Of a stretch of 64,000 bases of DNA, positions 1 to 64,000 are shown piece by piece (within the stretch, counting starts at the first letter, position 1; each line of letters starts with the position of its first letter). The translations under genes and the position numbers were made by a program. The stretch spans positions 896,001 through 960,000 of the forward strand of contig CBDCGL010000011.1 in the NCBI GenBank assembly GCA_965216755.1. The letters run 5' to 3'. The notes below the pieces were generated by a model that saw only the letters and a program-made list of their open reading frames with translations, was not told the DNA's origin and did no database searches. The DNA is from Alphaproteobacteria bacterium. GTDB taxonomy: Bacteria; Pseudomonadota; Alphaproteobacteria; UBA7887.

Positions 1-429
1 CGTCACCGCATCTAGATGAACGCGGATTCCGCTTGTCATCGGTTCGACCGACCTAACGGTCCCGACAATGTCGATGGCTCGTGTCTGCTTCGCAACGACG
101 GGTTCAACAACCCAATCAGTTCGGGCCGTCGCAATGGCGAACCCAACCGCGCCCAAGCAGCCAACCACGAAGATCAATCTCATGACATCGCGAGTCACGA
201 AAGCCAGAAAAGCGCACGCCACGGCCGACGTGATGCCGACCCAAAGCGGTGGTTCAAATGGCAACGTGAAATAGACGCCGATGCCCGTGCCGATTGCGAC
301 CGGCACCCACAGCAACAGCCGCCCGCTCTCGCGTTCTAGCAATCTAAGAATTGTTCGTACCGCAAAGGCCGTGTCGGGCCTGCGTGGCGAGAATGTTGAT
401 AGATCCGTGATGTCGGATCCCGACGCCAT
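1..429 (-). CDS. comEC: ComEC/Rec2 family competence protein, N-terminal part (runs off the window start)
   Basis: Not in the ORF track. Manual minus-strand reading from ATG 429 gives MASGSDITDL...LERESGRLLLWVPVAIGTGIGVYFTLPFEPPLW..., typical of alphaproteobacterial ComEC N-termini. comEC is commonly divergent from gltX. Confidence 0.75.
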   Translation of the reverse strand, partial: MASGSDITDLSTFSPRRPDTAFAVRTILRLLERESGRLLLWVPVAIGTGIGVYFTLPFEPPLWVGITSAVACAFLAFVTRDVMRLIFVVGCLGAVGFAIATARTDWVVEPVVAKQTRAIDIVGTVRSVEPMTSGIRVHLDAVT

Positions 430-487
430 TTCGTTCCAGATTCTCGTCCGACCTACGCTCTAAAGAGGATCATGTAGCATGGGACAG

Positions 488-1375
488 TCACGAAGCGCGA
501 GGACCGACATCTCTTCGGCTTGCCCGCGCTATTACCGCCTCGCGATAGGAGATATATGTCGTGCTAGCAAATATCACGGCGCCCCCGATCCATGTGTATA
601 CACTCGGCGTCTCGCCAAATGCCAGAAAACCAAGAATGCTGGCCCATATCAATTTCAGAAAGTCAAACGGCAGTACAACCGTAGTATCTGCTTCCTTCAA
701 AGCTTGTGTCATCGACAATTGCGCCATGGTACCTATGATTCCAATTGCCACAAGCCAGCCAAATTCAATAGGCGTCGGCCATCTCCAGACGAACACCGCC
801 GGGACCAAAGACAGTGGAATCATCATCAGCAGCATGTAGCTTGCTATGGTCACGCTGGATTCGGTGCGCGCCAATATCTTGATCACGATCAACGCGCACG
901 CCCATATCGCGGTGGATATCAGCATCAGCACCGATCCAAGCCCAATGGCCTCGATTCCCGGCCGTACGATAATAAGCGTGCCAATAAAACCAATCGCAAT
1001 TGCGCTCAACCGCCGCAATCGCACCACTTCACCCAGGATGAAAATCGCAAGGATTGTCGCGAATATCGGAGCTGTGAAGCCCAAAGCCGTGACTTTGGCA
1101 AGGGGCGTAATCGACAGGGCATAAAAAAACGTCAACATTGCCACGACATTGAAACCGGCACGCAATGCGTGGAGCGGGAATTTCTTCGTTCGCAACGGCG
1201 CCAGGCCATAGCGCACATACCACGGCGCAATGACGATCAGCCCGAAAAAATTGCGAAAGAAGGCAATCTCGAACGGGTGCATAGCGCTGGACATATGGCG
1301 GATCGCGGCATGCATGATCGCAAACCCAACCGTTGCCGCCGACATAAAAAGAATACCACGCACTGTCGCCGACAT
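488..1375 (-). CDS. DMT/EamA family transporter
   Basis: Start [10 protein letters not shown] at ATG 1375. About 10 hydrophobic helices in two EamA halves ([35 protein letters not shown]). Confidence 0.85.
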
Positions 1376-1484
1376 GCCCGATCGCCTCGATACGTCTTTA
1401 AAGGGATCCGCGCGTCGCACATGTCCGCGCAAATATGATAGGAGAGGTACCCAATCACACCATCTTACACCGGTTGGCAACCCC

Positions 1485-2891
1485 ATGACAGTTGTGACAC
1501 GATTTGCGCCCTCGCCGACAGGCTTCCTCCACATCGGGGGCGCACGAACCGCATTGTTCAACTGGCTGTTTGCCCGCCACCACGGCGGACAGTTTCGCTT
1601 GCGCATCGAAGATACCGATCTGAAGCGCTCGACTGCTGCGGCGAAAGCCGCGATTCTCGATGGCTTGCAGTGGTTGGAATTGGATTGGGACGGCGAAGTT
1701 ATTTACCAATCCGCGCGCCGCGCCGCCCATGTCGCCACTGTCCAGCGTCTGCTGGACTCGGGCCATGCATATCGCTGCTATTGCTCACCCGAGGAACTGG
1801 CAGACATGCGCGATCAGGCGCGCGCCGAGGGACGACCGGTGATGTATGACGGTCGCTGGCGTGATCGTTCGCCTGACGAGGCTCCCGCCGGCGTCGCACC
1901 GGCCATTCGCTTGAAAGCGCCGCGCGACGGCGAGTCTGTCATAGACGATTTGGTGCAAGGCACGGTTCGCATCGCTAACAGCCAACTCGACGATATGATT
2001 TTGCTGCGGGCCGACGGCACACCGACATACATGCTGGCCGTGGTCGTTGATGACCATGACATGGGCGTCACCCACACCATTCGTGGCGATGACCATCTCA
2101 ACAACGCGTTTCGCCAAACCCAAATTTTCGAAGCCCTGGATTGGAATCCGCCGGAATTCGCGCATATTCCTCTGATTCACGGGCCCGACGGCGCCAAACT
2201 TTCGAAACGCCACGGTGCGCTGGGTGTCGACGCCTATCGGGACATGGGCTATTTGCCCGCCGCGATGCGCAACTACCTTTTGCGACTCGGGTGGTCGCAT
2301 GGCGATGACGAGGTCATCAGCACCGAGCAGGCCATACAGTGGTTCGATTTGGGCGGCGTGGGAAAATCTGCGTCTCGGTTCGATTTCACCAAGCTTGAAA
2401 GCCTGAACGCCACCTATATTCGCGACAGCGCAGACGATGCGCTCTTAGGACTCTTGATGCCTCTGGTCGAAAAAAGGGTCGGGCATCAAATTGACGCTTC
2501 CGCAAGCGCTCGCCTCGTGGCTGGATTGGGCGGCTTGAAGCCACGCGCCAAGACATTGCTGGAACTGGCCGACAACGCGGAATTTTATGTCGCCGATCGG
2601 CCCATTGTGATCGCTGACAAGGCGGCGATATTGCTCGATCAAGATGGCCGCGCAAATCTCGACGCATTGTCATCCGAACTTGCCGCCCTGCCAGACTGGC
2701 TACCGGAATCGATCGAATCGGCAGTGCGTGCGTTTGCTGAATCGCAAGGTTTGAAGCTTGGTAAAATCGCCCAACCCCTTCGTGCGGCACTGACCGGGTC
2801 GACCACATCACCGGGTATGTGGGAGGTGATGTTTGCATTGGGGCGCAACGAGGTTCTGGGGCGCCTTGGCGATGTTTCGGCGCCAGCCTGA
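1485..2891 (+). CDS. gltX: Glutamate--tRNA ligase
   Basis: [19 protein letters not shown] (HIGH), RIEDTD, RGDDH, KLSKRHG (KMSKS). Confidence 0.97.
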
Positions 2892-2912
2892 GGTTGTTGC
2901 CGTCGCGAGCGC

Positions 2913-4004
2913 TTAACGACGCACAACGCGCCGGTACCACATATACGTGCCGGAGCCGAAAAGAATGGCGACGGCTATTCCGCTAAGACAAGCCAGCAAC
3001 CGGCCGAACCAGCCGAGCACCGCTCCATTGTGGATTGGCCCGTTCCAACCACTGAAATAACGATCGACCGGATGTTCCTCTGGCGCGTCTGAGATACGCA
3101 ATACCTCACCTGAATACTGATCGACTGCCACCCATTTCGCCGGTCTCAATATCGCGCCATCCGACGGCAAGAATGCTACGCGGTAGGAGCCGCGCTCGCC
3201 CCTTGGCATCCACACGGCTTTTGTCCAATAGTTGGGAACCACGGCTTGTGCAGTGCGCATGGCCTGTGCAATGGAGATTGGCGCTTTTCCAGCCGCTGGC
3301 CGGGACTCAATTGGTGGCGGCCGCGCGTAATCCGCATCAAACAGGTTGATGGCCGCCCGTGTCATGCCGGGCAGCACCGACACGACGCCCGACAATGTGA
3401 GAAAAATCACAAAAATAAGGAAATAGATCCCCGCCACATTGTGAAGATCACGCAAGAACCTGCTCAGACCATGGCGCCATGTCACGGTCAATGATCGCTT
3501 GATCGCAACCGGCGCCGGCCACCAAAGGATTAGTCCAACCAAAATCATTGCCAGCATCACGAGAGAAACGACGCCGATGAACTTTGATCCCGGACGACCG
3601 AGCAGTAACGAAGTATGGATTCTGCGGAACGGTGTCACGAGGGTCCAACTGCCGCGCTCACCCAGTATCTCGGTCGTATAAGGGTCAACAGAGATCAGCC
3701 GGTCCCGCGCACCTTCCTTCCGCATGCGCAATCGAAACGCCTTGTCGGGATGACCGTCGTTGGGGAACACTGCGAACGGCCGCCGATCGGGCATGGCCGC
3801 AAGGGCAGACTCAACAACGGCCTCAATCGGGGCCAGTTCCGAACCGGGCGCGACAGTGTAAGCCGTCGGATCAAGTGCCGCTTCAATTTCGTGCTGATAG
3901 ATGGCCAACGATCCGGTCAGGCTGACGATCGTAAAGATCGCTCCCAATGTGAGCCCAACATAGCCATGGAGCGCGCGCAAGAATGGTCGGGACTTTCTCA
4001 CCAT
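2913..4004 (-). CDS. PepSY-associated TM helix domain protein (putative heme-binding, iron-related membrane protein)
   Basis: LHGYVGL...SLTGS, VDPYT, RIHTSLL, GLILWWP, RDLHNVAG, VDQYSG and PIHNG motifs, with four conserved His. Confidence 0.85.
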   Translation of the reverse strand: MVRKSRPFLRALHGYVGLTLGAIFTIVSLTGSLAIYQHEIEAALDPTAYTVAPGSELAPIEAVVESALAAMPDRRPFAVFPNDGHPDKAFRLRMRKEGARDRLISVDPYTTEILGERGSWTLVTPFRRIHTSLLLGRPGSKFIGVVSLVMLAMILVGLILWWPAPVAIKRSLTVTWRHGLSRFLRDLHNVAGIYFLIFVIFLTLSGVVSVLPGMTRAAINLFDADYARPPPIESRPAAGKAPISIAQAMRTAQAVVPNYWTKAVWMPRGERGSYRVAFLPSDGAILRPAKWVAVDQYSGEVLRISDAPEEHPVDRYFSGWNGPIHNGAVLGWFGRLLACLSGIAVAILFGSGTYMWYRRVVRR

Positions 4005-4069
4005 GGGTCAATGCATTCCTGGTTTCGAGGCGCGGCATTATGTCCGAAAATGAGTTACGCGACAGATTT

Positions 4070-4084
4070 CGAGAATTAAATGCA
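4070..4084. promoter_or_regulatory. Possible Fur-type 7-1-7 box
   Basis: CGAGAAT-T-AAATGCA, upstream of the PepSY-TM gene. Imperfect match to TGAGAAT-N-ATTTGCA-type boxes. Confidence 0.3.
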
Positions 4085-4159
4085 AAGGTGCGTCCGAGGT
4101 GGACTGAATAGCGGCGCACGCGACGGAAAACTGAACGCGAGACGAAAGACTGAGCCCGA

Positions 4160-5542
4160 ATGACAAAAGAAACAGAGCCGACTTTAGAATTGCTTCAGGA
4201 CGCCGCGCGCAGGGCCGCAGGCTATCTAGACCAACTGGACAATCGCCCCGTCGCCGCTTCGACTGCATCGATCGATTCCTTGGAACGCACGCTTTCCGGC
4301 CCCCTGCCGGACGGACCGTCGGACGCGGCTGAAATACTTGCGCAGTTGGATGCGTTTGGTTCGCCGGCAACTGTCGCCAGCGCCGGCGGGCGATATTTCG
4401 GTTTCGTGACCGGTGGCGCACTTCCGGCGACGGTTGCGGCGACTTTTCTGACGAGTGCATGGGATCAGAACTGTCACACATTTGCGGGCTCACCCGCCGG
4501 CGCGCTGTACGAAACAACCGCGCTGCGATGGCTCAAGGATGTGCTTGGCCTGCCACCGACAGCAGAGGGGGCGATCGTCACAGGCGCAACCATGGCGAAT
4601 TTCACATGTCTTGCGGCGGCCCGAAGCGAGGTTCTTCGGCAAGACGGCTGGGATGTCGAGAGCCAGGGTCTCTTCGGCGCACCGGAGATTACGGTCGTGG
4701 TCGGCGATGAAGCGCACGCCACGATCTTCAAGGTCCTGGCGATGCTTGGCCTGGGGCGCGACCGCGTTGTTCGTGTGGCTGTCGATAACCAAGGGCGCAT
4801 TCGGCCGGATGCGATGCCGCCACTTCGGCGGTCTACGATCCTGTGCCTTCAGGCCGGCAACGTGAACTCTGGCGCATTCGATCCCGCCGATCAGCTTATC
4901 TCCATGGCGCGGTCGGCGGGTGCGTGGGTCCATGTCGACGGCGCCTTTGGCCTGTGGGCTTTGGCATCGCCGGAACACGCAAAACTCGCATATGGTTTTG
5001 AAAAAGCCGATTCGTGGGCGACCGACGCGCACAAATGGCTCAATGTGCCCTACGACTGTGGCGTGGCGATGGTCGGTGATCCCATACCACTGTCCCGGGC
5101 CATGTCATTGGATGCCGCGTATTTGGTCTCAAGCTCCAAACGCGATGCCATAAATTTCACGCCGGACAGCTCGCGTCGAGCCAGAGCCATCGAGATTTGG
5201 GCAGCGCTGCGCGCTTTGGGGAAATCCGGCATCGCTGACCTGGTGCGCCGAAACTGCAGTCAGGCGACGCAGTTCGCGCAAGCCTTGCGCGACGACGGTG
5301 TCGAAATCCTCAATGACGTCATTCTTAATCAAGTTGTTGCCGCATTTGGTGACGATACCCGGACCCGCCGCGTGATCGAGGCCGTCCAGGCCAGCGGCGT
5401 CTGTTGGTGCGCTGGCACAACCTGGCGCGGCCGCGCGGCGATGCGAATTAGTGTCAGTTCCTGGGCGACAACCGAACGAGATATCGTACTGTCACTCAAG
5501 GCGATCCGCAAAGCTCACCAAACGATCAAGAGTTCTGCTTAG
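4160..5542 (+). CDS. Group II PLP-dependent decarboxylase (aromatic L-amino-acid/glutamate decarboxylase family)
   Basis: RYFGFVTGG, GATMAN, WVHVDGAFG, DSWATDAHKWLNVPYDCG (PLP lysine). Confidence 0.9.
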   Translation: MTKETEPTLELLQDAARRAAGYLDQLDNRPVAASTASIDSLERTLSGPLPDGPSDAAEILAQLDAFGSPATVASAGGRYFGFVTGGALPATVAATFLTSAWDQNCHTFAGSPAGALYETTALRWLKDVLGLPPTAEGAIVTGATMANFTCLAAARSEVLRQDGWDVESQGLFGAPEITVVVGDEAHATIFKVLAMLGLGRDRVVRVAVDNQGRIRPDAMPPLRRSTILCLQAGNVNSGAFDPADQLISMARSAGAWVHVDGAFGLWALASPEHAKLAYGFEKADSWATDAHKWLNVPYDCGVAMVGDPIPLSRAMSLDAAYLVSSSKRDAINFTPDSSRRARAIEIWAALRALGKSGIADLVRRNCSQATQFAQALRDDGVEILNDVILNQVVAAFGDDTRTRRVIEAVQASGVCWCAGTTWRGRAAMRISVSSWATTERDIVLSLKAIRKAHQTIKSSA

Positions 5543-5730
5543 CGTGCCAATTTTCCCACCGCGCGCCGCACGGCACGGCCGGCAGCACGCGCCCGGTCGT
5601 CGGATTTCGCCACCCGCTTGGCTTCGTCAAACACGACGCGCGCGGTGTCCGCAGCTCTTTGTCGAGCCCGCGGATCGGATGCGAATTTCTGGGCTCCGTA
5701 GCGCACCAAATGACGCAATAAGAACGACAT
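5539..5730 (-). CDS. Small basic hypothetical protein (63 aa)
   Basis: MSFLLRHLVRYGAQKFASDPRARQRAAD... Ala/Arg-rich and helical-looking. It fills the intergenic gap and its stop overlaps the decarboxylase stop. Confidence 0.55.
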   Translation of the reverse strand: MSFLLRHLVRYGAQKFASDPRARQRAADTARVVFDEAKRVAKSDDRARAAGRAVRRAVGKLAR

Positions 5731-5853
5731 AACCAGATCATATTGTATGAAACGGGCGCCTGTCACGGATATCGCGCCCCGCGCATTATCCATAATGTCA
5801 AAATGGTTATCTTGCGTGGAGTCTGTTATGCCCAAAAACCGAAACGCAGAATA

Positions 5854-5866
5854 TAAATCATTGATA
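5854..5866 (-). promoter_or_regulatory. IHF consensus site in the AT-rich region upstream of gltA
   Basis: Minus strand TATCAA-TGAT-TTA matches WATCAANNNNTTR exactly and is flanked by A/T tracts. Confidence 0.45.
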
Positions 5867-6030
5867 ACAAATATAAAAACGAATTAGTCAAATGCTTGGA
5901 TCTAAGCCGTTAGATTTGCGTATCGCGCTGCAAGAAACTATCCTAGGCGCGCCGCCGCGCCAGCCATCCCATATCCATGGGTAGCGCTCCCCGCCGGTCG
6001 GCCGGCATCACGCGAAGGAATGAATGAGCC

Positions 6031-7362
6031 ATGAGCAATGCCATGACGTCTTCTGGAACTCGGGAAACCGGCCGTATTGTCACGATGTCGGACAGCGCGA
6101 CCGGCAAGAGCGTTGAGTTGCCGGTTCTGGCTGGCACGATTGGGCCAGATGTTATCGATATTCGTCGGCTTTATGCCGAAACCGGGATGTTCACATACGA
6201 CCCTGGTTACACCTCGACGGGAAGTGCGGAATCCAGCATCACGTTCATCGATGGCGACAAAGGCATCTTGCTTCATCGCGGTTATTCGATCGAAGACCTA
6301 ACCGAACATAGCGATTTCCTCGACGTCGCTTATCTGTTGCTTTACGGCGAATTGCCCGATAATGCGGCGAAAAGCACGTTCGTGGACACTGTGACGTATC
6401 ACACAATGGTTCACGAACAGATCACCTATTTATTTCGCGGGTTTCGGCGCGACGCCCACCCAATGGCGGTGTTGATTGGTGTCGTCGGTGCTCTATCGGC
6501 GTTCTATCACGACAATACGGATCTCAGCGATCCGCACCAGCGTGACATCGTTTCCCACCGCCTCATTGCCAAAATGCCAACGATTGCGGCAATGGCCTAC
6601 AAGTATTCCATTGGCCAGCCATTTATTTATCCACGAAATGATCTGACCTACGCCGAGAACTTCTTGCACATGATGTTCGCGGTCCCGGCGGAAAACTACA
6701 GGGTCAATCCGATCTTCGCCAAAGCGATCGACAAACTATTTATTCTGCACGCGGACCACGAGCAAAACGCGTCGACCTCGACAGTTCGGCTCGCCGGATC
6801 TTCCGGGGCCAATCCGTTCGCGTGTATCGCGGCGGGGGTTGCCTCCCTTTGGGGGCCGGCGCATGGGGGCGCCAATGAAGCAGTTCTTCAAATGCTTGGC
6901 GAGATTCAGTCGGTCGATCGCATTCCGGAGTACTTGGCGCGTGCGAAGGATAAGGACGACCCATTTCGGTTGATGGGTTTCGGCCACCGCGTCTACAAGA
7001 ATTACGATCCACGTGCCAAGGTGATCCGCCAAACCGCGCATGACGTTATGGGCGAGTTAGGGATCGATAACGAACCGCTCCTTAAATTGGCAATGGAGTT
7101 AGAGCGAATTGCCCTAGAGGACGAGTATTTCGTGGACCGCAAATTGTTCCCCAATGTTGATTTCTATTCCGGGATCATTTTGCGCGCGCTTGGCATCCCG
7201 ACCTCGCTCTTCACCGTGCTCTTTGCTGTTGCGCGGACAGTCGGATGGGTCGCCCAGTGGAATGAAATGATCGTCGACCCATCGCAAAAAATCGGTCGGC
7301 CACGGCAGCTTTATACTGGCTCGAACACCCGCCCGTATGTGAAGTTGGAAGATCGAGGATAG
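6031..7362 (+). CDS. gltA: Citrate synthase (type II, hexameric)
   Basis: [65 protein letters not shown]. Confidence 0.98.
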
Positions 7363-7390
7363 AGCGACCAAACCAACGTTGCTTGGTTCG

Positions 7391-7795
7391 CTATTTTCTT
7401 TCAATCAGCTCGATCTTGTAACCGTCCGGATCTTCGATGAAGGCAATCACCGTGGTGCCGTGCTTCATCGGTCCAGGTTCACGGACAATTTTGCCGCCGG
7501 CCGCGCGCAGCTGTTCACAGGTCGCAAAGATGTCCGGCACACCCAGCGCGACGTGACCGTAACCACTGCCGAGATCATAGGGTGCCTCTTGATCCCAATT
7601 GTGGGTCAATTCCAGCACTGTCTCGCTTTCCTCTGGGCCATATCCGACGAACGCCAGCGTGAACTTGCCATCGGGAAAATCACGTCTCCGCAACAGGTCC
7701 ATACCGAGCAGTTCGGTATAGAACGCAAGCGATGCATCCAGATCCTTCACCCGGATCATTGTGTGCAGCATGCGGAACTTGCCATTCTCGGGCAT
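7391..7795 (-). CDS. gloA: Lactoylglutathione lyase (glyoxalase I)
   Basis: [45 protein letters not shown] before ATG 7795. Confidence 0.95.
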
Positions 7796-7809
7796 TAATA
7801 GCTTTCCTT

Positions 7810-8673
7810 TCATTGTGGCGCGGGTCGTAACGGCCTTTGTACTCCGGCCAGAATTTCCGCCGGCCTTACGCCGATTACAAACAAATCGCGCGAGTCGGCC
7901 AGTGCAATCGCGTCGTCTCGATCGACGAATAACGTGGCGTCCGCCTCTACGGCAATCCCTCTTAGGCCGGCGTCAACGGCACATTGTACGGTACCTAGAC
8001 CGATGGTCGGCAAATCAGCGCGCCGATCCTGGCCAGGCTTCTTGACCTTTACCAATACGCCACCCGGCCCGTCACGTTTCAGCGCACCGCATCGATTGAC
8101 CAAAGCGTCGGTTCCCTCAACGGCTTCCACACCCAATACGATGCCATGCTGGATCACCGCGGCTTGGCCAATATCGACCGCACCAATGGCACTCGCCACC
8201 TCGACACCTCGGGCAATATCTCGGGCGTCCTCGCGCCTCGGCTGCACGCGCCCCATCGGGCCATCACCAACCAACAAAGCCGACGCGACATCCTGGGCAC
8301 CGACAACTGTGAATCCTTCTTGTTCCAATTCCTCGATCACGATCTTCAAGAGCGAGGCATCACTTTCCTCTGACGCGATCAACTTGGGTACGATCTTTAG
8401 TGCCCGCATGTCGGGTCTCAGCGAACCCAATGACGGACGGCCCACCGGCCCGGCCAGGACGACCTCTTCAACTTGGGCTTTCTTTAGTGCCTGTAGCAGC
8501 CTGCCCACCGCACCCAAGCGCACCCAACGATGATCCGTATCAAGAACGAGGTCGGGATCCGTGATACCGTCGAATGCGACGATGAACACGGCTCTGTGTT
8601 CATCGCGACAACAAGTCAGCAACTGCCTAGGCAACTGGCCGCCGCCCGCAACGATCCCCAGCTTAGGCCGCAC
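7810..8673 (-). CDS. lpxI: UDP-2,3-diacylglucosamine diphosphatase LpxI
   Basis: GTG start near 8673. [41 protein letters not shown]. Follows lpxA. Confidence 0.92.
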
Positions 8674-9481
8674 GGTCCAGCTTTGGCTGGCAAATCGCCC
8701 GCGAGCTTTGCTCGCGAATAAATCGAACGATTTCCATGACCGGCTCGACGGTCCCGAGTTCCTCGGCAACGTCTTGCAAACGTTCTGCCATGGTTCCTTC
8801 CTCAGCGAACATCAGACGATAGGCCTTGCGCATATCGTGGATGGTCTCGCGCGAAAACCCACGGCGCTTTAGGCCGACGACGTTCAGACCGGACAGAAAA
8901 GCGCGGTTGCCCATCACCGAACCATACGGAATTACGTCGTTCTCAACGCCAGACATGCCACCGATCATGGCGTGCCGACCGATGCGAACAAATTGGTGGA
9001 CCGCACTGAGCCCGCCCAAAATCGCATACTCCCCAACTTCGACATGGCCACCCAGGGTCGCGTTGTTCGCCATAACCACATGATCGCCGATGTGGCAATC
9101 GTGCGCGACATGAATGCCGACCATAAAGAGGCCGTGATCGCCCACTTTCGTGGTCATGCCGCCGCCGCGCGTGCCTGGATGCATCGTGGCATGCTCGCGG
9201 ATGATGTTGTCGGACCCTATCTCTAGGCGCGACGGCTCGTCGGCATACTTCATGTCCTGAGGTCGATGGCCGATGACAGCATAGGGAAATATCCGCGTAC
9301 GCGGCCCGATCTTCGTACGGCCCGCGATAACAACATGGGATTCCAAGACGATGCCGGCCGCAAGATGCACGTCATTTCCCACGACGCAATAAGGACCAAT
9401 GAATACATCACGGTCGATCGTCGCTCCCGCTTCGACGAGCGCCGTCGGATGAATCTCGACACTTGGATGGATTTGGCTCAT
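8663..9481 (-). CDS. lpxA: Acyl-ACP--UDP-N-acetylglucosamine O-acyltransferase
   Basis: IHPTALVE, hexapeptide repeats, PQDMKY, HVAHDC, VHQFVRIG, GLNVVGLKRRGF. Confidence 0.97.
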   Translation of the reverse strand: MSQIHPSVEIHPTALVEAGATIDRDVFIGPYCVVGNDVHLAAGIVLESHVVIAGRTKIGPRTRIFPYAVIGHRPQDMKYADEPSRLEIGSDNIIREHATMHPGTRGGGMTTKVGDHGLFMVGIHVAHDCHIGDHVVMANNATLGGHVEVGEYAILGGLSAVHQFVRIGRHAMIGGMSGVENDVIPYGSVMGNRAFLSGLNVVGLKRRGFSRETIHDMRKAYRLMFAEEGTMAERLQDVAEELGTVEPVMEIVRFIREQSSRAICQPKLDRAA

Positions 9482-9503
9482 GTATGGATGTTCCGGACGA
9501 TGC

Positions 9504-9971
9504 TCAACGATCCAAAATCATGGCTGCGATTTTCGCCTCCGCGCATAAGGTGTCTTCCACCAAAACGCGGCAATCGAACTTCCACACATTGGCGCGATTG
9601 CGGGATTTTGAAACGTGTACGCGCATCGAGTCGCCCGGCACGACCGGCTTGCGAAATCGGGCGCCGTCGACAGACATGAAATAGACCAGCTTTCCCTCTG
9701 CCGCTTTGCCCAAAGTGTGCACCACCAGCAACGCAGAGGTCTGCGCCATCGACTCGATGATCAAGACACCCGGCATGACCGGCTCGCGCGGGAAATGCCC
9801 TTGGAAAAATGGTTCGTTGATTGTGACATTCTTTAGCCCGACAGCACCCTCGCCCGGCACCATATCAAGGACTCGATCAACCAACAAAAACGGGTAGCGG
9901 TGTGGGATCATTTCCATGATCCGTCCAATGTCCGTCGGACCTAATGCGGCCGTTGACGCGTCGCTATCCAT
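9504..9971 (-). CDS. fabZ: 3-hydroxyacyl-ACP dehydratase FabZ
   Basis: IPHRYPFLLVDRV, NEPFFQGHFP, PGVLIIESMAQ, FRKPVVPGD. Confidence 0.97.
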   Translation of the reverse strand: MDSDASTAALGPTDIGRIMEMIPHRYPFLLVDRVLDMVPGEGAVGLKNVTINEPFFQGHFPREPVMPGVLIIESMAQTSALLVVHTLGKAAEGKLVYFMSVDGARFRKPVVPGDSMRVHVSKSRNRANVWKFDCRVLVEDTLCAEAKIAAMILDR

Positions 9972-11006
9972 TTACCCTGCGCCTCTTATCTTTCCTTTTG
10001 CCATCAGGGCAAGTCGCGCGACCTGGCGACGCCACTGTTGCATTGGTACGGCTGGCGTTCCACCAAATGTCTCACCCTGTGGAATGCTACTGCTGACCCC
10101 CCCTTGTGCCGCGACCGTAGCGCCGGCACCGATCCGCAAATGCCCCGCAACACCAACTTGGCCGGCAAGGACGACGTTGTCCTCCAAATGCGTGCTACCC
10201 GAAATGCCAACCTGTGCGACGATGACGCAGTTGCGTCCGATCCGTACGTTGTGCGCAATTTGGACTAGGTTATCGATCTTCGTGCCGGCACCAACGAGTG
10301 TATCAGGGCCCGCGCCGCGATCAATTGTCGTGTTCGCACCGATTTCAACGTCATCTTCAATTATGACCCGCCCCACTTGCGCGACTTTCTGGAGTCCTGT
10401 CGGGCCTGGTGCATAACCGAACCCGTCCTGCCCGATACGGACGCCGCCATGGATGATCACGCGGGCGCCAATCAAGCAATAACTCAGGGTCGCGCCCATA
10501 CCGATGCTGCAATCGTCGCCGATGACAACATGACGTCCGACAACGGCATTGGCGGCAATCCTGCAGCGCGCACCGACTTGGGCGCCGTCGCTGACGACCG
10601 CACCCGCGTCGATTTGGCACGCGTCTCCAATCCGCGCCGTCGGCGCGATCGCCGCGGATGCGTGTATACCCTGAACCTCAACGGGGCTTGTCGGATAAAA
10701 AAGTTGTGACGCTTTGGCGTAGGCCAAATACGGCGTACTCGTCACCAACACGACCATATTGGGCGGAGCCTTGTCGGCGTGATCCTGACTGACAAATGCC
10801 GCCCCCGCATTGGAGGCCCGAAAATCATCTACATACCGTCGATTGTCGAGAAAGCTGACATGTGTGGGCTTCGCACTCGTCAACGGCGCAATATCGTCAA
10901 TTTGGCGATCCGCAGCGGCCGAGTCCTTCAGCGTCGCTTCGCCCACCGATGCGACCACGCCGACGGTGAATGGACCTTTCGGCTCGAAAAAACGCCGCTC
11001 TGCCAT
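9972..11006 (-). CDS. lpxD: UDP-3-O-(3-hydroxymyristoyl)glucosamine N-acyltransferase
   Basis: IGQDGFGY, VEIGANTTIDRG, KIDNLVQIAHNV. Confidence 0.97.
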   Translation of the reverse strand: MAERRFFEPKGPFTVGVVASVGEATLKDSAAADRQIDDIAPLTSAKPTHVSFLDNRRYVDDFRASNAGAAFVSQDHADKAPPNMVVLVTSTPYLAYAKASQLFYPTSPVEVQGIHASAAIAPTARIGDACQIDAGAVVSDGAQVGARCRIAANAVVGRHVVIGDDCSIGMGATLSYCLIGARVIIHGGVRIGQDGFGYAPGPTGLQKVAQVGRVIIEDDVEIGANTTIDRGAGPDTLVGAGTKIDNLVQIAHNVRIGRNCVIVAQVGISGSTHLEDNVVLAGQVGVAGHLRIGAGATVAAQGGVSSSIPQGETFGGTPAVPMQQWRRQVARLALMAKGKIRGAG

Positions 11007-11012
11007 GGTTTC

Positions 11013-11600
11013 CTATTCGCTGCTCTCCGGTGGCGTCGTCGAAACGGCGGGAAGTCGCTCGTTCAGCATGTCCACAACTGTGGTCGAAAAATCTAAGTTC
11101 TTGGACACCAAGAGAACCTGGGACTTGTCCAGCACGATCGTATAACTTCGCTGATCGGCAATTTCAGCGACAATGTTCAAGGCCGCGCTCTGAACTTGAT
11201 TCATGCCGTAGGCCAGAACCTCTTCAAGCTGTTTGTTCCGGGCGACAACATCGCGCTGCAACTCTTCAACTTCCTTGGCAAACGCCGATTCACGTTCGGC
11301 AAAGGCTTCGGGTGCCATGACAGTGCGTTGGCGCTGCAGCTCCTCCTGCTTGGTGCGCAAAGCATCCTCTTTCGCACTAATCTCGGAGCGATAGGTCTCC
11401 TGCTGCGCTTCAACTTCCTGCCGGACCCCTTGCGCGGCAACCGAATCGCGCAAGATATGCTGCAAATCAACAACACCGATACGTTCGAGGGCCGCGTCAT
11501 CCTGGGCCCGCGCTGGGGTCGCGGGCAGACAAGTGAATGCGGCGTAGCCCATTGCGGCGCCCACGATCCAGTGAACAGACCGTCGCGTGACGTTTGTCAT
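11013..11600 (-). CDS. skp: OmpH/Skp family periplasmic chaperone
   Basis: Signal peptide ending ARA-Q, IGVVDLQHIL, coiled coil. Lies between bamA and lpxD. Confidence 0.9.
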   Translation of the reverse strand: MTNVTRRSVHWIVGAAMGYAAFTCLPATPARAQDDAALERIGVVDLQHILRDSVAAQGVRQEVEAQQETYRSEISAKEDALRTKQEELQRQRTVMAPEAFAERESAFAKEVEELQRDVVARNKQLEEVLAYGMNQVQSAALNIVAEIADQRSYTIVLDKSQVLLVSKNLDFSTTVVDMLNERLPAVSTTPPESSE

Positions 11601-11630
11601 GTTGTCTTCGTCCTGATTAGCCGGTCGTAA

Positions 11631-13940
11631 TTAAAAGAAAGACCCAAACCCAAAGGAAATCAATTCCTCATCGTCAAAGTCTTCCTTGATGATCGCCTTC
11701 GTGAAGTCAATCCTGAGTGGTCCAAAGGGTGACGCCCAAGAAATGCCTATGCCTGCGGACATGCGGACCGATCCCGTATCCAACACATTCAGGTTGGAGG
11801 TATCAACTTGCCGCAAAGACCCCGCGATCGCAAAAATCCGCCCCTTGATGCCAAGTTCGGTTGGTAACCCAAGCGGGAACAAGGCTTCCAAAGTTCCCTT
11901 ATAGAGCAAGTTGCCGCCAAGGGAATCATTGTTGGCGACGTCGCGCGGTCCAACACCGGCCGGTGCAAAGCCGCGAAACGAGTTGCCGCCCAGAAAGAAC
12001 CGATCGCCGATGTCGATATCCTCACTCCCGATACCGAAAATGTACGACCCTTCACCAAGCAGAGACAGCACCCAATCGCCCCACAACGGCAGATAATAGC
12101 CAACCTCCAAGGCGTTGCGCAGATAGTGTTTGTCGCCACCCAGCCCTGCCACATCCGCTGACCAGCGCGCGAAATACCCGTCAGACGGGTTTATGCGATT
12201 GTCCAAACGATCATAAAACAATGTTTGTCCGACGACCGATGTCAGCGTCTCGCCGGACTGGTCCAGAATCGATTGGGGGGCCGTTGAATCCGGTTGGATA
12301 TCTTCCAAACGCAAGGTATAGCGCAAATTCTGCGACAGGAACTCGGTCAACGGATAGCCCGACCTTAGACTGAACCCGGTGAGATCACGCTCAAACGAAC
12401 TTTCGTCGAATTTCTGAACCGTGTTGAAAACGTCAAAACCCGCGGAAAGATTCCGGTTCAGAAAGTATGGTTCGGTGAAATTGAGCTGCAATTCCTGAGA
12501 GATGCCGGACAGCGTGAAACTGAGTCCCAAATCCTGGCCCCGACCCAACAGGTTGCGCTCGCGTATGCCGACCGAGCCCGTCGGACCGGCGACCGATGAA
12601 AAGCCGGCGCCGAACGTCACCTCGCCGGTCGACTGTTCCTCCACATCAACATTAACAATTGTCTGATCCGGCTCGTCGCCCGGCTCGTTGTTCACATCCA
12701 CACGTGAGAAGAATCCCAGGTTCTCGATCAGTTGCCGTGAGCGGCGCAGCTTGGCGGAATTAAACGCGTCGCCCTCGGCCAAGCGCACATTGCGGCGAAT
12801 GACGCGATCCAAGGTGCGCACATTGCCCGTAATATCAATACGTTGAACGTAGACGCGTGGCCCTTCATCAATTTGATAGGTTACGTCGATCGTTAGGTCT
12901 TCGCGGTTCCGCGACACGTTTGGCCGAATATCGACGAATGCGTAGCCCAGTGAGCCGATCTCATCGGTGAGGCTTTGGATCGTTTCTTCCAGGGCCTCCG
13001 CGTCGTACCAGTCCCCGGTATCCGTGGTGACGTCGCCGCGCAACCCTTCTGGGTCGAGTTCGGGCAGAGTGGTCTCTAACGCGATGTCACCAAATCGGTA
13101 GCGCTCGCCCTCGTTGACCGTAAAGGTAATAAAGAAATCCTCACGGTTCGGCGAAAGCTCCGCCACGGCATCTTCGACTCGGAAATCCGCAAAACCCTCT
13201 TTGAGATAGAAGCGACGCAGCAGTTCGCGATCAAAACTCAACCGATCGGGATCGTAGTTATCTGTCGCCGAGAAAAAACGCCACCATCGTGACTGCCGCG
13301 TCTGAATCACTTCACGCAAGGTGCCGTCACTGAAATTCTCGTTGCCGATAAAGACGATCCGTTGGACGCCAGTTAAGGGTCCCTCCTTTATCTCAAAAAC
13401 CAGGTCAACGCGGTTCTGGGCCAGCTGTATAACCTTAGGTTCAACGCTGGCGGCAAATCGACCGCTACGCCGATACAGCTCAATAATCCGCGCAACGTCC
13501 TGCTGAACCTTGGTGCGTGTATAGACAACACGGGGCCTCAGTTGCACCTCGCCAGAGAGAATTTCGTCCTCGATGCGCCGATTGCCCTCGAAGGCTAGCC
13601 TGTTGATGATCGGGTTTTCGACGACCTGAACGATCAACGTATTCTGTTCGCGCCGCAACGTCACATCCGCGAACAGTCCAGTGGAAAACAGGCTTTTTAG
13701 TGTTTCATCAATGCGCAGGGGATCAAAAGGATCACCAGGCCCAACCCGCATATACGAAAGGATTGTCTCATTCTCGATCCGTTGATTGCCATCGATCCGC
13801 ACGTCGCTAATGCTTGGCACTTGCTGCGCGATCGCTGTTGTGCTGCCAAACACGGTCATGCCGATGAACCAAGCAAGCACGCCGCACAAAATTGCTACGC
13901 CCGCCGCAGAAAACCTGCGCCGTACTCCCCACCCATGCAA
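11631..13940 (-). CDS. bamA: Outer membrane protein assembly factor BamA
   Basis: POTRA repeats (GNQRIE, GNRRIE, GNVRTLD), FRGF motif, SPFGPLRID, C-terminal Phe. Exact start uncertain. Confidence 0.97.
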   Translation of the reverse strand: MHGWGVRRRFSAAGVAILCGVLAWFIGMTVFGSTTAIAQQVPSISDVRIDGNQRIENETILSYMRVGPGDPFDPLRIDETLKSLFSTGLFADVTLRREQNTLIVQVVENPIINRLAFEGNRRIEDEILSGEVQLRPRVVYTRTKVQQDVARIIELYRRSGRFAASVEPKVIQLAQNRVDLVFEIKEGPLTGVQRIVFIGNENFSDGTLREVIQTRQSRWWRFFSATDNYDPDRLSFDRELLRRFYLKEGFADFRVEDAVAELSPNREDFFITFTVNEGERYRFGDIALETTLPELDPEGLRGDVTTDTGDWYDAEALEETIQSLTDEIGSLGYAFVDIRPNVSRNREDLTIDVTYQIDEGPRVYVQRIDITGNVRTLDRVIRRNVRLAEGDAFNSAKLRRSRQLIENLGFFSRVDVNNEPGDEPDQTIVNVDVEEQSTGEVTFGAGFSSVAGPTGSVGIRERNLLGRGQDLGLSFTLSGISQELQLNFTEPYFLNRNLSAGFDVFNTVQKFDESSFERDLTGFSLRSGYPLTEFLSQNLRYTLRLEDIQPDSTAPQSILDQSGETLTSVVGQTLFYDRLDNRINPSDGYFARWSADVAGLGGDKHYLRNALEVGYYLPLWGDWVLSLLGEGSYIFGIGSEDIDIGDRFFLGGNSFRGFAPAGVGPRDVANNDSLGGNLLYKGTLEALFPLGLPTELGIKGRIFAIAGSLRQVDTSNLNVLDTGSVRMSAGIGISWASPFGPLRIDFTKAIIKEDFDDEELISFGFGSFF

Positions 13941-13947
13941 GATGTTC

Positions 13948-15087
13948 TTACCCCGTTAACCGACTGAAGAATTCGATCATGGAGGGCCGCGTCAAATCAT
14001 TGAGCGTGGCAAACACCATGAGCGACAAGACCATCGCGAGCCCGACAAAGTAACCATATTCCTGTGCCCGTTCGCCCAAGGGGCGGCCGCGAACCGCTTC
14101 GATCGAATAGAATACAAGATGACCGCCATCGAGAACAGGAATGGGAAATAGGTTAATCAACCCAAGACTGGCTGAAAGTAGCACAACAAATTCCAGCAGC
14201 GACACGATACCGTGCGAAGCGCGCTCGGCCGACATTTGCGCAATCATGATCGGACCGCCAAGCTCGTCCGGACTCCGTTGGCCGGAAACAATCTCTCCCA
14301 GACTGACCACTGTGCGATGGACCAGAAGGTACGTCTCTTGCACTGCCGCGATGAGCGCATAGGCAGGCCCGAGTGTGACGAATTCCCTTTCGGCGACACC
14401 GATGCCGAGCAAGCCAATCGTATGAACGTTACCAAAGTTGTCTGTGATCTCAGACGCGCGCGGCGTTGCCTGTAGCGTGACACGGCCGCCATTTCGCTCA
14501 ATGGCGAGTTCCAGCGTCTCGCCCGGGCTGAATAGCACGATCTCCCGAATGTCTTCGAACCGCTCGATCGTGCTTGCATCGATCTCAATGATTCGGTCAC
14601 CCGGTAGCAACCCCGCATCCGCGGCGGCACTGTCTTCGACCACCGTCCCCACCACGGGTGGCGTAAAAGGGCGCCCCACAAAGATGAAGACTCCGGTGAG
14701 TATCACGATCGATAGGACGAAATTTGCCAATGGTCCGGCGGCAACGATAGCAATACGTTGCGAGACCCGCTTGTGGTGAAACGACACCGCCCGCTCGTCG
14801 GCCGTCATGCGGTTCAGCGCGACGCTGTCAGGTTCGCTTGACGCCCCCGTGTCGCCAAAAAATCGAACATAGCCGCCCAAGGGGACCATGCTGAATTTCC
14901 AGCGCGTCCCCGACCGCGCTGTAAATCCGAATATCTCTCGCCCGAACCCGATGGAAAAGACGTCGACCTTGACGCCGCACCACCGTGCGACGCTGTAGTG
15001 GCCGAGTTCGTGAATGAACACAACCACAGTCAGAACGACCAGGAACCACGCGACCGTGGATAGAAATCCTTGAAGTGCTTCAATCAT
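13948..15087 (-). CDS. rseP: RIP metalloprotease RseP
   Basis: HELGH, FSIGFG, PLGGYV, AGPLAN, one PDZ domain, NLFPIPVLDGGH. Confidence 0.97.
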   Translation of the reverse strand: MIEALQGFLSTVAWFLVVLTVVVFIHELGHYSVARWCGVKVDVFSIGFGREIFGFTARSGTRWKFSMVPLGGYVRFFGDTGASSEPDSVALNRMTADERAVSFHHKRVSQRIAIVAAGPLANFVLSIVILTGVFIFVGRPFTPPVVGTVVEDSAAADAGLLPGDRIIEIDASTIERFEDIREIVLFSPGETLELAIERNGGRVTLQATPRASEITDNFGNVHTIGLLGIGVAEREFVTLGPAYALIAAVQETYLLVHRTVVSLGEIVSGQRSPDELGGPIMIAQMSAERASHGIVSLLEFVVLLSASLGLINLFPIPVLDGGHLVFYSIEAVRGRPLGERAQEYGYFVGLAMVLSLMVFATLNDLTRPSMIEFFSRLTG

Positions 15088-15123
15088 GCCAGTCTGTTTC
15101 TAATGCGTATTGGTGCCGGATCG

Positions 15124-16326
15124 TCATCGGCCAATCAAGTCCTTGGCGCGAAGTCGAGCGTCGCGGTCCATGGCGATCACATCGTCAAGCGATTCGACCT
15201 CCATACGTGGCATCACTTCCAGCGTGCGTTCAACCACCGTGACAATATCGAGGAATGGCAGCGCGCCATCCAAGAACGCGCGCACCGCAATTTCGTTCGC
15301 GGCGTTTAAGACAATCGGCGCTGCGCCACCATCGCGCAGCGAATCTCGTGCCAATCTCAACGCCGGAAATTTATCGAAATCAGGCTGTTCGAAGGTTAAT
15401 TGATGAATCGAGGCAAGGTCTAATCTGGCCACTGGCGCTGGCATGCGATCGGGCCAGCCTAAGCTATACGCAATTGGCGTGCGCATGTCGGGTGCACCTA
15501 GTTGCGCCAATACCGACCCGTCGCAATAGGCGACCATGCTGTGCACAACAGATTGCGGGTGAACTAATATCTCTATCTGGTTCGCGGTCACCGGAAACAG
15601 GTGGAACGCTTCGATCAGTTCAAGGCCCTTGTTCATCATCGTGGCCGAATCGACCGAAATCTTGGCACCCATATCCCAATTTGGGTGCGCAACCGCTTCG
15701 TCCGGCGTTACACGTCCCAAAGTGCCCCGATCGCGGTCGCGAAACGGCCCGCCCGAAGCCGTAAGGATGATTTTATCGACCCGTTCTGGGTACTGAAAAT
15801 CAAAGACTTGGAAGATCGCGTTATGTTCTGAGTCGACCGGCAACAAGGTCGCTCTGTGCTTGGCGATCTCACGCAGCATCAGCTCGCCAGCGCAGACCAG
15901 ACACTCTTTGTTGGCGAGCGCAACAACGGCGCCGCGGCGCACGGCCGATAAAGTTGGTGCCAAGCCGGCGGCGCCGACTATGCCGGCCATAACCCAATCG
16001 GCCGGGCGCTCGGCCGCCTCCATGAGGCCTTGCATTCCACTGGCTGCGCGAACCCCGGTACCGGACAAAGCATCACGCAACTTAGGATAGCTGCGGTCGT
16101 CGCCAATGACGGCGAGTTTGGGCTTAAGTCGCCGCGCTTGCTGTACAAGTCGCTCGACATTGCGATTGGCGGTCAGCGCCTCGATGACGTAGTCGTTCAG
16201 GTTCTGTTCGATCAAGTTGACCGTGCTCTGACCGATCGATCCCGTCGACCCAAGAATGGTCAGGTGCCGCGGCTGTTGGCTGCGCGCCACCTCTGTCTTT
16301 GTTGTTGTTGCCGCGCTCAACGCCAT
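15124..16326 (-). CDS. dxr: 1-deoxy-D-xylulose-5-phosphate reductoisomerase
   Basis: LGSTGSIG, LANKE, PVDSEH, LTASGGPF, HPNWDMGAKISVDSATMMNKGLE. Confidence 0.98.
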   Translation of the reverse strand: MALSAATTTKTEVARSQQPRHLTILGSTGSIGQSTVNLIEQNLNDYVIEALTANRNVERLVQQARRLKPKLAVIGDDRSYPKLRDALSGTGVRAASGMQGLMEAAERPADWVMAGIVGAAGLAPTLSAVRRGAVVALANKECLVCAGELMLREIAKHRATLLPVDSEHNAIFQVFDFQYPERVDKIILTASGGPFRDRDRGTLGRVTPDEAVAHPNWDMGAKISVDSATMMNKGLELIEAFHLFPVTANQIEILVHPQSVVHSMVAYCDGSVLAQLGAPDMRTPIAYSLGWPDRMPAPVARLDLASIHQLTFEQPDFDKFPALRLARDSLRDGGAAPIVLNAANEIAVRAFLDGALPFLDIVTVVERTLEVMPRMEVESLDDVIAMDRDARLRAKDLIGR

Positions 16327-17129
16327 TGCGCCAGATCCCCCCCGCTCAGGAACGCGATTATCGCGAAAAACGGTGCCCCGGTCACAAGCCCATCAATGCG
16401 ATCCATGAGTCCGCCGTGCCCGGGTATCAGGCCACCGCTGTCCTTGATGCCGCGACGACGTTTCAAACCTGATTCCAACAAATCACCCAATTGCGCGACA
16501 ATGGCCAATAGCGCGCCCAGTACCGCGAACCATTTAATCGACTGCGGCGCAAACATCATGCTGCCGGCAATAGCGGCAACCGCCGCCGCGGCGATGACCC
16601 CACCGGCGAGTCCCGCCCACGTCTTACCGGGACTAATTCGCGGTGCGAGCCTAGGCCCACCGATAAGCTTACCAGCGAAATAAGCCAAGATATCGGTCGC
16701 CCATACGACCAAAAGAAGCCACAGCAGCAAACTTCGTCCGGTCGTGGGAAACTCGCGTAGCCATATCAGCGACAGCGCGGGTACTCCGATGTAGATAACC
16801 CCCGCCCCGATCCAAGCCAATGGCCGGTATCCCCGCCAGATGGCAACAACAATAACCAACGCCCAGACGCCCAACCACAAGACCGCGCCCACTGTCAGGT
16901 GTAACGCTGTCAACGGCATCACGATTATGACCGATATCAGTAACGCGGCGAATGCCCAGCCGATGCCACGGTTACCGGCGAGGTGATTCCATTCCCAGGC
17001 CATGATTGTCGTGCCAATCGCGACAAGTGCCAAAAAAGGGAAGCCGCCCGACCAAGCGGCCCATAACACGATCGGTGCCATGACAATGGCAGAGAGGACA
17101 CGAAGGGTTAACTTTGACTGCAACGCCAC
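16317..17129 (-). CDS. cdsA: Phosphatidate cytidylyltransferase
   Basis: ISPGKTWAG, GDLLESGLKR, KDSGGLIPGHGGLMDRID. Confidence 0.96.
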   Translation of the reverse strand: MALQSKLTLRVLSAIVMAPIVLWAAWSGGFPFLALVAIGTTIMAWEWNHLAGNRGIGWAFAALLISVIIVMPLTALHLTVGAVLWLGVWALVIVVAIWRGYRPLAWIGAGVIYIGVPALSLIWLREFPTTGRSLLLWLLLVVWATDILAYFAGKLIGGPRLAPRISPGKTWAGLAGGVIAAAAVAAIAGSMMFAPQSIKWFAVLGALLAIVAQLGDLLESGLKRRRGIKDSGGLIPGHGGLMDRIDGLVTGAPFFAIIAFLSGGDLAQWR

Positions 17130-17131
17130 CC

Positions 17132-17866
17132 TTACCCGCCGGTGCCGCCGTAACGACGCTCTCGGCGATGGTAGTCTGAAATTGCCGCTTCCAGGTCATC
17201 GCGGCCAAAATCCGGCCACAATGTGGGCGTGAAGACCAGTTCCGCGTAGGCACACTGCCACAGCAGGAAATTACTCAGGCGGCATTCGCCGCTTGTTCGG
17301 ATGAGCAGATCCGGATCCGGCAAACCAACGGTATCAAGGCGTGCCGCGAACAAATCCTCGGTAACGTCTTCTATGTTAATTATTCCGGCCTGAACGTCGG
17401 CGACAATGTCGCGAACCGCCGCCACAATCTCATTTCGAGCACCGTAATTGAGAGCGACAGTCAGGTGAAGGTCCTGATTCCCTGCCGTTGAGTCTTCAGC
17501 CTGCTCGATCAGCGTCTGTATGTCACTGGCCAGGCGCCGTCGATCGCCAATCACACGTAAGCGGATGCCATTCTGACGCAATTCGGCCAATTCGCGGCGG
17601 ATGTAGAGCCGCAACAGGGCCATCAGATCTTGGACCTCGTCTGCGGGCCGTTTCCAATTCTCAGACGAAAATGCATAGAGCGTCAGATAGCGAACGCCCA
17701 AATCCCCGCAGGCCCGCACAACTTTGCGCACCGCCCCAGCGCCGCGCTGGTGACCCGCAGTTCGAGGCAGTCCCCGGCTGCGCGCCCACCTTCCATTGCC
17801 GTCCATAATAACGGCGATGTGCGTCGGTGGGGGCGGTGGGTCCAGTCGTGGCGCTGCCTGCTCCAT
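17132..17866 (-). CDS. uppS: Undecaprenyl diphosphate synthase
   Basis: HIAVIMDGNGRWA, YAFSSENWKRP, IRTSGECRLSNFLLWQ. Confidence 0.97.
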   Translation of the reverse strand: MEQAAPRLDPPPPPTHIAVIMDGNGRWARSRGLPRTAGHQRGAGAVRKVVRACGDLGVRYLTLYAFSSENWKRPADEVQDLMALLRLYIRRELAELRQNGIRLRVIGDRRRLASDIQTLIEQAEDSTAGNQDLHLTVALNYGARNEIVAAVRDIVADVQAGIINIEDVTEDLFAARLDTVGLPDPDLLIRTSGECRLSNFLLWQCAYAELVFTPTLWPDFGRDDLEAAISDYHRRERRYGGTGG

Positions 17867-17878
17867 TATCGAGTTGCC

Positions 17879-18436
17879 CTAGATCTGAAGGATTTCTTGT
17901 TCTTTAGAATCTACCGACGCGCCGATCCTCTTGATCATTTCATCCGTCATTTCCTGGACTTTCTCGCCCTCGGCGCGATGTTCATCCTGCGACATGTCGC
18001 CCGCCTTCTCCATGCGCTTCAGGGCATCCATCCCGTCGCGCCGAACATTGCGAACCGCGACACGGGCATCCTCGCCATATTTATGGGCCAATTTGGCCAT
18101 TTCCTTGCGTCGCTCTTCGGTCAGTTCGGGAATGGGTACCCGAAGCAATTGCCCTTCGGTCACTGGATTCAAGCCCAAACCACCATCGCGAATCGCCTTT
18201 TCGACCGCTTTGACCATGGTCTTGTCCCAGACCTGAACGGTCAACAAGCGCGCCTCGGGGGCACTGACCGTGGCCAACTGGTTGAGCGGCATGTGCGAAC
18301 CGTAGGCCTCGACCGAAACAGGTTCCAATAGACTGACAGCGGCACGCCCCGTGCGAAGCCCGGTCAACTCCTGATGTAAAACGTTAAGCGCGCCCTCCAT
18401 ACGACGCTTTAAGCCCTGGAGGTTGTAGGTTGTCAT
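17879..18436 (-). CDS. frr: Ribosome recycling factor
   Basis: [22 protein letters not shown]. Confidence 0.98.
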
Positions 18437-19209
18437 GGCGCCTCGCTCTCGCCGCTGATGAGCGTAAACGGCCCTTTTCCCGCGATTACAGCCGCGAACG
18501 CCCCCGGCTTTCCAATGTTGAACACGATTATCGGAATGTTGTTGTCGCGCGCCAAGCTGATTGCGGACGCGTCCATCACTTTCAAGTCCTTGACCAAGAC
18601 ATCGTGGAAAGTGAGCCGGTCGAACCGCTTTGCGCCCTTGGTCAGATGGGGGTCGGCCGAATAAACGCCGTCGACTTGGGTCCCCTTCAGCATCGCATCG
18701 CAGTCCATTTCCGCGGCGCGCAGTGCCGCAGCGGTGTCCGTCGTGAAGTAAGGATTGCCGGTTCCCGCCGCAAATATAACGATTCGCCCTTTCTCCATAT
18801 GGCGAACCGCCCGCCGACGCAAAAATGGCTCACAAACTGCGGGCATGCGAAGCGCAGATTGCACGCGTGTTTGCACCCCCAAGCTCTCAAGCACGCCTTG
18901 CAACGCCAAGGCATTGATCACAGTGGCTAGCATGCCCATGCTGTCCGCCGTGGCGCGTTCTAGGCCGGCCGCCGGCCCCGCGACACCGCGAAATATGTTG
19001 CCGCCGCCGATCACGGCACAGACCTCCACCCCCTGTGCGTGCACGTCGCGCAGATCAATCGCGACGCGCTGCAAGACGTCCGGGTCGTGCCCAAACGTTC
19101 GATCGCCCATCAATGCTTCGCCCGAGATCTTGATCAAGACGCGCTGATAATCGGCGGACTTAGGCGGAATGACGGCCAGATCTTCAGATGTTTCCAAAGC
19201 CATCCCCAT
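18433..19209 (-). CDS. pyrH: UMP kinase
   Basis: [35 protein letters not shown]. Confidence 0.98.
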
Positions 19210-19315
19210 ATGCCTCTCGCCGCGAACGATCTAAATACTGGGCGTGGGCCACCGCGTTGCCGCTCGCACCCTACACACAATTGCAGCGGTTGTCGGGGCC
19301 ATTTCCCGCCGGCGG

Positions 19316-20242
19316 CTAGGTGCCCGCCTGCGCAGCGACTTCCGCCGCAAAGTCAGACTCTTTTTTTTCGACGCCTTCACCAAGTTGACAACGAGCATAG
19401 TCAACTAGGGTGACGGCCGTTCCAAGATCCTTGGCTGTATTCTCAATCACCGCGCCAACCTTAGTCTCCCCATCGACAACAAAAACCTGGTCAATAAGGA
19501 TCGCCTCTTCATAAAACTTCCTCAGTCGGCCTTCGACCATCTTTTCAATAATGTTGTCCGGTTTTCCTGTCTGCCGGGCCTGATCAGTCATCACTTGGCG
19601 TTCGCGATCCAGAACCGCCGGGTCAAGGGAGTCGCGCGTGATCGCTTCCGGTCGCGCCGCGCAAATATGCATCGCCAATTGTTTGCCCAAAGTGTCCAAA
19701 ACGGCCGTGTCGCCTTTTGACTCCAAGCCGACCAGTACGCCAATCCGTCCCAGCTGTGGTGTGATCGCGTTGTGGACGTAGCTCGCGACCACCCCATCCG
19801 GCACGGATATGGCAGCGGTCCGCCGCAGCACAAGATTCTCGCCAATGCGGCCGACAAGTTGGGTCAGAGCCTCAGCGACGGTCGTGCCGGAGTCGGGAAA
19901 TGGCGCGGCCGAAGTCCTGTCAAGGTCACCATCATTCTCCAATGCCACGGCCGCCACAGTGCGCACGAACGCTTGAAATTCCTCGTTACGTGACACGAAG
20001 TCGGTTTCCGCATTGATTTCGACGACCGCGCCACGCTTGCCGTCCGTTGCGACCCCGACAAGTCCCTCGGCCGCGACTCGTCCAGCCTTCTTTGCCGCCG
20101 CGGCAAGGCCCTTCTTGCGCAGCCAGTCTGTCGCGGTTTCAAGATCGCCATCATTCTCAGACAGAGCCTTCTTGCAGTCCATCATGCCCGCGCCCGTCTT
20201 TTCGCGCAGCTCTTTGACCAGCGCGGCGGTGATCTCAGCCAT
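19316..20242 (-). CDS. tsf: Elongation factor Ts
   Basis: [26 protein letters not shown]. Confidence 0.98.
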
Positions 20243-20318
20243 TGTTCGAATATCCCTACTTGTCCGAGTGGTCGTGTTTGCAAATCACGGCGAAAAGATC
20301 GCCATCACCCTTCTGGGC

Positions 20319-21185
20319 CTATCCGCTCGGGGCTGGTTGTTCTTGCGTTTCGGTGGCCACCGCCGGCGTTTCTGGCGCGGCGGGGTTCGTAGCCGTACCA
20401 TCCGGTACCTTTTCAGCGGCCGCTTTGGCGCCATTTCCAGTCAGATCTTCACCCGGAGCTTCCTCTGCTTCGCCGATGTCCTGGCCGGTCGCCACCAATT
20501 CGGCCTGCAAGCCATCCAGCACCGTGCGCGCGAACAAGTCGCAATACAGATTTACCGCGCGTGTCGCATCGTCATTGCCCGGAATCAAATAGTCGACGCC
20601 ATCTGGGTCCGAGTTACTATCGACGACGGCGACAATGGGAATATTCAGTTTGCGCGCTTCGTGTTTGGCAATCTGCTCTTTGTTCGTGTCGAGGATAAAC
20701 ACCACATCGGGCAATCCGCCCATTTCGCGAATGCCGCCGAGAGTCAATTCTAAACGATCCCGCTCGCGGGTAAGGTTCAGCAGCTCTTTTTTGGTCAAGC
20801 CGATGTTCTCATCCGCCAACCGCTCATCAAGCTGGTGAAGCCGGTGAATCGACTTTGATATCGTCGACCAATTGGTCAGCATGCCGCCCAACCAACGGTG
20901 ATTGACAAAGTATTGACCGCTACGCTTCGCATTTTCCGCAATAGGTCCAGCGGCCTGTCGCTTGGTGCCAACAAACAGGACCCTTCCGCCACCGGCAACG
21001 ACGCCCTGTACGAATTCCAGTGCGCGATACAGCATGGGCACGGTTTGCTGCAGATCAATGATGTGGACGCCGTTTCGCACGCCAAACAAATAGGGTTCCA
21101 TTTTGGGATTCCAGCGCTGGGTCTGGTGCCCAAAATGGACGCCGGCTTCCAGCAGCTGGCGCATGGTGAACGTGGGGACTGACAT
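20319..21185 (-). CDS. rpsB: 30S ribosomal protein uS2
   Basis: [25 protein letters not shown]. Acidic Ala/Pro-rich C-terminal tail. Confidence 0.98.
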
Positions 21186-21199
21186 GGTCTCTCCAATCT

Positions 21200-21298
21200 C
21201 CGGTTATGCCGCCGCGGGTATGTGGCTCAGTCGTCGTCTGACCGAACACCGGATCAATCGCGCCAATTATGGTTCGCGACCGCAACCCGCGTGAGGAA
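21200..21298 (-). ncRNA. rpsB leader (t44-type cis-regulatory RNA)
   Basis: Minus strand CUCACGCGGGU...CCGGUG...UACCCGCGGCGGCAUAACCGG directly upstream of rpsB. The CGCGGGU/ACCCGCG stem and GGCAUAACC motif resemble S2 autoregulatory leaders. Confidence 0.7.
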
Positions 21299-21300
21299 TG

Positions 21301-21332
21301 AAACAAAAGGCGCGACTTAGGTCATCGCGCCT
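21301..21332 (-). terminator. Rho-independent terminator candidate downstream of dnaE
   Basis: Minus strand AGGCGCGA-9 nt-TCGCGCCT followed by TTTGTTT. Confidence 0.5.
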
Positions 21333-21423
21333 CCCATTCAAAACCATAATTTGAAAGCAATTTCAAAGTAAACTTACCATCCCAGCCGATAATGCGATCG
21401 ACGCTGTCTTTTTTCTGGCCAAC

Positions 21424-24400
21424 CTACAGATCATGCACGTCAATCACGCCGGGTACAGCTTTGAGCGCCGCACGTGCTGCCGGCGAAACGGCAAAACGAC
21501 CCGACAGGGCGATTTCGGCCTCTTCGTCCAATGGAAGACGCACCACCAGGCGCAACTGTCCGCTGCCACGCCCACCCCGGTCGATGACCGACTTCAGTGC
21601 CGAGATTGCGACCCCGTCGGCAACGAAAACCTTGAGGCCTTTGATAAGGTCGGCCGCCTTTTCATCCAAGCGGGTCACCCGCCGGGCCATAATCCGAACT
21701 TGCTCTTCGTCGCGTTGGACTCCCACCTCAAGGTACAGCGTTTGACCAACATTCAAGAGGTCGCGCGCGCGCTCGAACACGTCGGAAAAAACCGCCACCT
21801 CATACATACCGGAAGCATCGGACATTTGAACGAAGGCGTAGCGACCACGGGCCGAGCGGCGCTCACGCACGCTCAATACAATCCCAGCCATATGCACGCC
21901 GTCGATCATCGTGCCGGCCATCACTTGTGTGTATGACAACACACCCAGCTCTTCCAGGCTCTTTTCGTAAGCGTGTAACGGGTGCGCTGAGAGGTAGAAG
22001 CCGATCGCTTCGAATTCATTAGACAGGCGATCGAACATCGGCCAATCGGCGACTACAGGCAATGGCGGGGTCAGCTGCTCATCAAGAACATCGCCGAATA
22101 GGCTAGATTGGTCGCTGGTACGCTCTTCTATAGTGGCATTGCCATAGCGCAGGAGAATATCCACCGACTCGAACATCTGCGCCCGATTGGGATTAAGCGT
22201 ATCAAAGCCACCGGCCTTTGCCAGATTTTCGAATTGTCGCTTATTCATCAGGCCGCCGCCCGAGCGAGCCGCAAAATCGAAGATGTCCTTAAAAGGCCCT
22301 TTCGTTTTGCGTTCTTCTAGGACCTGCCGCATCGCAGCGCCGCCGACATTCTTAATCGCCGCCAGGCCATAGCGAATCACACGCTTATCCTCGTCGATTC
22401 CCTCGACTTCAAAGTCGACACCCGAGCTGTTGATTTCGGGTGGCATCAGGGCGATCCCCAGCCGATCCAACTCTTGCTTGTAAATGTTCAGTTTGTCGGT
22501 GTTGCCCTGGTCCAGGGTCATGAGAGCGGCCAGAAATTCGACCGGATAATGGGCCTTCATGTAAGCGGTGTGGTAGGCGACCAAACCATAGCCTGCCGAA
22601 TGGGCTTTGTTGAACCCGTATCCCGCAAATTTATCGACAAGATCAAACACATAGCGGGCCCGATCCTTGTCGACACCCCGTGCGACGGCACCGTCGATAA
22701 AGGTGCCACGCTGGGCATCCATCTCAGCCTTTATCTTTTTTCCCATGGCCCGGCGAAGCAAATCGGCCTGGCCAAGTGTATAGCCCGCGAAGACTTGGGC
22801 GATCTGCATCACCTGTTCCTGATAGATGATCACGCCATAGGTGTCTTTGACCACGGGTTCGATGGTCTCGTGCAAGAATTCCGGCTGCTCGCGGCCGTGC
22901 TTGCACGCGATATATTTCGGGATGTTTTCCATCGGCCCGGGCCGATAGAGCGCGACCAACGCAATGATGTCCTCAAAGCTATCGACATGGGCCTCGCGTA
23001 ACAGGCTCCGCATGCCGGTACTTTCAAATTGGAACACGCCCACAGTTTCGCCGCTGGTCATCAAGTCGAACGTGTCTTGATCGTCTAGGGGCACGGTCGA
23101 CAGGTCGATTTCTTGGCCGCGGGACCGCACCAGCCGACACGCATGCTCAAGGACTGTGAGTGTCTTCAAACCAAGAAAATCGAATTTGACCAGTCCGGCT
23201 TGCTCAACATATTTCATGTTGAATTGGGTCACTGGCATGTCCGATCGCGGGTCGCGGTAGAGCGGAACCAGTTCCTGCAGGGGGCGATCGCCAATTACCA
23301 CGCCGGCCGCGTGCGTCGACGCGTGACGGTACAACCCCTCGAGCTTCAAGGCATAGTCGAGTAAACGCGCAACCGTGTCATCCTGCTGGCGTTCTTCTTG
23401 CAGCCGCGGTTCGCCGTCAATTGCCTCGGCTAGGGATACCGGGTTGGCGGGATTATTGGGCACCATCTTGCACAATCGGTCGACCTGACCATATGGCATC
23501 TGTAAGACCCGACCGACGTCGCGCAACACCGCCCGCGCTTGAAGCTTTCCGAACGTAATGATTTGCGCGACGCGATCACGGCCATATTCCTCCTGCACAT
23601 GCCGGATGACCTCGTCACGTCGTTCCTGGCAAAAATCGATATCGAAATCCGGCATCGAGACACGTTCGGGATTCAAGAAGCGCTCGAACAGCAAGCCAAA
23701 TTGGAGCGGGTTCAAATCGGTGATCGATAGCGCCCACGCGACCAAAGATCCGGCACCGGAACCACGCCCTGGGCCGACGGCGATACCTTCGCGCTTCGCA
23801 AACTGAATGAATTCGGCGACGATAAGGAAGTAGCCGGCAAAGCCCATTTGCACGATCACGTCCAGCTCGTAATCAAGCTGCTCGCGATAAGGTCGTGCTG
23901 CGACTTCTCGCGCCGCCCGGTCGAGATCGTCGGTAAAAACGTGGGTCTCCAGTCGCCTTTCCAAACCTTCGACCGCGAGGCGGCGCACGGCACCCTCTTC
24001 GTCGCCGCCGTCCGCGACATTCCCGGCGGTCGGCAACAGCGGTGCACGCGGTTCCACCATAAACGCACAGCGCTGGGCCACGACCAATGTATTGACCAGG
24101 GCCTCCGGTACATCCCCGAATAACGCGCGCATCTCTTCAGCTGACTTTAGATAGTGTTCCGGCGTCAACTGACGGCGATCGGTTTGCGATACGTAGCTGC
24201 CCTCAGCGATACATAAGAGCGCGTCGTGCGCTTCGAACATGTCGCGGTCACGAAAATATGGTTCGTTGGTTGCAATCAGGGGTAGCTCGTGACGGTAGGC
24301 GAGCGCCAACAGCGACGGTTCAATTTCGTTTTCTCTGTCGGTGCCATGACGCTGTAGCTCGACGTAAAGTCGACCCGGGAAGAGTTTTGCTAGCCGCGAC

Positions 24401-24882
24401 AGGATGGCTTCGGCCGCGTCGGCCTGGCCCTTGGCCAAAAAATGGCCAATCGGGCCATAGGGCCCGCCCGTCAGCAAGATCAAACCCGCATTGTGGCGCT
24501 CAAGCGCGTCTTCGCTGACCTGTGGGTCAACGCCTGCGTCACCTTCCAAATACGCCGCACTGATCAAAGCCAACAGGTTGGCGTATCCCTGCTCATTTTG
24601 GGCCAACAGAACGATCGGATCGGCCGCTGGCGGCGCACCATTGCGCCGGTCGTCTTCCGGGCGAAGCAGGGCGACTTGACATCCGACGATGGGTTGAATG
24701 CCGGCTTTGGCGCACGCAAGTGAATATTCAAGTGCGCCAAATAGGTTGTTGGTGTCGGTCACAGCCATCGCGGGCATATTTTGGGCGACACAAAAGTCGA
24801 CCATTTGCGGTATGCGGATCGCACCTTCCGATAAGGAATAGGCGCTGTGGATATGCAAATGCACGAAATCAGCGTGTGTCAT
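21424..24882 (-). CDS. dnaE: DNA polymerase III alpha subunit
   Basis: PHP domain (HLHIHSAYSL), VGPGRGSGAGS, FERFLNPERVSMPDFDIDF, KFDFLGL, YGFNKAHS. 1152 aa with no apparent intein. Confidence 0.98.
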   Translation of the reverse strand: MTHADFVHLHIHSAYSLSEGAIRIPQMVDFCVAQNMPAMAVTDTNNLFGALEYSLACAKAGIQPIVGCQVALLRPEDDRRNGAPPAADPIVLLAQNEQGYANLLALISAAYLEGDAGVDPQVSEDALERHNAGLILLTGGPYGPIGHFLAKGQADAAEAILSRLAKLFPGRLYVELQRHGTDRENEIEPSLLALAYRHELPLIATNEPYFRDRDMFEAHDALLCIAEGSYVSQTDRRQLTPEHYLKSAEEMRALFGDVPEALVNTLVVAQRCAFMVEPRAPLLPTAGNVADGGDEEGAVRRLAVEGLERRLETHVFTDDLDRAAREVAARPYREQLDYELDVIVQMGFAGYFLIVAEFIQFAKREGIAVGPGRGSGAGSLVAWALSITDLNPLQFGLLFERFLNPERVSMPDFDIDFCQERRDEVIRHVQEEYGRDRVAQIITFGKLQARAVLRDVGRVLQMPYGQVDRLCKMVPNNPANPVSLAEAIDGEPRLQEERQQDDTVARLLDYALKLEGLYRHASTHAAGVVIGDRPLQELVPLYRDPRSDMPVTQFNMKYVEQAGLVKFDFLGLKTLTVLEHACRLVRSRGQEIDLSTVPLDDQDTFDLMTSGETVGVFQFESTGMRSLLREAHVDSFEDIIALVALYRPGPMENIPKYIACKHGREQPEFLHETIEPVVKDTYGVIIYQEQVMQIAQVFAGYTLGQADLLRRAMGKKIKAEMDAQRGTFIDGAVARGVDKDRARYVFDLVDKFAGYGFNKAHSAGYGLVAYHTAYMKAHYPVEFLAALMTLDQGNTDKLNIYKQELDRLGIALMPPEINSSGVDFEVEGIDEDKRVIRYGLAAIKNVGGAAMRQVLEERKTKGPFKDIFDFAARSGGGLMNKRQFENLAKAGGFDTLNPNRAQMFESVDILLRYGNATIEERTSDQSSLFGDVLDEQLTPPLPVVADWPMFDRLSNEFEAIGFYLSAHPLHAYEKSLEELGVLSYTQVMAGTMIDGVHMAGIVLSVRERRSARGRYAFVQMSDASGMYEVAVFSDVFERARDLLNVGQTLYLEVGVQRDEEQVRIMARRVTRLDEKAADLIKGLKVFVADGVAISALKSVIDRGGRGSGQLRLVVRLPLDEEAEIALSGRFAVSPAARAALKAVPGVIDVHDL

Positions 24883-25049
24883 CGTTGCTAGAATTCCAGA
24901 TTTCGCGACATTCGTCAGCCTGAACAGGACGGCAACATTTCGTGGCTGCTGTTAAAGACATCCTCAATATACTGTATGTTTCGCGTAATGCTGGACAGCA
25001 TGACGCTGCCGTTTCTAGATAACGCCGCATGCGATCGAGAGGATGAGAC

Positions 25050-25709
25050 GTGACCGACATTCAACACGATTCCGCCGAAACGATAGAGTCCACCGAAGGA
25101 CTCCGAGCGATCTATGATCAACCGACAGAGCGCGCGATCGGTAAGCAGCTCAATTCACTTGATGAGTTTTGTCGTGCCTTCATATCCCTGTCGCCGTTTG
25201 TCTGCGTGGCAACTGCTGATGCGAACGGCCAAGTCGATGTGAGCCCGCGCGGCGATGCGCCGGGATTCGTGCACGTCATCGATTCGAAAACTGTCGTCAT
25301 CCCTGATCGACGTGGCAACAATCGGCTTGACACATTTCGCAACGTCCTGGAAAACCCGTCGGCAGGCTTGATCTTCTTCATACCGGGATTCGCCGAGACG
25401 TTGCGGGTCAACGGTGCCGCCGCCGTGGTCAGAGATCCGGACCTCTGCTCGGCTGCCGCGATCAATGGCCAAACACCGAAAGCCCTCCTGAAGGTGGCGG
25501 CGCGCGAAGTGTTTTTTCACTGCGGCAAGGCATTGATCAGATCTCGGCTGTGGGATGCCGAGGCGCAAGTGCCACGGGATCGGCTTCCCGGCCTGGGCCG
25601 CATGATCGCGGAGCAAATCGCCGCCAAGACCGGCGACAATGTGGATGAAGCCGCCGCGGCGGCGGCAGACGCGTGGGTTGCGGAAGCCTATCGCACGAAG
25701 CTCTATTGA
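25050..25709 (+). CDS. Pyridoxamine 5'-phosphate oxidase-like FMN-binding protein
   Basis: DVSPRGD, IPDRRGNNRLD, ETLRVNG, FHCGKALIRSRLW. GAGGA SD before the GTG start. Confidence 0.9.
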   Translation: MTDIQHDSAETIESTEGLRAIYDQPTERAIGKQLNSLDEFCRAFISLSPFVCVATADANGQVDVSPRGDAPGFVHVIDSKTVVIPDRRGNNRLDTFRNVLENPSAGLIFFIPGFAETLRVNGAAAVVRDPDLCSAAAINGQTPKALLKVAAREVFFHCGKALIRSRLWDAEAQVPRDRLPGLGRMIAEQIAAKTGDNVDEAAAAAADAWVAEAYRTKLY

Positions 25710-26083
25710 GGCTTCCCAGCCGCGAACGCGGTTTCCCAGTTGCGGCCATCGAAGAGATCAACGTCATAGTACGCGGACTCCAAGTCGAAATCGTCGAGGC
25801 AACACACATTGATCAAGAACATTTCGGGCGCCGAACGTGGGTGGCCGAAAGGATGGATGCCGCAGTGCCGGCAGAAATAGTGCTTTGAGACTCCTGTGTT
25901 GAACTGATAGAGCCTCAGTTCGTCCCGCCCTTCCTTCAGGCGAAAACGCTGCGTCGCAACACGCGTGAAGATCCCGCCTTTTTTCGTGCATATTGAGCAG
26001 TTGCAGCGAACCAGCCTGGTCAGATCCGCATCAACTTCGAACTTCACCGCGCCGCAATGGCAGCTGCCGTGATAAGTCTGCAT
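25703..26083 (-). CDS. GFA family (CENP-V/GFA) zinc-binding protein
   Basis: MQTYHGSCHCG, CNCSIC, HYFCRHCGIHPF, INVCCL, FDGRNWE. AAGGAGG SD. Confidence 0.92.
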   Translation of the reverse strand: MQTYHGSCHCGAVKFEVDADLTRLVRCNCSICTKKGGIFTRVATQRFRLKEGRDELRLYQFNTGVSKHYFCRHCGIHPFGHPRSAPEMFLINVCCLDDFDLESAYYDVDLFDGRNWETAFAAGKPQ

Positions 26084-26116
26084 GAGTTCTTCCTCCTTCC
26101 ACCTGGACACTCCACG

Positions 26117-27238
26117 ATGACACAGTCGCCATCCGATTCTGACCGCCGCGCGTTCTATTTGGACTGGTTGCGGATCGGGGCCATGGCCGCCGTCTTCTTT
26201 TTTCACTGTGGCCGCGCGTTCGACACCCATGGCTGGCACATCAAGAACGACGTGACGACCCAAGGCTTTACGGTTTTCTCGCTGGTACTTGTTCAGTGGA
26301 TGATGCCGATTTTATTCCTCATCTCTGGTTGGGTTAGCTATTTGGTACTGCAAAAATCGGACATGGGCGCCTTCGTCAGGTCACGCGTCAAACGGCTATT
26401 GGTGCCGTTTATTGTCGGCACGTTGATATTGATTCCGCACCAAGTCTACGTTGAGCGGGTGACACAGGCCGGCGTGACCGAGAGATTCTTGACTTGGTTC
26501 CCCCAGTATTTTGACGGGTTCTACGCATTCGGCGGCAACTTCGCATGGATGGGGCTGCATCTGTGGTACCTGGAAATGCTGTTCATTTTCTCATTGCTAT
26601 TCTTGCCACTGCTTCTGTGGCTTCGCCACCCCGCCGAGGCCTGCCGATGGCCGGTATCATTCATTTGGCTTTCCTGCGCCTTGCCGCTTCTCGCGGTTGA
26701 ACTGCTGGTCGCGCTGTTCCCAGAAAGCATTGGCCGGCAGGATTTTGGTGGTTGGAGCCTGTTGACTTATATGGTTTGGTTTTGGCTCGGCTATTTGATT
26801 GGCCGAAACGTCCAGTTCCAACACGCCCTGATTGCCGCACGTCACGTTTCGCTCGCGATCGCCGCGACAAGCTTGGCAGCCGGATTCATGATTGTCTTAT
26901 CTGACGACATTGACTTTGGATATGTCGGCAACCTGAGTGTGCGCATCGGAGTCGCGTGGGGCGGAATCGCTGCGTTCCTCGGCTATGCGGCGCATCATCT
27001 CAATTTCGACGCGGTGCCAAGACGCGCGCTTAACGAAGCCATTCTGCCATTTTATATTTTGCACCAATCGGTGATCGTCCTGATCGCATTCTATGTCGTG
27101 CCACTGCCGCTGTCGCCATCAGTTAAATTTGGTTTGATCGCGGGACTATCTCTAGCGATGATATTAGTTGCCTATGTTTTTATTGTGCGGCGGTTCGGGC
27201 CACTTCGCTTTGTCTTTGGCATGCCGTATCGGCAATAG
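26117..27238 (+). CDS. Acyltransferase-3 family membrane protein (OpgC/MdoC-like)
   Basis: YLDWLR, WMMPILFLISG, KRLLVPF, HLWYL, ILPFYILHQ. Confidence 0.9.
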   Translation: MTQSPSDSDRRAFYLDWLRIGAMAAVFFFHCGRAFDTHGWHIKNDVTTQGFTVFSLVLVQWMMPILFLISGWVSYLVLQKSDMGAFVRSRVKRLLVPFIVGTLILIPHQVYVERVTQAGVTERFLTWFPQYFDGFYAFGGNFAWMGLHLWYLEMLFIFSLLFLPLLLWLRHPAEACRWPVSFIWLSCALPLLAVELLVALFPESIGRQDFGGWSLLTYMVWFWLGYLIGRNVQFQHALIAARHVSLAIAATSLAAGFMIVLSDDIDFGYVGNLSVRIGVAWGGIAAFLGYAAHHLNFDAVPRRALNEAILPFYILHQSVIVLIAFYVVPLPLSPSVKFGLIAGLSLAMILVAYVFIVRRFGPLRFVFGMPYRQ

Positions 27239-27278
27239 CCCGTCTTCACGCCCGCGCCTGCCCAAGGCTACTGTTTGG

Positions 27279-27294
27279 TGTGAGTCGGTTCACA
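27279..27294. promoter_or_regulatory. CRP/FNR-family binding site (perfect CRP consensus)
   Basis: TGTGA-GTCGGT-TCACA. Confidence 0.5.
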
Positions 27295-27417
27295 GTTTCA
27301 ATCACAAAATCGCGATAGCGCCCTATCTCTCTTCATGTAAATTCGAGAAACGCCCAAATTTCGGCGGATTTTCGCGCAATCTATTCGACCTTATCGACAA
27401 GCAGCTTCTTTTCGTCG

Positions 27418-27433
27418 CGTGAAGCAGTTCACA
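27418..27433. promoter_or_regulatory. Second CRP-type site
   Basis: CGTGA-AGCAGT-TCACA, about 100 bp upstream of the ATG at 27535. Confidence 0.45.
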
Positions 27434-27534
27434 GCGCGTCGCGGCGCCACGCTCTACTTTTCCCCCAGATCGAGGCCAAGACCAAATCACCCAAGCGCCA
27501 CACACGGACGCCCAAGCAAACCGGAGACACCGTC

Positions 27535-27786
27535 ATGATCAAGACCATCGCCATCGTTGCCGTTACGACCGCTCTATCGACCACCGCTGCGTTCGCGCAG
27601 GGCGGCGGCTATCAATGGAACCAGTCCGGTCCGACGAGCACCGACGCCGCCATGACCCAACCGGCCGAGAAGATCACAGCGACTCATCCCAACGCTTACG
27701 TGAAAACACCAACAGCGGCCGATGTCCACGTGACGGTGCAACCGGCAAAGATCTTCGCCCAAAGCCTAAATAGCTATGCTGGCTAA
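27535..27786 (+). CDS. Small secreted hypothetical protein with an internal tandem repeat
   Basis: GGAG SD. Sec signal MIKTIAIVAVTTALSTTAAFA-Q. Followed by a terminator. Confidence 0.8.
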   Translation: MIKTIAIVAVTTALSTTAAFAQGGGYQWNQSGPTSTDAAMTQPAEKITATHPNAYVKTPTAADVHVTVQPAKIFAQSLNSYAG

Positions 27787-27857
27787 CGACCCCTGAATTC
27801 TCCCTCTCCTCCCCGACTGATGACTCGGCCATCCTGCCCCCTTACAGGATGGCCGCT
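27769..27857 (+). repeat. 89-bp direct repeat, copy 1
   Basis: aatagctatgctggctaacgacccctgaattctccctctcctccccgactgatgactcggccatcctgcccccttacaggatggccgct. 86/89 identical to 29663-29751. Confidence 0.97.
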
Positions 27858-27863
27858 TTCTTT
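27826..27863 (+). terminator. Rho-independent terminator between convergent genes
   Basis: CGGCCATCCTG-CCCCCTTA-CAGGATGGCCG then CTTTCTTT. Confidence 0.8.
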
Positions 27864-27876
27864 GTATGCCCATTTG

Positions 27877-29004
27877 TCACTTGTGCGACGAAGGCTGACT
27901 TCCCGAGACCTTCCACGCTATCTGATAGGGCTCGAAAATTTCTAGATGTTCCTCTAACGTTATCAATCCGACGCATGGCATGGCGCCAACTTCCGGCATA
28001 TCACCCCTTGCAAGCTTCTTTGCTAAGATAATTGCCGGTGCACATGGAATGTAAAGCCCATCGCCACCACGTGCGACTAAGCTGAATTTCACCTGTTTTC
28101 TTCGGCCACGTCGTCCCTCACCCTTCAGCGTCATAGAGAACCCACTGCTCTCGCTCCCAAAGAAATCGAACATCTTTGAAAGCTGGAGTAAATGACCTGC
28201 ATACCGCTCCAAGTTTCCCATCAAACCGATTCTGACGAGCCATGAGAGGAGCCACAAGCCTAGGTGCAAGACAGGAACTTCGAGACTAGCTTGGAACCGA
28301 ACAGTCCTCAGCTCTGGATATTTCATCGGAAAGAGAGCTAGATCGGGAACGTCACAGTTACCCATAAAGCGCCATCCCAATCCGTCAAACCTCCGCCGCC
28401 GGAGATTCTGCCAGCCATAAACATCGATCATTTCGCCTTCAAACAACGTCGGAAATGCTCTACCCACGTAACTCAAAATCGCCGATGTCGTGGCGAAACC
28501 ACGGTTTGTAACTTGCGCCGTTGCGATACCGTAGTCGACCTCATGCAATGTGCGAAACGAGTTGCGATAAGTTTCGATGATGCTACTCGTCAGGCAAGGG
28601 ACAGAGCTTGCACCGCTACATATCAACAACTGACGTCGCTTGGCTGCGGCATCGAGCGCACCAATTCCCACGACGAACGCTCGCGCATCCGCCAGGTCGA
28701 TATAATGACAACCCTGTTCAATGCAGGCTTGGGCAACAAAGTGGTCCTGCTGCTGAAAAGGCCCGGATGTATGGATAACGACGAATGGGTCGACGTCTGC
28801 CAGCACTTCTTTCAGATTCTTGGACATATCCATTGCCACGGCGGACGCGGGATGATGTGCTTGTAGCCTCGTCGCCATTGCCTGGGCCTTCTCTAGTGAT
28901 CGCCCGGCAATCGTCAGTACTATCTGCTGGTCAGATGCGAGGTGGCAGGCAATTCGACATCCAAAATGCCCATAGCCGCCAATAATCAGAACCCTCCGTG
29001 TCAC
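27877..29004 (-). CDS. Saccharopine dehydrogenase-like NAD(P)-binding oxidoreductase
   Basis: GTG start overlapping the upstream stop (GTGA). VLIIGGYGHFG, HTSGPFQ, HYIDLAD, SGASSVP, DVPDL, GGDGLYIP. Confidence 0.88.
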   Translation of the reverse strand: MTRRVLIIGGYGHFGCRIACHLASDQQIVLTIAGRSLEKAQAMATRLQAHHPASAVAMDMSKNLKEVLADVDPFVVIHTSGPFQQQDHFVAQACIEQGCHYIDLADARAFVVGIGALDAAAKRRQLLICSGASSVPCLTSSIIETYRNSFRTLHEVDYGIATAQVTNRGFATTSAILSYVGRAFPTLFEGEMIDVYGWQNLRRRRFDGLGWRFMGNCDVPDLALFPMKYPELRTVRFQASLEVPVLHLGLWLLSWLVRIGLMGNLERYAGHLLQLSKMFDFFGSESSGFSMTLKGEGRRGRRKQVKFSLVARGGDGLYIPCAPAIILAKKLARGDMPEVGAMPCVGLITLEEHLEIFEPYQIAWKVSGSQPSSHK

Positions 29005-29468
29005 GTGGGCCGAATTACCATTAAAAAAAACACGACAAGCAGCGCAATGAATGCAGGCCAACCGAGCGCAAACCAAACGCGAAACAGGCGACCATAAAGC
29101 GTGGGCAATGGTTTATTAAATGCCACACTATCCGCCAACAAGTTTCTCATGCGTATCTGCAGCCAAACGACTGGTAGCCAACAAGCGCCAGCCACAATGA
29201 ACAGACTGTATGATGCCGCAAGCCATGCGTCGAACCAACCGTAACCACCACGCCACACCAACCATACACCGGTGGCAGGCTGAATGATTGCCGCTGGCGC
29301 TGTGAAAAGGTAGTCGGCCAATACAGTCGTTCGGATGGCATAGTACTTTTCTCTCACACTGTCTGTGGCGCCGGAGCGCCACATAAAGAAGGCCGTAGAG
29401 AGTCCGGCACCAAAAAGAATCGTTGCACTAATGATATGAACTGTCTTTATCACGAAATAAATGTCCAT
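29001..29468 (-). CDS. DUF2269 family membrane protein
   Basis: KTVHIISATILFGAG, ADYLFTAPA, QPATG, CWLPVVWLQIRMR, WFALGWPAF, LMVIRP. Confidence 0.88.
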   Translation of the reverse strand: MDIYFVIKTVHIISATILFGAGLSTAFFMWRSGATDSVREKYYAIRTTVLADYLFTAPAAIIQPATGVWLVWRGGYGWFDAWLAASYSLFIVAGACWLPVVWLQIRMRNLLADSVAFNKPLPTLYGRLFRVWFALGWPAFIALLVVFFLMVIRPT

Positions 29469-29662
29469 GGCGGATGAGATCACAAATTACTGTGCCATGT
29501 CCAGATTCCGCACAAATTCGTTGATAGACTGACTATTGCACAATCGACGTTACTCGGACCGGCTCGCATTTCCGGACTAGATCTGGTGGATCCGGTGGAG
29601 AACAGCCCGCACTTGCAAAGTGACATGCTGGAATTCCTTTCTCACGCCATCGAAGGCGCCCG

Positions 29663-29751
29663 AATAGCTATGCCGGTTAACGACCCCTGAATTCTCCCTC
29701 TCCTCCCCGACTGATGACTCGGCCATCCTGCCCCCTTAAAGGATGGCCGCT
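29663..29751 (+). repeat. 89-bp direct repeat, copy 2
   Basis: aatagctatgccggttaacgacccctgaattctccctctcctccccgactgatgactcggccatcctgcccccttaaaggatggccgct. Confidence 0.97.
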
Positions 29752-29831
29752 ATATTTGGCGGCATGTGCTGGTAAACTATTCGCGCACTGCGGCAATGCA
29801 GCACGGCCGACGAGGATAAAGTTCCGCCATT

Positions 29832-30725
29832 TCATGTCATGCCCACGGGTGGTTTGCTTCGGCGGATACCAAACAGAGAATGCACGACGAGCGCAGAAAG
29901 CACGACGCCCCCGCCCAGCAGCGTCCGCGCACCCGGTGTCTCGCCAATGCCGATCCAAACCCACAATGGATTGAACACGGTTTCCAGCAGGGTTAGCAAG
30001 CCGACCTCGGCGGCGGTCAGATGAGGCGTGCCGCGCAAGAAAAAGAAAAAGCCAAGGCCCAGCTGAAAGATCCCCATCAGCGCCAGCAGGATCATGTCGG
30101 TCCATGGAACGGCTGTAATCTGCGCCAATGGTGCGCTGAAGGCCATCGCGAACAATCCAGCCAACATCACCGCAGGCACCATGTCGACATTCCGGTTCCG
30201 CCGTACAACGACGATATTGGCGCCAAAACATAGGGCGACACACAACGCAAAGACATTACCGAGGAAACTCGACGACTGCCAGGTTCCGCCATCGAGGCCG
30301 GCTCCTGTAAACATCAGTGCAATGCCCACCATCGCCGCCGCGATCGCCCACGCCGTGTGTGGTCGCACCTGTTCCCCAAGCAGAACGCGCCCGAGTATGG
30401 CTGATACCAATGGCGCCGCACTGAGGATCACCAAGACCGTCGCCACCAAAGTCCGGGTCATCGCGAGAATGAAGAAAACAAACGCGCCCGAAACGAGCAA
30501 CCCGGACAACACCCCACTCCAGCCCGCGGCATGAAACAACTGTGGCGCGGCCGCGCCATGACGCGCGGCCAGGTATATGGCGAACGCAATCACAAGGAAG
30601 AATGACCGATAGAAAATAACAGTCCAATCGTCGACCGAAACGGACCGCACGAGAATGCCGCCGGTGCTCCAGCACAACGTCGCCGCGGCTATAAACAACG
30701 CTCCGCGCAGCCGCGGCGACAGCAC
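29832..30725 (-). CDS. DMT/EamA family transporter
   Basis: CWSTGG, IFYRS, LGRVLLGE, LLETVFNPLWVWIGIGETP. Starts 5 bp after the lolD stop. Confidence 0.87.
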   Translation of the reverse strand: MLSPRLRGALFIAAATLCWSTGGILVRSVSVDDWTVIFYRSFFLVIAFAIYLAARHGAAAPQLFHAAGWSGVLSGLLVSGAFVFFILAMTRTLVATVLVILSAAPLVSAILGRVLLGEQVRPHTAWAIAAAMVGIALMFTGAGLDGGTWQSSSFLGNVFALCVALCFGANIVVVRRNRNVDMVPAVMLAGLFAMAFSAPLAQITAVPWTDMILLALMGIFQLGLGFFFFLRGTPHLTAAEVGLLTLLETVFNPLWVWIGIGETPGARTLLGGGVVLSALVVHSLFGIRRSKPPVGMT

Positions 30726-30730
30726 GAGGT

Positions 30731-31423
30731 TCAGACCAAGGCGCCGTCGCGCAGTGTCAGCACGCGGTCCATTCGGTTGGCGATATCGAAATTGTGGGTC
30801 GCGATCAGCGCGGCCAGACCATCTTGGCGCACGACATTGAGTAATTCTGCAATAACGTGCTCTGACGTTTCCGGATCCAGGTTTCCTGTCGGTTCATCGG
30901 CCAACAAGACACGCGGATTGTTGGCGAGCGCGCGCGCAATGGCGACGCGCTGTTGCTCCCCGCCGGACAATTGCCCGGGTCGATGGCCGGTGCGCGCGGC
31001 AAGGCCAACCCGCCCCAACAAATCCTGCGCCCTGAGCCGCGCGTCGCTGCGGCGGACGCCAGCGATCATGCGTGGCAACATAACGTTTTCGATCGCGGTG
31101 AATTCCGGCATCAAGTGGTGAAACTGGTAGACAAAGCCCAAGGCCTGCCGCCGCATCGTGGTACGCGTGACATCATTCAACTTGCCGCAGGCGGTCTTAC
31201 CGATCCACACCTCTCCACGATCCGGGTGTTCCAGCAAACCGGCAACGTGCAACAAAGTCGACTTGCCAGATCCCGAAGGACCGACCAGCGCAACGACTTC
31301 ACCAGCCGCGACCGAAAGCTCTGCCCCGCGCAACACCGGCACCGGCCGGCCACCTTGCAGATAGGTGCGCTCAATGCGCTTCATGGTCAGGGCCGGTGGC
31401 GCCGCGTCGTTCAGCTCACTCAT
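30731..31423 (-). CDS. lolD: Lipoprotein-releasing ABC transporter ATP-binding protein
   Basis: [18 protein letters not shown] (LolD motif), [17 protein letters not shown]. Confidence 0.95.
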
Positions 31424-32669
31424 AACGAAGTGCTTCGACCGGGTCGAGCCGCGCGGCCCGCCAGGCCGGATAGATTGTCGCCAAAAATGACAACACCAAA
31501 CTCATCACCACGACCGTGCCAACTTCGGTCGGGTCAACTTTCGCTGGCAAATTGGATAGAAAATACACTTCGGCCGGAAACAACTGCCACCCGGTCAGGC
31601 TTTGAATTCCTTGCCGAATATGTTCGATGTTGCTGACGAAGCCATAGCCGAGCAAAAAACCCGCGACAGTGCCGATGACGCCGACCGACGCGCCTGTCAG
31701 GAAAAAGATCCGCATAATCATGCCCCGTGTCGCGCCCATGGTCCGCAAGATGGCGATCCCTTTGCTCTTGTCATGAACCAGCATGATCAGGCTGGATATG
31801 ATATTGAACGCGGCAACGAGAATGATCAGGGTCAAGATCAAGAACATGACATTGCGCTCAACCTTGAGGGCGTTGACAAACTGAGCATTGGCCTGCTGCC
31901 ACGAATAGGCATAAACGTTCTCGCCGGCCAACGCCCGCAGGCCATCTCGCGCGTCGCCCGCCGCCTTGGGCTCGTTGATAAACACCTCGATCTCGTTAAC
32001 TTGCTCCGGCAACCGAAAATAGAGCTGTGCCTGCGACAGAGGCATGTAAACAAAGCTTGAATCATATTCGATCATGCCGACATCGAACATCGCCGCAACT
32101 CTGTAAGCGCGTGCCCGCGGTACCGTGCCAAAAACCGTGCTGCGGCCTTCCGGCGATATCAGGGTTACCTCCCCGCCAACCGCGACGCCCAGGCTGCGCG
32201 CCAATCTGTACCCGATGACGATGGTATCGGCGTCGGCCGAGAAGCCATCCAAAGAGCCGTCAACGATACCATTGGCGATAATTTCGCGGGCCCTCAGATC
32301 CCGCGGACGAATGCCGCGAACCATGGCCCCGCGGGCGGCCGTACCCGCCGTCGCCATGACCTGACCTTCAATTCCCGGCGTGACCATGACGACATTTGCT
32401 TGCGCCGCTATGCTGCCAGTAACTCGATCAAAATCGGCAATGCCCTCGCCGGGAATGCTGGCATGAATGATGACGTGCCCGCCGACGCCCAAGATCCGAT
32501 CGAGCAATTCTTGCCGAAATCCGTTCATGACCGACATCACGATGATCAGCGTCGCGACGCCGAGCGCGATGCCGATCAGCGAAAACCAGGCGATGACCGA
32601 AATGAAGCCCTCCTGCCGGCGCGCCCGAAGATAGCGGCCGGCAACCCACCGCTCAAATGATGTGAACAC
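31416..32669 (-). CDS. Lipoprotein-releasing ABC transporter permease (LolC/E, single-subunit type)
   Basis: [49 protein letters not shown]. Confidence 0.95.
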
Positions 32670-32739
32670 CCGCTAGCGTTCCAGTTCCAGGATAAGCGTT
32701 AACATCCAGGTGGCCCCCTTGCGGACTTTGGTCCGATAG

Positions 32740-34059
32740 CTAGCTGTGTAGGTTTGCTACAACGGCCTCAAGCGACATCTCCACGCGCTCGCCACCTTGC
32801 CGCTGCTTGACTTCCGCATTTCCCTGTTTGACGCCGCGCGGCCCAACAACAACTTGGTGCGGCAGGCCAATTAGATCCATGGTCGCGAATTTGACCCCGG
32901 CACGCTCGTCACGATCATCATAAAGCACCGATTTGCCGGAATTCTCCAACTCGCGGACGATCTTCTCACAAGCCGCGTCACAGGCTGTGTCGCCTGTCTT
33001 CAAATTGATCAGACCAACGTCAAATGGGGCCACCGTCTCCGGCCAAATAATGCCCGAGTCATCGTGGCTGGCCTCGATAATAGCCCCCACCAAACGAGAC
33101 ACGCCGATGCCATAGGATCCCATTTCGACAGTGATTAGCTCGCCATTCGGGCCCGTTACAAACGCGCCCAAAACCTTGGAATATTTGGATCCGAAGAAAA
33201 AGATGTGACCAACTTCGATGCCGCGCGCTTCGCGTTGTTGATCCGCCGACACGCCGGCCTCGAACGCGGCTTGGTCGTGTTGTTCATCGGTTGCCGCGTA
33301 AAGGCTCGTCCAGTCACGAACGATGCCGCTCAAATCACCGTCATAGTCAATATCCGACCCGAGTGGATCGAAAGACAGATAGTCCGCGTGGCAGAAAACC
33401 TGACTTTCGCCAGTTTCCGCCAAAATGATGAATTCATGACTCATATCGCCGCCAATGGGACCGGTGTCGGCGCGCATAGGGATAGCCTTCAGGCCCATGC
33501 GCGCAAATGTCCGCAAATAGGCGACGAACATTCGATTGTACGACTTGCGCGCCGCGTCTTGGTCCAAATCGAAAGAGTAATTGTCCTTCATCAGAAATTC
33601 GCGACCCCTCATGACGCCAAAACGCGGCCGCACTTCATCGCGAAACTTCCATTGGATTTGATAGAGATTGAGTGGCAAATCGCGATAGCTTTTGACGTTC
33701 TGGCGGAATATGTCGGTCACGACCTCTTCGTGTGTTGGCCCAAACAACATCGGCCGATCGTGGCGATCCGTAATACGCAACATCTCGCGCCCATAATCAT
33801 CGTAGCGGCCACTCTCCTGCCATAGTTCGGCCGGCTGAATCGCGGGCATCAGGATCTCCTGGCAGCCCGCAGCATCCATTTCCGACCGCACAATCGCCTC
33901 GATTTTGCGTAACACCCGATAACCGAGAGGCAACCAGCTATAAATACCGGCACTCGATTGCCGAATCATTCCGGCGCGCAACATCAACCTGTGGGAGACG
34001 ATGGTCGCCTCGCTGGGATCTTCTTTGATGGTCGGCAGAAAATATCCGGAAAGTCGCAT
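32740..34059 (-). CDS. proS: Proline--tRNA ligase (short alphaproteobacterial type)
   Basis: [44 protein letters not shown]. Confidence 0.97.
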
Positions 34060-34139
34060 CACGATTCCGTTCGCAAGTCCATCGCGGGTCGCTGCGGAAG
34101 GGGGCCAAATCTATGAGATGATGCGGCTTATGGCAATGA

Positions 34140-34592
34140 TCAGGGTCGTGCCGGATTGCGTTCCACGCACGCCGCCGCCAGTGCCCGCTGTTCGTCAGAG
34201 GTGAGCGGCCGATCGCCAAGATAAACCACGCCGTCACGAACCCTAATCTCGCCTGCATTGACCAACCCGTCGGCGAGTGCCGGTGGCGGCACGGTGTAGT
34301 CGGCCAAAGGGATTCGCGGATCAACCGAAACGTCCGCCGGATCAATGATGAGCGTGTCACTATCGGGAAGGTCGGCCGGGACGACCACCTCCCCATCGAT
34401 GCCGACCCGGGACTGGTACGCAACGTCCGCCGCCGGTGCGTGCCGAACGAGCGCGTCGCAATCCACCCCGTTTATTGCAAATTCCTCAGCGTCAACGTCT
34501 GACGACTGCGCAAGCGCGCCGCCGGTAAATGAAGCCAATATCACGGTAAATGCCACTATTTCAAAGAAGTGCTTTGCGTAACGCTTGTCCAT
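34140..34592 (-). CDS. Secreted hypothetical protein
   Basis: Signal peptide ending ALA-Q. C..LVRHAPAADVAY...G..VVPADL, with two Cys. Confidence 0.75.
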   Translation of the reverse strand: MDKRYAKHFFEIVAFTVILASFTGGALAQSSDVDAEEFAINGVDCDALVRHAPAADVAYQSRVGIDGEVVVPADLPDSDTLIIDPADVSVDPRIPLADYTVPPPALADGLVNAGEIRVRDGVVYLGDRPLTSDEQRALAAACVERNPARP

Positions 34593-34650
34593 GGCAACAA
34601 CAATCCCGCGTCGATGCTAAGGAAGCGATAACGATCGAAAGAGAGATATA

Positions 34651-34679
34651 TTGCATTTAAGCAAAATCCTAATTTAATT
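34651..34679 (+). promoter_or_regulatory. Candidate sigma70 promoter for an intergenic RNA
   Basis: TTGCAT-17 bp-TTAATT in an AT-rich stretch. Confidence 0.4.
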
Positions 34680-34720
34680 AGTGACGAAATGCGTAATAGC
34701 TATTATTCTTCGCATCACTA

Positions 34721-34885
34721 ATGTGGAGCCGTACCACATAGCCAAATGCGGTCCAGGTTTAGGGAGGAAGGACTGCGGAGAAGCGACTGCCCCGAGGTCG
34801 CTATTCCGCATGCCGCATTGCTAGGCTAAATAACTTTGCCTATTGGCGAGCAAGGCCTTATCAAAGGTCTTGCTCTTTTCTTTTT
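34721..34885 (+). ncRNA. Candidate structured sRNA near proS (possibly alpha-r9-like)
   Basis: Nested stems TAGCC/GGCTA, AATGCGG/CCGCATT, GTCC/GGAC (loop AGGTTTAGGGAGGAA), TGCGGA/TCCGCA and AGCGAC/GTCGCT. Ends in a plus-strand terminator while both flanking genes are on the minus strand. Confidence 0.65.
34848..34885 (+). terminator. Rho-independent terminator
   Basis: GAGCAAGGCCTT-ATCA-AAGGTCTTGCTC followed by TTTTCTTTTT. Confidence 0.8.
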
Positions 34886-34895
34886 GCGAGAACCT

Positions 34896-35177
34896 TTAGG
34901 AAGGTTCGAACTGCCGCGTGTCGAGCGGCGCCGGTGGCCGAAGCCATTCCTTCAGAGGCAACCAGCCGGCATCAGCCGAAAACCAGATGGCAGTTGTAAT
35001 CAGGACACTCACGATGGTTGCCACGCCGGCCTTTAGGAGCATACGCGGGCGCTCTGGCGCACCATGATCCATGCCCGGTTCGGGGGATTCTTGACGCCGC
35101 ACGCCAAATGGTAGGCTGATGAATAGGACCATCCACCAGATGATCACGAAAACAACGATTGTGCCAGCTGTGTCCAA
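34896..35177 (-). CDS. DUF1467 family protein
   Basis: IIWWMVLFISLPFGVR, GMDHGAP. Conserved position after mce. Confidence 0.88.
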   Translation of the reverse strand: MDTAGTIVVFVIIWWMVLFISLPFGVRRQESPEPGMDHGAPERPRMLLKAGVATIVSVLITTAIWFSADAGWLPLKEWLRPPAPLDTRQFEPS

Positions 35178-35183
35178 CGTGGG

Positions 35184-35588
35184 TTAGGCTTGTTCGAGTT
35201 CGATCAGCGTGCCGACGAAGTCCTTCGGATGTAGAAACAACACCGGCTTTTCGTGTGCGCCGATTCTTGGTTCGCCGTTGCCAAGTACGCGCACGCCCTT
35301 GGCGCGCAATTGATCGCGCGCGGCAATGATATCATCAACTTCATAGCAGACGTGGTGCACGCCACCAGCCGGATTTCGCGCCAAAAAACCTGCAATTGGA
35401 GATACATCACCAAGCGGATGAAGCAGTTCGATCTTGCTGTTCGGCAATGTTACGAACACTGTCGTGACCCCGTGTCTCGGCAATGGGACCGGATCGGACA
35501 CATCGCCGCCCAGCACATCTCGATATAACGCCGCGGCCTGTTTCAGATCAGGTACGGCGATCGCGACATGATTCAGCCGGCCGATCAT
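35184..35588 (-). CDS. mce: Methylmalonyl-CoA epimerase
   Basis: MIGRLNHVAIAVP, HGVTTVFV, GVHHVCYEV, IGAHEKPVLFLHPKDF, LIELEQ. Confidence 0.96.
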   Translation of the reverse strand: MIGRLNHVAIAVPDLKQAAALYRDVLGGDVSDPVPLPRHGVTTVFVTLPNSKIELLHPLGDVSPIAGFLARNPAGGVHHVCYEVDDIIAARDQLRAKGVRVLGNGEPRIGAHEKPVLFLHPKDFVGTLIELEQA

Positions 35589-35609
35589 TGAAAATACGTG
35601 CCTCCCTTC

Positions 35610-37280
35610 TCAAACACGGACGAGTTCCACCATGATCGGTGGTCGCTTGTCGTGAAGCCGTCGAATTTCGCGCCGCACCACAAGACGAGCTGCCTCGCGC
35701 ACTGTTTGGTCGTTGGCGCGTTGGGCAGGCGCCATCTCTTCCAGATGCCGGTCAATGCGTTGGGCCAAGTCTTCACATAGCACCTTGTCGTCGTTGACGA
35801 TACCGCGCGTCGCCACGCGTGACGGCGCCAACAGGCGACCATGGCTATCGGTCACCAGCGTCACGAACGCGGTTCCATCGAACATTAGGCGCCGCCGTTC
35901 ACGCAATACCGGACTGTCAGTCGCGATCAATGATCGTCCGTCCAGTGCCAGCCGGCCGTTCGAGACATGGTCGACGACTTGCGCCGGACCCGGTGCAAGC
36001 CGTATGACGGCCCCGTTTTCCGGCTCCACAACCTCGGGAACCTGAATCGATCGGGCGAGCGCGGCGTGGGCCGCAATGTGACGACGTTCACCATGCACAG
36101 GCACCGCGGCGCGCGGTCTGACCCAATCGTAATAGCGGGCCAGCTCATCTTGTGACGGATGCCCAGAAACGTGGACAAAGTGGTCCTTTTCCGTGATCAC
36201 TTTGACGCCCTGGGCAATCAGCTGATTGTGCAAACGTCCGATTGAACGCTCATTACCCGGAATAATCTTAGACGAGAATATCACCAGGTCGTCCTCTTCC
36301 AGTACGATCTGGGGGTGGTCGCCATTCGCGATGCGAGCCATGGCGCCGCGTGGTTCCCCCTGACAACCAGTGCAGATCAGGAGTACTTTGTTGGGCGGCA
36401 AAAAGCCCGCATCCACCGCACTTACGAAGGGCGGAATATCGGCCAGGTATCCGGCCTCGCGCGCGGCCTCGGTCACGCGCCAAAGGCTGCGCCCGATCAA
36501 CGCCGCATGGCGGCCATGGGTCGCCGCAACCACTGCAAGTGTTTCCAAACGAGCGATATTTGACGCAAAAGTCGTCACCGCGACTCGTTCTTTTTGCTGC
36601 CCAACCAGCCGCAGCAAACTGTCGCGCACCGCCCTTTCTGAGCCGCTCTCACCCGGCTGAAAAGCGTTTGTGGAATCGCACACCATGGCGATCACGCCGT
36701 CGGCGCCATGCCGCTGCAAGGCCGCAACGTTGGTCACCTCACCCACCAGAGGTTCGGGATCGATCTTGAAATCGCCGGTATGAAGAACCGTTCCCAGCCG
36801 CGTCTTAATGGCGACGGCGTTTGGCTCAGCGATCGAATGGGTCACAGTGATCATTTCCAGATCGAAGGGACCGATTTGGATTCGACCGCCCAAAGGCACT
36901 TCAATCAACTGTTCTGGGCGGGCCACCTCCTCGCCGGCCAACTTCCTGCGCAGCAGTGCTGCCGTGAATGGTGTGGCGTAGACCGGGCATTGCAGCCGCT
37001 CCCAAAGATACGGGACCGCGCCCAAATGATCTTCGTGACCATGGGTAAGAACCAAAGCGAGAAGATCGTCGCGACGCGCCTCGATAAAAGACGGGTCGGG
37101 CATGACGATATCGATTCCGGGTAGGCGCTCTTCGCCAAATGCGACGCCCAAATCGATCATCAGCCATTTCCCGTCGAGGCCATATAGGTTGAGGTTCATA
37201 CCGATCTCGCTGGAACCGCCGAGCGGCACAAACAAGAGCTCTCCGTCGGGCGAAGCGCCGGCGCCGCCGCCCGCGCTCAT
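35610..37280 (-). CDS. rnj: Ribonuclease J
   Basis: PLGGSSEIGMN, THGHEDHLG, HTGDFK, TGCQGEP, HVSGH, PVHGE. Confidence 0.96.
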   Translation of the reverse strand: MSAGGGAGASPDGELLFVPLGGSSEIGMNLNLYGLDGKWLMIDLGVAFGEERLPGIDIVMPDPSFIEARRDDLLALVLTHGHEDHLGAVPYLWERLQCPVYATPFTAALLRRKLAGEEVARPEQLIEVPLGGRIQIGPFDLEMITVTHSIAEPNAVAIKTRLGTVLHTGDFKIDPEPLVGEVTNVAALQRHGADGVIAMVCDSTNAFQPGESGSERAVRDSLLRLVGQQKERVAVTTFASNIARLETLAVVAATHGRHAALIGRSLWRVTEAAREAGYLADIPPFVSAVDAGFLPPNKVLLICTGCQGEPRGAMARIANGDHPQIVLEEDDLVIFSSKIIPGNERSIGRLHNQLIAQGVKVITEKDHFVHVSGHPSQDELARYYDWVRPRAAVPVHGERRHIAAHAALARSIQVPEVVEPENGAVIRLAPGPAQVVDHVSNGRLALDGRSLIATDSPVLRERRRLMFDGTAFVTLVTDSHGRLLAPSRVATRGIVNDDKVLCEDLAQRIDRHLEEMAPAQRANDQTVREAARLVVRREIRRLHDKRPPIMVELVRV

Positions 37281-38071
37281 GTAGCCTCGTCGCGCTGGTT
37301 CCGGTCATGCACGAGTCGAAGACCGTGCAATATCAGATCGGATTCAACCACATCGATACAATCGGCGGCTTCGTTGAATAAAGGTGCCAAGCCGCCGGTC
37401 GCGACAACTTTCATCGGCTTGCCGACCTCAGTCTTGATCCGCCCGATTAACCCTTCGATCAAACCGACATAGCCCCAATAGACGCCCGATTGCATGGCTT
37501 CCACGGTGCCTTTACCGATGACCTTGTCGGTTCGCTCGACTGAAACCCTGGGCAACCGCGCGGCCGCCCGCTCCAAGGCATCGATTGACAAGTTAACGCC
37601 GGGAGCAATCACGCCGCCTTCGTAGTGTCCGTCGGGGCTCACCACGTCCAGGGTTGTCGCGGTGCCAAAGTCAACCACGATCAGCCAATCTTGGTAGCGT
37701 TCGTGCGCCGCTACAGCATTGACCAAACGATCCGCGCCGACCTCTGCTGGTCGTGTGATGTGGACCTCGATGCCCAAATCCGTACCGTCGCCGACAATAA
37801 GCGGAACGCACCGAAAAAAGCGCCGGCACAGGGTTTCGACGGCGAACAGAGCTTGCGGAACGACCGTTGCGATGACCGCCGCCGAAATGGCGCCGGGTGA
37901 GATCCCGTCGAGAGACATCAATTGTGTTAGCCAGACGGCATATTCCTCAGCCGTGCGCCGAGGATTTGTTGATGTTCGCCATTGATCGACCAACTCGGCG
38001 CCATCGAACACTGCGAAAACAACGTTCGTGTTGCCGGCATCGATCGCGAGAAGCAGATCCTTTTTGTCCAT
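37277..38071 (-). CDS. coaX: Type III pantothenate kinase
   Basis: LLAIDAGNTN, VGADRLVN, VDFGTATT, GGVIAPG, VATGG. Confidence 0.96.
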   Translation of the reverse strand: MDKKDLLLAIDAGNTNVVFAVFDGAELVDQWRTSTNPRRTAEEYAVWLTQLMSLDGISPGAISAAVIATVVPQALFAVETLCRRFFRCVPLIVGDGTDLGIEVHITRPAEVGADRLVNAVAAHERYQDWLIVVDFGTATTLDVVSPDGHYEGGVIAPGVNLSIDALERAAARLPRVSVERTDKVIGKGTVEAMQSGVYWGYVGLIEGLIGRIKTEVGKPMKVVATGGLAPLFNEAADCIDVVESDLILHGLRLVHDRNQRDEAT

Positions 38072-38075
38072 CAGA

Positions 38076-38843
38076 TCACGGTGCGGTCGTGGGCGGAAAC
38101 ACCGCGCCGGCCACAATCCGCCGACTGTCGCCGCTCGTTAGCTCAAGCACGAGCGCACCAGACTCATCAAGGTCGAGAAACGTCCCCTGCACGCGCTCTT
38201 GATCCAAACGAACCTCGATCGGGTCACCAAGGCCATGGGCGCGCGCAAGCCATGCGCGACGAAGCGGTCCAAATCCTTCATGGGTCCAAATACTAGACCA
38301 TCTGCGAAAATGGCGCACGAATGCGCCCAGGATGTCGTCGGAAGAAACATTGCTCGCGCCCTCAAATTCGAAACTTGTCGCTGGAAATTCAGCGCCATCG
38401 GGAAAAGAGCGAATGTTCACGCCAATGCCCACGATCACCCACTCCAATCGCTGCGGCGCCCGCACCGTCGACTCGAGCAAGATTCCCGACACCTTGCGGC
38501 CGTTCAGCAAAAGATCGTTGGGCCATTTGTAGGTCAGCGCGACCAAAGGCGGCAACAGACCGCCCAACGCGTCGCCCAAAGCGAGAGCCGCGACGAAAGA
38601 CAATTGTGCGGCGGTATCCACATCGACTCTTGGTCGCAACAAAAGCGAGAAGTACAGATTGCCCGGCGGCGAGTCCCAGGCCCTATCGCGACGCCCGCGG
38701 CCGGCCGTTTGCGATCGCGTGCGGATCAGCAATCCATCGGGCGCGCCCCGCTCGGCTTGTCGGCGAGCCTCGGCGTTGGTGCTGTCGATCGTTTCGAATT
38801 CCAGAAGGCGATAGCCGGGTGGTAATCGTACGGTCTCGCTCAC
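38076..38843 (-). CDS. birA: Biotin--[acetyl-CoA-carboxylase] ligase (no HTH)
   Basis: DSTN, QTAGRGRR, KWPND, KVSGIL. GTGA overlap with the nuoN stop. Confidence 0.95.
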   Translation of the reverse strand: MSETVRLPPGYRLLEFETIDSTNAEARRQAERGAPDGLLIRTRSQTAGRGRRDRAWDSPPGNLYFSLLLRPRVDVDTAAQLSFVAALALGDALGGLLPPLVALTYKWPNDLLLNGRKVSGILLESTVRAPQRLEWVIVGIGVNIRSFPDGAEFPATSFEFEGASNVSSDDILGAFVRHFRRWSSIWTHEGFGPLRRAWLARAHGLGDPIEVRLDQERVQGTFLDLDESGALVLELTSGDSRRIVAGAVFPPTTAP

Positions 38844-40279
38844 GGATACAAAGCGGTGGCCGCCGTCGCGGCACTGGCCACGACCGGTTCTACAAACACC
38901 GGTAGAAGCAAAATGAACAAGCAACACAAGACGATGACATTCGACAATTCACGCCCCATCGGCCGGTCAAACGGCTCGCGTGCATCGTCAAAGAACATCA
39001 CTTTGACGACGCGCAGATAGTAAAACGCAGCCACAACGCTGGTCAAAACACCAATAATCGCCAATGGAAACAAGCCCTGGTCGACTGCCGCGCGGAATAC
39101 ATAAAACTTGCCGAAGAATCCGGCCAATGGCGGAATTCCTGCCATGGAGAACATCAGGGCAGCGAGTCCGGTTGCCAAGAGCGGATGATATTTGCCCAGC
39201 CCGGCCAGGTCGGCGATCCCTTCAACCATTTCGCCTTTGACCCGCATCGCCAGAATGCAGCCGAATGTGCCGATCGTCATGGCCAGATATATCGCCATGT
39301 ATACGATCACCGCCTGAACACCATTCTCGCTGCCGGCCGCCAACCCGACCAACGCGTATCCGATATGACCAATCGAACTATACGCCATCAGGCGCTTGAT
39401 ATTGGTTTGGTAAACGGCGGCAAATGCGCCCAATACCATTGACGCGATCGACACAAACACAACAACCTGTCGCCAATCGCCGACCATCTCGCCAAACGGC
39501 TCAATCAAGACCCGCAGCAGCAGACCAATGGCGGCGATTTTTGGCGCAGCGGCAAAGAAGGCGGTGATCGGGGTTGGCGCCCCCTCGTAGACATCGGGGG
39601 TCCACATATGAAACGGGACAGCGGAGACTTTGAACGCCAGGCCCGCGAGCAAGAAGACGATGCCGATTGTTAGTCCAAGGTGGTCCGATTCAATTGCTAT
39701 GCGCGCCGCCAAATCATCAAAATTGGTGGTCCCGCCAAAGCCATAAATCAACGAACAACCGTAAAGCAGCAATCCCGAAGAGAGCGCACCGAGAACGAAA
39801 TACTTCAGCCCAGCCTCTGCCGCCCGCTGCGAATCTCGCTTGATGGCCGCCAATATGTAAAGCGACAAGCTTTGCAGCTCCAGCCCGACATAGAGCGCCA
39901 TCAGGTCATTGGCGGAGACCATCATCATCATCCCGAGCGTGGCGAACAGCACCAACACCGGAAACTCAAACTGCCGCATGTTTTGGCGCTCACGGAAGCC
40001 GTGCGACATGACCAAGGTCAGCCCTGCGCCCGCCACGATCAGAGCTTTCATAAATCGCGCGAATGCGTCGGCAACAAACATCCCATCGAAGGTCTGTACA
40101 TTCGCGCCTTCCATGGCAAGGACGGCGCCGAGCGTGGCGATGAGCGTCAATTCAGCCAGCCAGATGACCGAACGATCCGAATCCGAACCTTGAAAGACAC
40201 CGACCAGGAGCAAGAGGATCGCGCCGAACAAGAGAATCAGTTCAGGAATAGCGGGTAGAAGATTGGGAAAATCTGCCAT
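38840..40279 (-). CDS. nuoN: NADH-quinone oxidoreductase subunit N
   Basis: EAGLKYFVLG, FKVSAVPFHMWTPDVYEGAP, AGIPPLAGFFGK. Confidence 0.97.
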   Translation of the reverse strand: MADFPNLLPAIPELILLFGAILLLLVGVFQGSDSDRSVIWLAELTLIATLGAVLAMEGANVQTFDGMFVADAFARFMKALIVAGAGLTLVMSHGFRERQNMRQFEFPVLVLFATLGMMMMVSANDLMALYVGLELQSLSLYILAAIKRDSQRAAEAGLKYFVLGALSSGLLLYGCSLIYGFGGTTNFDDLAARIAIESDHLGLTIGIVFLLAGLAFKVSAVPFHMWTPDVYEGAPTPITAFFAAAPKIAAIGLLLRVLIEPFGEMVGDWRQVVVFVSIASMVLGAFAAVYQTNIKRLMAYSSIGHIGYALVGLAAGSENGVQAVIVYMAIYLAMTIGTFGCILAMRVKGEMVEGIADLAGLGKYHPLLATGLAALMFSMAGIPPLAGFFGKFYVFRAAVDQGLFPLAIIGVLTSVVAAFYYLRVVKVMFFDDAREPFDRPMGRELSNVIVLCCLFILLLPVFVEPVVASAATAATALYP

Positions 40280-40288
40280 CTTTGCGCC

Positions 40289-41797
40289 TTACCGTGATGC
40301 CGACATATCGGCCGTCGGCACGACCGCGCCCGCCTGCGCAACAAGGTTCTCCACTGACGCATGCATTACATCGAGGAACGAATTTGGATAGATACCCATC
40401 CAAAACACGGCAACAACCAGCGGTGCAAAAACAGCCAGTTCGCGACGATCCATATCGGTGATCCGCTTCAAATCATCCTTGGTCAGAGCGCCGAATATCA
40501 CCCGCCTATAGAGCCACAGCATGTACGCGGCACCCAAGATGATCCCCAGGCAGGCTAATGTCGCGACCCACGTATTGACCTGGAACGCGCCCATCAGCAC
40601 CAGGAACTCACCGACAAAACCAGCGGTGCCAGGCAAGCCGATCGATGCCATGGTGAAGATCATAAATGTGAACGCGTAGGTCGGCATCCGTTCCACCAAG
40701 CCGCCGTAAGTCGCAATCTCGCGCGAATGCATACGGTCGTACACCACGCCGACGCAAAGAAACAAAGCTGACGAGATGACACCGTGGCTCAACATCACCA
40801 TCAACGCACCCTCCACACCTTGGGCGGTGAGGGTGAAAATACCGATCGTCACAAAGCCCATATGTGCAACGGACGAATACGCGATCAGCTTCTTCATGTC
40901 CTCCTGCATCAGCGCGACCAGTGACGTGTAGACGATCGCCACGATGCTCAGCGTGTAGATCATGGGGGCGAAGAAGGCCGAGGCCTCGGGCAAGATCGGC
41001 AACGACAACCGCAAGAAGCCGTACGCGCCCATCTTCAGAAGAACGCCAGCCAGGATGACCGACCCTGCGGTGGGCGCCTCGACATGGGCGTCGGGCAACC
41101 ACGTGTGCACCGGCCACATAGGAACTTTGACCGCAAAGGACGCCAGCAAAGCCAGCCACAACCAACGTTGTAGATCCAGGTCAAAGCCATATCCCATCAG
41201 CGCCGGGATCTGCGTCGTGCCAGCGACGACGTACATGGCCAAGATAGCAATCAGAAACAGAACAGAACCGGCCAACGTGTAGAGAAAGAACTTAAACGCG
41301 GCATAAACGCGGCGTGGCCCGCCCCATACCCCGATGATCAAAAACATCGGGATCAGCATGCCTTCGAAAAACAGGTAAAAAAGGACCGTATCGAGCGCGC
41401 AGAAAACGCCGATCATCATCGCTTCCAACAACAGGAAGGCGATCAGATATTCCTTCACGCGCGCGGTGATCGTTACCCAACTGGCAAGCACACAAATCGG
41501 AATCAGGAACGCGGACAGCAAGATAAACAGTATTGAAATCCCGTCGACGCCGACATAGTAAGTCACGCCCAGCGATGGAATCCATTGATATTGCTCAACG
41601 AATTGGAATTCGGCCGTGGTGTTGTCGAATGCGATCCACAGCAGCACCGCGAGAACCAGGGTCACCAATGATGTGAACATGGCGGTATGTCGCGCGTTGC
41701 GCGCCACCAGCGCTTCGTCACCACGCGTCGCGAATATGAACAACGCCCCCACCAGCGGCAGGAAGATCAACACTGTCAGAATTGGTGCATCGGTCAC
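40289..41797 (-). CDS. nuoM: NADH-quinone oxidoreductase subunit M
   Basis: GTG start at 41797. [31 protein letters not shown]. Confidence 0.97.
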
Positions 41798-41799
41798 GC

Positions 41800-43725
41800 T
41801 CAGCCCCCCGCCCGGAACATGAACCAGGTCACGATCACAGCAATCCCAATCAGCATGGCGAATGCGTAGTGATACACATAGCCGGACTGCAACCGGCTCG
41901 CCCAGCGCGATAAACCGACGACCGCCGCGGCGATACCGTCCGGCCCGACGCCATCGATCAAATCGCCGTCGCCAGCCATCCACAGACCGCGGCCAAGGCG
42001 TTTGGCCGGTCCGACGAAGACGCGTTCATAGAGCTCGTCGAAGTACCATTTGTTGAGCAAGAAATTGTAAAGGCCTGGCATGGCGCCGGCCAGACGGCCG
42101 GGCAGACCTGGTTGCGCCACATACATCACGTACGCGACGGAAATTCCAACAACGGCAAGAACCAGGGGTAACAGCTTGACCCACAACGGCACGTGATGTG
42201 CTGCCTCTAAGACGTTGTGATCGTCACGCACAAAAATCGATTCACCCCAGAAATGTCCATGTGCGTCGACCATGCTCAGCCCCAGCCAACCGGCAAAGAT
42301 GGCACCAACGGCGAGCAGAGCCAGTGGGATCAGCATGACTTTCGGCGACTCGTGGACATGTGCCAACGTCCGTTCGTCGCAACGGGCGTTGCCGTGGAAG
42401 GTCATGAACAACAGGCGCCAGGAGTAGAACGCTGTCATCAAGGCCGCGGCAGCGCCGAGCCAAAAAGCGTAACTACCAACGCCGGAATGCGCCGCGTACG
42501 CGGCTTCCAGAATCATATCTTTCGAGAAGAAGCCGGCGAACGGCGGGATCCCCGCCAACGCGAGCGAACCAATCCACATCAAGCCATAGGTCACCGGGAT
42601 CAATCGCCACAGCCCGCCCATGTTGCGCATATCTTGCTCGTCGGACATGGCATGGATCACGGAACCGGCGCCGAGGAACAGCAACGCCTTAAAGAAGGCG
42701 TGAGTCATCAGGTGAAAGATGCCCGCGGAATAAGCTGACACGCCGCAGGCAAAAAACATGTAGCCGAGTTGCGAACATGTTGAATAAGCGATCACGCGCT
42801 TGATGTCATTTTGAACCAAGCCGATTGTGGCCGCGAAGAATGCCGTCGACGCCCCGACAATGGTCACTACCGTCAGTGCTGTCTCGGAGTATTCGAACAG
42901 TGGTGAGCAGCGGGCGACCATGAACACGCCGGCGGTCACCATGGTGGCGGCATGGATCAGCGCCGAGACAGGTGTTGGACCTTCCATCGCGTCGGGCAAC
43001 CAGGTGTGCAGCAACAACTGGGCCGACTTGCCCATCGCCCCCATGAACAGCAACAGACAGATGACCGTGAGCGTGTCCACTTCCAAACCAATAAACGCGA
43101 TCGTCGTATCGGCAAATGTGGGCACCGCCGCGAAGACGGTTGCGTAGTCGACCGCGCCAAACACCATGAATATCGCAAATATGCCGAGGCCGAAGCCGAA
43201 GTCGCCAACACGATTGACCAGAAACGCCTTAATCGCGGCGGCGTTTGCCGCCGGGCGTGTATACCAGAAGCCGATCAGCAAGTAGCTGCACAGACCGACG
43301 CCCTCCCAGCCGAAATATAGCTGTACGAAATTGTCGGCCGTCACCAACATCAGCATGGAGAAGGTAAACAGCGACAAGTAGGCCATGAAACGCGGCACAC
43401 TGGAATCGTGCGCCATGTAGCCGACCGAATAGACGTGGACAAGCGCGGAGACGACAGAGACGACAAACACCATCACCGCGGTCAGCGCATCGAACTTCAG
43501 TGCCCAGGAGAACTGCAACGTACCCGACGTCATCCACGGCAGTAGCTCGACTTCAACGATGTTGCCAACAACGATGACCTCGTAGCCGATGACGACCGAC
43601 AAGACCGCCGACAGGATCAACGCACCGCAGGTGACAAATTGCGCGCCGCGATTACCGATGGCACGACCGAACAAGCCGGCGATCAAGGCGCCAATGAGAG
43701 GCAGAAAGACGCACGCGGTGTACAT
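41800..43725 (-). CDS. nuoL: NADH-quinone oxidoreductase subunit L
   Basis: GWEGVG, KSAQ...[32 protein letters not shown]. Confidence 0.98.
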
Positions 43726-43727
43726 CG

Positions 43728-44036
43728 TCAGCCCTTCATCATGTTGATATCTTCAACGGCGATTGTTCCCCGGTGGCGGCTATAAACCACCAAGATCGCC
43801 AGCCCGATCGACACCTCGGCCGCGGCGACTGTCAGCACAAACATCGTGAACACCTGCCCAGTCAGATCACCCAAGTGCGTTGAAAACGCGACGAAATTGA
43901 TGTTGACAGCAAGCAGCATCAGCTCAATCGACATCAAAATTGTGATGACATTCTTCCGATTGAGAAAAATGCCAAACACGCCGAGAGTGAACAGGATCGC
44001 GGCAACGATGAGATAGTGAACCAGGCCGATTGTCAT
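43728..44036 (-). CDS. nuoK: NADH-quinone oxidoreductase subunit K
   Basis: [19 protein letters not shown]. Confidence 0.97.
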
Positions 44037-44647
44037 CCGACACCACTCCCCGGTGCTACGTCCTTCAATTCAACGGATTCCGCCCGGGTTCGGCCGACCT
44101 GCGCGGCGACCTTTTGTTTGCGCACGCCGACGCGCTGGCGCAAGGTCAAGACGATCGCGCCGATCATGGCCACCAGCAAGATCAGACCGGCCACCTGAAA
44201 CAGATAGAAATACTTCGTGTACAACAGATTACCGAGCGCTTCGGTATTGTGTACCTGATCGATAGGCGGCATCGGCGACGCAAGCGGCTGGCTCAGCCCG
44301 CCAGTCTGCCAAGTCGCCACGATAAACCCGATTTCTATAAGCAAGACAACACCGATCAAGCTCCCGGCAGGTAGGTAATGCATGAACCCCTGGCGGAGCG
44401 CGGCGACGTCGATGTCGAGCATCATCACGACGAACATGAACAGTACGGCGACGGCACCGACATAGACGACAACCAGAATCATCGCCAAAAATTCGGCACC
44501 CATCAGCACGAACAGTCCGGCGGCACTAAGAAACGCCAAAATCAAGAACAAAACCGAATGGACGGGGTTGCGGGCCGCGACCACCATAAAACCGGCCGCG
44601 ATGGTCACCGCCGAAAACAAGTAAAAGCATAACGCAGCAATGATCAT
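44033..44647 (-). CDS. nuoJ: NADH-quinone oxidoreductase subunit J
   Basis: [28 protein letters not shown]. Confidence 0.97.
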
Positions 44648-44766
44648 TGGCGGTTACCTGATGGCTCGCCCATCGAATCACGTTGCAGTATCACGTTCCC
44701 CCCCTTGCCATCCGCGATCGAATGCTGGCATCGGATCGCGGACGGACAGCCCCTTTGTGCCAGCGT

Positions 44767-45255
44767 CTATCGATACGGCGCGTCCGCGGCCAGATTCGCG
44801 GCGATTTCTTTCTCCCAACGATCGCCGTTATCCAGCAGTTTTTGCTTGTCGTACATCAATTCTTCGCGCGTTTCGGTCGCGAATTCGTAATTCGGCCCCT
44901 CAACGATCGCGTCAACTGGACACGCTTCCTGGCAAAACCCGCAATAGATGCATTTGGTCATGTCGATGTCGTAACGCGTCGTGCGCCGACTGCCGTCGGC
45001 GCGCGGCTCAGCCTCTATCGTGATTGCCTGCGCTGGACAGATCGCCTCACAGAGTTTGCACGCGATACAGCGTTCCTCGCCATTCGGATAGCGCCGCAAG
45101 GCATGTTCGCCGCGAAAGCGCGGACTCAAAGGACCTTTCTCGTACGGATAATTGATTGTGACTTTCGGTCGAAATGCGTATCGCAGAGTTAACCATAAGC
45201 CCGACACAAGCTCCGTCAGCAGCAGAGCACGGGCGCCCCGATCAATGAACGACAT
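44767..45255 (-). CDS. nuoI: NADH-quinone oxidoreductase subunit I
   Basis: [12 protein letters not shown] and [12 protein letters not shown] (two [4Fe-4S] motifs). Confidence 0.98.
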
Positions 45256-45306
45256 TCTCGACCTCCCGGCCGGTGACGACATGTTGTCTCATATGCGCCA
45301 TCTGCC

Positions 45307-46329
45307 CTACGCCGGAGTCGGTAGCCAGCCGAAAGCCAGCCCGACACCCGCGGTGACCACCACCCACAACAACGAAAACGGTAAAAACACTTTCCAACCG
45401 AGACGCATCAGCTGATCGTACCGATAGCGTGGAAACGTTGCGCGCACCCAAATAATGATGAATAGAACAGCCGCAATCTTAAACCCGAACCAGATGATCC
45501 CAGGGATCCAGTTTAGCGGTGCCACGTCGAAAAGCGGCAGCCAACCGCCGAGGAAAAAGATCGTCACCATGCCGCTCATCAAAATCATGGCCGCGTACTC
45601 GCCAAGGAAAAACAAGGCGAACAGCATCGAAGAATATTCCACGAAATAACCGGCCACCAACGCTGCTTCGTCCTCGGGGAGGTCAAACGGGTGACGGTTG
45701 GTTTCTGCAAGCACGGAGATCACGAAGACGACGAACATCGGGAACAGTGGAATGACAAACCACAGATCCTTTTGCGCCATTACGATGTCGGATAGGTTCA
45801 AGGATCCGGCGCAGATCACTACCGTGACAATTACAAAACCCATTGCGACTTCGTACGACACCATCTGCGCGGCCGAGCGCATCGCGCCTAAGAACGCGTA
45901 GATCGAGTTGCTTGACCAGCCCGCCATTAAGACGCCATAGACACTCAGCGATGAAACGGCAAAAAGATAAAGAATTCCGACATTTATGTCGGCGAGCACC
46001 CAACCATCATCAAATGGAATCACCGCCCAGGCGGCGAAACTCAGCGTGAAGGTGATCATTGGCGCGATAACAAAAACGCCTTTGTTCGCCCCCGATGGGA
46101 TGATGGTTTCCTTGAACAGCAGCTTGACGCCGTCGGCAATCGGTTGCAGCAGCCCGAATGGCCCCACCACGTTGGGCCCCTTGCGCAGATGCATCGCGCC
46201 AATAACTTTGCGTTCCGCATAGGTGAGATACGCCACACCCAGCAGCAGCGGCACAGTGATCAAAAGCACTTGCCCAACGATGATCGCGCCGGGCCAGACA
46301 TATTCAGCCCAAAGCCAAGCTGTATCCAT
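45307..46329 (-). CDS. nuoH: NADH-quinone oxidoreductase subunit H
   Basis: [40 protein letters not shown]. Confidence 0.98.
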
Positions 46330-46359
46330 ATGTCCCTCTTCGTCTCGTCCGCCGACGCC

Positions 46360-48438
46360 CTAGGCGCCAGCAGCGGTAAGGTGCTGCACGCCGACGCCTT
46401 GGCGGTGGCCAAAAGCCGTCGTGCACCGTGCCATCGTCTCAGAACAGCGGCTTATCGGGTCGGTCATGTAGTAGTTGGTTACCGGACTATTGAATGGAGA
46501 ATCATCCATGGTCCCGGCACCACCGAATGTCGTCCATGGCGCGGTTGTAACTTCGTCGATATTCTCCAAATGGGGCGCGATTTCTGCCATGCGTTGGCGC
46601 ACGGCGGCAAGCGAATCATAGGGCAAGGTCACGCCCAGCGTTTCAGACAGCGCACGCAAGATGGTCCAATCTTCGCGCGCCTCGCCCGGCGGGAAAGCGG
46701 CCAATTGGGCCCGTTGTGGTCGCCCTTCGCTGTTCACGTAGGTGCCATTCTTCTCCGTGTAGGCGGCACCCGGTAAGATCACATCTGCTCGGCTCGCGCC
46801 TGCATCGCCATGATGACCCTGGTAAATCACAAAGGTGCCGCCAAGGCCAGCCACTTCGATTTCGTCCGCGCCAAGCAAGAACAAAACTTCAATCGCGCCG
46901 CGTTTGGCCGCCGCAACCATACCGCCAACATCCAGGCCTTTTGCACCCGGGACAAATCCAAGATCAAGCCCCGCCACCCGTGCAGCGGCAGTGTGCAGGA
47001 CGTTGAAACCGTTCCAGTCGTCCCGCACGAACCCGTATTTCTCTGCAATCGTCCGAGCCGTTGCCAGCACCGCCGCGCCGTCCTCACGCGCCAAAGCGCC
47101 CATTCCCAAGATCAAGAGTGGTTGTTGCGCCGCACATTGGGCAGCATTGAAATCATGAGCCCCGTCAGCGATTTGCTGCAACGTCTTGGGACCAGCACCC
47201 AGGTGTTGATAGCGATAGGTTAGCGGCAACGCCTCGCCGACCACCCCGACCGGCATGCCAGACTCGAGCCAACGCCGACGAATTCGGGCATTGATCACGG
47301 GGGCCTCAAATCGTGGATTGCTGCCGACAATCAGGCACAAGTCGGCGGCATCGATACCGGCGAACGTGCTGTTGAAGAGGTAATTGGCTCTATGCCTCGC
47401 ATCAAGTTTGGCGCCGTCTTGACGACAATCAATGTGCGGCGAACCTAGTGCAGCCATCAAATCCTTGAGCGCAACGATGGCCTCGGCATCGCAAAGATCC
47501 CCCACGATCGCGCCAATTTGCGATCCATCGACGTCACTCAGGCGTTGCTTGATCGCCTTGAACGCCTCTGTCCAGCTGGCCGGCTGCAAGCGGCCCTTTT
47601 TGTCTCGCACGAAGGGTCGGTCAAGCCTTTGGCGGCGCAAGCCATCATAGGCAAAGCGGGATTTGTCGCCGATCCATTCTTCATTCACGTCTTCGTTTAG
47701 GCGCGGCAACACGCGCATGACCTGTGCGCCGCGGACGTCGACGCGGATGTTACTGCCAACCGCGTCCATCACATCGATGGTTTCGGTCTTGCGCAGCTCC
47801 CACGATCGCGCGGTGAACGCATAAGGTTTCGATGTCAGTGCACCAACCGGACACAAATCAATGATATTGCCGGATAATTCGGAAGTTAGACCAGATTCGA
47901 TCGCACTCGCGATCTCCAAATTCTCGCCGCGCCACAGGCCGCCAAGTTCGGCAGCGCCGGCCACTTCGCTCATGAATCGCACGCACCGTGTACAGTGAAT
48001 GCAGCGCGTCATGAACGTTTTGACGAGTGGCCCAAAGTCCTTTTCTTCAACCGCGCGCTTGTTTTCCGAAAACCTGCTGCGACCGCGACCGAACGCCATC
48101 GCCTGGTCCTGTAAATCACACTCGCCACCCTGATCACAGATCGGACAATCCAAAGGGTGATTGATCAGCAGGAATTCCATGACACCTTCGCGCGCGCGCT
48201 TGACGCTTTCGGTGTTGGTGCGGATGACCATGCCGTCGGCGACGGGCATGGCACATGAAGCGATCGGTTTAGGAGACTTTTCCATCTCGACCAAACACAT
48301 GCGGCAATTTCCTGCGATCGACAATCGGTCGTGGTAGCAAAACCGCGGCACTTCGGCGCCGGCTTGCTCACACGCCTGCAGCACCGTCGTACCGGGTTCG
48401 ACGATCGTCTCAACGCCGTCAATAGTTAGTGTCGGCAC
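46360..48438 (-). CDS. nuoG: NADH-quinone oxidoreductase subunit G
   Basis: PRFCYH, GNCRMC, NHPLDCPICDQGGECDLQ, RCIHCTRC, CPVGAL. Confidence 0.98.
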   Translation of the reverse strand: MPTLTIDGVETIVEPGTTVLQACEQAGAEVPRFCYHDRLSIAGNCRMCLVEMEKSPKPIASCAMPVADGMVIRTNTESVKRAREGVMEFLLINHPLDCPICDQGGECDLQDQAMAFGRGRSRFSENKRAVEEKDFGPLVKTFMTRCIHCTRCVRFMSEVAGAAELGGLWRGENLEIASAIESGLTSELSGNIIDLCPVGALTSKPYAFTARSWELRKTETIDVMDAVGSNIRVDVRGAQVMRVLPRLNEDVNEEWIGDKSRFAYDGLRRQRLDRPFVRDKKGRLQPASWTEAFKAIKQRLSDVDGSQIGAIVGDLCDAEAIVALKDLMAALGSPHIDCRQDGAKLDARHRANYLFNSTFAGIDAADLCLIVGSNPRFEAPVINARIRRRWLESGMPVGVVGEALPLTYRYQHLGAGPKTLQQIADGAHDFNAAQCAAQQPLLILGMGALAREDGAAVLATARTIAEKYGFVRDDWNGFNVLHTAAARVAGLDLGFVPGAKGLDVGGMVAAAKRGAIEVLFLLGADEIEVAGLGGTFVIYQGHHGDAGASRADVILPGAAYTEKNGTYVNSEGRPQRAQLAAFPPGEAREDWTILRALSETLGVTLPYDSLAAVRQRMAEIAPHLENIDEVTTAPWTTFGGAGTMDDSPFNSPVTNYYMTDPISRCSETMARCTTAFGHRQGVGVQHLTAAGA

Positions 48439-48454
48439 GCTATGCTCCCCGAAA

Positions 48455-49729
48455 TCATGCGGCCTTTTGACGCTCGATAATGCGGCGCTCCAACTCCAGC
48501 CGAAAATGTCGGATCAATCCTTGAATCGGCCAGGCGGCCGCGTCACCCAGCGCACAAATCGTGTGTCCTTCAACTTGCTTGCTGACTTCCTCGAGTAAAT
48601 CGATTTCCTCGACACGGGCGCGTCCGTCGACGAGCCGTTCCATCACACGCCACATCCAACCGGTGCCCTCGCGACATGGTGTGCACTGACCGCAGCTTTC
48701 GTGTTTGTAGAAGTGCGACAAACGGGCAATGGCGGTGACGATGTCGGTTGACTTGTCCATGACGATAACCGCCGCCGTGCCGAGACCCGATTTTACTTCG
48801 CGCAACGCGTCGAAATCCATCAACACGTCGTCGCAGGTCGGCTTCGGTATACAGGGCACCGACGAACCACCCGGGATCACGGCAAGCAGGTTGTCCCAAC
48901 CGCCGCGCACGCCACCGGCATGATGTTCGATCAGTTCGCGCAGAGGAATGCTCATTTCCTCTTCGACATTGCATGGTCGTTCGACGTGGCCGGAGATGCA
49001 AAAGACTTTCGTGCCCGTGTTGTTGGCGCGCCCAAAACCAGCAAACCAGCTCGCGCCGCGCCGCATGATCGTTGGCGCAACCGCGATCGTCTCAACATTG
49101 TTGACGGTGGTCGGGCACCCCCAGACGCCAACATTGGCGGGAAACGGCGGCTTCAACCGCGGTTGCCCCTTATTGCCCTGCAAGCTTTCGATCAGAGCCG
49201 TTTCTTCGCCGCATATATACGCACCGGCGCCACGGTGAACATGGACGTCGAAATCATATCCCGAGCCACAAGCGTCATCACCAATCAAGCGCGCTTCGTA
49301 GGCTTCCGCGACCGCGCGTTCCAAAGCTTGTGCCTCGTTGTAAAACTCGCCGCGAATGTAGATATACGCGGCACGCGCGCGCATGGCGAAGCCGGCGACC
49401 AGCGCCCCCTCAATCAGCTTGTGCGGCTCGTGGCGCAGGATATCGCGATCCTTACAAGTTCCCGGTTCGCTCTCGTCGGCATTAATGACCAGATATGACG
49501 GTCGCCCAACACTCTCCTTTGGCATGAACGACCATTTTAGGCCTGTCGGGAACCCGGCGCCGCCGCGGCCACGCAAACCGGACTCCTTAATCTCCGCAAC
49601 GATCGCGTCCGCGCCTTTGTCCAAGATTGCCTTGGTATTGTCCCAGTCGCCGCGCTGGCGGGCAGCATCCAATGTCGCCTCGCGGGCGCCATAAAGATTG
49701 GCAAAGATACGGTCTTGATCACTCAGCAT
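48455..49729 (-). CDS. nuoF: NADH-quinone oxidoreductase subunit F
   Basis: [40 protein letters not shown]. Confidence 0.98.
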
Positions 49730-50343
49730 CACGCATCCTCAAGCGTATTCAGGGCTGTCTGGCGCCCCACCGGTTCTGAGGTCTTGCGTCGCGGATCGTG
49801 ACTGCCAATCTTTGGTTGTCGCGCCCGTTTGAGTGTGTCGAGGATCGTGATGAGTCGTTCCGGGGTCAAATCCTCATAATAGTCGTCGTTGATCTGTACC
49901 ACCGGAGCGTTCACACAAGCACCAAGGCATTCGACTTCAACCAGAGTAAAGGCGCCGTCCGCGGTGGTTTCACCCAGTCCAATGCCCAGATGACGCTCGC
50001 ATGCCGCGCGAACGTCGTCGCTGCCCCGCAACCAACACGGTGTCGTGCGACAGAGTTGTATGAAATTGCGTCCAACCGGCGCCAAATTGAACATCGTATA
50101 AAAAGTGGCAACTTCCAGAGCTTGGATTTCGGAAACTTCCAGCATCTCAGCAACCGCGCGAATGGCTGCAATGGACAGCCATCCATGTTGGCGCTGCGCC
50201 AAGTCAAGTAACGGCAGCAACGCGCTCGCCTGCCGCCCGGCGGGATAGCGTGCGACATATTCTTTCGCGCGCGCTAGATTCTCTGCCGTAAAGGCAAAAT
50301 CGTCCGGTTGTTGTTCCGGTGGCGCAAATTGCCTGTCACTCAC
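49729..50343 (-). CDS. nuoE: NADH-quinone oxidoreductase subunit E
   Basis: GTG start overlapping the nuoD stop. [24 protein letters not shown]. Confidence 0.96.
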
Positions 50344-51518
50344 CGGTCGACCTCCCCGAAAACGACATCCATGGTCGCCACACAAGCGACCACATCGGCC
50401 AGTTGATGGCCCTTGGTCATGAAATCCAATCCTTGCAGATGCGCAAATCCTGGCGCACGAATCTTGCACCGGTACGGTTTGTTCGTGCCGTCAGCAATCA
50501 GGTAAACACCAAATTCGCCTTTCGGCGCCTCAACCGCCGTATAGGTTTCGCCAGCCGGCACGTGATAGCCTTCGGTGTAAAGCTTGAAATGGTGAATCAG
50601 CGCTTCCATGGAGCGCTTCATATCGCCACGTTTCGGCGGCGCGATCTTGTTGTCTTCGACCATGATCGGACCGTCGGGCATTTCTTCGATGCACTGCCGA
50701 ATGATGCGCACGCTTTGGCGCATTTCTTCAATGCGCACGAGATACCGGTCATAGCAATCGCCGTTCTTGCCGACTGGGATGTCGAAATTCATCTGACCGT
50801 ACACGTCATACGGTTGGGCCTTGCGTATATCCCAGGGCACGCCGCTTCCACGCAACATGACGCCACTGAAACCCCAATCCAGCGCCTGCTCCGGTGTCAC
50901 CGCGCCGATATCAACGTTGCGTTGCTTCCAGATTCGGTTCTCGGTGAGAAGCCCTTCAACATCATCGATGATCGCCGGGAAGTTGTCGGCCCAGGCTAAT
51001 ATCTCCTGTTCAATACCGGCGGGCATGTCCTGGTGAACACCGCCCGGACGAATATATGCGGCGTGCAACCGGGCGCCCGAGACTTGCTCGTAGAAGGCAA
51101 CAAGTTTTTCGCGCTCCTCGAACATCCAAAGGAATGGGGTCATCGCGCCCACATCCAGCCCATTTGCACTGATTTGCAGGAGATGATTAAGGACCCGAGT
51201 GATCTCGCAAAACAACACGCGCACATATTGCGCACGCATTGGCACCTCGCAGCCCAACAGCTTCTCCACCGCCAAACTGTAACAGTGCTCTTGCGCCATC
51301 ATTGACACATAGTCGAGACGGTCGAAATACGGCAAAGCCTGCAGATACGTCTTGTATTCGATAAGCTTTTCCGTACCGCGATGGAGCAGCCCGATATGTG
51401 GGTCAGCGCGCTCGCACACCTCGCCGTCCATCTCTAAGACCAATCGCAGCACGCCGTGCGCCGCTGGATGCTGAGGACCGAAGTTAAAGGTCAGATGTTT
51501 GATTTCGGTTTCGGCCAT
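50340..51518 (-). CDS. nuoD: NADH-quinone oxidoreductase subunit D
   Basis: [32 protein letters not shown]. Confidence 0.98.
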
Positions 51519-52132
51519 CACCCGGTCTCCGCCTCATCCGACTTTTCGTCGCCTGGCAATGCATAATCCGGCCCTTCCCACGGGCTCAGAAAATCGAAAC
51601 TGCGGAACTCCTGGGTGAGCTTGACGGGCTCGTATACAACGCGTTTTTGCGATTCGTCATAGCGGACTTCAACGTACCCTGTCAGCGGGAAATCCTTGCG
51701 CATCGGGTGACCGTCAAAGCCATAGTCAGTCAGAATTCGGCGCAAATCGGGGTGATCCGAAAAATAGACCCCGTACATATCCCAGACCTCGCGCTCATAC
51801 CATGCGGCAGCGCTAAACTGATCGCTGATCGACGGCACCGGCGTTTCACTGTCAGCAGCGACCTTCACACGGATACGTTGATTGTGATGATGGCTCAACA
51901 AGTGATAAACGATCTCGAAGCGGCGCTCGCGATCCGGATAGTCAACGCCGCAAATATCGACCAACTGTCTGAATCGGCAATCTGAATTGTCGCGCAGAAA
52001 CGTCACCACTGATTGGATCGCAGACGCCGAGCAAGCAATCGACAACTCGCCGTGGGCCACGGCGTATTCAGTGACATCGCTGGGCAAGGCCGAGGTGATA
52101 TGCGCTGCGAGATCGTGTAGGGCTTGGTCCAT
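51518..52132 (-). CDS. nuoC: NADH-quinone oxidoreductase subunit C
   Basis: [36 protein letters not shown]. Confidence 0.97.
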
Positions 52133-52148
52133 GATGCTGGCGCGGCGT

Positions 52149-52697
52149 CTATCGGGCTATCGTGCCAGTACGGCGTATTTTCTTCTGCAACTGAAGAATG
52201 CCGTAGAGCAGCGCTTCGGCCGTTGGCGGACATCCCGGTATGTAAATATCGACCGGCACGACCCGATCACATCCGCGCACAACAGCGTACGAATAGTGAT
52301 AGTAGCCGCCGCCATTGGCGCAGCTCCCCATCGATATGACATAGCGTGGCTCGGCCATCTGGTCATAGACCTTGCGCAGCGCCGGCGCCATTTTGTTGGT
52401 CAGGGTTCCCGCAACAATCATTACGTCCGACTGGCGCGGGCTTGGCCGGAACACGACCCCAAATCTGTCCAGGTCATAGCGGCTTGCCCCGGAATGCATC
52501 ATCTCGACCGCACAGCAAGCAAGACCAAAGCTCATCGGCCAAAGCGATCCGGTGCGCGCCCACGACGCAATTTTTTCCATGCTCGAGATAACGAAGCCTT
52601 TGTCGGTCAGTTCCTGCCCGACATAGGTCATCATTTGTTGGGTCGCGGCGTCGTTCGCCCGCTCGGCGCGGGTCATCCTGGGACCCGTCACTCCCAT
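52149..52697 (-). CDS. nuoB: NADH-quinone oxidoreductase subunit B
   Basis: [25 protein letters not shown]. Confidence 0.98.
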
Positions 52698-53053
52698 TCC
52701 AAAGCTCCCTTTTTCCACTCATAAATGAAGCCGATGGTCAGTACAGCCAGGAAAATGACCATCGACCAAAAACCGAACATGCCGATTTTTCCAAGCGACA
52801 CCGCCCATGGGAAAAGGAATGCAACTTCCAAGTCGAAAATGATGAACAGAATGGCAACTAGGTAGAACCGCACATCGAACCGCCGACGCGCATCGTCGAA
52901 CGGTTCAAAACCGCACTCATACGGAGAGATCTTCTCTAAGTCAGGTTGCTGCCGCGCGATGATATAGGAAGCGGTCACGACGACCACGGCCAGACCACCG
53001 GCTATGGCCAAAAAAATCAAGATCGGCAGGTATTCCGAAAGAAGAGCCTCCAT
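52688..53053 (-). CDS. nuoA: NADH-quinone oxidoreductase subunit A
   Basis: [30 protein letters not shown]. Confidence 0.98.
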
Positions 53054-53381
53054 GCGGACGCCCCTTCATAAGTCACAGAAAACGTGTGCCGAATGTCGCC
53101 CCGGGCGACACCCGAAAGATGGTGGTAACGGTCACGTACAGACGCTGACGGACAACGCGCAGCGCCATTGAGCTAACAAGTCCGTTCGCGCGTGCAATAT
53201 AAGCGTGAGCCAATGGATTGCAAAGGCAGGATGTTCACGGCGCCGGCGCCCCAGACCTGTGTCTGCTACAGACAGAAACCGACCTGGCGTCAACCGCCGG
53301 CCAGTCAAGTAAACTGAGCGTGGAAGCCCATTTCGACCGCCGCGCATTGCGCGATCCGCAACCGCGAACGAAACATAAGAG

Positions 53382-53458
53382 TGGCGGGAGTGACGGGACT
53401 CGAACCCGCGGCCTCTGGCGTGACAGGCCAGCGCTCTAACCAACTGAGCTACACCCCC
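53382..53458 (-). tRNA. tRNA-Asp (GTC)
   Basis: GGGGGTGTAGCTCAGTTGGTTAGAGCGCTGGCCTGTCACGCCAGAGGCCGCGGGTTCGAGTCCCGTCACTCCCGCCA. 77 nt, anticodon GTC, encoded CCA. Confidence 0.98.
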
Positions 53459-53471
53459 GAACGTTTCAGCC

Positions 53472-53500
53472 CGTTTAATTTAGTGGCATTGCAGTGTCAA
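53472..53500 (-). promoter_or_regulatory. Sigma70 promoter of tRNA-Asp
   Basis: TTGACA-17 bp-TAAACG, ending 13 bp upstream of the tRNA. Confidence 0.75.
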
Positions 53501-53661
53501 GGAAACCGAACGTGGCACGCAAATCGACAAACCCACGACCGGATCCGCGCGAAGGCTCTCGCGGCGGCGCTGGTTGCCTGGCAACCAGATTCGAGCCAAC
53601 ACTTGACACGACGGCCTGACCAGCCAGAATTCGTTGTGACACCGAGATCAGGGAGGAAAGC

Positions 53662-53895
53662 ATGAGATCACAGGTGTATGCCCTGGCGGTCGCGATAGCG
53701 GGATTTGGATTGGCAACGGGCGCTTGGGCCCAAGACGTGCCGGCGGAAACGCAGACTTCGCCGGAGCAGGTCCAAATGTGCCAAGAGGGTACGCAACAAT
53801 GCGAAGCCGGTGATCAAGGCGGTTGTGTGACTGCCTTGAAGACCTGCGTGGGTGAAGCCCGTCAGGCCGTTATGGCCTTGATGGCCGAAGGCTGA
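53662..53895 (+). CDS. Small secreted 4-Cys hypothetical protein
   Basis: Strong SD GGGAGG. Signal peptide ending AWA-Q. C-x6-C-x7-C-x6-C. Has its own terminator. Confidence 0.8.
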   Translation: MRSQVYALAVAIAGFGLATGAWAQDVPAETQTSPEQVQMCQEGTQQCEAGDQGGCVTALKTCVGEARQAVMALMAEG

Positions 53896-53930
53896 CGCCG
53901 GCTCCGCCGAAAGGCATTGATTAAGACGAT

Positions 53931-53968
53931 AAGGCCCGTGCCGAACATCGGCACGGGCTTTATTTATT
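53931..53968 (+). terminator. Rho-independent terminator
   Basis: GCCCGTGCCGA-ACA-TCGGCACGGGC followed by TTTATTTATT. Confidence 0.85.
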
Positions 53969-53995
53969 CTTCATTTTGACCGTGGGGAAGCGCGT

Positions 53996-54310
53996 ATGCT
54001 CCTGTCCACCACCGATCAAATCGAAGGCAAGCGAATCACGACCTATCTCGGTATCGTGAGTGGTGACGCCATCGTCGGCGCTAATATTTTCCGCGATCTG
54101 TTTGCCCGCATTCGCGATATTGTCGGCGGCCGAGCCGCGGGCTACGAACACGCACTTGATGAGGCCAAGAATCACGCCCTTGAAGACATGACCCAAGCCG
54201 CCGGTGCGTTGGGCGCCGACGCTGTCATCGGTGTTGATTTGGACTATGAAAGCATAGGCGAATCGATGCTGATGGTCAGCGCGAACGGGACCGCCGTGAA
54301 GTTGGAATAG
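53996..54310 (+). CDS. YbjQ/UPF0145 family (putative heavy-metal-binding) protein
   Basis: [43 protein letters not shown]. Confidence 0.92.
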
Positions 54311-54341
54311 GCCGCTGGGGGTAAAGAAAGGAATTTCAGGC

Positions 54342-55325
54342 ATGAAGATCGTAGTCATTGGCGCTGGCGCGATGGGTGGTTCCTATGGCGGACTGCTCGC
54401 CTTGGCTGGTCATGACGTCGCACTCATTGACACTTGGTCAGCGCACGTGGACGTCATCAACACCAAGGGGCTTCGTGTTGAGGGAGTGCTGGGTGACCAT
54501 TGTGTGCGCCTGCCGGCGACGACGTCGCCACCCAACGATCAAACAGCCGATGTCGCAATCGTTTTTGTGGATTCAAACAACACCGAAGCCGCCGCCGAAA
54601 CAGCGCGGCAGATTCTAAGCGACCAAGGATGCGCGATCACGTTTCAGAACGGCATTGGAAATGTCGAAACGCTCCAAGGCGTGCTCGGCGCGGATCGGGT
54701 ACTCGGCGGTTCCAGCATGTGCAGCGCGGCAACATTGGGCCCTGGTCATGTGCGCTTGACCAATATGGGCATGACTACGGTCGGCGAGATTAACGGCACC
54801 GAAACGCCGCGGGCCGGGGCCATCGTTGAGATGCTCGGCAAAGCCGGCTTCGAGGCCAGTTTGTCTGCCGACATGATGGCGCAAATCTGGGAAAAGTTCG
54901 TGCTCAATTGTGGCGCTAACGCGATCGCCGCGACCACGGGCCTGCGCCCCGGAGAATTTGCACGGGTACCGGAGATCAACGCGTTCCAAGATCGCGTTTT
55001 GGCCGAAATCATGGCGGTCATTGCGGCCAAGGGCATCGCCCTGCCCCATCCCAACATTGATGCGCGCATCAAGGACGGTTGTTGGAAAAAATTCAATCGA
55101 CCGTCAATGTTGCAGCATGTTCAGGCGGGCCGAAAAACCGAGATCGGCGCACTCAACGTTGCGCTGATACGTGAGGCCGAGGCGGTTGGCGTGGCGACTC
55201 CAAACAACCAGGCCTTGGTTGCGTTGTTGTTGGGTCGGGAGCTCAGCCAAATGCGTGCGGTCCACGAACCAAACATCGACTACGAAGCATGGGAGGCCCG
55301 CGTTGCGGCTGGCCAGGAAGACTAA
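54342..55325 (+). CDS. Ketopantoate reductase family protein (PanE/ApbA)
   Basis: MKIVVIGAGAMG, FQNGIG, IWEKFVLN, PSMLQH, KTEIGALN. Confidence 0.9.
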   Translation: MKIVVIGAGAMGGSYGGLLALAGHDVALIDTWSAHVDVINTKGLRVEGVLGDHCVRLPATTSPPNDQTADVAIVFVDSNNTEAAAETARQILSDQGCAITFQNGIGNVETLQGVLGADRVLGGSSMCSAATLGPGHVRLTNMGMTTVGEINGTETPRAGAIVEMLGKAGFEASLSADMMAQIWEKFVLNCGANAIAATTGLRPGEFARVPEINAFQDRVLAEIMAVIAAKGIALPHPNIDARIKDGCWKKFNRPSMLQHVQAGRKTEIGALNVALIREAEAVGVATPNNQALVALLLGRELSQMRAVHEPNIDYEAWEARVAAGQED

Positions 55326-55375
55326 GGATACACGCGCCGCCCCCGTAATTTGCATTAGATGAGCCCAGAGCCGAG

Positions 55376-56182
55376 ATGACTGAGATCAGCACTGGCACAC
55401 CACAACTGTTGTGCGAATTGTCGAATGGTGTTGCCACCCTAACCTTCAACCGCCCGGAAGCGCGAAACGCCTTGTCGGACGTATTGAGCCCGGCGTTGCG
55501 CAAGACCATCGCTATGCTCAGCGAACGCACAGATGTCGGCGCGGTGTTGTTGACTGGTGCCGGCCGAGCGTTTTGTGCGGGTGGCGATGTCAAAGGCATG
55601 GGCGCAAACGGCAGCTCTTCGTTGTCGGGGGATGATGCCGTCACCCGGCTGCGCGAACGCCAACGCACGTTGACCGGCGCACTTGCAAGCATGCCAATGC
55701 CAACCATCGCGGCATTGCCGGGACCGGCAGTGGGTGCCGGCCTGGCTATTGCGCTCGCTTGCGACATCCGTATCGCCGCGCGTACGGCATTTGTAAGCAC
55801 GGGGTATGCCCGCATCGCCCTAACTGGCGATTATGGCATCAGTTGGTTGCTGACGCGGTTGGTCGGCACCTCGCGCGCGCGGGAATTGATGTACACCGCT
55901 GCGCGCGTCGACGCGGAGACCTGCGCGCGCTGGGGATTGGTCAACCATGTGGTCGACGATGATCAACTGCGCGGCGAAGCAAGAGAATTGGCGCAAGCTC
56001 TGGCGTCGGGACCACGCCAAGCCATACGCCTAATGAAAACCAACTTGGAACGCGCCCTGACCGACGACTTGTGGACGGTGATGGATCGCGAGGCCGCGCA
56101 CATCATCGAATCGGCACGTTCGGATGATCACAAGGAAGGCGTTCGCGCCTTCATTGAAAAACGCACGCCGCGTTTCAACTGA
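55376..56182 (+). CDS. Crotonase superfamily protein (PaaG-like enoyl-CoA isomerase)
   Basis: NRPEARNAL, AFCAGGDV, AVGAGLAIALACD, IALTGDYG, DHKEGVRAFIEKR. Confidence 0.88.
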   Translation: MTEISTGTPQLLCELSNGVATLTFNRPEARNALSDVLSPALRKTIAMLSERTDVGAVLLTGAGRAFCAGGDVKGMGANGSSSLSGDDAVTRLRERQRTLTGALASMPMPTIAALPGPAVGAGLAIALACDIRIAARTAFVSTGYARIALTGDYGISWLLTRLVGTSRARELMYTAARVDAETCARWGLVNHVVDDDQLRGEARELAQALASGPRQAIRLMKTNLERALTDDLWTVMDREAAHIIESARSDDHKEGVRAFIEKRTPRFN

Positions 56183-56190
56183 TCAGCGTT

Positions 56191-56679
56191 TTAGTCGGCC
56201 GCGCGCACGGCCTCTTCAAAAAGCCGCAATGCCCGCTCGGTAAAGGCGAACATGTTCTGTTGGCGATCCGCCGACCGGGTCTCAAGCGTGATAACTTTTT
56301 CGATCGGTCCCGCCACGGCCAGGCAGGAATGTCCGGCGGAGTCGCCATAGCGGTTGCCAGTCGGCCCCGAAGCGCCGGTTTCCGCCAATCCCCAGGTTGT
56401 ACTCAAATGAGCGCACATCGTTCGGGCAAGCCACAGTGCATAGGGCTCGGAAGCAGATCGCACGCCCTCAAGAGCAGTGCCGGCCTCCGGCAACAAGGAT
56501 TGTCGCGCGGTCGCGGTATAGATAACGCCGCCACCGACAAAATAGGCCGAAGCGCCGGGCACGGCGAGCAACGACGCCGCAATCAATCCGCCGGCAGAGG
56601 ACTCCGCAACAGCGACCGTCTCTCGGCGCGATTTCAGCAGCGTCGCGACGTCCGATGAATATTTCGTTAGGTCCGTCAT
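56191..56679 (-). CDS. CinA C-terminal domain / PncC-like protein (divergent)
   Basis: VAVAESSAGG, VPGASAYF, AETGASGP. Confidence 0.88.
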   Translation of the reverse strand: MTDLTKYSSDVATLLKSRRETVAVAESSAGGLIAASLLAVPGASAYFVGGGVIYTATARQSLLPEAGTALEGVRSASEPYALWLARTMCAHLSTTWGLAETGASGPTGNRYGDSAGHSCLAVAGPIEKVITLETRSADRQQNMFAFTERALRLFEEAVRAAD

Positions 56680-56712
56680 GTGTCACCAGCGGGTTGACTT
56701 ATGTTCGGGCGG

Positions 56713-57705
56713 TCAACGCAAATACGCAAGGCAGCCGGTAGACTCCAATATTGGGTCCAACGCGCCTTTGTCCGAAACCGCCGTGTACTTCGCCCGCAGC
56801 GCCGACAGGCTGCGCGCGTGATATTTCTGTGGTTGTTGGGCGAATGTGCGGCCATCAAGTTCGACCGTGAAACTGTCGCGCCCCGCCGCCAGCGCGGCAG
56901 CGTTGGCGCTCGACCATGGCAGGAAAATCGCGCCAACTTGCTCTGACAGTAGCGGCATCAATGTTGGCGCCAAGTCTAACCAACGCGCGAAATCTCCCGT
57001 TGCCTTGGGTTCCAGCATCCGCTTAACCCACGCCAATGTCTTGGCTGCGGTTGCCTTCATCATCGCACCGGGCGTCGGATCGCGAGAGCATTCGTAGAGC
57101 TGCGCGAACAGGCCGAGGTCCGCAAGCGCAGGTCGATCACCCAAAAGATAGTCGTGTTGCGCGAGATGTGCCTCCAAAATCTCAAGAAGACGCGCGAAAG
57201 AGCCCTCAATAATCGGCAGCGTCGCCGGTGACGAGCCAACGAACGCAAGGCGCGGAACCATACGCTGCCGCACCTTGCTGGCGACTTCATCAATGTTGCC
57301 CTCGGTGGCCCCAACATGCGCAATGGCGATCTCACGAGCGGTAGCCAGCTGATCTGGTTCGTAAGTCCACCGATAGTGAAACATCGGTTTGTTGCCCCAT
57401 TCGTCCGCGTACTCCTCGATCAGGGCTGACAGAAAAGCCAAGGTTGAATCGGCTGGCTGCAGCGGCGGCGTCGGATACCTCGCCTCCAACTTCTCAATTG
57501 TCGGAGTCGAATCCTGCAGACCTTCGTCGTCCGGCGTAATGACGAGCGGGATCAACGGCAACCGTGCATATTCTTCGAATGTCGCTTGGTTGGACGGATT
57601 GCGGATCAGCCACTCGAACGGCAAGTCCTTGAACCGAAAGTAAGACCGAACCTTCACCGAGTACGGTGATAGCTCGGAGCCAAATATCCTAAAAGTCTGT
57701 GCCAT
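56713..57705 (-). CDS. Glutathione S-transferase family protein (long type)
   Basis: SPYSVKVRSY, IPLV, QDSTP, EEYADEW, YLLGDRPALAD. Confidence 0.88.
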   Translation of the reverse strand: MAQTFRIFGSELSPYSVKVRSYFRFKDLPFEWLIRNPSNQATFEEYARLPLIPLVITPDDEGLQDSTPTIEKLEARYPTPPLQPADSTLAFLSALIEEYADEWGNKPMFHYRWTYEPDQLATAREIAIAHVGATEGNIDEVASKVRQRMVPRLAFVGSSPATLPIIEGSFARLLEILEAHLAQHDYLLGDRPALADLGLFAQLYECSRDPTPGAMMKATAAKTLAWVKRMLEPKATGDFARWLDLAPTLMPLLSEQVGAIFLPWSSANAAALAAGRDSFTVELDGRTFAQQPQKYHARSLSALRAKYTAVSDKGALDPILESTGCLAYLR

Positions 57706-57710
57706 TCCCC

Positions 57711-58505
57711 CTACTCGCCTGAAAAGTTGGGCATGCGTTTCTCGACGAAAGCCGTGACCGCTTCCTGTCGATCACGGGTCATATTGGAGATCATTTCATA
57801 GGCAATCGCTGCGTCTGAAATTTTGTTCGCGAGATCACGCAGGGCTATGTTCATAGCCGCCTTGGTCCAACGCACGGCCCAACGCGGATTGCCGAGGATC
57901 TTTGATGCGACTTCGTTAACTTTGGCATCGAGTTGATCGGACGGCACGGCATAGTTGATCAACCCCATCTGTACGGCATCGCCGGCGGTTACCAAATCAC
58001 CGGTGAGCAACAACTCTTTGGCACGCGCAAATCCAATCATTTGCGGCCAGATCACCGCGCCGCCATCGCCCGCAACCAACCCGACTTTCACATGTGGGTC
58101 CCCGATCCGCGCGCTCTCGTCGGCGACGATCACGTCGCACAATAAAGCCATCGAGGCGCCCAACCCAACGGCGGCCCCATTCAGGCGGCAAATGATCGGT
58201 TTCTGAAGATCCAATAGGCTACTGATAATACGCTTTGCATCCGGTGCGATATCACGGAACATCGTCGGATCATCGATCATGTCCTGGAACCAATCCATGT
58301 CTCCGCCGGCGCAAAATGCGCGTCCGTGCCCAGTTAGTACAATGAGATCGCTGCTGGGATCTCGTTGGAGGTCAACGAACACGCGCGCCAATTCTTCGTG
58401 AAGCCGGTGATTTACGCCATTCATTGGCGTATTGCTGGCCAGCGTCACGCGCAATATTTGACCGTTGCGATCGAAACGAATGAGCTTGTAGTTTTCGAAC
58501 TTCAT
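57711..58505 (-). CDS. Crotonase superfamily protein with His/Asp motif
   Basis: AFCAGGDM, GAAVGLGASMALLCD, GDPHVKVGLVAGDGGAVIWP. Confidence 0.88.
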   Translation of the reverse strand: MKFENYKLIRFDRNGQILRVTLASNTPMNGVNHRLHEELARVFVDLQRDPSSDLIVLTGHGRAFCAGGDMDWFQDMIDDPTMFRDIAPDAKRIISSLLDLQKPIICRLNGAAVGLGASMALLCDVIVADESARIGDPHVKVGLVAGDGGAVIWPQMIGFARAKELLLTGDLVTAGDAVQMGLINYAVPSDQLDAKVNEVASKILGNPRWAVRWTKAAMNIALRDLANKISDAAIAYEMISNMTRDRQEAVTAFVEKRMPNFSGE

Positions 58506-58554
58506 AGCCGGTTTCCTTTGACTCGCACTTCAGAAGTTCCCACGGCGTCCGGAA

Positions 58555-59640
58555 CTATGCGACGGCCGACACCGGTGACAGCGATTGCAAGGCCGGTCGC
58601 ACCCGCTCGGCAAACAAACGCAGATTGCGCTCCGCCTCGTCCCACGGCAAACCGGCGTAACTGAACACGCCGACGAAGCTCTCGGCGCCGCTGCGTTCGC
58701 AAAACCCGCGAATGCGGGCAACGCACTCATCCGGCGTGCCAAAAACCTGCAGGCCCAGGAAAAAATCGATGAAGCTATCCACTCCATAGCGTTCGATCTT
58801 TTCGGCAATTTTTCCGTAATACTCGTAGCCCTTGGTGGTCGTGAGGTGCTTCTTGGCGAACTCATAATGCTCAAGCACAGAGTGAAAGTATCCACCGATA
58901 TAGATCTTGGCATGGTCGCGCGCGCGATCGGCATCTTGGTCGCAAAAGACCCACCCGGCCAATATTGGTGCCGGTGCCGTTGCACCTTCATTGATTGTGG
59001 TGAAGGCATCACGATAGGCCGTCAGCTCCTTGTCGAGCTCCTCCCAAGGTTTTTGCGGAATGATCAGGAGACCGACGCCAAGACGCGCCATGATCGGCAC
59101 AGACTCTGGCGACACCGCGGCCGCATAGGTTCGGCCCTTGAATGTCTTGAGCGGCGCGGGGCGAATGGCGACACGCGGTTGCTTGATGAATTCCCCGTCG
59201 AAGACGCAGTGGCCGGATTCCAGCCCGGCCAAAATCATCTCCGCACACTCAACGAAGCGCCCCCGGCTTTCGTCCATGGTCTGGCGAAAACCATCGAATT
59301 CGACGCGGCCTGCACCGCGCCCGATCCCCAGCACAACCCGGCCATCCGACATGTTGTCAAGCATCGACACTTGCTCGGCAACACGCAACGGATCCCGCCA
59401 CGGCAACACAACCACCATCGTGCCCAACTGTATGCGCGTGGTCCGCGCTGCCATCCACGTCAGATATTGGAGCGGATCAGGGCACATCGTGTAGTCGGTA
59501 AAATGGTGCTCGACCGTCCATATTGAATCGAAACCGAGCGGCTCGGCCAGGTCCGACAATCGAAGATCTTCTTGATAGACCTCGAAGTCAGAGCGCACTT
59601 TGCCTGGGTTCTGAAAGATCGTTGCCATCCCGACTTGCAT
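58555..59640 (-). CDS. LLM-class (luciferase-like) flavin-dependent monooxygenase
   Basis: GFDSIWTVEHHF, RVAEQVSMLDNMSDGRVVLGIGRG, FGTPDEC, LRLFAERVRP. Confidence 0.92.
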   Translation of the reverse strand: MQVGMATIFQNPGKVRSDFEVYQEDLRLSDLAEPLGFDSIWTVEHHFTDYTMCPDPLQYLTWMAARTTRIQLGTMVVVLPWRDPLRVAEQVSMLDNMSDGRVVLGIGRGAGRVEFDGFRQTMDESRGRFVECAEMILAGLESGHCVFDGEFIKQPRVAIRPAPLKTFKGRTYAAAVSPESVPIMARLGVGLLIIPQKPWEELDKELTAYRDAFTTINEGATAPAPILAGWVFCDQDADRARDHAKIYIGGYFHSVLEHYEFAKKHLTTTKGYEYYGKIAEKIERYGVDSFIDFFLGLQVFGTPDECVARIRGFCERSGAESFVGVFSYAGLPWDEAERNLRLFAERVRPALQSLSPVSAVA

Positions 59641-59856
59641 GCCGAATGCCCTTTATTTTCCACCGTGACTTCCAGACCACCTTGCCACAAAGCTGGCACA
59701 CGCGGAACACACGCGCCGCACGTCGACGGATCGCACGCGCAGAACGCGGTGTGCATACACCTCGCCCCAACGGGCGATGAATGCAATCCGAGAGTCCGGG
59801 TATGTTCGCACGGTCAGGGAAGTCTCGTTTTGCAATCAGTCAGTGAGAGGTCGCAC

Positions 59857-60417
59857 ATGCTAGACGGCCCCTTTGCCAGTCTATTGCAGGCCGCATTGTC
59901 TGCGGCAGCGGGCGTGTTGGTTGCGGTGCCGTCGAACGTCGCGGCACAATCGACCGATATCACAACCGAATATCTGATGACGCTTCATGCTCCACTTGAT
60001 CCTCCGCAAATTGCCAACCGCGACCTCTTTATTTACAACGTCCAGCCCGGCGGATGGGTCAAGGGACCGAATATCCAGGGTGAGTTTTTGGCACCAAGCG
60101 CGGATTGGCTCAGAGTGATGCCGAACGGCACCTCGAAAGTCGACATCCGCGGCTCGATCAAGGCCGACGATGGGTCGATCATCTACATCACCTATACCGG
60201 CCGGATTGTCTTGACCGAACACACCTTGCAGAAACTGGCGATCAACGATGAGACGTTGGGCCCGGACGACCTCTATTTCATGACGTCGCCGACATTCGAA
60301 ACGATTTCTGAAAAGTACGGGTGGCTCAATGACGTGGTGGCGGTGGGCAAAATGGTGTCCTTGAAAGCCGGCACGGATAGCAGTCACGTCACCTACGATA
60401 TTTTCCTCGTTCGATAG
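59857..60417 (+). CDS. DUF3237 family protein with a putative signal peptide
   Basis: GGWVKGPNIQG, ADW, IKADDGSIIYITYTG, YFMTSPTFET, KYGWLN, VTYDIF. Confidence 0.82.
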   Translation: MLDGPFASLLQAALSAAAGVLVAVPSNVAAQSTDITTEYLMTLHAPLDPPQIANRDLFIYNVQPGGWVKGPNIQGEFLAPSADWLRVMPNGTSKVDIRGSIKADDGSIIYITYTGRIVLTEHTLQKLAINDETLGPDDLYFMTSPTFETISEKYGWLNDVVAVGKMVSLKAGTDSSHVTYDIFLVR

Positions 60418-60486
60418 CCGTCGCAACGAGGTACCGAGGCGCAAGCCAGCGCAGAACGACCGACAGAAACGACCCTAACAAGCCTT

Positions 60487-60523
60487 ACGGCCCCGAGCGC
60501 GATTTCGGGGCCGTCTTCTTGTT
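60487..60523 (+). terminator. Rho-independent terminator
   Basis: ACGGCCCCGA-8 nt-TCGGGGCCGT followed by CTTCTTGTT. Confidence 0.7.
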
Positions 60524-60589
60524 GATAGCTTCAGGATCTATCGCTGCTATGATCTTGTACACACCGCATCATGGGAATGGGGACGGATC

Positions 60590-62224
60590 ATGAAAACTGG
60601 CGATGTCATTGCCGAAATCCTGAAACGTGAGGGCGTCGAAATCGTTTTCGGCTATCCGGTAAATCACATTTTGGAATGTGCGGCAAAGGCCGATATCCGG
60701 CCAATAATCGTCCGCCAGGAACGCACGGGATTACACATGGCGGATGCCATGTCGCGGCTGACCAGCGGCGAGAAATTGGGCGTATTCGTCATGCAGCACG
60801 GCCCAGGCACCGAGAACGCGTTCGGCGGCGTTGCCCAAGCCTTTGGCGATTCTGTCCCGATCCTGGTCATGCCGATGGGCTATGCGCGGCGACTGGCTCA
60901 CGTGACACCCAATTTCAATGCCGTCGCAAACTTCCAACAGGTCACGAAATTGGCAGAACCGGTTACGTCGCTGGCTGAGGTTCCCCACATCATGCGGCGC
61001 GCTTTTACCCAATTGCGCAACGGCCGTCCCGCCCCGGCGTTGGTCGAAGTTCCTGTCGACATGTTCGCCGAAGACTGGTCGGGCGACCTCAATTACACGC
61101 CACCGCCGAGCACACGCACAGCACCAGATCCCGTCGACGTCTCACGCGCGGCTGACGCTCTGGTCGCGGCTGCCCGCCCGGTCATTTATGCCGGCCAAGG
61201 CGTGCACTACGCAAAGGGTTGGGACTCTTTGAAGGAACTCGCGGAACTATTGGCCGCGCCGGTGACCACAAGTCTCGGCGGCAAGAGCGCGTTTCCGGAG
61301 ACCCATCCTTTGTCGCTTGGCACAGCGGGCCGGACCATGCCGCGGCCGGTTCACGACTTTCTCCACAATGCCGATCTCATTTTCGGCATTGGCTGTAGTT
61401 TCACATCGACCCCGTTTGGCGTCGCGATGCCAAGTGACAAAACAATCATCCATGCGACCCTAGACACCGCTGACCTGAACAAGGACGTGATCGCCCAACA
61501 CGTGCTGCTCGGCGATGCTGATTTGACTTTGCGGGCCTTGATCGACGAGGTGCGGGATCGGTTGGGCGGCGGAGTGCGCGACGCGGGTTCGGTCACAGAT
61601 GAAATCGCGACGGGTCGTGAAACGTGGTTGGCTGAGTGGAAACCCAAGCTGACATCGAATGAAACCCCGCTGTCGCCCTATCGCGTGTTATGGGATTTGG
61701 CCAACACGGTCGATCGCGACAATACGATCATCACCCACGATGCCGGCAGCCCGCGGGATCAAATTTCGCCGTTTTGGCAAGCGACGACACCCCTTTCGTA
61801 CATTGGTTGGGGCAAAACCACCCAATTGGGATACGGCTTGGGTTTGGCGATGGGTGCCAAGTTGGTTCACCCAGACAAGCTCTGCATCAATGTTTGGGGC
61901 GACGCCGCGATCGGATTTACCGGTATGGATTTCGAAACCGCCGTGCGTGAACGCATTCCGATTTTGTCAATCCTGCTTAATAACTTCTCCATGGCGATTG
62001 AGCTTAAGATCATGCAGGTATCGACTGAGAAATACCGGAGCACTGACATATCCGGCGACTATGCGGCGATGGCGCGTGCATTTGGCGGATATGGAGAGCG
62101 GGTAACCACCCCAGATGAGATCGTGCCGGCGATCCGCCGCGGCATCGAGCAAACGCAAAACGGCGTCCCCGCCTTGCTTGAATTCCTCACATCTAAGGAA
62201 ACGTCGATTTCCACGTTTGGCTAA
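60590..62224 (+). CDS. Thiamine diphosphate-dependent enzyme (acetolactate synthase-like family, unknown substrate)
   Basis: VRQER (catalytic Glu), HGPG, RPVIYAGQGV, WGDAA...NN ThDP motif. Confidence 0.9.
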   Translation: MKTGDVIAEILKREGVEIVFGYPVNHILECAAKADIRPIIVRQERTGLHMADAMSRLTSGEKLGVFVMQHGPGTENAFGGVAQAFGDSVPILVMPMGYARRLAHVTPNFNAVANFQQVTKLAEPVTSLAEVPHIMRRAFTQLRNGRPAPALVEVPVDMFAEDWSGDLNYTPPPSTRTAPDPVDVSRAADALVAAARPVIYAGQGVHYAKGWDSLKELAELLAAPVTTSLGGKSAFPETHPLSLGTAGRTMPRPVHDFLHNADLIFGIGCSFTSTPFGVAMPSDKTIIHATLDTADLNKDVIAQHVLLGDADLTLRALIDEVRDRLGGGVRDAGSVTDEIATGRETWLAEWKPKLTSNETPLSPYRVLWDLANTVDRDNTIITHDAGSPRDQISPFWQATTPLSYIGWGKTTQLGYGLGLAMGAKLVHPDKLCINVWGDAAIGFTGMDFETAVRERIPILSILLNNFSMAIELKIMQVSTEKYRSTDISGDYAAMARAFGGYGERVTTPDEIVPAIRRGIEQTQNGVPALLEFLTSKETSISTFG

Positions 62225-62439
62225 CCGGGGACAATCGAACCCAGCAGTCTGATGCCAGACTAACGAACGCGATACTCAGTTCGTGCCGAACGCGACAAAC
62301 ACGGCGGGTGGCGGAATCCACACGCGTTCCTCCTCGGCTGTGGCCGAGGCCATGGTCTGTGTCCCAATAGCCAACTTGAATGCCGGGCTACAAAAGGCCA
62401 CAGTTTGGCCTATGTCGCCGGTCGTTGAAGGAACCGACA

Positions 62440-62889
62440 ATGACGAAAAAAAGCTACACCCGATCTGCAGAAGCGGTAGCAAATCTGTCGCCAGAGCAGT
62501 ACGCCGTCACCCAAAATGACGCAACCGAGCCGGCGTTTCGGAATGCATTTTGGGATCACCACGAAGTTGGCCTCTACGTTGATGTGGTCAGCGGCGAACC
62601 TCTCTTCACGTCAAACGAGAAATTCGACTCGCATTGCGGTTGGCCGAGCTTCACCAAGCCGATCGAACCGGAACATGTCGTCGAACGCCACGACGAGAGC
62701 CACGGCATGATCCGGACTGAGGTCCGTTCAAAATCCGGTGATTCTCATCTGGGCCACGTCTTTCCCGACGGCCCAGGAGCAAACGGCCTGCGTTATTGCA
62801 TCAACTCGGCGTCGCTTCGTTTCATCCCGAAAGACCAATTGGAAGCCGAAGGCTATGGCGAGTATGTCTCGGTCTTCGAGACCGACTGA
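62440..62889 (+). CDS. msrB: Peptide-methionine (R)-S-oxide reductase
   Basis: [48 protein letters not shown]. Confidence 0.96.
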
Positions 62890-63818
62890 TGGCGGCACAT
62901 GCGTCAAAACGGGTGATCTATGCCGCGTTGGCCGGCAATTCCCTGATCGCGGTCACAAAATTCGCTGCTGCGGCAATCACCGGTAGCTCGGCGATGCTCA
63001 GCGAGGCGATTCACTCCGTGGTTGATACAGGGAATCAAGGCCTGTTGCTGTTCGGGATGCGCCAAGCACGCCGCCCCGCCGACGAAATGCATCCATTCGG
63101 ATATGGCAAAGAGCTCTATTTTTGGACCTTTGTGGTCGCGATTTTGATTTTCGCCCTTGGCGCCGGCATTTCCATATATCAGGGGATCGACAAGGTCCTG
63201 CATCCCCACGCACTCACGCACGTCTACATTAACTACGTGGTTCTGGGATTGGCGATCATCTTCGAAGCTGGCGCCTGGTGGATCGCATTCAAAGAGTTTC
63301 GTCGGTCGGCCGGCCGTCGGGGCTTTGTCGCCGCCATTCGAGACAGCAAGGACCCAACAGTGTTCACCGTACTATTCGAAGACAGTGCGGCGATGCTGTC
63401 TTTGATCGTGGCGATCATCGGCATAGCGGCCTCGGACCTGTTAGGTATTCCGATCCTGGACGGCGTCGCGTCGATCATCATCGGGTTAATTCTGGGCCTA
63501 ACCGCCGTCGTCCTGGCCTATGAGTGCAAGGGCTTACTTATTGGCGAAGGCGCCAGCCCAGCAGTCATTGCTGGCATCCGCCAAATCGTCATCGCGCGCC
63601 CGGAGATCAATCGAATCAATGAGATCCTGACCATGCATATGTCGCCCGCGGACATCCTCTTGAACGTCAGCGTTGATTTTCACAACAAATTCAATGCCGG
63701 ACAGATCGAAACCACTGTGACCGAACTAGAAGACGCCATAAAACGCAAATTTCCCGAAATCAAACGGATTTTCATCGAGATTCAAAGCTGGCGTGCGCAC
63801 CGCCGGAATGTTACCTGA
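62889..63818 (+). CDS. Cation diffusion facilitator family transporter
   Basis: SSAMLSEAIHSVVDTGNQ, HPFGYGKE, FEDSAA, DGVAS, LLIGE. TGATG overlap with msrB. Confidence 0.92.
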   Translation: MAAHASKRVIYAALAGNSLIAVTKFAAAAITGSSAMLSEAIHSVVDTGNQGLLLFGMRQARRPADEMHPFGYGKELYFWTFVVAILIFALGAGISIYQGIDKVLHPHALTHVYINYVVLGLAIIFEAGAWWIAFKEFRRSAGRRGFVAAIRDSKDPTVFTVLFEDSAAMLSLIVAIIGIAASDLLGIPILDGVASIIIGLILGLTAVVLAYECKGLLIGEGASPAVIAGIRQIVIARPEINRINEILTMHMSPADILLNVSVDFHNKFNAGQIETTVTELEDAIKRKFPEIKRIFIEIQSWRAHRRNVT

Positions 63819-63845
63819 ATGTGAGGGCATCAAGGTCGCCACAAA

Positions 63846-63871
63846 GAAAGGCGGCGCGGTGGCCGCCTTTC
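63846..63871. terminator. Hairpin terminator, likely bidirectional
   Basis: GAAAGGCGGC-GCGGTG-GCCGCCTTTC. U-rich tail on the minus strand (CTTTCTTTGT). Confidence 0.65.
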
Positions 63872-64000
63872 CGTGATTTTGGGCCGAAATTGTAGCCCTG
63901 ATCCTAAGATCGTAAGCGTTAGCGCAGGCCGAAGAGGCTGCTCCCCTGTCTGCGACCGCCGCCTAAAGTCACAAGATCGGCTCCGATATCACTGGACATT

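Follow-up and report, generated by a model that had tools for sequence, protein, structure and literature searches.

Neisseria minimal mobile elements are cassettes swapped between conserved flanking genes by homologous recombination, and direct repeats of a gene end are not known at their borders. Known examples of CIMEs are in Firmicutes. As described in section 2.3 of PMC5704250, CIMEs retain both attL and attR and are without integration genes. In E. coli K-12, the e14 prophage sits in icd, and the report on e14 describes icd and the icdC fragment as flanking the prophage and differing by synonymous changes (PMC13626634). In that account, deletions matching e14 span 15.1 kb, and excision is attributed to a site-specific recombination system (PMC13626634). 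The tycheposons of Prochlorococcus, as characterized in bioRxiv 10.1101/2020.12.28.424599, target tRNA genes and have a copy of the attachment motif on either side, one belonging to the host and one to the element; where tycheposons have degenerated, extra partial copies of the target are left.

The locus analyzed here is an islet of 1793 bp (27865–29657) in the window, i.e., the whole 64-kb stretch of DNA under analysis. Two copies of a 101-nt direct repeat flank the islet, the attL-like copy 1 at 27764–27864 and the attR-like copy 2 at 29658–29758, both on the plus strand. The copies are 93% identical, with 7 mismatches and a spacing of 1894 nt. A preliminary description had recognized an 89-bp repeat (27769–27857 and 29663–29751), and alignment bears out the 86/89 identity given for it. 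The three mismatches of the 89-mer are at 27780 (T/C), 27783 (C/T), and 27845 (C/A), and those at 27767, 27768, 27858, and 27860 are found in the 101-nt version. The longest run free of mismatches is 61 nt, from 27784 to 27844. Mismatches occupy 7 of 41 edge positions vs. 0 of 60 core positions (Fisher p = 0.0013), a contrast that is partly built in, as the edges of a repeat are set by fading similarity. With up to 3 mismatches allowed, the 60-nt core has two matches in the window, and 0 of 100 shuffles have any. A repeat search of the whole window returned the 101-nt repeat as the sole long one, every other being at most 38 nt long or at most 76% identical. The outer flanks of the two copies are unrelated, with 489 and 303 of 500 shuffles scoring equally well. 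The repeat has sharp limits.

The repeat includes the end of a gene. The gene, small83 (27535–27786, plus strand), is an ORF call of 83 residues with an N-terminal signal-peptide-like segment, and its ATG is preceded by GGAGA, read from the sequence at 9–13 nt upstream. No Pfam or NCBIfam family was assigned to it. Seven small relatives of small83 have in common AFAQGGGYQWN and two HPNxY-type motifs, the second of which aligns with the small83 C-terminus, IFAQSLNSYAG. In the repeat alignment, copy 1 holds the codons for NSYAG, the stop codon, the 3′ UTR, and the terminator; that is, the target gene's 3′ end, with its last five codons, stop, and terminator, lies within the flanking direct repeats. 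Copy 2 consists of PNSYAG and a stop, an identical CU tract, a hairpin without the innermost pair, and the tail CTATATTTGG. Its description as an orphan is correct: there is an in-frame TGA at 29621–29623, and no ATG, GTG, or TTG follows before the TAA at 29678–29680. In the frame of the small83 ORF, two of the mismatches are synonymous third-position changes, as had been noted: GCT/GCC (Ala) at 27780 and GGC/GGT (Gly) at 27783. The codon preceding the shared NSYAG is Leu in copy 1 and Pro in copy 2, and Pro, as part of the HPNxY motif, is found in 5 of the 7 family members.

Downstream of the stop codon in copy 1 is a pyrimidine (CU-rich) tract, TTCTCCCTCTCCTCCCC, at 27798–27814 on the plus strand. 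The tract reads as anti-Shine-Dalgarno-like, and the predicted fold of copy 1 leaves it unpaired. CTCCTCCCC has 2 matches in the window vs. 0.27 expected, and both are in the repeat copies. The copy 1 hairpin (27826–27855, plus strand) is predicted to be an intrinsic terminator with 11 pairs, an 8-nt loop, and the tail CTTTCTTTGT; a terminator scan listed it first among terminator-like sites. The copy 2 hairpin (29720–29749, plus strand) has 9 pairs and a 10-nt loop in its minimum-energy fold, is weaker than that of copy 1, and was not called by the terminator scan. The comparison of 11 with 9 pairs upholds the earlier proposal that the change at 27845 removes the innermost pair of the stem. 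Neither repeat copy matched an Rfam 15 covariance model at E up to 10. The only Rfam match at gathering score in the whole window is one tRNA. A promoter scan, which covers the sigma-70 type, gave no such site before copy 2 or in 29469–29657.

The DNA between the copies is foreign in composition, exactly up to the limits set by the repeat. The islet GC content is 0.516 vs. 0.572 for the window, and a value this low is reached by 0 of 623 equally long sliding windows, in agreement with the lower GC that had been claimed. Its tetranucleotide distance, 0.411, is the largest of the 623 windows (mean 0.286, sd 0.03). Among 60 ORFs, with a mean GC3 of 0.651 (sd 0.040), the two cargo ORFs rank lowest, at 0.540 and 0.534, as computed on the longer ORFs 27877–29076 and 29001–29483, respectively. 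The genes flanking the islet have native GC3 values of 0.650 and 0.705.

Within these limits, all of the sequence is accounted for by a self-contained, translationally coupled operon, as follows. From the end of copy 1, 12 nt lead to the oxidoreductase stop; next are two genes that overlap by GTGA; and last are 189 nt upstream of the operon (29469–29657), non-coding and presumably the promoter region. No gene remnant was found in the 189-bp segment: a Pfam scan of 4 of its 12 stop-to-stop ORFs gave no family at E up to 10. The first cargo gene (29001–29468, minus strand) is predicted to encode a DUF2269 integral membrane protein of 155 aa (PF10027, E 2.8e-50), the form stored as protein P0124. 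The second (27877–29004, minus strand) encodes, from a GTG start, a saccharopine-dehydrogenase-like NAD(P)-binding oxidoreductase of 375 aa (PF03435, E 5.1e-13); the homologues of this protein are 361–394 aa long and cover 95–100% of the 375 aa. The preliminary description had the two genes coupled, and the stop codon of the DUF2269 gene does overlap the GTG start of the oxidoreductase gene, as GTGA, at 29001–29004 on the minus strand. By putative function, then, the cargo pairs a small membrane protein with a Rossmann-fold oxidoreductase.

The same pairing of genes is seen in other DNA: a Burkholderia plasmid has homologues of the two side by side, overlapping by 4 nt, and six contigs of equal size appear in both lists of the best 120 matches to the cargo proteins. 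For the cargo proteins, the closest homologues are 54–59% and 58–68% identical, with no donor among the matches listed, and the 2.1-kb region has no DNA match in plasmid or phage collections. In three plasmid loci with the homologous gene pair, no direct repeats flank the pair, which indicates that the cassette is not generally repeat-bounded. Among the three, one locus has an unrelated 168-nt tandem repeat, and one has a 41-nt match at 71%.

The islet lies in a very conserved housekeeping stretch, rpsB-tsf-...-dnaE / lolD-lolCE-proS, in which four of the gene names come from reading the translations. To the right is an EamA-family transporter gene (29832–30725, minus strand; PF00892, E 2.6e-26; GC3 0.705) of native composition, which forms the chromosomal flank and converges on small83. 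If the islet and one repeat copy are removed on paper, small83 and the EamA gene converge on a single terminator, a normal arrangement. Relatives' loci were collected using LolCE as the anchor, giving 80 loci (~1.4 Mb), none of them from the genome of the window itself, the best of which have 56–66% LolCE identity. The seven genes between dnaE and lolD were found by tblastn in 0 of these 80 loci (at most 66% LolCE identity), and neither the repeat nor the islet is present in the ~1.4 Mb. The comparison shows the lolD-dnaE junction, as judged from gene content, to be a slot of variable content in this bacterial order.

The claimed absence of an integrase holds for the islet and for the 58 window ORFs scanned with Pfam. 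Both cargo ORFs fall in other Pfam families, and no recombinase or transposase was found among 51 further window ORFs. The islet's inner ends show no significant terminal inverted repeat (39 of 500 shuffles score equally), and none are seen by eye within the repeat unit. Integrons have the core sites RYYYAAC and GTTRRRY. An integron gene cassette was considered and rejected, given that no integrase is found in the scanned ORFs and that the repeat ends do not fit attC cores by eye. A Xer/dif reading was dropped after a by-eye check against the consensus.

We suggest that the islet has the look of a scar left by an old insertion; as changes in bacterial genomes go, this is a fairly ordinary one. 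The specific proposal, to which we give about an even chance, is that a circular DNA carrying its own copy of the small83 3′ end recombined with the chromosome in one crossover and so produced an integrase-less, CIME-like islet. The two-gene operon would have been acquired horizontally and placed just behind small83 by a single reciprocal (Campbell-type) crossover. The incoming DNA would have been a circle of ~1.9 kb, or a larger element later trimmed, and would have borne a slightly diverged, ~100-nt small83 3′ end with terminator. A crossover inside the 61-nt identical core would leave small83 with an intact 3′ end and terminator, now copy 1, and would leave copy 2 as an orphan at the far side, adjoining the EamA gene; the two halves of each copy would then differ in origin. 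Edge mismatches with a clean core would be the pattern expected from a crossover between diverged partners, and later gene conversion between the copies would give the same.

The earlier proposal of an att-like insertion at a gene 3′ end is sustained in part. Foreign DNA bounded by a repeat, the identity of the repeat as a 3′ end plus terminator, and the lack of an integrase in the scanned ORFs all fit a circle that brought a replacement end. Less can be made of the argument that the synonymous-only divergence points to a selected homologous gene as the origin of the second copy. For two random changes in the five shared codons, the chance that both are synonymous is 0.04, or 0.11 if transitions only are considered, and divergence in place, with selection on copy 1, would yield the same pattern. 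The Pro codon before NSYAG in copy 2 is a hint in favor of the homologous-gene origin.

What enzyme might have carried out the crossover? We lean slightly toward a site-specific integrase that worked in trans or has been lost since then, over RecA acting on the homologous 100 nt. In the former case, the islet would be a decayed CIME-like element, against which stands the clean loss of all other element genes that is needed, as no remnant is found in the islet or the scanned ORFs. As predicted from its ORFs, the present islet encodes nothing for its own movement. A rare RecA loop-out through the 61 identical bases could remove it.

A duplication in place is unlikely. Here, illegitimate recombination would have inserted the operon behind the small83 terminator, and the ~100-nt 3′ end with its terminator would have been copied separately, for instance by a template switch or by duplicating repeat and islet in tandem and then deleting the second islet, such that the repeat is not an insertion footprint. 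No recombinase would be needed, matching the scanned ORFs, in which none is found. Mutations in copy 1, the copy under selection, would be expected to leave synonymous changes only, and the identical core with diverged edges would fit gene conversion between old duplicates. Yet such a history requires two or three independent events with end points that match the compositional limits of the islet, and the second islet copy would have vanished from the window with no trace. Moreover, the CTA/CCG difference at the left edge calls for two changes in one codon.

Copy 2 could instead be what is left of a tandem paralogue: the foreign operon would have replaced the body of a second small83-type gene, sparing its last codons and terminator. 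Given the HPNxY-type Pro of copy 2 and the two synonymous differences in the five shared codons, the idea has some appeal, but we think it quite improbable, for nothing like small83 or its relatives was found upstream of copy 2. Among the tblastn matches listed, the one at this site is a five-residue match at 29663–29677 (E 64), and the four stop-to-stop frames scanned upstream of copy 2 matched no family. Outside small83 itself, the matches listed include none better than E 0.1 and no second family member in the window. In addition, 61 identical non-coding bases beside diverged codons demand strong constraint or gene conversion.

It is very unlikely, in turn, that the repeat is an independent unit, i.e., a dispersed intergenic repeat or a multi-copy RNA module (an anti-Shine-Dalgarno-like CU tract plus terminator, cf. 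3′ UTR-derived small RNAs) that brackets the operon by chance or selection. The perfectly conserved core, which consists of the CU tract and the 5′ half of the hairpin, is what such a unit might preserve; the tract is predicted to be single-stranded just before a strong terminator, and CTCCTCCCC is confined to the two copies in the window. But the 64-kb window contains only two copies, and the 80 relatives' loci (~1.4 Mb) contain none; a dispersed repeat or MITE would be expected to have many copies in its genome, with terminal inverted repeats and short target duplications. The left limit of the repeat falls inside a coding region, and the unit shows no terminal inverted repeats by eye, no Rfam match at E up to 10, and no promoter-like site before copy 2.

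A more specific idea, which we regard as a long shot, is that the invariant 61-nt core has a function of its own rather than being a scar left passively behind. Its predicted parts are the single-stranded CUCCCUCUCCUCCCC tract and a hairpin with modeled 10–11-nt arms around an 8-nt loop. In a first form, the core could be a 3′ UTR-derived regulatory RNA module that moves with, or is copied beside, incoming genes. In a second form, it could be the site for a recombinase encoded elsewhere that inserts integrase-less cassettes behind small-gene terminators; if so, this would be a cassette system without integron features. Finally, an assembly artefact or contaminant insertion, which would explain the contrast in composition between the islet and the DNA around it, can be discounted almost entirely, as the source contig is 4,853,305 bases long per the stored protein records and the junction repeats differ at 7 positions, which a collapsed or chimeric assembly would not yield.

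If insertion by a single crossover is the true history, the islet is a clean, minimal case of foreign genes in a conserved housekeeping stretch, anchored by the tail of a small gene and its terminator, with no mobility gene left. It is also a test case for whether ~60 identical bases suffice for gain and loss of an islet. Alone, it raises no new question, and it would gain in value only if the repeat turned out to be an RNA module or a site for a recombinase.

The proposed insertion can be compared with the systems introduced above. Like Neisseria minimal mobile elements, the islet is integrase-free cargo with conserved genes on both sides of a variable slot, and in the relatives the lolD-dnaE junction is such a slot; unlike them, as far as they are known, it is bounded by direct repeats of a gene end. 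It shares with the tycheposons, as they are characterized in the source cited, the flanking by one host-type and one element-type copy. The islet's target, however, is a small protein gene plus terminator rather than a tRNA, and it has neither an array of partial copies nor integrase fragments. The resemblance to e14, as the prophage is described in its report, is closer: both suggest integration in the 3′ end of a protein-coding gene, a replacement end brought in, a displaced orphan copy at the far end, and mostly synonymous differences. The islet differs from e14 in its 1.8-kb size, in that no recombinase was found, and in that the duplicated coding part is five or six codons, the rest being mostly 3′ UTR and terminator. 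With respect to CIMEs, the repeats are present and integration and transfer genes are not found in the scanned ORFs, with the repeats being putative att sites. CIMEs, in the account cited, are recognized via a related ICE or IME at the same att site, whereas the CIME-like reading of the islet comes from its repeats and gene content; it is also very small (1.8 kb) and carries no gene remnants. Like the CIMEs of that account, it is a short, cargo-only segment, with no integrase inside, held between direct repeats that take in the target gene's end.

The two copies of the direct repeat, copy 1 at 27764–27864 and copy 2 at 29658–29758, are 101 nt long, 93% identical, and spaced 1894 nt apart. For the narrower limits 27769–27857 and 29663–29751, the reported identity of 86/89 is correct, with mismatches only at 27780, 27783, and 27845; the looser edges add four more, at 27767, 27768, 27858, and 27860. 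The longest identical run, 27784–27844, extends for 61 nt. A 60-nt core of the repeat has exactly two matches in the 64 kb when up to 3 mismatches are allowed, and none in shuffled sequences. A whole-window repeat search found, besides this repeat, none longer than 38 nt or above 76% identity. Beyond the repeat, the sequences on either side of the two copies bear no relation to each other, as scores as good as theirs were obtained in 489 of 500 shuffles upstream and in 303 of 500 downstream.

Copy 1 starts inside an 83-codon ORF, small83 (27535–27786, plus strand), and its parts, all read on the plus strand, are as follows. The NSYAG codons and TAA stop that end the small83 ORF come first. Then come a pyrimidine run, TTCTCCCTCTCCTCCCC (27798–27814), unpaired when copy 1 is folded in silico; a hairpin whose 11 pairs close an 8-nt loop (27826–27855); and, after the hairpin, the tail CTTTCTTTGT. 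In a scan of the surrounding 20 kb, this hairpin heads the list of terminator-like sites. Copy 2 is built alike but differs in three respects. A C-to-A substitution costs the hairpin its innermost pair, leaving 9 pairs in the minimum-energy fold; the plus-strand tail after the hairpin is CTATATTTGG; and no reading frame leads into the copy, since a TGA at 29621 closes the frame and no start codon reopens it, as the preliminary description had it. In both copies the CU-rich tract (27798–27814 and 29692–29708) holds CCUCC-type, anti-Shine-Dalgarno-like words directly 5′ of the terminator, an arrangement shared by many base-pairing small RNAs. Neither tract matched an Rfam family.

To judge from its sequence, small83 is a real gene encoding a secreted protein, with GGAGA 9–13 nt 5′ of the ATG and an N-terminus that reads as signal-peptide-like. 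Neither Pfam nor NCBIfam has a family that matches it. Besides small83 itself, a word-based search of 5.8 billion proteins returned two relatives, one with 57% identity across 59% of the query and the other with 43% across 92%. HMMER, run in full against 1.84 billion representatives, returned eight proteins at E ≤ 0.001: small83, six small ones of 92–111 aa, and one of 2699 aa, P0244. Seventeen separate stretches of P0244 match small83 residues 21–61; thus, the AQGGGYQWN-type module is also present as a long tandem-repeat protein. Eight sequences were aligned, namely small83, the six small HMMER proteins, and the second word-search relative, and they have in common AFAQGGGYQWN and two HPNxY-type motifs. 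The second motif, IFAGHPNSY or similar in the relatives, aligns with the small83 C-terminus, IFAQSLNSYAG, so the duplicated codons belong to a region that the family conserves.

The 1793 bp between the copies (27865–29657), here called the islet, are foreign by composition. Their GC content is 0.516, lower than in the window as a whole (0.572) and in the DNA on the left (0.566) and right (0.580), and none of 623 same-length sliding windows is as low; the lower GC claimed for this segment is thus borne out. The tetranucleotide distance from the window average is 0.411 (mean 0.286, sd 0.03), again reached by 0 of 623 windows. The two cargo genes rank lowest in GC3 among the 60 ORFs of 100 aa or more, at 0.540 and 0.534 (mean 0.651, sd 0.040), and the genes on either side have ordinary values of 0.650 and 0.705. 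The compositional limits of the islet match those of the repeat.

The islet is fully accounted for by 12 nt from copy 1 to a stop codon, two minus-strand genes, and 189 nt upstream of them. The first gene encodes a DUF2269 membrane protein (PF10027, E 2.8e-50). The second, at 27877–29004, encodes an oxidoreductase with a saccharopine-dehydrogenase NADP-binding domain (PF03435, E 5.1e-13). They are coupled, as previously described, the DUF2269 stop and the oxidoreductase GTG start overlapping as GTGA. From that GTG the oxidoreductase has 375 aa, and homologues of 361–394 aa, the size of most of those listed, cover 95–100% of this length. The stored version, P0004, has 333 aa, starting at an internal Met and lacking the GxGxxG segment. 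In the 189-nt spacer region, the 4 of 12 overlapping stop-to-stop frames given to Pfam matched no family at E ≤ 10. Even the nearest homologues are remote, 54–59% identical for the oxidoreductase (best 120 of 4104) and 58–68% for DUF2269 (best 120 of 5473); the few named ones are from Alpha- and Gammaproteobacteria. In a full-text literature search, DUF2269 turned up in two papers, once in each. A comparison of the two best-120 lists by hand found contigs of six sizes (6472, 18456, 21149, 57994, 6217, and 9607) in both, which place the two genes together elsewhere. On a Burkholderia plasmid the two are neighbours that overlap by 4 nt, in reversed order relative to the islet. By tblastn, DUF2269 was found on 123 plasmids and the oxidoreductase on 17, and two further plasmid loci have different neighbours. 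The linkage is recurrent but not universal.

The islet lies within a 5848-bp dnaE–lolD interval (24883–30730) of seven genes, which also holds PNPOx-, GFA-, acyltransferase-3-, and EamA-family genes. The longest ORFs of the GFA gene (25703–26263, minus) and the acyltransferase-3 gene (26057–27238, plus) overlap head-to-head by about 200 nt; their Pfam domains begin at residues 63 and 34, respectively, so both genes probably start further inside these ORFs. The Pfam scan of the surroundings took in 51 ORFs. Nine of the 60 ORFs of at least 100 aa lay outside it, five of which were scanned separately, together with GFA and small83. The remaining four, dnaE, lolD, lolCE, and proS, were named from their translations rather than by Pfam and match the relatives' loci. 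The 51 ORFs belong mostly to housekeeping families; seven are without a family, and families of integrases, transposases, or other recombinases are not represented. In agreement with the preliminary description, no integrase was found in the islet or among the window ORFs scanned, and no gene remnants were seen in the islet. At 51647–52724 on the plus strand, two long ORFs without a Pfam match lie opposite the place where subunit B and C genes are expected on the minus strand, between genes read from their Pfam families as nuoD-like and nuoA-like; they are probably antisense artefacts of crude ORF picking.

A genome collection was scanned with LolCE as anchor and gave 80 loci at 56–66% identity, mostly from Rhodospirillales-type Alphaproteobacteria and MAGs; the window's own genome is not represented in the 80. 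Both lolD and dnaE are present in 54 of them, with gaps of 5 bp to 7288 bp, 23 being under 350 bp. Of the other 26, 11 continue more than 9 kb past lolD with no dnaE, and the rest end too early to judge. None of the window's seven interval genes matched in any of the 80 loci. In ten of the larger gaps, 35 of 40 listed ORFs were scanned; the five omitted were three of locus L070 that mirror those of L021 and two that are short and overlapping. The cargo is unrelated: SDR, DUF2189, a TonB receptor, sensor kinases, an EAL-GGDEF protein, MCP, an EamA gene, aldo-keto reductase, and OsmC. No recombinase was found among the 35. The differing gap sizes and unrelated cargo make the lolD–dnaE junction, in this order, a slot whose content varies. 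The genomes behind these loci are much too remote to be used as empty-site alleles.

The repeat, the orphan copy, the low GC, and the coupled genes are all reproduced. Most likely the feature is the scar left when a single crossover brought in a two-gene operon, and no mobility function is left in it today. Such an event leaves a foreign segment bounded on both sides by a direct repeat of a gene end, here of 100 nt. The crossover would have joined the chromosome with a circle carrying a homologous copy of the small83 gene end, through either an integrase or RecA. The present copies would be hybrids, and their seven differences those between the two partners. This would explain why the repeat has sharp limits, why small83 keeps an intact end and is followed by a good terminator, why the orphan copy lies next to the convergent EamA gene (29832–30725, minus), and why the mismatches cluster at both edges. 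The mismatches occupy 7 of 41 edge positions and 0 of 60 core positions (p 0.0013). Part of this contrast follows from the way the edges of a repeat are defined, and gene conversion at a later time would yield it as well. It had been argued that the synonymous coding changes point to a homologous gene as the source of the second copy. The changes are synonymous, but the argument is weak on its own, since two changes would both be so by chance with probability 0.04 for any two and 0.11 for two transitions, and in-place duplication followed by selection on copy 1 gives the same result. The codon before NSYAG, which is Pro in copy 2 and Leu in copy 1, hints at the homologous gene, as the Pro of HPNxY is found in 5 of 7 relatives.

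We liken the islet left by the proposed single crossover to three kinds of element, although membership in any of them cannot be claimed; an integrase was sought in the scanned ORFs of the islet and the window and was not found. CIMEs are described as att-flanked elements without integration genes (PMC5704250). Islands that target tRNA genes leave partial target copies (bioRxiv 10.1101/2020.12.28.424599). In e14, the element supplies a replacement 3′ end of icd, and the orphan copy, the icdC fragment, stands at the far side (PMC13626634). The pattern seen at small83 is like that of e14 in icd.
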